Part shown: one piece after another, positions 1 to 32,000 of the stretch | How the letters are laid out: each line of letters starts with the position of its first letter | Position numbering within the stretch: the stretch's first letter is position 1 | NCBI GenBank assembly: GCA_964388715.1 | Contig: CAYMBN010000002.1 | Coordinates: 31,441-63,440, forward strand | DNA from: an uncultured Methanosarcinales archaeon | Lineage (GTDB): Archaea; Nanobdellota; Nanobdellia; Woesearchaeales; CAYMBN01 | DNA length: 32,000 nucleotides | Direction: 5' to 3' | The notes under the pieces: generated by a model | Seen by the model: only the letters and a program-made list of their open reading frames with translations | Databases searched by the model: none | Told to the model about the DNA's origin: nothing | Made by a program: the position numbers and the translations under genes

Positions 1-675
1 TTCAGGTGTCCATGTAAATTCGGCTCTTTCAAAATCATCTGCGAAAAGGAATAGGCTTTTATTTTGTTGATTTACAATATTACCTTCAGAATTGGTTATG
101 TATAATCTAACATCTGTTAAAGCAGAGAAATGTTCTTTTTTGTAATCTTCTGGGATATAATTTACCCATGTGTTTACCAAGGAAAAAGTAGAATGTGTAT
201 CAGCATCAAGGCTTGTATTAACTCCTATTTTCAAAGGATTGTTTGGTTTTACATCATTTAATACTGCAAAATTTTCAATCATTGAACTACAGTTTTCTTT
301 TTTATCAAATTCAATTGCAAAAGGATATATTGTTCCTGCTTCTTCTCCTCCATGTAATGTTGCATTATAACCTTTTGGAAGGTAACCTTGTCTTACAAAA
401 TATATTGCATAACCAAACTCTGACTTTAATTCAGTTGGTAAGATTAATGTTAGTTGGTTGGTTTCATCAGAATTTGCTTCATCAAAATAAAGTGTTTCAT
501 CAACTTGATTACAATCTTGATCTAAGCAAGCATATACTCTTCCTTGGACATTATTTAGTGGGAGATCAGTTAAACTATCTGTTGCTGTAACAGTTAAATT
601 AACCTGAGCTAGAACTATTTGTGTACATAAAACTATAAAAATACTTAATAATATAAACAACTTTTTTTTGTTCAT
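1..675 (-). CDS. secreted protein of unknown function (3' end cut by window edge)
   Basis: My own minus-strand translation starts at ATG 675..673 and reads MNKKKLFILLSIFIVLCTQIVLAQVNLTVTATDS..., a signal-peptide-like N-terminus. The frame stays open to position 1. A GGGGG Shine-Dalgarno-like run lies about 10 nt upstream. It is absent from the ORF track because it runs off the window. Confidence 0.7.
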   Translation of the reverse strand, partial: MNKKKLFILLSIFIVLCTQIVLAQVNLTVTATDSLTDLPLNNVQGRVYACLDQDCNQVDETLYFDEANSDETNQLTLILPTELKSEFGYAIYFVRQGYLPKGYNATLHGGEEAGTIYPFAIEFDKKENCSSMIENFAVLNDVKPNNPLKIGVNTSLDADTHSTFSLVNTWVNYIPEDYKKEHFSALTDVRLYITNSEGNIVNQQNKSLFLFADDFERAEFTWTPE

Positions 676-718
676 GATCTAAAACCCCCTGTGAAATTAT
701 TTGATTATGATTTGATAA

Positions 719-1726
719 TTATTGGATTAAATTTCCACCATCTATTCCGCCTGAAACTACTTTACTAACAATGTCTGAAATTGGACCTCCACCACCACTT
801 CCTATTAGTGCTCCAATTGCACTACCTACAAATCCTGCTATGCGAGCTTGTTGTTTCCCTCTTCTAGCTATTTTGTCTAACATATAATCAATTTCCCATT
901 CTAGATTTTTAAGAGCTTCAATAACATATTTTGGTTTACTAGAGTTTAGCTTAATCTGAAGATCCTTTAAGCTCGTTTTTAATCTTTTATGTTTACCATA
1001 TCTTGGTGCGATATTATATCTATCTTGAAGATAATCTACATTTATTTTCTTTACATTTTCATTATATTTGAGCAATGAGTTAATAATTGAATTGTATAAT
1101 GTTGTTAAAGCACTGAAAGCATATTTTTTTCTTGCTTGATCTTTATTTTGTTTTAAATCTTCTATAATTTGATTACCAATTTTCTTGATATTAGTAGAGT
1201 TATTCAGTTCAAGTGTGATGCCATCTGGCATTTCATAAGAGAATCCTTTTAAATCATCATTTCTTTTTGAGTCATCTTTCCCTATCAAATCGTTATAAAT
1301 AACATCAATTGCACTTCCTCCCCATTGTTTACCACGTGAAAAATATCTTAATCTACCAAGAATACTACTTAAATCATATTCATTATGTTTATTCATTTCT
1401 TCTCTTGAGAAAAGGTCAGAAATGTCTTTGTGTAATTTTGTATTATTTGTCCAGTATCTTAATATTTTTGATTTAGGAATGGATTTAGTTCCTTTTTTAG
1501 TCTTTTTTGGAATTGTAATTTTTTTTGGGTTAATGTGATTTAATGTTAATTCAGAATAGATTGTTCGAGAACTTTGATCTTTGTCTTCATGTCTATAACT
1601 TAAAGAAGGATGAGTAAAACAATTGCCAGCAGTAGTGTTTACTAGGTTTGTAAGAACTTGTGCAGGAGTATAACTACCAGCACTGTGTTGTCCTGGAACA
1701 TAATTGTCTATAACAAAACCCCCCAT
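719..1726 (-). CDS. hypothetical protein with C-terminal glycine-zipper hydrophobic tail
   Basis: 335-aa ORF with GAGGT about 8 nt upstream of the ATG. There is no signal peptide and I recognise no family motif. The C-terminus is IAGFVGSAIGALIGSGGGG..., with repeated GxxxG spacing. Confidence 0.6.
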   Translation of the reverse strand: MGGFVIDNYVPGQHSAGSYTPAQVLTNLVNTTAGNCFTHPSLSYRHEDKDQSSRTIYSELTLNHINPKKITIPKKTKKGTKSIPKSKILRYWTNNTKLHKDISDLFSREEMNKHNEYDLSSILGRLRYFSRGKQWGGSAIDVIYNDLIGKDDSKRNDDLKGFSYEMPDGITLELNNSTNIKKIGNQIIEDLKQNKDQARKKYAFSALTTLYNSIINSLLKYNENVKKINVDYLQDRYNIAPRYGKHKRLKTSLKDLQIKLNSSKPKYVIEALKNLEWEIDYMLDKIARRGKQQARIAGFVGSAIGALIGSGGGGPISDIVSKVVSGGIDGGNLIQ

Positions 1727-1911
1727 TTAAAATACCTCAATCTAATTTTTTAATAATTACAAACTCACCTTTTTTCGTCACTCTTTTTTTACGAAATAAG
1801 GTGCTAAAAGAAATAACACCTTTTTACTTCTTATAAAAAGATTAACTTATATTTAAATGTTTAGTCTCTGTTACTATGTTTGAATAGAAAATTTGAATAA
1901 GAAAAAAAGAA

Positions 1912-2055
1912 TGGGGACGTTGGGATTCGAACCCAAATCCGCTGGTATCTTCATCAGAGCAAATGTCTGACATACCATTTTATTAATCATCGGCATTTTG
2001 CCTCATTGCTCCAAAACTGGAGCCAGCTATTCTAGCCAGGTTATACTACGTCCCC
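1912..2055 (-). tRNA. tRNA-Trp (anticodon CCA) with a 70-nt intron at 37/38
   Basis: Hand fold of the minus strand. Acceptor GGGGACG/CGUCCCC plus discriminator A. Anticodon stem GCUGG/CCAGC and loop CU-CCA-G[intron]A. T arm UUGGG-UUCGAAU-CCCAA. Exons are 2055..2017 and 1946..1912. CCA is not encoded. The D stem has one mismatch. Confidence 0.85.
1947..2016 (-). ncRNA. tRNA-Trp intron, candidate box C/D-like methylation guide
   Basis: Box-like motifs are CUGAUGA (1957..1951), AUGAUUA (1990..1984), AUGA (2006..2003) and CAGA (1969..1966). There are 6-7 nt complementarities to tRNA positions 31-37 and to the intron/3'-exon junction. See the finding for details. Confidence 0.35.
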
Positions 2056-2123
2056 GCTATGGTGTTTAAAAAACATTAGTTATATAAATAGGTTTTGGCT
2101 ATTAGTTCTCTAGGTGGATAATT

Positions 2124-3836
2124 ATGAGAATTATTAAAAAAAAGATGGTTAAAGCAAATCTTAATGATTATAATAAGACTTATAAAAGATTTAAGTGGAA
2201 AGATGTTTATAATGAGATTGAATGGTTTGGTAAAAATAAGTTGAATATAGCTCATAATGTGATTGATAGACATTCTAAAACATGGAGAAAGAATAAAGTT
2301 GCTCTTTGTTGGGAAGGTTATTCTGGGGAAACTAAAAAATATACCTTTTTTGAACTTAAAAAACTTACAAATCAATTTGCTAATGTGTTGAAAAAGTATA
2401 AAATAAAAAAAGGAGATAGAATTTTTATTTTTTTACCAAGGATACCTGAACTTTATATCTCTTTTATAGGAATTCTAAAAATGGGTGGAATCGCAGCTAC
2501 ACTATTTGCTGCATTTGGTCCTGCTGCACTTAAAGATAGGTTAAAAGATAGTGGAGCAAAAGTTATAATTACAAATTCTCAATTAAAAAAGAGAATCTAT
2601 AAAATAAAAAAAGATCTGCCTGAGTTAAAACATGTTATTGTTGTTGATAAACCTAATAAAAAAGGTGAGATTGATTATCAAAAAGAAATGGAAAAAGCAT
2701 TAAGTAATTTTAATGTAAAAGAAATGAAACTTGATGATTATGCATTTATGCTTTATACTTCTGGGACAACAGGTAAACCAAAAGGTGTTGTTCATACTCA
2801 TAGAGCTGTGTTACAAGAACATATTAGTGCAAAGTGGGTTTTAGATATAAGAGATAATGATACTTATTGGTGTACTGCTGATCCTGGTTGGGTTACTGGG
2901 ATTGCTTATGGAATTATAGGTTCATGGTCAAATGGTGTTACTTCAATTGTTTATGAAGGTAGGTTTAGCCCTGAAAAATGGTATTCTATTATTGAAAAGT
3001 ATAAGGTTAATATTTGGTATACAGCACCAACTGCGATTAGAATGTTAATGAAAGCAGGTAATAGTTTAGTAAAAAAATATGATTTAAGTAGTCTAAGACA
3101 TTTGTGTAGTGTTGGTGAACCATTGAATCCTGAAGCAATTAAGTGGGGATTAAAGGTTTTTAAGTTAGGTTTTCATGATAATTGGTGGCAAACTGAGACA
3201 GGTAGTATCTTGATTGCGAATTATTCTTGTTTAAATATTAAAATTGGGTCAATGGGTAAACCTTTTCCAGGTGTTAGGGCAGCAATAGTTGATAAAGGTT
3301 TTAATGAACTTGGACCAGGTAAGATGGGAAATCTTGCAATAAAACCTGGTTGGCCTTCAATGATGAAAGTGATATGGAAGAATAAGAAAAGGTATAAAAG
3401 TTATTTTAAAAAATCTTGGTATATTACTGGAGATAAAGCTTATAAGGATAAGGATGGTTATTTTTGGTTTGTAGGTAGGGGTGATGATGTTATTAAGACT
3501 TCTGGTGAGCGTGTAGGGCCATTTGAAGTTGAGAGTGCATTGGTTGAACATCCTGCAATTGTTGAAGCAGGTGTTATTGGTAAACCTGATTCTTTAAGAG
3601 GAGAAATAATTAAAGCATTTGTTATACTTGGAAAAGGTTATAAAGCTTCTGATAAGCTTAAGAAAGATATTCAACATTTTGTTAAAAGACATTTAGCTGG
3701 TCATGAATATCCACGTGAAATAAAATTTGTATCTTCTTTACCTAAAACAAGAAGTGGTAAGATTATGAGAAGATTACTAAAGGCAAGGGAGTTAAATCTT
3801 CCAACAGGAGATACTTCAACTTTGGAGGAATATTAG
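2124..3836 (+). CDS. acs: AMP-forming acetyl-/acyl-CoA synthetase (ACS family)
   Basis: 570 aa. AMP-binding signature YTSGTTGKPKGV, ACS-like N-terminus (NIAHNVIDRH) and C-terminal SGKIMRR motif. AGGTGG lies 5 nt upstream of the ATG. Confidence 0.85.
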   Translation: MRIIKKKMVKANLNDYNKTYKRFKWKDVYNEIEWFGKNKLNIAHNVIDRHSKTWRKNKVALCWEGYSGETKKYTFFELKKLTNQFANVLKKYKIKKGDRIFIFLPRIPELYISFIGILKMGGIAATLFAAFGPAALKDRLKDSGAKVIITNSQLKKRIYKIKKDLPELKHVIVVDKPNKKGEIDYQKEMEKALSNFNVKEMKLDDYAFMLYTSGTTGKPKGVVHTHRAVLQEHISAKWVLDIRDNDTYWCTADPGWVTGIAYGIIGSWSNGVTSIVYEGRFSPEKWYSIIEKYKVNIWYTAPTAIRMLMKAGNSLVKKYDLSSLRHLCSVGEPLNPEAIKWGLKVFKLGFHDNWWQTETGSILIANYSCLNIKIGSMGKPFPGVRAAIVDKGFNELGPGKMGNLAIKPGWPSMMKVIWKNKKRYKSYFKKSWYITGDKAYKDKDGYFWFVGRGDDVIKTSGERVGPFEVESALVEHPAIVEAGVIGKPDSLRGEIIKAFVILGKGYKASDKLKKDIQHFVKRHLAGHEYPREIKFVSSLPKTRSGKIMRRLLKARELNLPTGDTSTLEEY

Positions 3837-3838
3837 GA

Positions 3839-5194
3839 ATGAATCTTAATCATTTTTTTAATGCAAAAACAATAGCAATTATTGGTGCTTCTCGTGACCA
3901 AAATAAAGTTGGTCATGTTATATTTAGAAATTTTATTGATAATAAATATGATGGAAAGGTATATCCTATAAATCCTCATGCTGATCATATTTTAGGGCAT
4001 AAATGTTATAAATCAATATTAAATATCAAAGATACTATTGATCTTGTTGTTATTGCTGTTCCTTATAAATTTGTTTTAGATGTAATAAAAGAATGTGGAA
4101 AAAAGCATGTTAAAAATGTTATTATGGTGACTGCTGGTTTTAGAGAAGTTGGTAATGTTAAGTTAACTGAGAAACTAGAAAAGTTATTACAAAAATATAA
4201 AATTAAAGTTATTGGACCAAATTGTCTTGGTACTTTTAATGCATATTCAAAATTAGATACTTTATTTTTGCCACATTATAAATTACAAAGACCTAAGGAA
4301 GGTGATATTTCTTTTATTTCACAGAGTGGAGCTGTTGGTTCTGCTATATTGGATCTTGCATCAAAAGAAGGATATGGTTTTGCAAAATTTATTAGTTATG
4401 GTAATGCAATTAGTGTTGATGAATCTGATATTATAAAATATCTTAATGATGACAAAGAGACAGGTGTAATTTGTGCTTATATTGAAACTATTAAAAATGG
4501 AAAGAAATTTATAGAAGTGTGTAAAAAAGCAACTAAGCCGATAATTATTATGAAAGGTGGAATTACTAACGAAGGTGGTAAAGCTACTCTCTCACATACT
4601 GGTTCTTTAGCTGGTTTAGGAGCAATTTATGAAGGTGTTTTTAAACAATGTAATGTAATACATGCTTGTAGTTTAGAAGAAATGTTTAATTTTGCTTGTA
4701 TATTAGAAAAGTCAATTAAACCTAAAGGGAAAAGGGTTCAAATTATTACTAATGGAGGGGGCTATGGGGTTTTGAGTACAGATGCAGTAGTGGAAAATGG
4801 TTTATCAATGGCAAAGTTAGGCAAGGTGACAATATCTAAATTAAAAAAACAATTTCCACCAATAGTTATTGTAAATAATCCTATGGATTTGATCGGTGAT
4901 GCTACAACAAAAAGGTATAAAACTGCAATTGAAGCATGTTTTGATGATGATAATGTTGATATTTTGCTTGTTGTATTGTTGTATCAAACTCCGTTATTAA
5001 CAACAGATATTGTTGATGTTATTTCTGAGTTTAATTCAATGCATAAAAAACCAATAATTGTAGCTTCAACAGGGGGAGAGTTTACAGAACTTTTAAAAAA
5101 ATCATTGGAAAGTAATCGTGTTCCTTGTTATACTTTTCCAGAAAATGCTGTTAAAGCAATAAAAAGGTTAGTTGAGTTTTATAATCTTGATTAG
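3839..5194 (+). CDS. acdA: acetate--CoA ligase (ADP-forming) alpha subunit (CoA-binding plus succinyl-CoA-synthetase-like domains)
   Basis: 451 aa. The N-terminal IAIIGASRDQNKVG CoA-binding Rossmann motif is followed by the SQSGA and GHTGSLAG-like (LSHTGSLAG) phosphohistidine loop. Confidence 0.8.
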   Translation: MNLNHFFNAKTIAIIGASRDQNKVGHVIFRNFIDNKYDGKVYPINPHADHILGHKCYKSILNIKDTIDLVVIAVPYKFVLDVIKECGKKHVKNVIMVTAGFREVGNVKLTEKLEKLLQKYKIKVIGPNCLGTFNAYSKLDTLFLPHYKLQRPKEGDISFISQSGAVGSAILDLASKEGYGFAKFISYGNAISVDESDIIKYLNDDKETGVICAYIETIKNGKKFIEVCKKATKPIIIMKGGITNEGGKATLSHTGSLAGLGAIYEGVFKQCNVIHACSLEEMFNFACILEKSIKPKGKRVQIITNGGGYGVLSTDAVVENGLSMAKLGKVTISKLKKQFPPIVIVNNPMDLIGDATTKRYKTAIEACFDDDNVDILLVVLLYQTPLLTTDIVDVISEFNSMHKKPIIVASTGGEFTELLKKSLESNRVPCYTFPENAVKAIKRLVEFYNLD

Positions 5195-6477
5195 GATAAT
5201 TCTATAATAAAAAGGCCTATTAAGGCAATTGGAATAATATATCTTAATAGGTATATTACAAAAAATGGAACTTTTGTTTTAACATTTTTGTTTATTTCTT
5301 GTAAAAGTGTTTTTGGTTTAAATGACCATGCAAAAACTAAACATATAATTAATGCTGATAAAGGAGTAAACAAAGAACCAAATAAATAATCCATTATATC
5401 AAGGAAAGGTTTTCCTAAAACAGTTAAATTGACACCAGCATAGCTTAGTGCAGAAGGTAAACCTACTAAAATAAGGAATATTGAAATTGCAATAGTTGAT
5501 TTGTTTCTTTTAAATTTAAAATCGTCAATAAATGTTGTAACACCAATTTCAATCATTGATAATATTGATGTGAGAGCACCAATGAAAAGAAGTAGGAAAA
5601 ATATTGCACCAAATAATTGACCTAGAAACATTGTTCCAAATATCTGTGGAAGTGTAATAAAGGCTAGTTCAACTCCTGCAGCAGGGTTGGATCCAAATGC
5701 AAAAACAATAGGAAATATAACAAAGCCAGCAAGTAATGCTACAAAAGTGTCTGCTGTTGCTATTTCAATAACTGACACAGGAACATTTTCTTTCTTTTTT
5801 GCATAACTTCCAAATGTTAAGAAAATTCCTGTTCCTGCTGATAGAGAAAAAAATGCTTGACCAATTGCTAGTAACCAAATTCTTGGATTTTTTAATAAAG
5901 GTAAATTGGGTGTAAGATAAAATTTAACTCCTTCAATTGCATTTGGTAATGTTAGAGCTCTTAGTAAAAGTACCATCAAGAGAACTATTAATAAAGGTAA
6001 TAAGTATTTACATGTATTCTCAATACCTTTTTTAATACCTTTATGTATAATTATTGCTCCAATTATTAATGTAATCACAAAAAAAATAATTGGTGAAGAT
6101 GAAGAGGTAAACATATTAAAATTAGGAAATTTTACAAATGAAAATACAAAATATGCAAGTGTCCATCCTGCAATAACAAGATAATAACTTAAGACTAATA
6201 AAACAGTTAATATTGGAATTAAACCAAGATATTTTAATTTTGGATTTGCTTTTTTAAAACAGGTTAAAACAGAACCTTGATATTTTCTTCCTATAGATAA
6301 TTCAAGAAGCATGATAGGTAATCCAAAGAAAATAACTCCAATTAAATATGGGATAAGAAATGCTCCTCCACCATTTTCTCCAACAAGATAAGAAAATCTC
6401 CAAATATTACCAAGACCAATAGCAGAACCAATGCTAGCTAATATTAATCCAAACTTTGACCAATGTTCACGTCTCAT
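5191..6477 (-). CDS. sodium-dependent transporter, NSS/SNF family
   Basis: 428 aa, polytopic. The N-terminus W-SKFGLILASIGSAIGLGNIWRFSYLVGENGGGAFLIPY is the hallmark NSS TM1 motif. Confidence 0.85.
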   Translation of the reverse strand: MRREHWSKFGLILASIGSAIGLGNIWRFSYLVGENGGGAFLIPYLIGVIFFGLPIMLLELSIGRKYQGSVLTCFKKANPKLKYLGLIPILTVLLVLSYYLVIAGWTLAYFVFSFVKFPNFNMFTSSSSPIIFFVITLIIGAIIIHKGIKKGIENTCKYLLPLLIVLLMVLLLRALTLPNAIEGVKFYLTPNLPLLKNPRIWLLAIGQAFFSLSAGTGIFLTFGSYAKKKENVPVSVIEIATADTFVALLAGFVIFPIVFAFGSNPAAGVELAFITLPQIFGTMFLGQLFGAIFFLLLFIGALTSILSMIEIGVTTFIDDFKFKRNKSTIAISIFLILVGLPSALSYAGVNLTVLGKPFLDIMDYLFGSLFTPLSALIICLVFAWSFKPKTLLQEINKNVKTKVPFFVIYLLRYIIPIALIGLFIIELS

Positions 6478-6562
6478 AATTACCTCTTTTTAATTAGTAT
6501 AGTTGTATGCTTATTTAAATATTATGGAAAGGTTTATATAATTTGGTTCAATTAAAACCAGT

Positions 6563-7192
6563 ATGAAAATCCTTACAGAAGTTAAGGCTGAAAAACTTAT
6601 TTCAAAGTATTTACCTATTGCAAAGAGTGTTCTTGTTAAGAATTTTAAACAAGTTGAGAAGGTTAAGATTAAATTTCCTTTGGTTTTAAAAATAATTTCA
6701 CAAAAAGCTTTACATAAGACAGAATTAAAGGCAATAAGGGTTGTGAAGCAGGAAGAAGATTTGGAAAAAGAGTTTAATGAATTACTTAAATTAAATAAAA
6801 AGAAAAGGCTAAATATGGATGGTATTTTGGTTCAAGAGTTTGTTGAAGGAAAAGAGATAATTGTTGGACTCAAGAAGGATATGACTTTTGGGCATGTTAT
6901 TATGCTTGGTTTAGGTGGAATATTTGTTGAGTTGCTTAAGGATGTTACATTTAGGGCTTGTCCAATTACAAAGGAGGATTCTCAGAGTATGATTAATGAT
7001 TTAAAAGGTAATAAGATTTTATTTGGTTTTAGAGGAGAAAAAGGAGTTAATATTGAATTACTTAAGGAGCTTCTTGTTAAAACTTCAAAGATTCCATTAA
7101 AGAATCAAAAGATAGCTGAGCTTGATATTAATCCTCTTATAATTAATGATAAAAAAGCACTTGTCGTTGATGCAAGGATTGTTCTAGAATGA
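6563..7192 (+). CDS. acdB: acetate--CoA ligase (ADP-forming) beta subunit (ATP-grasp)
   Basis: 209 aa ATP-grasp-like protein (VLKIISQKALHKTE..., VQEFV.G.E..VG). Size and context fit the ACD beta subunit. Confidence 0.7.
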   Translation: MKILTEVKAEKLISKYLPIAKSVLVKNFKQVEKVKIKFPLVLKIISQKALHKTELKAIRVVKQEEDLEKEFNELLKLNKKKRLNMDGILVQEFVEGKEIIVGLKKDMTFGHVIMLGLGGIFVELLKDVTFRACPITKEDSQSMINDLKGNKILFGFRGEKGVNIELLKELLVKTSKIPLKNQKIAELDINPLIINDKKALVVDARIVLE

Positions 7193-8262
7193 TAAAATTA
7201 GATGGAAGTTATTTAGAAGGTGGGGGTCAGATTGTAAGAACAGCTTTAGCTTTATCTGTTTTGACTGGCAAGGCTTTTGAAGTGAACGATATTAGGAAGG
7301 GTAGATCAAAACCAGGGTTAAAAGCACAACACCTTCATTGTATTAAAGCATTGAAAGAATTGTGTAATGCAGAAACTAATGATGTTAAAATTGGTTCAGA
7401 ATATTTGAGATTTATTCCTGGAAAAATTAAGGTGAAAAATTTAAATATTGATATTGGGACAGCTGGTTCAATTACTTTATTGTTACAATCTTTATTGTTA
7501 CCTTGTTTGTTTGCTGGAAAGGGGATTACTTTAAAGATTAAAGGTGGTACTGATGTTAAATGGTCAATGCCTTTTGATTATTTTAATAATGTTTTTGTTC
7601 CACAGTTGGGAAGATTTTGTGAAGATGTTAATGTGAAGCTATTAAAAAGAGGTTATTATCCAAAAGGAGGAGGATTAGTTGAGGTTAAAATTAAACCAAA
7701 GTTTAGTTTGGATAATGGTTTTGAGGATTTGAAAAGAGATGCGTTGAAGAATAATGTAAAAATAAATCTTTTGGATCAAGGTAAACTTGTTCAAATAAAA
7801 GGTATTTCACATGCTTCTCTTGGTTTGGAGGGTGGTAAGGTTGCAGAAAGACAAACAAAATCTGCTAAATTAAGTTTGTTAAAATTAAAAGTTCCAATTA
7901 ATATACAAACTCATTATTCTGATACTTTATCGACTGGTTCAGGAATTACATTGTGGGCGGGGTTTTTGACAGAAGAAGGAAATAATATTGAAAGTCCTAT
8001 TGTTCTTGGTGTAGATTGTTTAGGTGAAAAAGGTAAAAAAGCAGAATTAGTTGGGAAGGAATGCGCTGAGAAATTGATTAAAGAAATTAATAGTGGTGGT
8101 TGTATTGATAAGAATCTTGCTGATAATCTTATTCCTTTTATGATTTTTGGTGGAGAATTTAAGAGTTCTGAAATTAGTAATCATACTTTAACAAATATTT
8201 ATACTGTAGAATGTTTTCTAGGAAATATATTTGATGTTAAGAAGAATATAATTAAAGTTTAG
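7189..8262 (+). CDS. rtcA: RNA 3'-terminal phosphate cyclase
   Basis: 357 aa. GGGQIVRTALALSVLTGKAFEVNDIRKGRSKPGLKAQHL is the RtcA signature, including the catalytic His region. The start overlaps the acdB stop in an ATGA. Confidence 0.9.
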   Translation: MIKLDGSYLEGGGQIVRTALALSVLTGKAFEVNDIRKGRSKPGLKAQHLHCIKALKELCNAETNDVKIGSEYLRFIPGKIKVKNLNIDIGTAGSITLLLQSLLLPCLFAGKGITLKIKGGTDVKWSMPFDYFNNVFVPQLGRFCEDVNVKLLKRGYYPKGGGLVEVKIKPKFSLDNGFEDLKRDALKNNVKINLLDQGKLVQIKGISHASLGLEGGKVAERQTKSAKLSLLKLKVPINIQTHYSDTLSTGSGITLWAGFLTEEGNNIESPIVLGVDCLGEKGKKAELVGKECAEKLIKEINSGGCIDKNLADNLIPFMIFGGEFKSSEISNHTLTNIYTVECFLGNIFDVKKNIIKV

Positions 8263-9280
8263 CTAGATTAATATCATCATAAAGTTCTGCTGTAATGTTC
8301 TTAATAAGTATTTTTTCATGATCAGATAACTTTGATTTTCTCATACTACTTATTATTTGTTGATATGTTTGTTCTGCTTCTCTAATTTGTCTTGCTTTAA
8401 TAAAATCTCTACATTCATCAATTAATCTATAAATATCAAGATGGTGTGTTGTGCTCATCATATTTTCGAAAGGGATTTGTTTTGTTTTTTGGCCAATTCC
8501 GAGAATACTTTCTTTTGATTTTCCACTGATATCATGACTTTTTTTATTTAGAAAATCAAAATTGCCTCTAAGTTGTGATATATTTTTTTCTAATTTTTCC
8601 TTTTCTTTGTTTAATTCGGCAATATTTTCTTTGAGTTCTTTGGTTTTGTTTATTTGTACCAGCTTTTTTTCACTTTCTTTTGCTTGTTTTTCAATTATTT
8701 TTTCAGTTTCTTCTATCTTCGTTAGGTCTACTTCTATTTGTTTTTGTTTTAGGTCTAGTTTATATTCTAATGTTGAAAGCTTTTTTTCTTTTGGAGATAC
8801 TTTTGATTCCCTTTTATTTAGATCTTTTTCAAGAATTTTTAACTTCTTTTCTTTTATAACTAATTGTTCCTCAAGATTGTCTAATTGGATTTCTTTCTTT
8901 CCTAAAAATTCTGACCTTTTTTTGATACCCATTTTGTCTTCTTTCATTTCTTTTCTAAGAAATTCAAGTTCGATCTTTTTTGTTTCTATTTGTTTGTCTA
9001 GTTTATCAATTTGTTTTTCTTTTTTACCTTTCTTTTCAACTAGAACTTTTTTAGATTTTTCTTTAGAGATTCCAGGTGCTTCAGGAATCATAGAATCATC
9101 AAGAATATTTTTAGGAACTTTAATTATTTTTGGAATTTTCGGTAATTTAGGAAGCTTTGGTATTTTTGGGATTACTTTTACTTTCTTTTTTACTTTGAAA
9201 AGATTCATTACCTTATGTACCTTTTTTGGTTCTGGTATTGATTCCATTAATTTGTCAATGTCACTCTCTTTTATTGCCAT
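8252..9280 (-). CDS. Lys/Glu-rich coiled-coil protein with N-terminal PK(I/L) repeats
   Basis: 342 aa. It has an IPKIPKLPKLPKIPKIIKVPK repeat (9110..9172), then about 200 aa of heptad-like KE-rich sequence. I recognise no family. Confidence 0.55.
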   Translation of the reverse strand: MAIKESDIDKLMESIPEPKKVHKVMNLFKVKKKVKVIPKIPKLPKLPKIPKIIKVPKNILDDSMIPEAPGISKEKSKKVLVEKKGKKEKQIDKLDKQIETKKIELEFLRKEMKEDKMGIKKRSEFLGKKEIQLDNLEEQLVIKEKKLKILEKDLNKRESKVSPKEKKLSTLEYKLDLKQKQIEVDLTKIEETEKIIEKQAKESEKKLVQINKTKELKENIAELNKEKEKLEKNISQLRGNFDFLNKKSHDISGKSKESILGIGQKTKQIPFENMMSTTHHLDIYRLIDECRDFIKARQIREAEQTYQQIISSMRKSKLSDHEKILIKNITAELYDDINLAKL

Positions 9281-9458
9281 TTTTTTATTGTTTAAGTATG
9301 TTTTATTTAAAAACCTTTTGAAAAATCAGAGATTTTTCTAAATGGTTTAGGATGATAATCCTAAAACCTTTTACAATAATCTATATTTTGTGTTATGAAA
9401 AACTTTAAATAGGAGTTAGTATTTTAAAATAGTAAATAATCAAAATGGGGGGATTTTA

Positions 9459-9806
9459 ATGAAAAAGATTGTGTTTAGTGTTTTTGTATTTCTCTTATTA
9501 AGTGTTAGTCTAGGTTCAATTAGGAACAATGATCCTGTTGCGGCTGGAGATGAACTTTTAACACATGTTAATATTATCAATGATGGTACAGAAGATGCAG
9601 AAGAGCTAAGAGTGATGTTTTTTATACCTGAGCTAGGGATGTTCTGGAGTTCTACAAGAACTGATGTTGATAAAGGTGAGAAGAAAGGGAAGTTCTTTAT
9701 GTTAGAAATTCCAGAAGATATGGAACCAGGATATTACTATACACGAGTTGTTTTGAGTAATGACAAAATGAGAAAAGTTTATAAAACAAGTATTGAAGTG
9801 ATATAA
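9459..9806 (+). CDS. small secreted protein, unknown function
   Basis: 115 aa with signal peptide MKKIVFSVFVFLLLSVSLG. A GGGGGG SD-like run lies upstream. The beta-rich sequence is reminiscent of CARDB-type domains, but this is a weak match. Confidence 0.55.
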   Translation: MKKIVFSVFVFLLLSVSLGSIRNNDPVAAGDELLTHVNIINDGTEDAEELRVMFFIPELGMFWSSTRTDVDKGEKKGKFFMLEIPEDMEPGYYYTRVVLSNDKMRKVYKTSIEVI

Positions 9807-9844
9807 AACAAAGACTTTTAAAAATTTAAGAAATTTTTAAACCG

Positions 9845-9869
9845 TTTGGAAATGTCTAGCATTTCCAAA
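9845..9869. promoter_or_regulatory. perfect 10-bp inverted repeat directly upstream of the trm1 TATA box
   Basis: TTTGGAAATG-tctag-CATTTCCAAA, followed 2 nt later by TTTTATAT (9872..9879), which sits 23 nt before the ATG at 9903. Confidence 0.4.
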
Positions 9870-9902
9870 AGTTTTATATTTTATTTCTTTTTCTTATTAT
9901 TT

Positions 9903-10919
9903 ATGATAATACAAGAAGGTAAAGTTAAGATTAATGTTGTAAAATCTAAGAAAATTAGTAAGAAACTTTCTGTATTTTATAATCCTGTGATGGAGTTAAA
10001 TAGAACTGTTTCTGTTTTGGTGTTGAATGCTATTGATAAAAAGGACATACAAATAGCATTGCCTTTAGCAGGAAGTGGTGTTCGTGGATTAAGATTTTTA
10101 AAGGAGTTGAAAAAAGGTATTGTTAAGAGGATTTATTTTAATGATATTAGTGAGGATGCTGTTAAATCAATTAAAGATAATTTGAAGCTGAATAGGATCT
10201 CTTCTAAAAAAGTGGTTATTACACAACAGGACGCAAATTTGTTTTTATTAGAGTCTCAGGGTTTTGATTATATTGATGTTGACCCTTTTGGGAGTCCTAA
10301 TATTTTTCTTGATTCTGCTGTTAAAAGATTGGGTAGAGCTGGAATACTTGCTGTAACTGCAACTGATACAGGATGTTTGGCAGGTAGTTTTCCAAAAGCT
10401 TGTCAAAGAAAGTATTGGGCAATTCCGCAAAGAAATGAAACAATGCATGAGAATGGTTTGAGAATTTTAATAAGAAAAGTACAACTGATTGGAGCTGATC
10501 ATAGTAAAGCTTTAACTCCTATTTTTTCATATTCAAAAGATCATTATCTTCGTGTATTTTTTAAATGTGAGAAAGGGAAAAAAAAGGTTGATGAAATTAT
10601 TAAAAAACATGGTATGTTTAATCAAGCAGGTCCTTTGTGGTTAGGTGAATTATGGGATCAAAAAATTGTTAAAAAAATTGTAGGGCAGACAAGTGATAAA
10701 TTTTTAAGGATTATTGAACAAGAGTCAAAAATACCTGTTGTTGGATTTTATAACCTTCCTAGATTATCTAAACAATATAAGTTTAAGATGCTAAAACAAG
10801 ATGAGTTGACAAGAAAAATTAGGAAGAAAGGTTATGAAGTAGCTGTAACTCATTTTGCTCCTAATAGTATAAGAAGCGATATCACAATTGAAAAACTGAT
10901 TATGATTTTAAGAAGATAA
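9903..10919 (+). CDS. trm1: tRNA (guanine26-N2)-dimethyltransferase Trm1
   Basis: Motifs FYNPVMELNR, LAGSGVRGLRF and DVDPFGSP. I start at the internal Met (MIIQEGKVKI) because the 19-codon upstream extension in the ORF track covers the promoter and palindrome. Confidence 0.85.
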   Translation: MIIQEGKVKINVVKSKKISKKLSVFYNPVMELNRTVSVLVLNAIDKKDIQIALPLAGSGVRGLRFLKELKKGIVKRIYFNDISEDAVKSIKDNLKLNRISSKKVVITQQDANLFLLESQGFDYIDVDPFGSPNIFLDSAVKRLGRAGILAVTATDTGCLAGSFPKACQRKYWAIPQRNETMHENGLRILIRKVQLIGADHSKALTPIFSYSKDHYLRVFFKCEKGKKKVDEIIKKHGMFNQAGPLWLGELWDQKIVKKIVGQTSDKFLRIIEQESKIPVVGFYNLPRLSKQYKFKMLKQDELTRKIRKKGYEVAVTHFAPNSIRSDITIEKLIMILRR

Positions 10920-11618
10920 TTTCTTTTTTTGTTCTATGAATTTTCCATCATATTGTCCTATAAATTCTTCTAAAGATTGTCTTATTTCAGGAGTGTAAAA
11001 CCTATTTCCAAATCCAGGAAGTTCTTCAGAAAGTCTAGCTAAGATATGATGTTGATTTCTTAATGTTTGGACAAGAATTTTTTCATTACCATCTCTTCTA
11101 AACTGTCTATAAGCAAATATAACATAACCCAAACGTTCAATAGCGTCAAATAATCTGATTTCATAGTGATATTTCTCTTCTAGTTCTGGTGTAACTCTTT
11201 CATGTCCTGCTTTCCCAATATATTGTAAAGTATAAGCTAAGAATAAATCTTTTTTAGAATCCTTAGAAAGATCTGAAATTAATTTTTCAAAACCTGTTAT
11301 TTCTTCTAAGTCTGCTTTTAGATTTTTATCTATATATAGAGTATCTCCTGCATCAATTTCACCTAAATCATGTAATAAAATTGCTTTAAGTACAAGGTAA
11401 TCATCAAAATTAGAACCTCCATTTTCTAAAATATACCTTTTCTCATTATCTATTATTAAAATACTTAATAACGCAGCTTTATAAGTGTGTTGTAATGTAT
11501 TTTCAGGTTTAGCTTCCTCATTTTCAACATATTTATCCCAACGTCCTACTTTTTCCATTTCAGTACTTCTTATAAGAAGTTTTTCGAGTGAATTGAAAGT
11601 AGGTATATCTAATTTCAT
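10908..11618 (-). CDS. HD-domain phosphohydrolase (YfbR-like)
   Basis: 236 aa with H...LLHDLGEIDAGD metal-binding motifs. It converges on trm1 with a 12-nt overlap. Confidence 0.6.
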   Translation of the reverse strand: MKLDIPTFNSLEKLLIRSTEMEKVGRWDKYVENEEAKPENTLQHTYKAALLSILIIDNEKRYILENGGSNFDDYLVLKAILLHDLGEIDAGDTLYIDKNLKADLEEITGFEKLISDLSKDSKKDLFLAYTLQYIGKAGHERVTPELEEKYHYEIRLFDAIERLGYVIFAYRQFRRDGNEKILVQTLRNQHHILARLSEELPGFGNRFYTPEIRQSLEEFIGQYDGKFIEQKKKLSS

Positions 11619-11661
11619 TTATCTTTAAGAATTTAGAGTTTTTTATAAATATTATTGTACT

Positions 11662-11940
11662 CTAACCAATAGCTCTTCTTACGTCAACTACTTCAACAGA
11701 CATTATACCTTCTATTCTTTTTATTTGTTCTTCAAGAATGTCTGTGGAACCTTTTGATTCATCCATAACAAAAAGAATTTTTAGAGATTTAAGACCAAAT
11801 GCAATTGGTTCAATTACGGTTTTTGTTTCTCCTTCACCTGCAAAGGCTTTTATTTTTTCTTTTGCTTGTGTTTCAATTTTTCCTAAATCAATTTCAACTG
11901 ATTCAGGCATTATTTTGAATGTTATAATCACATTTGCCAT
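11662..11940 (-). CDS. ef1b: elongation factor 1-beta (aEF-1beta)
   Basis: 92 aa. MANVIITFKIMPESVEIDL...VEVVDVRRAIG is the typical archaeal EF-1beta length and termini. Confidence 0.85.
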   Translation of the reverse strand: MANVIITFKIMPESVEIDLGKIETQAKEKIKAFAGEGETKTVIEPIAFGLKSLKILFVMDESKGSTDILEEQIKRIEGIMSVEVVDVRRAIG

Positions 11941-11956
11941 AATAAAAACCTCTTAA

Positions 11957-12130
11957 TTAATTAGGACCTATAAATCCGCATTCTGGACATCTATATTTAA
12001 CAACGATCTCTCTACAATGTTTACATCGGATTATTTCTTGTTTTCCACATTTAGGACACATGAATTTGACACTTCCTGTGTCATTTGTTATCCTTTTTTT
12101 GCAGGAAATACATACTAATGGTTTTATCAT
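11957..12130 (-). CDS. small Zn-ribbon protein (the family usually adjacent to aEF-1beta)
   Basis: My own translation, not in the ORF track: MIKPLVCISCKKRITNDTGSVKFMCPKCGKQEIIRCKHCREIVVKYRCPECGFIGPN (57 aa, four CxxC pairs). A TATA box (TTTATATA, 12155..12162) lies 24 nt upstream, and ef1b starts 16 nt downstream. Confidence 0.7.
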   Translation of the reverse strand: MIKPLVCISCKKRITNDTGSVKFMCPKCGKQEIIRCKHCREIVVKYRCPECGFIGPN

Positions 12131-12175
12131 TTTAAATACAAAAAATTAGGGTTGTTTATATAGTTTTCCATAAGA

Positions 12176-12183
12176 TTTATAAA
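12176..12183 (+). promoter_or_regulatory. candidate TATA box (TTTATAAA) for a leadered S13-operon transcript
   Basis: It is the same octamer as at the rnz, endA and leuS promoters. It lies about 118 nt upstream of the S13 ATG, so a roughly 100-nt leader would result. Confidence 0.35.
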
Positions 12184-12300
12184 TGCATGGCTATTTTTAG
12201 TGTGAATAACAAGTCTGGTCAATAATGACCTGGCCAATAGGCCTTAAAACCTTGAGGGGTTTTATGACATTATAGGTTGATTCTATAATGTTATATTTAT

Positions 12301-12786
12301 ATGAAAATGGTAGAAGGAAAAGATTTTAGACACATAGTACGTGTAATTAATACTGATTTAGACGGGAACAAACCAATAGTTGATGCTCTAAGAAAAGTTA
12401 AAGGAATTGGTTTTATGTTTTCTAATGTTGTTTGTTCATTGGCAAAAGTTGATAAAAAAGCTAAGACTGGTAATTTAGATGATAAGATTATTAAGAAGAT
12501 TGAAGATATTATTAATAATCCAAGTATGTATAATATTCCTTTGTGGATGCTTAATAGAAGAAATGATCCTGAGGATGGTTTAGACAAACATCTTACTTCT
12601 GCAAATCTTAAGTTTGTACAGGATAATGATATTAAATTGATGAAGAAAATTAAACTATATAGGGGAGTAAGACATATAATGCGGTTACCTGTTAGAGGTC
12701 AGAGAACAAAATCTAATTTTAGAAAAAATAAAGGAAAAGTTACTGGCGTAAAACGTAGACCTGGTATTAAATCAGGTAGGAAATAA
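12301..12786 (+). CDS. rps13: 30S ribosomal protein S13 (uS13)
   Basis: 161 aa. FRHIVRVINTDLDGNKPIVDALRKVKGIG and an Arg/Lys-rich C-terminus. It is first in the conserved S13-S4-S11-RpoD order. Confidence 0.95.
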   Translation: MKMVEGKDFRHIVRVINTDLDGNKPIVDALRKVKGIGFMFSNVVCSLAKVDKKAKTGNLDDKIIKKIEDIINNPSMYNIPLWMLNRRNDPEDGLDKHLTSANLKFVQDNDIKLMKKIKLYRGVRHIMRLPVRGQRTKSNFRKNKGKVTGVKRRPGIKSGRK

Positions 12787-12796
12787 ATGGTGAAAA

Positions 12797-13441
12797 ATGG
12801 GCGATCCAAGAAAAACCAGGAAAAAGTATGACACACCACAACATCCTTGGCAAAAAGAAAGGATGGATCAAGAATCTGTGTTTTTGAAAGAGTATGGACT
12901 AAAAAATAAAAAAGAAATATGGAAAATGAATTATATTCTTAGGAGTTTTGCTTTACAAGCAAAAAAACTTATTTCACTAAAAAGTAAACAAGCTGAAAAG
13001 GAAAAAGAATTGTTATTAGAAAAATTAAAAGTTTTAGGATTACTACCAGCTACTGCAAGGATTGAAGATGTTCTTGGACTTTCCTTAAAAGATATATTAG
13101 AAAGAAGACTACAAACAAAGGTTTTTAGAAATGATCTTGCGAAGAGTATAAAACAATCTAGACAATTTATAGTTCATCATCATATTTTTGTAGGTGATAA
13201 AAAAATTACTTCACCTTCTTATTTAGTTAAAGTTAATGAGGAAGCACAACTTACTTTTGCTTCAAAATCTCCTTATTTTGATGTTGAACATCCTGAAAGA
13301 AATGTTGTAAAAGAAGAAATTAAAGAAAAGAAACCAAAGAAAGAAGAAACTAAAAAAGTTATCAAAAAGGGAAATAAAAAAAATCCTAAAAAAGTGAACA
13401 AAGATGTTAAAAAACAAAACAAAACCGCACAGAAGAAGTAA
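12797..13441 (+). CDS. rps4: 30S ribosomal protein S4 (uS4) with a Lys-rich C-terminal extension
   Basis: [19 protein letters not shown]... is the archaeal S4 N-terminus. An S4 RNA-binding domain follows, then a tail of about 45 aa rich in KKxK. Confidence 0.93.
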
Positions 13442-13832
13442 TCAAGAGCTTGTATGGGGAATTGCTCATATTTATAGTAGTTATAATAATACAGTTATTC
13501 ATATAACAGATATTACTGGAACAGAAACACTTGCAAGAAGTTCAGGTGGACAGGTTGTTAAAGCTGATAGATTAGAAAGTTCGCCAACAGCTGCAATGAT
13601 GGCTGCTAAAAAGGCTGCAGAGAATGCAATGGAAAAAGGAATTAATGCATTACATGTTAAAGTAAAAGCTCCAGGTGGACATAATGGTCCTAGTAATCCT
13701 GGTCCAGGTGCACAAGCAGCTGTTAGAGCATTATCAAGAATGGGTATTAAAATTGGAGTTATTGAAGATGTTACTCCTGTCCCTCATGATGGTTGTAGAA
13801 AAAAAGGAGGTCGTCGTGGTAGACGGGTTTAA
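13404..13832 (+). CDS. rps11: 30S ribosomal protein S11 (uS11)
   Basis: [19 protein letters not shown]...[11 protein letters not shown]...[15 protein letters not shown]. The start is uncertain; the first in-frame ATG overlaps the S4 tail by 38 nt. Confidence 0.9.
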
Positions 13833-13835
13833 AAA

Positions 13836-14639
13836 ATGGAAATAAGATTGCTTGATGAGGATAAAAATAAATTAAATGTTTCATTTATTATAAAAGGTTA
13901 TGAAACCTCATTTGTTAATGCAGTAAGACGTCTAATGATGGATAATGTCCCTACACTTGCAATAGAAGATATTGAGTTTAGAAAGAATTCTTCTATACTT
14001 TATGATGAAATAGTTGCACATAGACTTGGATTATTACCTATTAAGACTGATCTTAAGTCATATGAATTACCAAGTGTATGTTCATGCAAGGGTGAAGGAT
14101 GTGCTAAATGTCAATTAAAAATGACTCTTAGTGGAAAAACTATTGGAACTGTTTATGCTGGTGATATCAAATCTAAAGATTCAAAGTGTGTTCCTGTTTA
14201 TAAAAAAATGCCAATTGTAAAATTGTTTAAAGGTCAAGCAATTGAATTGGAAGCAGTAGCTAAACTTGGACAAGGTAAAGAACACTCAAAATGGGTGCCT
14301 GCTCATGTTTTTTTTAGAAATAGTGTAAATATTGTAATTAGTGGTAAATGTAATGATATTGAAAAGTGTGTGAAAGCTTGTCCTAAACAAATATTAATTA
14401 ATAAAAATGGTAAATTGGCTATTAACAAAGAAAATTTGTTTAATTGTGATTTGTGTCAAGCGTGTGTTAATGTGTGTCCTAAAGGAATAAGTATTAATTC
14501 AAATAAAGATGAGTTTATATTTAATATTGAGTCATGGGGACAATTACCTGTTAAAGAGATTGGATTAAAAGCAGCCGACCTCTTTAAAGAAAAAATTGAT
14601 AATTTTGAAAAGGCTGTTAATGAAGGCATCTCTAAGTAA
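13836..14639 (+). CDS. rpoD: DNA-directed RNA polymerase subunit D (Rpo3) with ferredoxin-like Cys clusters
   Basis: 267 aa. VNAVRRLMMDNVPTLAIEDIEF and HRLGLLPI alpha-like motifs. The CDLCQACVNVCPKG 4Fe-4S-type motif lies in domain 3. Confidence 0.9.
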   Translation: MEIRLLDEDKNKLNVSFIIKGYETSFVNAVRRLMMDNVPTLAIEDIEFRKNSSILYDEIVAHRLGLLPIKTDLKSYELPSVCSCKGEGCAKCQLKMTLSGKTIGTVYAGDIKSKDSKCVPVYKKMPIVKLFKGQAIELEAVAKLGQGKEHSKWVPAHVFFRNSVNIVISGKCNDIEKCVKACPKQILINKNGKLAINKENLFNCDLCQACVNVCPKGISINSNKDEFIFNIESWGQLPVKEIGLKAADLFKEKIDNFEKAVNEGISK

Positions 14640-14648
14640 ATCTTATAC

Positions 14649-14752
14649 GCGGAGGTGGCAGAGCCTGGTCAAATGCGCAAGGTTGAGGAAACAAAACGTT
14701 GCAAATGCCTTGTCCCTTAGTGGGTGCGCGCGTTCGAATCGCGTCCTCCGCA
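14649..14752 (+). tRNA. tRNA-Leu (anticodon GAG), class II, with an ~18-nt anticodon-loop intron
   Basis: Acceptor GCGGAGG/CCUCCGC plus A. D arm GCAG/AUGC. Anticodon stem CAAGG/CCUUG and loop UU-GAG-G[intron 14689..14706]G. Long variable arm CCCUUAGUGGG. T arm GCGCG-UUCGAAU-CGCGU. The intron has an inner helix AAC/GUU. Confidence 0.85.
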
Positions 14753-14766
14753 ATTGATGATTAAAA

Positions 14767-15132
14767 ATGGTAAAACGAACTGGAACAACAAATCCTGTAT
14801 TAAAAGATTTGATTAGTTTGCTAAAGAAAAAATCTTTTGAGAATAAAGTTAAGATTTGGAAAAGAATAGCTAATGATCTTGAAAAGCCTACAAGAATAAG
14901 GAGAAAGGTTAATCTTACAAGGATTGATAAGCATACTAAAGATAATGAAACTATTGTTGTGCCTGGTAAAGTACTTGGAATGGGTTCATTAAACCATAAA
15001 GTTAGTATTGCTGCATTTAGTTTTTCAGAACAAGCATTAGAAAAAATATCAAAGAGTGGTTCAAGTTCAATGTCAATAAAAGAATTAGTTGAAAAAAATC
15101 CTAAAGCAAGTAAGGTGAGGATAATAGGATGA
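14767..15132 (+). CDS. rpl18e: 50S ribosomal protein L18e
   Basis: 121 aa. N-terminal RTGTTNP... followed by VVPGKVLG, and the conserved position after rpoD. Confidence 0.88.
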   Translation: MVKRTGTTNPVLKDLISLLKKKSFENKVKIWKRIANDLEKPTRIRRKVNLTRIDKHTKDNETIVVPGKVLGMGSLNHKVSIAAFSFSEQALEKISKSGSSSMSIKELVEKNPKASKVRIIG

Positions 15133-15545
15133 ATGTTAATGGTGAAGATTTAATACTTGGAAGGGTGGCAAGTTTTGTAGCTAAAAAAGCTTTATTAGGA
15201 GAAAAAGTAAATATTCTTAATTGTGAAAAGATAATCATTACTGGCAGTAAAAAAGATGTTTTTGGTAAGTATAAGAATTTATCAGATAAAGGACAGGTTA
15301 ATCAAGGTCCTTATCTTTCAAGAACTGCAGATAGATTTGTTAGGAGAGCTGTAAAAAGAATGTTACCTTATAAGAAAGCACGTGGTAAGGAAGCTTTTAA
15401 GAGAATTATGTGTTATAAAGGTGTTCCTGAAGGTTTTGCTAAGGAAAAAATGTTAACATTACAAAGTGCTCATGTTAAAAAGTTACCATCATTGAAATAC
15501 GTTAAGGTTGGTGATATTTGTAAATTGTTAGGGGGTAAATTATGA
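15129..15545 (+). CDS. rpl13: 50S ribosomal protein L13 (uL13)
   Basis: 138 aa. LGRVASFVAKKALLGEKV...RMLP motifs. ATGA overlap with L18e. Confidence 0.93.
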   Translation: MNVNGEDLILGRVASFVAKKALLGEKVNILNCEKIIITGSKKDVFGKYKNLSDKGQVNQGPYLSRTADRFVRRAVKRMLPYKKARGKEAFKRIMCYKGVPEGFAKEKMLTLQSAHVKKLPSLKYVKVGDICKLLGGKL

Positions 15546-15946
15546 AAAAAACATTTCATTGTTCTGGGAAAAGGAAAAGTTCTGTTGCAAGAGCTACATT
15601 AAAATCTGGAAGTGGAAAAATTAAAATTAATAACATTCCTCTTGATTTATATTCTCCAAAAGTTTCAAGGTTAAAGATAAGAGAACCATTAATATTAGCT
15701 GGAGATCTTGCTGGTCAGGTTGATATTAATGTAAAAGTTATTGGTGGAGGTTTTACAAGTCAAGCAGAAGCTGTTAGGCTTGCTATTGCACGATGTTTAG
15801 TTGCTTACACTAAAGATAAAAAACTTAAAAAAGTTTTTTTAAGTTATGATAGAACATTACTTGTTGCTGATGTTAGAAGAAAGGAAACACATAAACCTAA
15901 TAGACATGGTAAAGCTAGAGCAAAACGTCAAAAATCTTATCGTTGA
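15542..15946 (+). CDS. rps9: 30S ribosomal protein S9 (uS9)
   Basis: 134 aa. GKRKSSVARATL...GGGFTSQAEAVRLAIARCL...DVRRKE..KPNRHGKARAKRQKSYR. Confidence 0.95.
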   Translation: MKKTFHCSGKRKSSVARATLKSGSGKIKINNIPLDLYSPKVSRLKIREPLILAGDLAGQVDINVKVIGGGFTSQAEAVRLAIARCLVAYTKDKKLKKVFLSYDRTLLVADVRRKETHKPNRHGKARAKRQKSYR

Positions 15947-15956
15947 GGTGGAAAAA

Positions 15957-16154
15957 ATGATTGTACCTATTCGTTGTTGGAGTTGTGGAAAACCAATTGC
16001 ACATTTATGGGAAGAATATCAAGAAAGACTTGAGAGAGGAGAGGATAGAAAAAAAATATTAGATGGTTTTGGATTAAAAAGATATTGTTGCAGAGCAATG
16101 TTTATGGGACATGTTGATCTAATTGATATTGCTGCAAGGTTTAAGAAAGTTTAA
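15957..16154 (+). CDS. rpoN: DNA-directed RNA polymerase subunit N (Rpo10)
   Basis: MIVPIRCWSCGKPIAHLWEEY...YCCRAMF (65 aa). GAGGTGG lies 5 nt upstream. The longer ORF-track version (from 15846) overlaps rps9 and is rejected. Confidence 0.9.
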   Translation: MIVPIRCWSCGKPIAHLWEEYQERLERGEDRKKILDGFGLKRYCCRAMFMGHVDLIDIAARFKKV

Positions 16155-16775
16155 TTACTTTAATTCTTTTGTTTCTTTTTCATTAACTTTTAAGTTGTTT
16201 AGGTTGTCTCCTTCTAAAACATAGATTTCTCCTTTAGCAAGTTTCTTGTCAATTTTCATAATATTTCTGAAAAAGGCCCATGAAAATCCACCATGCGTGA
16301 TAACAGCTATTGTTTTAAAACCAATTAGTTTGCTTTCTCTAAATATCTGATTAAATGCGTCCTTTGCTCTTAGTACAAGATTTAAGTATATTTCTGCACC
16401 TGGTAATGATTCTACTGTTTTTGAAGGTTTAACTCCTTCTTGTTTCATTTCTTGTATTCTTGCGGAGATTGCAGGAAATAATGTTTTGGCTCTTTCTTTT
16501 TCAACACCACTCATAACACCATAAGAACTTCTTTCTCTTAGATTATAAATCACAACTACTTCTTTATTGATTGATTTGTTTATTATTTCTGCTGTTTCCT
16601 TTGCTCTTAGGTAAGGGCTTGTATAAATAGCTTCTATGTTTTTATCTTTCAATAGTTCTCCTACTTTTTTACCATATTCTCTTCCAGAATCAATTAAAGG
16701 ATCGTCGGTTATACCACCAAAACTATCTCGTCTATCATCATCAGCTTCCATATGTCTTATAAAATATATTTTCAT
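16155..16775 (-). CDS. histidine phosphatase (phosphoglycerate mutase) family protein
   Basis: 206 aa. IYFIRHME catalytic RH motif near the N-terminus and a downstream ITHGG motif. Confidence 0.65.
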   Translation of the reverse strand: MKIYFIRHMEADDDRRDSFGGITDDPLIDSGREYGKKVGELLKDKNIEAIYTSPYLRAKETAEIINKSINKEVVVIYNLRERSSYGVMSGVEKERAKTLFPAISARIQEMKQEGVKPSKTVESLPGAEIYLNLVLRAKDAFNQIFRESKLIGFKTIAVITHGGFSWAFFRNIMKIDKKLAKGEIYVLEGDNLNNLKVNEKETKELK

Positions 16776-16868
16776 AATCTCACCCTAATACAACTAAAAT
16801 ACACTTATTATTTATAAAATTATTTAAATTTAATTAACTTAAAAAAAGTTTCTAGAAAAAGAAAAAGC

Positions 16869-16876
16869 TTTATAAA
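16869..16876 (+). promoter_or_regulatory. TATA box (TTTATAAA) of leuS
   Basis: 25 nt upstream of the ATG at 16902, which implies a leaderless or very short-leader mRNA. Confidence 0.5.
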
Positions 16877-16901
16877 CCAAATATATCTTCTTTAGACTAA
16901 G

Positions 16902-19766
16902 ATGGTGGACTTTAATAAGATAGCTAAGAAATGGCAAAAGAAGTGGGCTGATTCTGAAATATTTAAAGTAGAAGCTGATCCAAAAAGAAAGAAGTATTAC
17001 ATAGCTATTGTTTATCCTTATATGAGTGGACTTCTTCATTTAGGACATTTGTATACTTATGTTCCTTCAGAAGTTATAGCAAGATATAAACGTATGAATG
17101 GGTTTAATGTTTTGTCTAAGTTTGGTTTTCATTGTACTGGTTCTCCTATAGTTACAGCTGCTCAAAAAGTAAAAGAGAAGGAAAAAACACAAATTAATTC
17201 TCTTAAAAAAATGGGAATTTCTGACAAAGAGATTCCAAAGTTTGCTAATCCTGAGTATTGGGTAAAATATTTTCCTAAAGAAACACTTAAAGATGTACAT
17301 AATATGGGTTTTGCAATTGATGATAGGTATACTTTTATTACAACTTCTTTGAATCCACCTTATGACGCTATGATAAGATGGCAATTTAATACTCTTAAAG
17401 AAAAAGGTTATGTTAAAAAAGGAAAACATCCTGTTATTTGGTGTCCTAAGTGTAATTCTCCTGCAGGTGATCATTCCAGGGCTGAAGGAGAGGGTGTTAC
17501 TATTAAAGATTTTATTTGGGCAAAATTTAGATTAAAAGATTCTGATCTTATTTTAATGTCTGGAACAACAAGACCTGATGCATTATATGGGCAAACTCAT
17601 TTATGGATTGATCCTGATGCTACTTATAAGATTGTAAAAGTAAATGATGAAAAATGGGTTGTTGGTGAAGCAGCTGTGAAAAAAATTGAACAACAATATA
17701 CAGAAGCAAAAGTTATTGGAGATATTGAATCTAAAGAATTAATGGGAAAATGGGTTAAAGGTCCACTAGTTGATTTTGATATTTATATTGTACCTGCATG
17801 GTTTATAGACTCAAATGTTGGTTCAGGTATAGTATATTCTGCTTTAGAAGATCCTGTTGACTTGTTTGAATTAAAAAAGATTCATTCTGACATGGATATG
17901 TTAAATAAATATCATTTAGATAAAAAAGTAGTTGCAAAATTAAAACCTATTTCAATAATTAATGTTCCTGGAATGGGTGATAATTTGGGAGAAGATATTG
18001 GTAAGGAGTTTAAGGTTAAATCACCTGATGATAAAGATAAGATTGAAGCGGCTAAAGATGAATTAAACAAAAGAGTATTTAGAAAAGGTGTTATGAAGAA
18101 AAATTGTGGTGCTTGTGCTGGAATGACAGTTCAAGAAGCACAAGAATATCTTAAAAAACATTTAACTGAAGAAGGAGATGCAGTTATGTTTTATGAAATG
18201 ACTGATAAAGTAATTTGTAGATGTTTAACACCATGTGTAATAAAAATGGTTTCAGATCAATGGTTTATGGAATATGGTGATCCAAAATGGAAAAAACTAG
18301 CTCATAAATGTTTAGATAAAATGGAACTTTATCCAGAATTAGTAAGAAAACAATTTGAATATGTTTTGGATTGGTTACATCGTTGGGCTTGTACACGAGA
18401 ATTTGGTTTAGGAACAAAACTTCCTTGGGACAAACAATGGGTAATAGAATCATTATCAGACTCAACAATACAAATGGCTTACTGTACTATAGCAAAATAT
18501 TTACAACATCCAAAAGAATATGGTTTTAAAATAGATAAACTAAATGATGAATTTTTTGATTATGTTTTCTTAGGAAAAGGAAAAGTTGAATCTGTTGTTA
18601 AATCAACTGCTATTCCTAGAAAAATACTTGAAACGATGAGAAAAGATTTCTTGTATTGGTATCCTTTTGATTTTAGAAATTCTGCAAAGGATTTATTACA
18701 AAATCACTTAGCTTTTTGTATTTTTAATCATGTTGCGTTATTTCCTGAAAAACATTGGCCTAAATCTTTTATATTAAATGGAAGGGTTATGGTGAACAAT
18801 GAGAAAATGTCAAAGTCGAAAGGTAATTTCTTTACAATGAGAGAACTTTATGAAAAACATGGTCCAGATATTGTTAGGCTAACATCAGCAAATGCAGGTG
18901 AGGGTGTTGTAGATGCTAATTATGATATGAGCTTCCTTGAAACAGCAAAGAAAAAATTAGATGAGCTTGAATCATTTATCAAAGAGAATTATAATAAAGG
19001 AAGAACAAATAGATTAAGTATTGATAGTTGGTTTGAGTCAACTATTCATGAAGCAATAAAAAAGACAACCCATGCAGTAGATAATATGCTCTTTAAGTCA
19101 GCTATACAGTTTTCCTTTTTGGATATGAACAAAAATCTAAAATGGTACTTAAAAAGGACTGATAACAAACCAAATAAAGATTTGATTAATTTTTATGTTG
19201 AGATTTTATTGAAGATGTTAACACCATTTACACCTCATTTTTGTGAGGAAATGTGGGGAGTAATTGGGAAAAAGCCATATATTTCAAATGAGAAATGGCC
19301 AAAACCTGATAAGAAACTTTTGAAACCAGAACTTAGTGGCGGTGAGGAGTTGATCAAAGATACTCTTAGAGATATTAGAGAAATATTAAAGCTTGTTAAA
19401 ATTGAAAAACCTTCTAAGATAAAATTATTTGTTTCATTTAAATGGAAATATGATTTATTTAAGAAAGTTAATTCTCTCATGGAAAAAACACAAAATTCTG
19501 GAGAAATATTTAAGAAAGTTATGCAGGATAAAAATTTAAGACAATATGGTAAAGAAATTTCAAAGTTCCTTCCTAAAATGATTAATTCAAGAAAGGTTCC
19601 TCAAACAGCTTTGTCTCATAAACAAGAGCTTACAGTGTTATCTGAAGCTGTTGATTTCGTTAAAAATGAGTTTAAATGTGATATTGAAGTTATCTTAGCT
19701 GATAAATCTGATGAACAAAAAGCTAAATCTTCTTTACCTGGCAAACTTGCTATCTTAATAGAATGA
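16902..19766 (+). CDS. leuS: leucyl-tRNA synthetase (archaeal type)
   Basis: 954 aa. HIGH motif (HLGHLYTY), KMSKS motif (KMSKSKGN) and an archaeal/eukaryal-type CP1 editing insertion. Confidence 0.96.
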   Translation: MVDFNKIAKKWQKKWADSEIFKVEADPKRKKYYIAIVYPYMSGLLHLGHLYTYVPSEVIARYKRMNGFNVLSKFGFHCTGSPIVTAAQKVKEKEKTQINSLKKMGISDKEIPKFANPEYWVKYFPKETLKDVHNMGFAIDDRYTFITTSLNPPYDAMIRWQFNTLKEKGYVKKGKHPVIWCPKCNSPAGDHSRAEGEGVTIKDFIWAKFRLKDSDLILMSGTTRPDALYGQTHLWIDPDATYKIVKVNDEKWVVGEAAVKKIEQQYTEAKVIGDIESKELMGKWVKGPLVDFDIYIVPAWFIDSNVGSGIVYSALEDPVDLFELKKIHSDMDMLNKYHLDKKVVAKLKPISIINVPGMGDNLGEDIGKEFKVKSPDDKDKIEAAKDELNKRVFRKGVMKKNCGACAGMTVQEAQEYLKKHLTEEGDAVMFYEMTDKVICRCLTPCVIKMVSDQWFMEYGDPKWKKLAHKCLDKMELYPELVRKQFEYVLDWLHRWACTREFGLGTKLPWDKQWVIESLSDSTIQMAYCTIAKYLQHPKEYGFKIDKLNDEFFDYVFLGKGKVESVVKSTAIPRKILETMRKDFLYWYPFDFRNSAKDLLQNHLAFCIFNHVALFPEKHWPKSFILNGRVMVNNEKMSKSKGNFFTMRELYEKHGPDIVRLTSANAGEGVVDANYDMSFLETAKKKLDELESFIKENYNKGRTNRLSIDSWFESTIHEAIKKTTHAVDNMLFKSAIQFSFLDMNKNLKWYLKRTDNKPNKDLINFYVEILLKMLTPFTPHFCEEMWGVIGKKPYISNEKWPKPDKKLLKPELSGGEELIKDTLRDIREILKLVKIEKPSKIKLFVSFKWKYDLFKKVNSLMEKTQNSGEIFKKVMQDKNLRQYGKEISKFLPKMINSRKVPQTALSHKQELTVLSEAVDFVKNEFKCDIEVILADKSDEQKAKSSLPGKLAILIE

Positions 19767-20530
19767 AAATTCTTGTTGTATACATGGAAGAAGCGAAAAA
19801 GAGTGTGAAGGTAATTAAGAATTCTTTGAAAAAATATGAAGTTGATTATAAAATTATTGGAAGGGATAAGTTGAATAAAAGTTTGGTTAAAGGAAAGGAT
19901 TTGGTTATTACATTAGGTGGAGATGGTACTTTTTTGAGAACAGCTCAGTATGTTGATAGAACACTAATGTTTGGTGTTAATTTTAATCCTAAATTAAAAG
20001 AAGGTTTTCTTTTGTCAGCTGATTTGAAGAATTTTGATAGGGCATTTGATAGGATTGTAAAAGGAAAGTATAAAATAAAGAAATTAAATAGGTTGCAAGC
20101 AAAGATTAATAATAAGACATTAAAAGAATTAGCATTGAATGAAATTTTTATTGGTTCTAGGAAAACTTATTGTGTTAGTAGGTATATTATTGAGATCAAG
20201 GGGAAGAAAGAGTTTCAAAAGTCTTCTGGGGTTATTGTTGGTACTGCAACTGGAAGTCATGCGTGGTTGAAATCAGCAGGAGGTAAAATTTTACCTATTA
20301 GTTCTGATAAGATGGAATTTTTTGTAAGAGAACCTTATGTTGGAAGAGTGACTAAGGAGAAATTGAAAAAAGGTGTTTTAGATAGAAATCAAAAAGTTGT
20401 TGTTTATTCTAAAATGAATGATGGTTTAGTAGTCTTTGATTCTTTAAGCAAAGAATATAAGTTTAATGAAGGAGATAAAGTAGTTGTTAGTATGAGTAAG
20501 AAGGATTTGAATGTTATTTTTACAAATTAA
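19763..20530 (+). CDS. nadK: NAD kinase
   Basis: 255 aa. GGDGTFLR motif and NE..IG. ATGA overlap with leuS. Confidence 0.85.
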   Translation: MKILVVYMEEAKKSVKVIKNSLKKYEVDYKIIGRDKLNKSLVKGKDLVITLGGDGTFLRTAQYVDRTLMFGVNFNPKLKEGFLLSADLKNFDRAFDRIVKGKYKIKKLNRLQAKINNKTLKELALNEIFIGSRKTYCVSRYIIEIKGKKEFQKSSGVIVGTATGSHAWLKSAGGKILPISSDKMEFFVREPYVGRVTKEKLKKGVLDRNQKVVVYSKMNDGLVVFDSLSKEYKFNEGDKVVVSMSKKDLNVIFTN

Positions 20531-21410
20531 TCTTCATGAAATCATATGCGCAGGTTATGTTGTCAAAATAAGTTCTTGCGTCTTCTTCTATTTCTTGTGT
20601 TGTTTTGTATCTCTGGGAGAAATGGGTTAATATGAGTCTTTTTACATTTGATCTACTTGCAATAAGTGCAGCTTCTTTTGCAGTCATATGTTTGTATTGT
20701 TCAGCTTTATCTTGGTGTGTTGTTGAAAATGAAGCTTCAGAGATAAGTAGATCAGAGTCTTGGCTGAGTTCATATGCGTTTTTACAAGGAAGTGTATCTG
20801 GGATATAAGTTATTTTTTTGCCTTGTACAACCCTAGTTGCCTTTTCAACGTCGACTTTTTTATTTTTCCATTTTACAGAATGACCATTTTGCAATTTGCC
20901 TAACAAAGGACCATCTGGAATTCCTAGTTTTTTAATATAAGAAACATTGATTCTTCTTGTATCTTTTTCAATAAAACTAAAACCTACTGTAGGTAAACCA
21001 TGCTCAAGTTCCATTGCTTCCATGTAAAAGTCTTTAGTGTCAAGGAATTTCTTTTTTGTAATTTCATGAACCTCAAACTCAATACTACCTTTTGAAAAAA
21101 AGGCTTTCATCATGTTGTCCATATACTTCTTAGTGCCTTTCGGACCATAAATATGTAATTTCTTACTATATTCATTAGCACCCATTGTTTGGATTAAGCC
21201 AGGGATACCTAGGACATGATCACCATGCCAGTGTGAGATAAGTAATTTTGTAATTTTACATGGTTTGATTCCAGCTATTTTAAGTTGTCTTTGAGTACCT
21301 TCACCACAATCCATTAGGATATTTTCTCCTTTATAGGTCAATAAAATAGCAGAATGTGCCCTTTCTTTTGTGGGTTGCATACATGTTGTACCTAAAAATA
21401 TAATTTGCAT
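20520..21410 (-). CDS. rnz: ribonuclease Z (tRNA 3' endonuclease)
   Basis: 296 aa. Metallo-beta-lactamase HWHGDH motif, FLGT N-terminus and C-terminal THFSQRY. Confidence 0.9.
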   Translation of the reverse strand: MQIIFLGTTCMQPTKERAHSAILLTYKGENILMDCGEGTQRQLKIAGIKPCKITKLLISHWHGDHVLGIPGLIQTMGANEYSKKLHIYGPKGTKKYMDNMMKAFFSKGSIEFEVHEITKKKFLDTKDFYMEAMELEHGLPTVGFSFIEKDTRRINVSYIKKLGIPDGPLLGKLQNGHSVKWKNKKVDVEKATRVVQGKKITYIPDTLPCKNAYELSQDSDLLISEASFSTTHQDKAEQYKHMTAKEAALIASRSNVKRLILTHFSQRYKTTQEIEEDARTYFDNITCAYDFMKINL

Positions 21411-21433
21411 TTTACATAGAAAATAGTGGGTTG

Positions 21434-21441
21434 ATTTATAA
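21434..21441 (-). promoter_or_regulatory. TATA box (palindromic TTTATAAA) 23 nt upstream of the rnz ATG
   Basis: Same octamer and spacing as at endA. The flank GTAATC on the rnz side resembles the endA flank GCAATG, possibly a BRE. Confidence 0.55.
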
Positions 21442-21459
21442 AGATTACCCTAAATTGTA

Positions 21460-21583
21460 AGTGCATAGTGCCGTGCCTGTAAAAAATACAAAGACCTATT
21501 ATAAAACATTATGGTTTTTGACACTATTGTCTTACGAACCAAATAATTATTTTTTACAGAAAAATGGCACAGGCACTATGCAC
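21460..21583. repeat. structured element copy A (124 nt, long imperfect hairpin with 12-bp perfect terminal inverted repeat)
   Basis: GTGCATAGTGCC...GGCACTATGCAC termini. Inner stems GTGCC/GGCAC and TGTAAAAAA/TTTTTTACA. The core TATGGTTTTTGACACTATTGTCTTAC (21510..21535) is shared with copy B. Confidence 0.8.
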
Positions 21584-21588
21584 ATAAC

Positions 21589-22671
21589 TTAAATCATCAT
21601 GATATTTAAATTCTTGAATTCTTTATCTAACATTTCTTTTGTTTTCTTTGTTATAGAACCAGGTGTTACAAATAAAGCAGGCAGTTTTTTAAGATTTGCT
21701 TTAACAATTGCAGTTGATAAATCTCCTTCATTACAACGTTTCTTATTTTTTGCCTTACAATAATAATCTAATGTTCCAATTGGTGTTGGTACTGAAATCA
21801 TTAAATCTATTTCAGAGTTACGTTTTACAATTTCATAATCATTTATTTCAATATCTTTTTGTTTGAATGTTTCGTGAATTTTCTTAAAAAAGGAATCTTG
21901 CTCTACTTCAATTCTTTTTTCTATTGTTAACAGTTGTTCCTGTTCACTTACTTTGACTACCTCTTTTTTTGGTTTTCTTGTTTTTTGCACTTTTTCAAGT
22001 TTTTGTTTTTCTTGATCAATCTTTTTCTTAATATCTTCTAGTTCTTTCTTTTTACTCTCAAGCTCATCTTGCTTTTTCTTGTCTAATTCTAATTTTTCTT
22101 TTTTCTTTTTTTCTAATTCAAGTTTTTTCTGCTTTTCTCTTGGTTTTATTTCTTGTTCTTTCTTTAAATCTTTTTTAGTTTCTTCTTTAACTTCTTCAAC
22201 TTTTTTGATCTCTGGTTCAGGTTTTTTGATTTCTTTTGGTTTTAATATTTCCTTGATTAATTCTGAGGATTCTTCTTTGTCACAAAGATACCATTTCCAA
22301 AAAACTTCTGATTTATCTTTAATCTTAACATTGAGTTGTATAGCAAAATCATTTATATTTCCTAAAGAAACTCTCATTAAAGGTGATAGTTGGGAATTTC
22401 TTAGTATCTTTTTTTCTTTTAGTAAATCATAAGCTTTTTTGTCTTGGTTATTAAAATGTTCATATAACATTTTTAATTTTTCTTCTTGTCCCTCTACATA
22501 ATATAATGGAGAACTGCCAATGTTAGCCTTTGAGATTAATAATTTCTTTTTTCCAACTAATTCAGAAAGATAAGCTCCTGCAAAGGTAAGATCAAGCTTT
22601 AATTCTCTTTTTATTTGTGTAGGTAGTAAAGGGCCTTTCTCTTTAACTAAATTATAGATTTTATCTAGCAT
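21589..22671 (-). CDS. hypothetical protein: N-terminal winged-helix-like region, KE-rich coiled coil, C-terminal restriction-endonuclease-like (Mrr-type) region
   Basis: 360 aa. The C-terminal pattern EIDLMISVP...YYCKAKNKK...ALFVTPGSITKK resembles the PD-(D/E)xK Mrr catalytic core. Domain calls are by eye only. Confidence 0.4.
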   Translation of the reverse strand: MLDKIYNLVKEKGPLLPTQIKRELKLDLTFAGAYLSELVGKKKLLISKANIGSSPLYYVEGQEEKLKMLYEHFNNQDKKAYDLLKEKKILRNSQLSPLMRVSLGNINDFAIQLNVKIKDKSEVFWKWYLCDKEESSELIKEILKPKEIKKPEPEIKKVEEVKEETKKDLKKEQEIKPREKQKKLELEKKKKEKLELDKKKQDELESKKKELEDIKKKIDQEKQKLEKVQKTRKPKKEVVKVSEQEQLLTIEKRIEVEQDSFFKKIHETFKQKDIEINDYEIVKRNSEIDLMISVPTPIGTLDYYCKAKNKKRCNEGDLSTAIVKANLKKLPALFVTPGSITKKTKEMLDKEFKNLNIMMI

Positions 22672-22704
22672 ATTAAAATTAAAAGAGTAATGAGTATTTA
22701 TATT

Positions 22705-23238
22705 TTATGGCCTGACCCATCTTACTTCATAGTAAGTAACGTCAGATTCTTCATCAACAACGCCTATAAGAAGCCTTTTTTTGGTAGAGTGTGCTACTCT
22801 GTTCTTTGCGCTAAATTCATACCATGTAAGTGTAGAGCCTTCATGTACTGGGTAAACAATCCATTTTGCATGGTCTTCCCCTGGTTTAATGCCTCTATCA
22901 TAGATTCTGAAATCAGCTCCAAATTTAAGTGCTGTTTTGATTATATAACCGCGATTTCTTATATCTTTATAAACACAGTATCTGATCCAAAAATTAGGTT
23001 CTTTTTTATGTGCTTTTTTGATAAATTTATCAGTTTGAATAGGTTTTTTTCTTCCATCTAAGACAATAAGCTTACTTTTTTCAATTAAATAAAGTGCTTC
23101 AACTAGTGAAAGTTGTAATTTTTTGTCTATTATTTCACCAAATCTACTTTGGTTGTAAAGTTCATTTGCTTCGTCACTTTGTTCACAAATAATCCTTTCA
23201 CCTGTAAGTATTCCGTTGATTGCTTTTGTTTTTGGCAT
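22705..23238 (-). CDS. endA: tRNA-splicing endonuclease (single-unit, about 177 aa, homotetramer-type size)
   Basis: RGYIIKTALKFGADFRIYDRG...EDHAKWIVYPV contains the conserved catalytic Tyr/His region of EndA. The C-terminal K and loop regions are present. Confidence 0.9.
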   Translation of the reverse strand: MPKTKAINGILTGERIICEQSDEANELYNQSRFGEIIDKKLQLSLVEALYLIEKSKLIVLDGRKKPIQTDKFIKKAHKKEPNFWIRYCVYKDIRNRGYIIKTALKFGADFRIYDRGIKPGEDHAKWIVYPVHEGSTLTWYEFSAKNRVAHSTKKRLLIGVVDEESDVTYYEVRWVRP

Positions 23239-23261
23239 ATTTTACAAAAAGTGCTTTTTCC

Positions 23262-23269
23262 TTTATAAA
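23262..23269 (-). promoter_or_regulatory. TATA box (palindromic TTTATAAA) 23 nt upstream of the endA ATG
   Basis: Identical octamer and spacing to the rnz promoter. Confidence 0.55.
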
Positions 23270-23287
23270 CATTGCTTTTTTTAGTAC

Positions 23288-23431
23288 GTGCATAGTACCA
23301 TACCGTCAAAAACACAAAAACCTGTTATTGATATTGGTGAAGACAATATGTCCTAGTATGGGTTTTTGACATTATTGTTTTACAATACGAATAGTTGTTT
23401 TTGACCAAATGGTGGCAAAGGCACTATGCAC
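23288..23431. repeat. structured element copy B (144 nt)
   Basis: GTGCATAGTACC...GGCACTATGCAC termini with one A/C mismatch. Inner stem GTCAAAAACA/TGTTTTTGAC. Core TATGGGTTTTTGACATTATTGTTTTAC (23357..23383). It has an insertion of about 25 nt relative to copy A and the same orientation as A. Confidence 0.8.
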
Positions 23432-23494
23432 ATGCTTTTTTCACTACTCTTAAACATAAACTATATAAACAACATAACCTCTTTTTTACTTAAA

Positions 23495-24529
23495 ATGGGA
23501 GTTAAAATATTTGAACTTTTGACTAAAAAAGAGATTGGTTTGAAGGATTTATCTAATAAAGTGATTATGGTTGATGCTTCACTTGTGTTATATCAATTCT
23601 TGTCAAGCATAAGACAAAGGGATGGTACTCCTTTGAAAGATTCTCAAGGTAATGTAACTAGTCATCTGATAGGGTTATTTTCAAGGACAACGCGGTTGAT
23701 GCAGAATCATATTAAAATTGCATATGTTTTTGATGGAAAAGCACCTGACTTGAAAAAAAAGGAACGTGAAAGAAGAGCTGGGTTAAAGCAAGAAGCAAAA
23801 GTGAAATATGAAGCAGCATTAAAAGCAAAGGATGTTGCTGGAATGAAAAAATATGCTTCAAGAACTAGTAAACTTACACCTAGAATGGTTTCTGAAGCAA
23901 AGGAACTTATTAGTGCGTTAGGTTTACCAATAATACAAGCACCAAGTGAAGGAGAAGCACAAGCAGCTTATATTGTTAAGAAAGGAGATGCTTTTGCATT
24001 AGCAACACAAGATGCAGATGGTTTTATGTTTGGTACTCCAAGATTAGTGAAAAATCTTACTGTTTCTGAGAAAAGGAAAATGCCTGGTAGATCAGCTTAC
24101 TATACTGTTAAGCCTGAAATATTTGAACTTTCAAATGCATTAAATAATTTAGGAATTGATCAATCACAATTGATTGCTTTAGGTATGTTGATTGGTACTG
24201 ATTACAATATTGGTGGAATAAAAGGTATTGGACCTAAGAATGGATTAAAGCTTGTTAAAAAATTTGGTAAGGATTTTGGTGGTTTGTTTAAAGAAGTAAA
24301 ATGGGATGATTATTTTGATTTTGAATGGAGGCAGGTTTATGACACAATTAAAGACATTAAAACAACTGATGACTATAATTTAAAATGGAACAGAGTTGAT
24401 GTTGATAAGATTAAAGAAATTTTGTCTGAAAAACATGATTTTTCAAGTGAACGTGTTGATAATACATTAAAAAAATTAATTAAACAAAAAGAAGATAAAA
24501 AACAAAAAGGTTTAGGTGAGTGGTTTTAA
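23495..24529 (+). CDS. fen: flap endonuclease 1
   Basis: MGVKIFELL N-terminus, VFDGKAPDLK, and the H3TH region GTDYNIGGIKGIGPK. The TATA box TATATAAA (23463..23470) lies 24 nt upstream. The ORF-track start at 23426 lies inside element B and is rejected. Confidence 0.95.
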   Translation: MGVKIFELLTKKEIGLKDLSNKVIMVDASLVLYQFLSSIRQRDGTPLKDSQGNVTSHLIGLFSRTTRLMQNHIKIAYVFDGKAPDLKKKERERRAGLKQEAKVKYEAALKAKDVAGMKKYASRTSKLTPRMVSEAKELISALGLPIIQAPSEGEAQAAYIVKKGDAFALATQDADGFMFGTPRLVKNLTVSEKRKMPGRSAYYTVKPEIFELSNALNNLGIDQSQLIALGMLIGTDYNIGGIKGIGPKNGLKLVKKFGKDFGGLFKEVKWDDYFDFEWRQVYDTIKDIKTTDDYNLKWNRVDVDKIKEILSEKHDFSSERVDNTLKKLIKQKEDKKQKGLGEWF

Positions 24530-25398
24530 TGAATTGGTTTATTTTTGCTTTTGGATCTGCAATCTTTCTTGCTGTGTCAAGAATATTTACAAAAAAAAGT
24601 TTAATGAAAACACATGCAATGGAAAATACTGCTATTGATAGAATGATTCAACTCTTAATCTTATGTTTACTTTTCTTTTGGATTGATTTTTCAATTGAAT
24701 TATGGCTCTTAGCAATAATTTTTGTAATTTCTTTTTTAGTAACAGTAGGGAATATATATCTTATGAAAGGTTATCGACATTGTGACATAAGTATGGTTGA
24801 TCCAATGACAAATTTAAGTCCTGCAATAGTACTTTTATTAGCAGTTTTGTTTTTGGGTGAACAAGTAAGTCTTGTTCAAATTATAGGCATATTCCTTTTG
24901 GTAGTGGGGACGTATGTCCTAGAAGTTGATCATAGTATATCTAATCTTAAGGAACCATTTATCAAATTATGGAAGTCTAAGTACACTCATTATATTTTAT
25001 TTGCACTACTACTTTTTGGTTTAACAGCAGTAGGTGAAAAATTTGTATTAAGTTATACAAAACCATTCACAATAATATTTTATGTTCACTTGTTTATAGC
25101 AATAATCTCCTTTATCTTTTTAACAATATTTCATGATGGGATTAAAGATATTAAACATGGTTTAAATACAGCTGGTTTTATTATTATTTTAGGTTCATTT
25201 TTTAAGATTATTTCTAGTATATTTTATTATTTTGCAGCTTCTTTACAATCAATAAGTTTAGTAATACCTATAAAAAGATTATCTACTTTTTTCACAACAT
25301 TAATAGGTGGTAAAATGTTTCACGAAGAAGGTTTACCTTTGAAAGTAATAGCTTGTCTAATAATGATATTAGGAGTGGTCTTTGTAACAATATATTAA
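24529..25398 (+). CDS. EamA/DMT-family membrane transporter
   Basis: About 289 aa with about 10 hydrophobic helices arranged as two EamA-like halves. The ATG overlaps the fen stop (TAATG). Confidence 0.65.
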   Translation: MNWFIFAFGSAIFLAVSRIFTKKSLMKTHAMENTAIDRMIQLLILCLLFFWIDFSIELWLLAIIFVISFLVTVGNIYLMKGYRHCDISMVDPMTNLSPAIVLLLAVLFLGEQVSLVQIIGIFLLVVGTYVLEVDHSISNLKEPFIKLWKSKYTHYILFALLLFGLTAVGEKFVLSYTKPFTIIFYVHLFIAIISFIFLTIFHDGIKDIKHGLNTAGFIIILGSFFKIISSIFYYFAASLQSISLVIPIKRLSTFFTTLIGGKMFHEEGLPLKVIACLIMILGVVFVTIY

Positions 25399-25399
25399 A

Positions 25400-26419
25400 A
25401 TGTTAACTGTAAAGGTTCCGTTGAGGAAGGCGCAAGAGGTTAAGAAATTTTTACTTAGAAAAGGTTTATTTGCTTATGATTATAAATATGCTAAAACAAA
25501 AGAACACATCTTTTTTCCTGTGACAAGTAAAAAAGGTATTAAGAAAAGGTTTAATTTTGTTAAGTTTATTGAGAAGAAACTCAGTAAGGTAAAGAAAAAA
25601 GTGAATCTGAAAGAAAATGTTTTGAAAAAACTAACAAAAAAAGAAAAAGGCTTTCTAAAAACTTCATTTGATTCTGTAGGTTCAATAGCAATACTTGAGA
25701 TTGATAAGGAAATTGAAAAAAAGGAAAAGTTGATTGCAGAATCTTTACTTAAGGCTCATTCTAATATTAAAACTGTGTTAAGAAAATCTGGTATTCATAC
25801 TGGTGTGTTCAGGACTCAAAAACTTAAATATCTTGCAGGTGTTAAAACAAAAGAAACAGTACATAAAGAGAATGATGTTTTGGTTAAACTTAATGTTGAA
25901 AAAGTATATTTTTCTGTAAGATTAAGTAATGAAAGGAAAAGGATAGCTAATTTGATTAAAAAAGGAGAATCTGTGTTAGTAATGTTTTCTGGCTGTGGAA
26001 TTTATTGTTTGGTTATTTCTAAGAATACTGATGCAAAAGAGGTTTATGGTGTTGAAATTAATTCTGTTGCGCATAAATATGCTGTTGAGAATGTTAAATT
26101 GAACAAGTTGATAAATATTAAATCGTTTAAAGGGGATGTGAGAAAAGTTAAATTAGGGAGGAAGTTTGATAGGATACTAATGCCTTTACCTAAAAGTGCT
26201 GATGATTTTTTAGATATTGCATTGAAGTATTCAAAAAAAGGTACAGTTATTCATTTTTATGATTTTCTTCACGAAAAAGATATTCCTAAGTTGTCAGAGA
26301 GTAAAATAGCTAAAGTATGCAAAAGATTTAAAAAGAAGTATTCAATACTAAATTGGGTAAAGTGTGGTCAACACTCTCCTAGGACATATAGGATATGTGT
26401 TGATTTTAAGATCAGATGA
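25400..26419 (+). CDS. trm5: tRNA (guanine37-N1)-methyltransferase Trm5 (Met-10+ family)
   Basis: 339 aa. SAM-binding VLVMFSGCGIYCL, VEINSVA, and the catalytic-loop-like DRILMPLP. Confidence 0.8.
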   Translation: MLTVKVPLRKAQEVKKFLLRKGLFAYDYKYAKTKEHIFFPVTSKKGIKKRFNFVKFIEKKLSKVKKKVNLKENVLKKLTKKEKGFLKTSFDSVGSIAILEIDKEIEKKEKLIAESLLKAHSNIKTVLRKSGIHTGVFRTQKLKYLAGVKTKETVHKENDVLVKLNVEKVYFSVRLSNERKRIANLIKKGESVLVMFSGCGIYCLVISKNTDAKEVYGVEINSVAHKYAVENVKLNKLINIKSFKGDVRKVKLGRKFDRILMPLPKSADDFLDIALKYSKKGTVIHFYDFLHEKDIPKLSESKIAKVCKRFKKKYSILNWVKCGQHSPRTYRICVDFKIR

Positions 26420-26444
26420 TCTATAAAGAGAGGTGAATTATAAA

Positions 26445-27353
26445 ATGAAAAAATTGTTTGTTTTCTGTTTGATGTTAGTTTTAGCTTTTAGTACAGTAAC
26501 AGCCGAAGATGATTCTGTTACTTTGTGTCCTGCTGTATGTGTAGGAACATGGCAAGCAGTTGATCACGTTTGTGTGTATGAAGAATGTGCTTCTGGTTGT
26601 ACAACTCCACAAACAGAAGAAGAATGTAATGCAGGATTAGTAGTAGAACCTGAAGAAGTTCAAGAAAATCTTGAGGTGGAAACAACAACAGAAACTCCTG
26701 AAGCAGATACAACTGTAGAAACTACTGAAGTAGAAACAACAACAGAAACTGAATTAGTAGGTGAAACTGGCGATGAAGAAGTTGTTACAACAATAGAAGC
26801 TCCACATCCAGAGTTAGCTGATTCAGATGAACCTTCAATTCAGGTTAAAAGAACTAATCCTGGAATTGCTGGTGAAAAAGAAGCAGAGATTATATTTGAT
26901 ATTGTAAATGTAGATATGGCTCATAAGTTAGAAGCATTTTTGATTTGTCAAAGTCCTGATGACACTGTTGTATCATCAACAATAAGTGCTGGTTCAGGTA
27001 GTGGTGCTCAGTATGTAAGTCCAAAGTTTACAATTAATGAGGCACCTACACAAAAGTCAATGTCTATTACTTTGGAATCAGATACTCCTGGAAATAAACA
27101 TGCAACTTGTTCAGTAAAATATACTTTATTTAAGGAAGAAGATGGAAAAAAGTTGTATGTTGCAAAAGATGGAACTTACACTGAGAAAAGTGGAAATGCC
27201 TTAAAAGGAGAAAAGAGCTTTGAAAAAGATGTTGGATTTGATCCAATTGGAACTGTGCAGCAGGAAGGAAAGTCAAAAAAGAAAGGTATTCCTGGATTTA
27301 CTTTGTTAGGAGTATTAAGTGCTTTAGTAGTGGCTTATTTGATTAAAAGATGA
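26445..27353 (+). CDS. secreted Cys-rich / acidic Thr-Glu-repeat protein with a PGF-CTERM-like sorting tail
   Basis: Signal peptide MKKLFVFCLMLVLAFSTVTA. GAGGTG lies upstream of this ATG, and the ORF-track start 26433 is a GTG 4 codons earlier. There are six Cys within about 35 aa, then VETTTET repeats. The C-terminus is KKKGIPGFTLLGVLSALVVAYLIKR. Confidence 0.8.
   Translation: MKKLFVFCLMLVLAFSTVTAEDDSVTLCPAVCVGTWQAVDHVCVYEECASGCTTPQTEEECNAGLVVEPEEVQENLEVETTTETPEADTTVETTEVETTTETELVGETGDEEVVTTIEAPHPELADSDEPSIQVKRTNPGIAGEKEAEIIFDIVNVDMAHKLEAFLICQSPDDTVVSSTISAGSGSGAQYVSPKFTINEAPTQKSMSITLESDTPGNKHATCSVKYTLFKEEDGKKLYVAKDGTYTEKSGNALKGEKSFEKDVGFDPIGTVQQEGKSKKKGIPGFTLLGVLSALVVAYLIKR
26676..26750 (+). 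repeat. in-frame imperfect repeats encoding VETTTET / VETTE
   Basis: GT(G/A)GAAACAACAACAGAAACT occurs at 26676..26696 and 26730..26750, with a shorter GTAGAAACTACT unit between them. Confidence 0.7.
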
Positions 27354-27823
27354 ACAAGTATTTTTTTTATTCTTTTTTTTTAATTATTTTTATTCTTGTT
27401 GTTTCTGATTACTTATTTTTAAGTAAAATAATTGCTTCACAAATAAGTAGTATATTGAATTTTTTTGGTTATAATACTATTGTTAATAATCTTGTTTATA
27501 TTAATGAATATCATGTAACTAAGTTGTGTACTGGGATATATGCAGTTGCTGTTTTTTTAGGTTTGTTAATTCCTCTGAGATTTAGTGTTAAGAAGAAAAT
27601 TTTCTATGTGGTTGGTAGTGTATTTTTGATTTATGTATTAAATTTGCTTAGAATTATCATTGTATTGGTCTTAAATATGCAAGGAATTAGTTGGTTTGTA
27701 GCTCATAATATTATTGGAAGAGGACTAGCATTTATTGTGTTGGTTTTAATGTTTTTAGGGTTATTTAGGCAAATTCCTGAACTAAAGGTGGAATTTGACA
27801 AAATATCCCTTTTAAAGCGTTAA
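27350..27823 (+). CDS. minimal exosortase/archaeosortase-family protein
   Basis: 157 aa with 4-5 TM helices. Family-hallmark residues appear in order: Cys60 (KLCTG), Arg101 (NLLRIII), His119 (VAHNIIGRG). ATGA overlap with the PGF-tail gene. Confidence 0.65.
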   Translation: MNKYFFYSFFLIIFILVVSDYLFLSKIIASQISSILNFFGYNTIVNNLVYINEYHVTKLCTGIYAVAVFLGLLIPLRFSVKKKIFYVVGSVFLIYVLNLLRIIIVLVLNMQGISWFVAHNIIGRGLAFIVLVLMFLGLFRQIPELKVEFDKISLLKR

Positions 27824-27882
27824 ATTTAAAAATGGATGCAGAATTATAAGAATAGAAGGGCTGTTATGACTATTCGCAGCAT

Positions 27883-27990
27883 GGGGCTGTGGGGTAGCTT
27901 GGTTTATCCTTTCTGGTTTGGGACTAAAAAAGCAAAAAACCAGATGACCCCGGTTCGAAATTTAAAAAAACGAAAGTCCGGGCAGCCCCA
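27883..27990 (+). tRNA. tRNA-Pro (anticodon UGG) with two introns (37/38 and T-loop 59/60)
   Basis: Acceptor GGGGCUG/CAGCCCC plus A. D arm with A14, G18G19 and A21. Anticodon stem UCUGG/CCAGA and loop UU-UGG-G[16 nt, 27923..27938]A. T stem CCCGG/CCGGG and T loop UUCGAA[17 nt, 27960..27976]U. Both introns sit in bulge-helix-bulge motifs. Confidence 0.85.
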
Positions 27991-28000
27991 TTTAAGAAAA

Positions 28001-28276
28001 ATGGCAAAAACAAAAATAGACAAATTAAAAAGTGCAAAGCGTTTTGGTGCTCGTTATGGAGCAACACTTAAACATAAATTTGCTAAAATTGAACAAGTGC
28101 AAAGAGCGTTACATAAATGTCCTTATTGTAGTTTTAAAAAAGCAAAAAGAATTAGTAAGGGTATTTGGGAATGTAAAAAATGTAATGCTAAGTTTACTGC
28201 AAAAGCTTATACTATTGGTAAGGCAATTAAATTGGAGAATGTAAAGCCTGTTGAAGAGGAAGGTACTGAAAAATGA
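28001..28276 (+). CDS. rpl37ae: 50S ribosomal protein L37Ae (eL43)
   Basis: MAKTKIDKLKSAKRFGARYG...CPYC...WECKKC zinc ribbon (91 aa). The ORF-track extension back to 27836 reads through tRNA-Pro and is rejected. Confidence 0.9.
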   Translation: MAKTKIDKLKSAKRFGARYGATLKHKFAKIEQVQRALHKCPYCSFKKAKRISKGIWECKKCNAKFTAKAYTIGKAIKLENVKPVEEEGTEK

Positions 28277-28410
28277 TATCTTATAAATGTATTTTATGTA
28301 ATAAGAAGGTTAGTCAAGAAACTGTAAGGAAAAGAATTAGATGTCCTTATTGTGGTAGTAAAATGTTGTTTAAGCCAAGGTCAACAGGAACAAAAGTTAA
28401 AGCAAGATGA
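28273..28410 (+). CDS. rpoP: DNA-directed RNA polymerase subunit P (Rpo12)
   Basis: My own translation, not in the ORF track: MISYKCILCNKKVSQETVRKRIRCPYCGSKMLFKPRSTGTKVKAR (45 aa; CxxC...CxxC). ATGA overlaps on both sides. This is the conserved position after eL43. Confidence 0.8.
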   Translation: MISYKCILCNKKVSQETVRKRIRCPYCGSKMLFKPRSTGTKVKAR

Positions 28411-28631
28411 AGTATACTGCAGTTATTAAAGCTAATGGTAATGTAGAGAAAATCTATAAATGTTTTTTAAGTGAAATAAAAAAAGAGGACAGATCTGAGG
28501 TAAAGATTGAAAAGTATAAAGATTATGTTGAATTTAAAGTAAGCGCAACTGATTCTGTTGCATTAAGAGCATCATTAAATTCAATAACAAAACTGTTAAC
28601 AGTTTATGAAAAGATTGAGGCGTTAAAATGA
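28407..28631 (+). CDS. pcc1: KEOPS complex subunit Pcc1
   Basis: 74 aa. VEFKVSATDSVALRASLNSITKLLTVYEKIE matches the conserved Pcc1 ATDxxALRxxxNS motif. It has the usual neighbourhood with prefoldin beta. Confidence 0.7.
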   Translation: MKYTAVIKANGNVEKIYKCFLSEIKKEDRSEVKIEKYKDYVEFKVSATDSVALRASLNSITKLLTVYEKIEALK

Positions 28632-28963
28632 GTGAAGAAATGAGTAAGGAAACAGAACAAAGGATTGCACAATTGCAATTAATGGAACAAAGTTTACAAA
28701 ATTTGATGGTACAAAAACAACAATTTCAAGCACAATTGATGGAAATTGAGTCTGCATTAGAAGAGTTAGCTAAAACAGATAGTGCTTACAAGATAGTTGG
28801 AAATATAATGGTTAAAAATACAAAGGAAGAACTTGATAAAGATCTTAAATCAAAAAAGGAAATGATTGAGATTCGTATAAAAACTCTTGAGAAACAAGAA
28901 AAACAAATTAAGGAGAAAGTTTCAACTACAAAAGAAGAAGTGATGAAGAAACTTAAAAAATGA
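28628..28963 (+). CDS. pfdB: prefoldin subunit beta
   Basis: 111 aa. Two coiled-coil arms flank the beta-hairpin segment AYKIVGNIMVK. Confidence 0.85.
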   Translation: MSEEMSKETEQRIAQLQLMEQSLQNLMVQKQQFQAQLMEIESALEELAKTDSAYKIVGNIMVKNTKEELDKDLKSKKEMIEIRIKTLEKQEKQIKEKVSTTKEEVMKKLKK

Positions 28964-29211
28964 GTAGTAAAGAAGTTAATGATGTAATTGCTGTTCTTGA
29001 AGATCTTGGAAAAGATTCTACTGTTCCAAAAAATGTTAAAGATAAGGTTTTGGAAGTAATTGGAATTCTTAAGGAAGAATCTGAATTTTCTATTAAAGTT
29101 AATAAAGCATTGAATGAACTTGATGAGGTCACAGATGATTCTAATATGCAACCATATACCAGAACACAATTGTTTAATATTGTAACAATGTTAGAATCAT
29201 TAGCCTCTTAA
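28960..29211 (+). CDS. UPF0147-family small protein
   Basis: 83 aa. DSTVPKNVK...LDEVTDDSNMQPYTRTQLFNIVTMLE resembles the archaeal UPF0147 pattern (tVPrNir ... DpNmP.h.Rt.iw). Confidence 0.55.
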   Translation: MSSKEVNDVIAVLEDLGKDSTVPKNVKDKVLEVIGILKEESEFSIKVNKALNELDEVTDDSNMQPYTRTQLFNIVTMLESLAS

Positions 29212-30059
29212 AAATTCATATTTTTTAATCTTTTTATTCTTTCAGTCATAGAAGGATGTGTTGAGAAGAGATTTAATAAGGATCTTCCTGCAAATGGGTT
29301 TGCTATGAATAAACATGATGTTGCTTTACTTCCAAACCTTAATGGATTGTGTTTGATTGATGTGTTAAGTTTTTCTAAAGCATCTGCTAAATAATTTCCG
29401 CTGTGAAGAAGTTTTGCAGAACCTTCGTCTGCTAGATATTCTCTGCTACGAGATATTGCTAGTTGAATGATTGTTGCAATTAATGGTGTTAATATTGCTA
29501 AAACAAGTAATTCTATTCCAGAACCAGAATCTCTATCTCTTCCACCATACCCGCTAAAAATAGCTGTCCATCGTGCAATCATTGCTAGATATGAAATTAC
29601 TCCTGCGATTGTTGCTGCAATTGATTGAATTAAAATATCACGGTTTTTTATGTGAGATATTTCGTGAGCAAGAACACCTTTTAATTCGTTTTCTGAGAGA
29701 AGGTCAAGAATGCCTTGAGTGACAGCTACAACAGCATGTTTAGGATTGCGGCCAGTTGCAAATGCATTTGGTGAGTTGCTTGGAATAAGATAAATTTTTG
29801 GGATTGGTAGGTTAGCATTTTGTATAATTTCTCTAACCATTCTGTAAAGTTTTGGTTGTTGTGATTCTGTAACTTGTTTTGCTTTGTACATTGCTAATAC
29901 AAATTTATCAGAAAACCAGTAAGCTGAAAAGTTCATGATTATTGCAAAGAGCAAACCAAAATATAATCCTGTTCTTCCACCTAATAAATTTCCTACCCAA
30001 AGTAATAGGGCTGTTAGTAATCCAAGTAATATTACTGTTTTGATTTGATTTTTTATCAT
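29208..30059 (-). CDS. htpX: HtpX-type M48 zinc metalloprotease
   Basis: 283 aa. HEISHIKNRD (HExxH), N-terminal TM helices and C-terminal STHPSMTERI. Confidence 0.9.
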   Translation of the reverse strand: MIKNQIKTVILLGLLTALLLWVGNLLGGRTGLYFGLLFAIIMNFSAYWFSDKFVLAMYKAKQVTESQQPKLYRMVREIIQNANLPIPKIYLIPSNSPNAFATGRNPKHAVVAVTQGILDLLSENELKGVLAHEISHIKNRDILIQSIAATIAGVISYLAMIARWTAIFSGYGGRDRDSGSGIELLVLAILTPLIATIIQLAISRSREYLADEGSAKLLHSGNYLADALEKLNTSIKHNPLRFGSKATSCLFIANPFAGRSLLNLFSTHPSMTERIKRLKNMNF

Positions 30060-30287
30060 ATTATTTTGAAAAAGTAATTTCTTCTTTTAAATCTTTTTAT
30101 TTTTTTTCTCTATAAGTTTTCAAAATAAAAACATTTAAATACTAGAAAATCCAAAATACCTTTATAAGTATTCCGACGGGAAAAAGAAGGATGGATGACA
30201 CAAAAAAATGTGGTAACCTGTACTTATGGGATAATTTATCCCCAGGTGTAATTCTTAATTATATACATAGAAGAATAGGTGGTATAG

Positions 30288-30686
30288 ATGGATAATTCAT
30301 TTGGTCCGCACCTAACAATTGATGCTCGAGGTTGTAATAGAAAAAAAATAACTAGTTTAAGTTTTATTTATGAATTTCTTAATAAGTTTCCAGAAGCAAT
30401 TGATATGGAAAAGATGTCTCTTCCTACAGTTGTTCCTTGGAAAGATGACTGGTCAAAAACACCAGGCATTTCTGGATTTGTAATGATAACAACAAGTCAT
30501 GTTAGTATTCATACTTTTCCTGATGATGATTATGTTTTCTTTGACATTTTTTCATGTAAACATTTTAATGTTGAAAGGGCAAAGGATTTAATCTTGGAAA
30601 TGTTTGAGGCAAAAACAGCTGATGTGAACATTGTTAAAAGGGGTTTAGAGTTTAGAAAAGAACAATTAATTGCAGAAAGAAATTGA
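30288..30686 (+). CDS. pyruvoyl-dependent decarboxylase of the SpeH/AdoMetDC family (substrate uncertain)
   Basis: 132 aa. GPHLTIDARGC... and ITTSHVSIHTFPDD correspond to the SpeH self-cleavage and active-site block, which is usually ESH.SIHTWPE. AGGTGG lies 6 nt upstream. Confidence 0.7.
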   Translation: MDNSFGPHLTIDARGCNRKKITSLSFIYEFLNKFPEAIDMEKMSLPTVVPWKDDWSKTPGISGFVMITTSHVSIHTFPDDDYVFFDIFSCKHFNVERAKDLILEMFEAKTADVNIVKRGLEFRKEQLIAERN

Positions 30687-30752
30687 TGAATCTGCTGATT
30701 TCTTATTTTTAAGAGATAAATTTTTAAATATACGTCTTCTTTTTAAGTAAAC

Positions 30753-31613
30753 ATGGGGGGAAAAACTAATTTTGGAGATTTGACTGAAGAAAATTCTAGT
30801 TTGGAGAATTCTAAGATAGTTATTGTTCCTGTGCCTTATGACGAGACAAGCACTTGGATCAAGGGTGCTGATAAAGGACCTGATGCAATAATTGAAGCTT
30901 CAGCTAATATGGAACTTTATGATATTGAAACTGATTCAGAAGTGTATAAACAAGGGATATTTACTGACAGTGATGTTATTGAAAAATCTTCTGATGAAAA
31001 AATGGTTAGTGCTGTTAAAGAAAGAGTTTTAAAATATTTTGATGATGGGAAATTTACTGTTGTGATTGGAGGAGAACATTCTGTTAGCTTAGGAGCAATT
31101 CAAGCTCACAAGGAAAAGTTTGAAGATATTTGTGTTTTACAATTAGATGCACATACTGATCTTCGTGATGAATATCTTGATTCAAAATATAATCATGCTT
31201 GTGTTATGTCAAGAGTAAAAGAATTATGTCCTATTGTGCAAGTAGGGGTAAGAAGTATGGATTCTAGTGAGAAAGAGAATATGGACAAAGAAAATGTTTT
31301 TTTTGCAAAAGATGTTTGTGATAATGATGGTTGGGTTGATAAGGTTATTTCAAAACTTTCTGAGAAAGTGTATATTACTATTGATCTTGATGTTTTTGAT
31401 CCGTCAATAATGTCTTCAACAGGGACACCTGAGCCAGGTGGTTTGTTGTGGTATGATGTATTGAAGTTATTGAAGAGTGTTTGTAGTGAAAGGAATATTA
31501 TTGGATTTGATGTTGTTGAATTATGTCCTAATGATAATAATAAAGCACCTAATTTTTTAGCTGCGAAATTAATATACAAACTATTAAGCTATAAATTTGA
31601 GGGAGGAAAATAA
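30753..31613 (+). CDS. speB: agmatinase (ureohydrolase family)
   Basis: 286 aa. Mn-binding motifs GGEHS, LDAHTDLRD and DLDVFDPS. Confidence 0.88.
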   Translation: MGGKTNFGDLTEENSSLENSKIVIVPVPYDETSTWIKGADKGPDAIIEASANMELYDIETDSEVYKQGIFTDSDVIEKSSDEKMVSAVKERVLKYFDDGKFTVVIGGEHSVSLGAIQAHKEKFEDICVLQLDAHTDLRDEYLDSKYNHACVMSRVKELCPIVQVGVRSMDSSEKENMDKENVFFAKDVCDNDGWVDKVISKLSEKVYITIDLDVFDPSIMSSTGTPEPGGLLWYDVLKLLKSVCSERNIIGFDVVELCPNDNNKAPNFLAAKLIYKLLSYKFEGGK

Positions 31614-31614
31614 A

Positions 31615-32000
31615 ATGAATAAGTTTAATCCTATAAAAGATTTTGTTAATCAAAATTTTAAACATTTTAATGCAGCTGCTTTGAAAGATGCTGCTAAAGC
31701 TTATGTTGAGCATTTGAAAAAAGGTGGTAAGATGTTACTTGCTATGGCTGGTGCAATGAGTACTGCTGAGATTGGTATAACTTTAGCAGAGATGATAAGG
31801 AAAAATAAGATTCACGCTATTAGTTGTACTGGTGCAAACATGGAGGAGGATATTTTTAATCTAGTTGCACACAAATCTTATGTAAGAATACCCCATTATC
31901 GTGATTTAAGTCCAGAAGATGAAGCTAATTTGTTAAGTAAGCATCTTAATAGGGTTACTGATACATGTATTCCTGAAGAAGAAGCAATGAGAAAGATTGA
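31615..32000 (+). CDS. dys: deoxyhypusine synthase family protein (3' end cut by window edge)
   Basis: My own translation: MNKFNPIKDFVNQNFKHFNAAALKDAAKAYVEHLKKGGKMLLAMAGAMSTAEIGITLAEMIRKNKIHAISCTGANMEEDIFNL... The AGAMSTAE and TGAN.EED blocks are DHS-like. GGGAGG lies upstream. Confidence 0.8.
   Translation, partial: MNKFNPIKDFVNQNFKHFNAAALKDAAKAYVEHLKKGGKMLLAMAGAMSTAEIGITLAEMIRKNKIHAISCTGANMEEDIFNLVAHKSYVRIPHYRDLSPEDEANLLSKHLNRVTDTCIPEEEAMRKI

Follow-up and report, generated by a model that had tools for sequence, protein, structure and literature searches.

Two hairpins at the edges of an inverted endA block in a woesearchaeal contig are probably relic copies of a MITE family

Two similar hairpins bracket the gene for the tRNA-splicing endonuclease (endA) in the 32,000-nt stretch of archaeal DNA analysed here (the window). 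Are they members of a structured RNA family, as proposed in a preliminary description made from the sequence, or pieces of mobile DNA? MITEs are non-coding, non-autonomous DNA transposons, moved in trans by a DDE-type transposase encoded elsewhere. The data described below lead us to conclude, with a probability of roughly 0.88, that the two hairpins, called A and B, are old copies of such an element and not RNA genes. Both copies are probably no longer mobile.

A and B were confirmed in the window sequence at the positions previously noted, in the same orientation. The loci had been correctly located, but the elements are longer than described: each extends 4 nt further at either end, the start set at 21460 took in one base too many, and the inverted repeat is actually 16 bp long, with the family consensus GTATGTGCATAGTGCC. 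Copy A is 131 bp long (21457..21587, plus strand), with 16-bp inverted repeats at its ends and 8-bp duplications beyond them. Moving from left to right along the plus strand, one meets the left target-site duplication CCTAAATT (21449..21456; 6/8 positions match the right copy), the left terminal inverted repeat GTAAGTGCATAGTGCC (21457..21472; 1 mismatch to the consensus), the 5' arm of a second stem, GTAAAAAATA (21479..21488), an asymmetric core GGTTTTTGACACTATTGTCTTAC (21513..21535), which is common only to A and B and sets the orientation of the element, the 3' arm of the second stem, TATTTTTTAC (21548..21557), forming standard pairs with the 5' arm at 10/10 positions, the right terminal inverted repeat GGCACTATGCACATAA (21572..21587; 1 mismatch), and the right target-site duplication CTTAAATC (21588..21595), which includes the stop codon of gene X (21589-21591, minus strand). 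Copy B is 152 bp long (23284..23435, plus strand) and oriented as A. Its parts are the left target-site duplication TTTTTTTA (23276..23283; 7/8 positions match the right copy), the left terminal inverted repeat GTACGTGCATAGTACC (23284..23299; 2 mismatches to the consensus), the 5' arm of the second stem, GTCAAAAACA (23305..23314), pairing with the 3' arm TGTTTTTGAC (23396..23405), the core GGTTTTTGACATTATTGTTTTAC (23361..23383), the right terminal inverted repeat GGCACTATGCACATGC (23420..23435; 1 mismatch), all on the plus strand, and the right target-site duplication TTTTTTCA (23436..23443).

The 12-bp repeat and the conserved core reported earlier were both recovered. When up to 2 mismatches are allowed, the repeat GTGCATAGTGCC matches the window at four positions, 21461, 21572 (minus strand), 23288 and 23420 (minus strand), the match at 23288, in B, carrying a single mismatch (GTGCATAGTACC). 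About 0.5 matches are expected by chance, and four were reached in 0 of 100 shuffles. The core GGTTTTTGACAYTATTGTYTTAC is found in the window only at 21513 and 23361, with an expectation of 0. A and B are 82% identical, and B carries two 11-nt insertions relative to A. No variation was seen within the elements among the near-identical ENA scaffolds L001-L003.

The 8-bp direct repeat flanking each copy had escaped the preliminary description. Public sequence scans revealed the same termini in other archaeal contigs, and duplications of this length flank all of the complete elements compared (6/6), i.e. A, B and the elements denoted L004, L005, L053 and L063. Duplications are perfect (8/8) in L004 (GAGGCTGG / GAGGCTGG) and L005 (AGCCTCTA / AGCCTCTA), and match at 7/8 positions in L063, as judged by eye and assuming that one tip base has been lost, and at 6/8 in L053. 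Those of the window copies are imperfect, and the one at B is T-rich. In the empirical null derived from this window the probability of 6/8 matches or better is 0.012, and that of 7/8 or better 0.0011-0.0019; the joint chance of the A and B duplications is ~2e-5.

The copies found elsewhere lie in unrelated loci and have unrelated interiors. L004 and L005, both in Hainich contigs, have perfect 16-bp repeats. The former adjoins genes resembling VapBC (by eye) and Fic genes, the latter an intron-containing tRNA and membrane-like proteins. L053 is found between a DHH/RecJ-like gene and the gene for ribosomal protein S15, and L063 adjoins a translin gene. L033 is a solo left end followed by ordinary small ORFs, with no right end in the 1.7 kb examined. 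The documented copies are therefore the two of the window, these four, and the solo end. Elements range in size from ~114 to 175 bp. The tip reads GTAAGTG in A, GTACGTG in B and GTATGTG in L004, L005 and L053, the last being the family consensus. Further scans were negative. The pattern formed by the two 12-bp ends had 0 matches in genome contigs with a gap of 95-125 nt, and 0 in viral contigs with gaps of 64-94, 95-125 and 126-156 nt. Exact matches to the 16-mer in viral contigs were singletons (at least 18) with no partner end, and only singletons occurred among the matches listed for bacterial genomes; both results are consistent with chance. The window has a GC content of ~30%, the Hainich contigs of roughly 45% (by eye). 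The presence of one MITE family in archaea of so different base composition implies a transposase either common to these lineages or horizontally spread among them.

MITEs are recognized by terminal inverted repeats no shorter than 10-15 bp and by duplications of a fixed length, between 2 and 10 bp, placed directly beside the repeats; here the two measure 16 and 8 bp. The elements are small and have no transposase gene inside, the sole ORF in A being a 43-codon GTG frame, and copies reside at unrelated sites with unrelated flanking genes. In the literature these transposons are defined by their terminal inverted repeats, by duplications of 2-10 bp that become less distinct as the copies age, by a location in AT-rich intergenic DNA and by stable stem-loops (PMC10969869, PMC11602168). 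Searches for coding capacity in the elements and for a transposase in the window found none, no partner transposase turned up next to the other copies either, and no autonomous insertion sequence with the same termini was found among the exact 16-mer matches listed. Inverted repeats, duplications, dispersal to unrelated loci in several archaeal lineages and absence from the syntenic loci of relatives are directly observed. As read from the anatomy of the elements, a transposase would bind the 16-bp terminal inverted repeats, and the element would be inserted at a staggered 8-bp cut, whose repair would leave the 8-bp duplication. The window copies are plausibly relics, since their tips and duplications have decayed, while L004 and L005 are perfect.

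The genes flanking the elements are conserved. Gene X (21589..22671, minus strand) encodes a protein of 360 aa with no Pfam family; it is the conserved neighbour of endA, and matches its orthologues with E values of 2e-84 and 3e-70. Since X and its orthologue end at the same point, the insertion of A did not truncate X. The endA gene (22705..23238, minus strand) has the Pfam domains tRNA_int_endo and tRNA_int_endo_N. X and endA form the inverted block, outside the MITE copies. Copy A is found at the X stop codon, and lies upstream of the promoter of a metallo-beta-lactamase (MBL)/RNase Z-like gene (20520-21410, minus strand). On the other side, the start of FEN1 is most likely the ATG at 23496 (ATGGGAGTT), and not position 23426 of the mechanical ORF list; with this start B does not overlap FEN1, and appears to reside between the divergent endA and FEN1 promoters. 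In five related lineages of Woesearchaeota/Nanoarchaeota endA, X and FEN1 are all on one strand, whereas the window carries the X-endA block in flipped orientation, with A and B located exactly at the two breakpoints of the inversion. The element is absent from the matching neighbourhood of the five relatives (L066-L075; ~110 kb, non-redundant), which are distant (the nearest EndA homologue is 77% identical) and have the un-inverted gene order, and so provide no base-exact empty site. In the sequence of events that we favour, a lineage-specific inversion of the X-endA block would have come first, and A and B would have been inserted afterwards, one at each new junction, because the duplications of A and B still match when left un-swapped.

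The hairpins are very stable. A folds at -43.2 kcal/mol (z = -7.3), B at -41.6 kcal/mol (z = -3.1). The minus strands are as stable as the plus strands (-44.3 and -42.9 kcal/mol for A and B, respectively). Plus/minus energies of further elements are -60.2/-56.1, -53.1/-52.6 and -38.2/-37.2 kcal/mol, so that the two strands differ by only ~1-4 kcal/mol, in a direction that is not consistent across elements. The compensatory changes of the inner stems previously pointed out are real: the stems of A and B differ, yet double substitutions keep the arms of each complementary. Two pairs of the 10-bp second stem are changed on both sides (A-T in A and C-G in B; T-A and C-G); when L004 and L005 are added, double changes involve 5/10 pairs, and the sole non-pair is pair 1, G.A in L004 and L005. 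L053 and L063 lack the second stem, and have nothing but the terminal repeat to close their folds; there is no three-stem architecture common to the family. The spacing between second stem and terminal repeat is 5-6 nt in one arm and 0-14 nt in the other. In the two window copies changed positions amount to 7/24 in the 4-nt tips and duplications against 1/51 in the stems (Fisher p = 0.001), a comparison of two copies only, with small counts. Since stems are better preserved than tips and duplications, some force maintaining the palindrome is plausible. Neither the preservation of the stems nor the unequal spacing of the second stem is predicted by a plain neutral MITE relic. Coordinated changes of the arms may arise independently of RNA function. 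Template switching from arm to arm in quasi-palindromes can yield them without RNA or selection, and the birth of an element by fold-back of one end of an insertion sequence is another such route.

Strong folding, double changes in the second stem and stems less decayed than tips and duplications are what a family of structured non-coding RNA genes would show, in which the hairpin is transcribed from a promoter of its own and, as the functional product, is under selection for its structure. A palindromic box, TTTATAAA, found 17-19 nt upstream of the GTGCAT core in A and B, fits the same idea. Yet, the TATA-like boxes upstream suit as well the promoters of the flanking genes, and in L005 the box is missing at this distance. 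Other data weigh against RNA genes more heavily: elements carry terminal inverted repeats and 8-bp target duplications, members of the family have only their termini in common, the element is missing at the syntenic loci of five relatives, and neither strand is favoured in folding. The Rfam search proposed in the preliminary description was run on Rfam 15, and gave no match to the element, either in the whole window at the gathering score, in the region at E up to 10, or in L004 and L005; ARAGORN found nothing. The chances of an RNA gene family are accordingly very slim. Of the earlier interpretation, the hairpin with complementary inner stems stands, and its selection as an RNA gene is unsupported. 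Scattered intergenic copies with target-site duplications, an outcome that its author had set against an RNA gene, are what was found, and point to a MITE. The long hairpin would be a property of palindromic DNA rather than the mark of an RNA gene.

A MITE origin does not imply that the copies are idle. Elements arrived by transposition may now be kept by selection as structured elements. The hairpin of A could, for instance, form the 3' end of X transcripts or terminate them, and B could insulate the divergent promoters of endA and FEN1 from each other. In favour of this, decay has affected the tips and duplications but left the stems intact, and A, which starts 5 nt past the stop codon of X, would be transcribed into the 3' end of X. 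Hairpins of bacterial MITEs have been documented as terminators, mRNA stabilisers and sources of small RNAs (PMC10969869). We regard such exaptation as unlikely: the same pattern can be produced by template switching with no selection, the stem comparison comes from two copies and small counts, and B, apparently located between the TATA-like boxes of divergent promoters, is probably transcribed by neither gene. A broader notion is that the relic hairpins are not inert, being either kept by selection at the inversion junctions, or left by a family whose insertion or excision is mechanistically tied to inversion. It is prompted by the preservation of the stems relative to the decayed tips and duplications, and by the location of both copies exactly at the breakpoints, and has in our opinion a small, but not negligible, chance of being correct. 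Were insertion or excision tied to inversion, a MITE family would drive changes of gene order in a streamlined DPANN genome.

A different matter is whether the copies, or their mutually inverted terminal repeats, served as substrates for the X-endA inversion, by homologous or transposase-mediated recombination. The block is flipped relative to five independent relatives, A and B are exactly at both breakpoints, and the right end of A recurs in inverted form as the left end of B. An inversion through the inserted copies would, however, exchange their inner flanks, and the left flank of A should be the reverse complement of the left flank of B, and the right flank of A that of the right flank of B. 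Only 3/8 positions agree in either comparison, about as expected by chance, against 6/8 and 7/8 for the duplications read un-swapped. The inner pair (3/8) and the outer pair (1/8; composite transposon) fail as well, and the copies are direct repeats, only 82% identical. Inversion mediated by the copies is disfavoured by the flank test, and we consider it improbable. Copies that flank a gene block in the same orientation, and whose imperfect hairpins bulge on one strand and have a variable centre between conserved ends, are also reminiscent of attC sites, the single-strand recombination sites bracketing integron gene cassettes. The core sites of attC conform to the consensus RYYYAAC/GTTRRRY; here the ends are GTATGTG...CACATAC, no integrase is present in the window, 8-bp duplications are not produced by attC recombination, and the genes in between are conserved, have housekeeping roles and keep their usual neighbours. 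The attC reading is refuted on these grounds. Two further candidates were discarded. Bulge-helix-bulge substrates of EndA were dropped because other members of the family are not near endA. ORB repeats of archaeal replication origins were rejected as well, the interiors of L004 and L005 being GC-rich hairpins and not AT-rich unwinding elements.

The identification of A and B as MITE relics is mainly of value as a correction: what had been a candidate for a novel structured RNA is, most plausibly, the relic of a transposon, and should not seed an RNA family. It also defines a MITE family, characterized by the 16-bp inverted repeat GTATGTGCATAGTGCC and an 8-bp duplication, and its copies mark the place where the conserved endA-X gene pair was inverted in this lineage. 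The locus may moreover be a small test case for how the palindromic arms of a transposon stay complementary once mobility has been lost.

In size (~110-180 bp) and absence of coding capacity the elements are akin to ERIC/IRU, Correia/NEMIS, RUP and QMITE repeats. They are unrelated to these in sequence, and occur in archaea, in Woesearchaeota/Nanoarchaeota as well as in other archaeal genomes from metagenomes. They are flanked by 8-bp duplications, in contrast to the TA dinucleotide typical of ERIC and Correia. The family shares with integron attC sites imperfect hairpins in the same orientation, one-sided bulges and flanking genes, but core sites and integrase are absent, and the 8-bp duplications are a different signature of insertion. 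As for the enzyme involved, GTA-type tips and the 8-bp duplication, on which the assignment rests, make an IS66/ISBst12-like transposase our best guess. ISL3, IS6, IS256, IS1595, ISH6 and ISA1214 also generate 8-bp duplications, and are candidates too. No IS66-type transposase was found beside any copy. The inverted repeats of IS66 begin with GTAAGCG and are accompanied by 8-bp direct repeats (PMC11946415), and ISDge4, of the ISBst12 group, has GTGACT/GTAACT ends and an 8-bp repeat (PMC12898284). The likeness thus consists of repeats starting with GTA (GTAAGTG in A) and of the 8-bp direct repeat; the GTAAGCG tip of IS66 differs from the GTATGTG consensus found here, and this is a resemblance only. 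The elements are similar to other hairpin MITEs of prokaryotes in terminal repeats, short duplications that fade, AT-rich intergenic sites and a very stable fold-back (PMC10969869, PMC11602168). The terminal-repeat sequence is absent from the text of the literature searched, where the string retrieved only unrelated primers. Archaeal MITEs have been described in Sulfolobus, Halobacterium, Haloquadratum and Desulfurococcus as intergenic, non-autonomous derivatives of insertion sequences (PMC10969869); the family described here, compared with them at the level of published descriptions, is likewise non-autonomous and intergenic. DPANN genomes, one of which is woesearchaeal, rank among the MITE-densest of the archaea (PMC11602168).

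[quoted passage not shown] A high density of MITEs has been reported for one or more Woesearchaeal genomes (PMC11602168). Much of the preliminary description is confirmed. The hairpins are present where reported, lie in the same orientation (82% identity in alignment), and have inner stems which differ in sequence and keep pairing within each copy. The GTGCATAGTGCC 12-mer and its complement occur 4 times in the window against 0.5 expected, and the asymmetric core twice against 0. Folding energies are -43.2 kcal/mol for copy A (z = -7.3 relative to shuffled sequence) and -41.6 kcal/mol for copy B (z = -3.1). The terminal inverted repeat described as 12 bp long is real, but its full length is 16 bp, as established from relatives found elsewhere.

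A metagenome scan for both 12-mers separated by 95-125 nt retrieved two Hainich groundwater contigs, L004 and L005. Their termini are common to A and B, the interior is wholly different and GC-rich. In both, the inverted repeat measures 16 bp (GTATGTGCATAGTGCC ... GGCACTATGCACATAC), and the 8 bp on either side of the element form a direct repeat free of mismatches, which reads GAGGCTGG for L004 and AGCCTCTA for L005. Once boundaries are redrawn on these two elements, copy A spans 21457-21587, with flanks CCTAAATT / CTTAAATC matching at 6/8 positions, and copy B spans 23284-23435, with flanks TTTTTTTA / TTTTTTCA matching at 7/8. These direct repeats had escaped the preliminary description. Among 8-mers at the same spacing within the window, the probability of 6/8 or better is 0.012, that of 7/8 or better 0.0011-0.0019; the joint chance is about 2e-5 for the window pair alone, and the perfect duplications of L004 and L005 are each rarer still. 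A and B look old, because their 4-nt tips are no longer fully paired and their duplications have decayed, whereas both features are perfect in L004 and L005.

[quoted passage not shown] L053 is a complete element of 114 bp (flanks 6/8), L063 measures about 175 bp (flanks 7/8, one base being taken as lost from the tip). Interiors are unrelated here as well, and the fold is closed by the terminal repeat alone. The third, L033 (6281-6316), comes from a Woesearchaeota genome and consists of a left end alone, made of the 16-bp repeat and a further stretch of about 20 nt with homology to L053. The 1.7 kb examined contain no right end; the sequence is a relic that has been truncated, or else the margin of an element of greater length. 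Each family member has its own set of adjoining genes, of ordinary housekeeping type, with no transposase among these neighbours.

The structured RNA proposed in the preliminary description is not supported by these data: copies are dispersed and flanked by 8-bp duplications, and neither the terminal repeat nor a comparable element is found at the corresponding junctions of the endA loci of five independent lineages (L066-L075). The proposed Rfam search gave no match for A, B or the GC-richer relatives. In every member the two strands are equally stable when folded; a DNA palindrome predicts this, an RNA selected on one strand does not. The hairpins were well observed but wrongly labelled. In one of the related lineages (L069, 9818-9928) a hairpin element of another kind, about 110 nt long, resides in the spacer between the MBL (metallo-beta-lactamase/RNase Z-like) gene and endA. 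It has ends GTTGGCAAC ... GTTGCCAAC, inner stem GGGTAAAAGTT / AACTTTTAC and centre CTCCCCGTAGGGGAG; for the 131-nt stretch that includes the element, the folding energy is -40.2 kcal/mol (z = -5.0). No target duplication is obvious at its flanks. The element may represent another MITE family of the same architecture.

The compensatory changes noted earlier are genuine. A, B, L004 and L005 share a second stem of 10 bp, in which five pairs are changed on both sides; pairing is lost only at pair 1 of L004 and L005, where G faces A (G.A). In A and B together, changes hit 7/24 positions in tips and duplications versus 1/51 stem pairs (Fisher p = 0.001; p = 0.04 with duplications alone). Double-sided changes, and the scarcity of changes in stems relative to tips and duplications, suggest that something keeps the palindrome intact. 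A role of the second stem as a symmetric protein-binding site is disfavored by its unequal distance from the terminal repeat, 5-6 nt on the 5' arm and 0-14 nt on the 3' arm. On the four sequences compared, several processes are candidates: a DNA or RNA hairpin may be under selection, template switching from arm to arm (a process that perfects quasi-palindromes) may have occurred, or the subfamilies may have had separate fold-back births. Exaptation of MITE copies is regarded as improbable, though not negligible.

The window is archaeal. It has a GC content of about 30%, and carries endA, FEN1, Trm5, Trm1, RNA 3'-phosphate cyclase and an archaeal ribosomal-protein/RpoD cluster. EndA homologues are labelled as Woesearchaeota or Nanoarchaeota, the nearest non-self ones being 72-77% identical. 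Between L18e and the RpoD-like gene is a GC-rich tRNA of 104 nt (14649-14752, plus strand; 42 bits, E = 5e-8), whose variable arm is long and whose intron measures 21 nt; it was called neither by ARAGORN nor by the Rfam scan of the whole window at gathering score. Another tRNA, of 144 nt with a long intron (1912-2055, minus strand), scores 40.9 bits in Rfam and was not called by ARAGORN. The 682 nt at 11619-12300 contain no listed ORF of at least 100 aa; short unlisted ORFs seemingly occur on the minus strand. Gene X (21589-22671, minus strand; 360 aa) matches no Pfam family, and every relative keeps it beside endA. On visual inspection, the protein seems to begin with a winged-helix-like domain; a linker of variable length rich in lysine and glutamate precedes a well conserved C-terminal region of about 90 aa.

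In five related lineages (L066, L069, L070, L072, L074) endA, X and FEN1 lie on the same strand, the MBL gene being upstream and on the opposite strand in four of the five; orthology of X spans its full length. Genes and copies in the window run MBL(-), A, X(-), endA(-), B, FEN1(+). Relative to the five lineages, the X-endA block (within 21411-23495) is hence inverted, and both breakpoints are occupied exactly by MITE copies. Misassembly is ruled out, because three independent assemblies agree. An inversion mediated by A and B predicts swapped inner flanks, but the swap model yields matches of 3/8 + 3/8, against 6/8 + 7/8 for un-swapped duplications; the inner flank pair matches at 3/8 and the outer at 1/8. 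The duplication of A covers the X stop codon and DNA upstream of the MBL gene. Since this junction is present only after the inversion, and duplications are un-swapped, both insertions are later than the inversion. Before insertion, the spacers at the two junctions measured about 39 and 97 nt, as derived; sizeable spacers are roughly ten in 32 kb. Judged after the fact, the chance that copies coincide with both new junctions is around a few percent.

Plausibly, a transposase supplied in trans would bind the ends of the element, which would insert into an 8-bp staggered cut. Among the matches listed in the exact 16-mer scans, no autonomous element with these termini was found, and resemblance to known transposons is therefore a lead rather than a test. 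As a lead, an origin of the family from IS66/ISBst12 elements may be suggested by the terminal sequences. GTA-type tips (GTAAGCG) and 8-bp repeats are the reported hallmark of IS66 (PMC11946415), and GTA-type tips and 8-bp repeats also mark its ISBst12 group (PMC12898284); the tip of copy A reads GTAAGTG, where that of IS66 is GTAAGCG.

Follow-up and report, generated by a model that had tools for sequence, protein, structure and literature searches.

Analysis of a 32-kb stretch of archaeal DNA (the window, by which we mean the whole of the sequence analyzed) identified two overlapping genes that, with a probability of roughly three in four, represent a dedicated and translationally coupled archaeosortase-substrate cassette with the processing function proposed below in a Woesearchaeota-type DPANN archaeon. 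The pair is real and adds a new, if fairly ordinary, branch to a known system of protein sorting; the 157-aa enzyme encoded by the second gene most likely cuts the PGF tail off the protein encoded by the first.

The putative sortase substrate gene (26445..27353, + strand) encodes a protein of 302 aa, and the exosortase/archaeosortase-family enzyme gene (27350..27823, + strand) encodes a protein of 157 aa. Both open reading frames (ORFs) and their junction are as originally predicted. The genes share an ATGA start/stop overlap (27350..27353, +) that, as read from the sequence, points to translational coupling; the junction is AAA AGA TGA, where the ATG of the sortase gene occupies 27350-27352 and the TGA of the substrate gene 27351-27353. 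Inspection of the sequence ahead of the sortase ATG found nothing resembling a Shine-Dalgarno (SD) site, while a ribosome-binding-like (SD-like) site, GAGGTGA (26430..26436, +), lies 8 nt 5' of the substrate ATG. An alternative in-frame GTG at 26433 was rejected as the substrate start because it sits within this SD-like site, and the ATG at 26445 is therefore the likely start.

On sequence criteria, membership of the 157-aa protein in the exosortase/archaeosortase family is established. The protein scored 52.5 bits against the TIGR04178 exosortase/archaeosortase signature (cutoff 23) and 26.2 against Pfam PF09721 (gathering score 25.7), thus passing the family HMM searches that had been suggested as a check on the original prediction. 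TIGR04178 was matched by all 27 sequences of alignment A1, which comprises the window enzyme and 26 relatives, and in this alignment no column is invariant except those of C60, R101 and H119. These residues stand in the contexts KLCTG, NLLRIII and VAHNIIGRG, respectively, and fall within the family motifs C-x-G, N-x-x-R and H-x-x-x-G, which occur in that order (PMC1569441); the earlier assignment of the three residues to catalytic positions thus held. The Cys-x-Gly motif (C60-T-G62; 27527..27535, +), whose Cys is the putative nucleophile, has this residue in 76 of 76 aligned relatives, the Asn-x-x-Arg motif (N98-L-L-R101; 27641..27652, +) has Arg in 77 and Asn in 75 of 77 sequences, and the His-x-x-x-Gly motif (H119-N-I-I-G123; 27704..27718, +) has His in 72 of 77 sequences. 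A catalytic triad of Cys, Arg and His has been proposed for the family (bioRxiv 10.1101/2023.06.07.544157). Standard annotation pipelines would already call this gene product an "exosortase/archaeosortase family protein". In a search of 1.84 billion cluster representatives the closest protein was P0070, which shares 38% identity with it, and a word-index homology search with the enzyme returned only the enzyme itself. The window enzyme gave no match in a scan of GTDB representative genomes, and a second scan with P0070 yielded the locus L008.

The AF2 model of the enzyme (pLDDT 94, pTM 0.85) contains five transmembrane (TM) helices and a C-terminal amphipathic helix, in agreement with the four to five TM segments first predicted. 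In this model C60 starts helix 58-73, R101 lies in the outer part of helix 80-110, and H119 starts helix 115-141. The K/R-rich loop that follows helix 58-73 (RFSVKKK, residues 77-83) would be cytoplasmic by the positive-inside rule. In the topology predicted on this basis, the Cys, Arg and His lie close to the outer side of the membrane, each on one of three successive TM helices. Searches of the PDB by sequence and by fold returned nothing meaningful, and there is no solved structure for the family.

All of the parts previously described for the substrate protein are present in its sequence. It begins with a Sec-type signal peptide, MKKLFVFCLMLVLAFSTVTA (aa 1-20; 26445..26504, +), recognized by inspection, by a hydropathy peak at aa 10-13 and by an AF2 helix at residues 2-18. 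This is followed by a six-Cys module, CPAVCVGTWQAVDHVCVYEECASGCTTPQTEEEC (aa 28-61; 26526..26627, +; AF2 pLDDT <50), and by an acidic Thr/Glu-rich linker (about aa 62-129; 26628..26831, +) that is predicted to be disordered (pLDDT <50). Residues 63-125 of the linker include 20 D+E, 15 T+S and no K+R, and its DNA contains an imperfect 27-nt tandem repeat (26679-26760). The globular region is a conserved beta-sandwich (Ig-like) domain (aa 130-270; 26832..27254, +) modeled at a pLDDT of about 90-96, with the family motifs KRTNPG, SPDD and GSGAQY. The protein has no Pfam match, but homology searches identified 68 homologues (E 4e-186 to 4e-25) that form an unnamed family in Woesearchaeota/Nanoarchaeota. 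Most members lack the six-Cys module, and the L008 orthologue carries different Cys-rich repeats ahead of the conserved domain. Foldseek matched the beta-sandwich domain to generic macroglobulin/PapD-like beta-sandwiches only (E about 1e-4, TM up to 0.47), and therefore no specific function can be inferred for it.

The substrate protein ends in a tripartite sorting tail, KSKKKGIPGFTLLGVLSALVVAYLIKR, which reads KSKKKGI-PGF-TLLGVLSALVVAYLI-KR (27270..27350, +) and is supported by the sequence and by an AF2 helix at residues 284-301. The PGF motif (codons 27291-27299) abuts the helix directly with no spacer, followed by KR and the stop codon, in a protein that also has an N-terminal signal peptide; this is the layout given for PGF-CTERM, in which the motif abuts the TM helix (bioRxiv 10.1101/2023.06.07.544157), and it occupies the extreme C-terminus. 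A scan of stop-to-stop ORFs of at least 60 aa in the 32-kb window and a 5.8-kb extension in L001 found the substrate to be the sole ORF whose C-terminus has PG[FYW] together with a hydrophobic helix and basic last residues, and its gene lies directly upstream of the window's only exosortase-family gene. The initial description of the tail as PGF-CTERM-like holds for this tripartite layout but not for the curated model: TIGR04126 (cutoff 24.5) gave no match to the window tail, the L008 tail or whole P0005 (E up to 0.1-10), whereas a synthetic canonical PGF-CTERM tail used as a positive control scored 51.5 bits. The best tail model was Heimdall-CTERM (NF045529), at 20.0 bits for the tail alone and 14.5 for the whole protein against a cutoff of 24, followed by Loki-CTERM (NF033507) at 15.7 bits against a cutoff of 19.9, so that the window tail falls below the cutoff of every curated sorting-signal model. 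The residues before PGF are Lys-rich (KSKKKG); archaeosortase targets are typically Thr/Ser-rich before the motif (bioRxiv 10.1101/2023.06.07.544157).

We infer the identity of the substrate, the position of cleavage and the fate of the new C-terminus from these features, and propose the following sequence of events. The Sec signal peptide would export the 302-aa protein, and the C-terminal helix would hold it transiently in the membrane with PGF at the outer surface and the terminal KR on the cytoplasmic side. The co-translated 157-aa polytopic protein, a putative short and deeply divergent exosortase/archaeosortase cysteine protease, would present C60, R101 and H119 on its three consecutive helices, close to the outer surface, cleave at or beside PGF and so remove the helix. 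The analogy of Haloferax ArtA suggests that the new C-terminus would then probably be joined to a membrane lipid, although simple release is an alternative outcome.

This last outcome corresponds to a rather unlikely alternative in which the enzyme acts solely as a sheddase or maturation protease and cuts the PGF tail to free the beta-sandwich protein with no attachment to lipid; the freed protein might serve, for instance, as a soluble factor or one that binds the host. One-step lipid transfer by archaeosortases is unsettled even for ArtA (bioRxiv 10.1101/2023.06.07.544157), and since most paralogues keep a permanent membrane anchor, a cleavable tail could serve release. The Haloferax partner genes of ArtA are PssA/PssD (PMC9263693), and the window ORFs scanned against Pfam included nothing like them, but this carries little weight because the window covers 32 kb only. 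Against release alone stands the one characterized system, H. volcanii ArtA, which links cleavage to lipid anchoring (PMC9263693, PMC6098224).

DPANN archaea often lack lipid synthesis, which would also suit release. An extension of the proposed cassette function draws on the same background and is offered tentatively, as somewhat doubtful: the enzyme may belong to a new, DPANN-restricted "mini-ArtA" subfamily with its own PGF-type signal, which arose by a swap of a membrane anchor for a sortase tail in one branch of the surface-protein family. Because episymbiotic DPANN generally make no lipids of their own, the processed protein would then be mounted on a lipid scavenged from the host or set free to act in host contact. 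In either case the cassette would provide a compact handle on DPANN-host surface biology.

Support for the pairing of enzyme and substrate put forward in the original prediction comes from the nearest relative, in which the overlapping cassette is conserved. In L008, the gene for P0070 lies behind a gene for a 679-aa orthologous surface protein with the same ATGA overlap. The last 188 residues of this protein are 42% identical to aa 123-302 of the window protein and end in APGFALLATLMGLGLALVFKRKQ, an APGF tail, and the genes flanking the pair are unrelated to those in the window. Evidence for conservation of the cassette is thus limited to n=2, because this exact lineage is known from two genomes only. 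Counts of such tails bear on the putative one-substrate, one-sortase relation of the original prediction. The related metagenome-assembled genome (MAG; L008 and L005) encodes at least three APGF-tailed proteins, two of them on another contig; the tails of the L005 proteins have the same layout as the window tail. In 32 kb plus 5.8 kb of the window organism there is a single tail of this kind. Within the surface-protein family, PGF tails occur only in the window organism and the related MAG, both known carriers of this sortase lineage. An HMM built from A1 detected no sortase within 5-10 kb of four members without PGF (L007, L092, L093 and L094).

These distributions bear on another explanation, in which the tail is a permanent C-terminal anchor, the sortase serves proteins encoded elsewhere and the adjacency of the two genes is incidental. 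The C-termini of 66 of the 69 surface-family members are non-PGF and mostly plain membrane anchors, and the window tail, as noted, fails all of the curated CTERM models. Compact DPANN genomes also pack unrelated genes tightly, as in the window itself, where the end of Trm5 is 25 nt upstream of the cassette and the L37Ae ORF starts 12 nt downstream. We nevertheless give this explanation a small chance, as the gene pair, its ATGA overlap and the PGF tail recur together in a different neighborhood, PGF tails are confined to the two genomes with this sortase lineage, and the four non-PGF members have no sortase nearby. Among more distant sortase relatives, neighbors with IPGF, IPGY or PEF tripartite tails were found at L009, L012/L014, L022, L050, L058 and L067, with Loki-CTERM scores of up to 19.3 against 19.9 for tails beside such relatives. 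Most of the loci with sortase relatives had no tailed neighbor within 5 kb, so that in this part of the superfamily enzyme and tailed protein do not generally lie side by side. Dedicated sortase-target pairs have been recognized from consecutive genes and from target homologues elsewhere with a different C-terminus (bioRxiv 10.1101/2023.06.07.544157). Both features are found for the window pair, in two genomes, as in the dedicated (one-to-one) systems that Haft defined. In one of these, JDVT-CTERM is accompanied by an intramembrane protease encoded next to it, and that enzyme belongs to a family other than that of the window enzyme.

Of the named enzymes, archaeosortase A is the closest in sequence score, through its catalytic C-terminal half; its system with PGF-CTERM is exemplified by HVO_0915 and the S-layer glycoprotein of Haloferax volcanii. 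TIGR04125 (ArtA) was the best subfamily model, at 53.7 bits against a cutoff of 75 (control ArtA sequences scored 118-249 bits), and on this curated cutoff we rejected assignment of the enzyme to ArtA proper. The second-nearest relative in the search of cluster representatives is nevertheless a bona fide ArtA, and the enzyme is 33% identical to residues 157-288 of P0153, a 315-aa protein that is ArtA by TIGR04125 (118 bits against 75). The likeness to ArtA extends to the Cys, Arg and His motifs and to a tail in which PGF abuts the helix and is followed by basic residues. Critical residues of H. volcanii ArtA (HvArtA, HVO_0915) are C173, R214 and R253 (PMC9263693), and the C60-R101 and R101-R140 spacings of the window enzyme (41 and 39) equal those of C173-R214 and R214-R253, a mapping made by spacing and review citation only. 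P0153 has Arg at the place equivalent to R140; R124, five residues past H119, is an alternative equivalent of Arg253. Other features differ from ArtA. The enzyme lacks the N-terminal ~104 model positions and falls outside the long ArtA clade in a rough neighbor-joining (NJ) tree, the window tail lacks the TIGR04126 match of PGF-CTERM proteins, and the host is a DPANN archaeon, neither a halophile nor a methanogen. The window pair is an adjacent, overlapping cassette, whereas H. volcanii has one ArtA for nine proteins that bear the PGF motif (PMC6098224).

The enzyme covers ArtA model positions 105-258 only, but the suggestion that 157 aa is close to minimal needs correction, as this size is ordinary for the superfamily. 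The short archaeosortases and exosortases ArtE, ArtB, pacearchaeosortase, XrtM, XrtH and XrtX are of the same size class (models of 150-168 positions; ArtE 153, ArtB 156, XrtM 150, XrtH 158, pacearchaeosortase 167) and share the core of catalytic helices with the window enzyme; pacearchaeosortase is likewise from a DPANN lineage. The enzyme reaches the cutoff of no named subfamily: it scored 41.1 for ArtE (TIGR04124; cutoff 95), 24.8 for ArtB (TIGR04144; 150), 17.6 for pacearchaeosortase (NF033505; 80), 36.9 for XrtX (170), 22.5 for XrtM (125) and 34.2 for heimdallarchaeosortase (NF045528; 130), and the tail resembles Heimdall-CTERM most among the sorting signals, yet under its cutoff. We rejected, as having a very slight chance, the explanation that the gene is what is left of a full-length ArtA after truncation or splitting, or a pseudogene, with a product that is nonfunctional alone. 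In favor of this explanation, the protein matches only positions 105-258 of the 271-position ArtA model and residues 157-288 of P0153. Against it, the ORF is complete, the catalytic motifs are intact, the five-TM model is compact and confident, the relative P0070 is equally short, several curated subfamilies have models of 150-170 positions, and the sequence is identical in four independent assemblies; nor can an ArtA N-terminal coding sequence lie upstream, because the sortase start overlaps the substrate stop.

Short archaeosortase subfamilies and dedicated cassettes are established concepts. If the pairing described here is functional, it would provide roughly the most compact self-contained archaeosortase system available (157 + 302 aa). 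As a small two-gene system with a confident enzyme model, it would be convenient for heterologous reconstitution and for addressing the question of a one-step transpeptidase. The surface-protein family offers a case in which a permanent membrane anchor appears to have been switched to a cleavable sorting tail within one family, and the substrate is a candidate for a major surface or adhesion protein of an uncultured Woesearchaeota lineage.

Comparison of the window with the four other, independent assemblies in which it is identical provided no strain variation. Scans for bacterial-type promoters and terminators were uninformative, because counts were at or below the shuffled expectation and the organism is archaeal. 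When synteny was followed through relatives of the LeuRS gene, gene order was gone a few kb downstream of LeuRS; where the NAD kinase gene is kept, synteny with these relatives extends to just past that gene.

The candidate sorting substrate (26445-27353, + strand; 302 aa counted from the ATG) and the putative sortase (27350-27823, + strand; 157 aa) are encoded by two genes that share the start/stop overlap ATGA noted originally, with the ATG of the second gene at 27350-27352 and the TGA of the first at 27351-27353 (junction AAA AGA TGA AC). A GAGGTGA site lies 8 nt 5' of the ATG at 26445 and contains an alternative GTG (26433), and there is no GAGGTGA-type site ahead of the sortase ATG, which together with the overlap fits translational coupling of the two genes.

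The comparison that appears decisive for the function of this pair is with the locus of the closest enzyme relative. When 1.84 billion cluster representatives were searched exhaustively with HMMER, 84 relatives of the enzyme came up at E < 1e-3, with a single close one (P0070, 38% identity, E 3e-20) and a runner-up at E 1e-10. The P0070 gene is located on CAZJZJ010000015.1 of the MAG GCA_964550525.1 (locus L008) and directly follows, likewise with an ATGA overlap, a gene for a 679-aa protein whose last 188 residues have 42% identity to aa 123-302 of the window surface protein (E 7e-50) and whose C-terminus is IEAPGFALLATLMGLGLALVFKRKQ. The flanking genes at L008 encode Cys-rich secreted proteins and an RDD protein and are unrelated to the Trm5 and L37Ae neighbours in the window, which argues that the two genes travel as a unit. 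The coupled surface protein and archaeosortase-like enzyme are confirmed as an observation, and their proposed interpretation is supported by the recurrence of the pair.

The C-termini of the surface-protein family provide a second line of comparison. PGF tails occur in three of the 69 members, i.e. the window protein, the L008 protein and P0005, a homologue encoded on a different contig of the L008 MAG and followed by a further APGF-tailed gene. The remaining members mostly carry ordinary anchors, commonly GIPxW...YLLGK(T/S)SRK, and a few have no obvious terminal helix. A profile HMM derived from the sortase alignment picks up both the window and the L008 enzyme at E ~1e-48, and in the 5-10 kb around four non-PGF family members it detected no sortase. 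The window and L008 pairs, with adjacent genes and family members elsewhere bearing different C-termini, fit the criteria of Haft for sorting signals and dedicated systems, namely consecutive genes and homologues that differ in C-terminus (bioRxiv 10.1101/2023.06.07.544157). Dedicated adjacent sortase-target pairs are an established concept; the new elements are an orphan short sortase lineage nearest to the ArtA (archaeosortase A) core, a PGF-type tail beyond the curated models, and a clear switch from anchor to sorting tail within one DPANN surface-protein family. More distant enzyme relatives (26-41% identical across the segment that matches best) occur at 81 metagenomic loci; proteins with IPGF, IPGY or PEF tripartite tails adjoin the sortase at L009, L012/14, L022, L050, L058 and L067, and most of the 81 have no tripartite-tail neighbour within 5 kb.

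Several further features of these loci were observed. Two tandem genes on contig L005 (5001-5684 and 5766-7220), which belongs to the MAG of the L008 cassette, have near-identical EAPGFALFATLMGLG tails, so that with the L008 protein the L008 sortase would have at least three candidate substrates. Next to this relative, the one-substrate, one-sortase arrangement proposed originally for the window pair is only a tentative one. The title of this MAG is 'uncultured Methanosarcinales archaeon', a label that looks doubtful, or else the binning does, given its Woesearchaeota-type surface family and 36% GC (measured on L008). At L009 a 36%-identical sortase relative lies between large Vgb-like beta-propeller surface proteins (3263-4741; 5513-8887) with the tails MIPGYPIES... 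and PIPAYSSKE..., representing different cargo with a related signal. In most surface-family members (C-termini of P0009-P0062) the C-terminal helix is bracketed by shared motifs, a recurrent GIPxW immediately ahead of it and YLLGK(T/S)SRK immediately behind it, and an anchor conserved in this way might in its own right signal sorting or retention. Non-PGF members usually follow a ~290-aa gene with DUF7343/MarR-like HTH matches (L007 4016-4918; L092 9038-9898; L093 8866-9747), which points to a conserved pairing of regulator and surface protein that the window lacks.

Each part ascribed to the substrate candidate was found in its ORF, i.e. a signal peptide (aa 1-20), a six-Cys module (aa 28-61), an acidic T/E linker (20 D+E and no K/R in aa 63-125), a globular region and the tail. 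The VETTTET-type linker is encoded by an imperfect 27-nt tandem repeat of ~2.7-3 copies (26679-26760, + strand), which could differ in length among strains and is identical in four other assemblies. No Pfam or NCBIfam domain matched the protein. AlphaFold2 predicts a confident beta-sandwich at aa 130-270 (pLDDT ~90-96), disorder at aa 22-112 and a helix at 284-301, and Foldseek with this domain returned generic Ig-like, macroglobulin or PapD-like sandwiches and nothing more specific; the modelled fold points to a typical surface module without an assignable specific function. The 68 homologues, from Woesearchaeota/Nanoarchaeota metagenomes and MAGs, share a signal peptide and a ~140-residue domain with invariant KRTN-G, C168, D172, AQY and C222, among others, and usually also a YREIRLDKTVPF segment, a CPEGKxxC motif and a C-terminal helix. 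The sandwich (26832-27254; KRTNPG, SPDD, GSGAQY, YREIRLDKTVPF; homologues P0003-P0069) represents a widespread surface family of these archaea that has no Pfam or NCBIfam model.

The tail, KSKKKGIPGF-TLLGVLSALVVAYLI-KR, combines PG[FYW] with a hydrophobic helix at the end of the protein and basic last residues, and no other stop-to-stop ORF of >=60 aa in the window, or in its 5.8 kb L001 extension, has such a C-terminus. The original description as PGF-CTERM-like holds for the tripartite layout, in which, as in PGF-CTERM (bioRxiv 10.1101/2023.06.07.544157), the helix directly follows the motif with no spacer between them, but not for the curated model TIGR04126, which gave no match at all while a synthetic canonical control run alongside scored 51.5 bits. 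The best model was Heimdall-CTERM (20.0 bits on the isolated tail, cutoff 24), followed by Loki-CTERM (15.7, cutoff 19.9). As these scores are below cutoff and TIGR04126 does not match, the tail is PGF-type by motif and architecture and lies outside every curated signal family.

The 157-aa protein belongs to the exosortase/archaeosortase family, scoring above the cutoffs of TIGR04178 (52.5 bits vs 23) and, barely, of Pfam Exosortase_EpsH (26.2 vs 25.7), and would receive automatic annotation as such. It is archaeosortase-like at this level but not an ArtA by the curated test (53.7 vs 75), and it reaches the cutoff of no named subfamily, including ArtE (41.1 vs 95), heimdallarchaeosortase (34.2 vs 130), ArtH (32.1 vs 200), ArtB (24.8 vs 150) and pacearchaeosortase (17.6 vs 80). 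Its size is small relative to ArtA but ordinary for the superfamily, in which several curated models (ArtE, ArtB, XrtM, XrtH and pacearchaeosortase) have 150-167 positions. The predicted hallmark residues C60, R101 and H119 are all present in the contexts quoted for them and are the sole invariant columns in an alignment with 26 relatives; among 77 sequences they are kept in 76/76, 77/77 and 72/77, respectively. Their motifs (C60-T-G62, N98-L-L-R101 and H119-N-I-I-G123) exactly fit the Cys-x-Gly, Asn-x-x-Arg and His-x-x-x-Gly defined by Haft et al. (PMC1569441), and Cys/Arg/His is the proposed triad restated in 2023 (bioRxiv 10.1101/2023.06.07.544157).

A confident AlphaFold2 model of the enzyme (27-sequence alignment; pLDDT 94, pTM 0.85) consists of five long helices, with a beta-hairpin (45-56) on the extracytoplasmic side and an amphipathic helix at the C-terminus. 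In this model C60 opens helix 58-73, which runs into a strongly basic loop (R77-K83) that would be cytoplasmic by the positive-inside rule, R101 lies in the outer part of helix 80-110, and H119 opens helix 115-141. The predicted topology matches the published one, in which three consecutive helices each bring one of the residues close to the outer face. Neither sequence nor fold searches turned up a similar solved structure. The second-nearest relative, P0071, is a fragment whose 90% cluster includes P0153, a 315-aa protein named archaeosortase A by JGI (118 bits on TIGR04125). Because residues 23-152 of the window enzyme align with 157-288 of P0153 (33% identity), it is the counterpart of the ArtA catalytic C-terminal half, without the ArtA N-terminal helices. 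The critical residues of Haloferax volcanii ArtA, Cys173, Arg214 and Arg253 (PMC9263693), have the spacings (41 and 39) of C60, R101 and R140 (in LFRQIPEL), a mapping from spacing only, and P0153 likewise has Arg at the position of R140. In a rough NJ tree the window enzyme groups with P0070, and the long ArtA clade does not include them.

The most likely order of events is that the surface protein would be exported by Sec and held transiently by its C-terminal helix, after which the co-translated enzyme would recognize (I/A)PGF at the outer face of the membrane, steps suggested by sequence architecture. From family membership and motif conservation, the C60 thiol would then attack, assisted by R101 and H119, with removal of the helix. 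By analogy with ArtA (PMC9263693; PMC6098224) the product may be transferred to a lipid; release without lipidation is a serious alternative to this last step, and a Pfam scan of window ORFs revealed no pssA/pssD-like genes.

The window has ~30% GC, and in the same scan the pair is surrounded by archaeal housekeeping genes, with FEN1, an EamA transporter and Trm5/Taw2 on the 5' side, L37Ae, RpoP, Pcc1, prefoldin beta, UPF0147 and HtpX on the 3' side, and an S13-S4-S11-RpoD-L13 cluster, LeuRS and a tRNA-splicing endonuclease farther 5'. The best LeuRS matches (60-71% identity) are labelled Candidatus Woesearchaeota or Nanoarchaeota, as are the substrate-candidate homologues, and these labels point to a Woesearchaeota-type DPANN host. 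Four other assemblies carry the identical sequence with zero mismatches. Three ORFs of 334-360 aa (719-1726, 8252-9280 and 21589-22671, all - strand) have no Pfam match at E up to 1e-5. In the L37Ae ORF (27836-28276) ~60 residues precede the Pfam match and other assemblies call a 136-aa gene, which makes a true start downstream of 27836 probable. Directly 3' of HtpX is a polyamine/hypusine cluster encoding AdoMet decarboxylase, an arginase-family agmatinase and deoxyhypusine synthase (window 30288-31613; L001 8855-9835).
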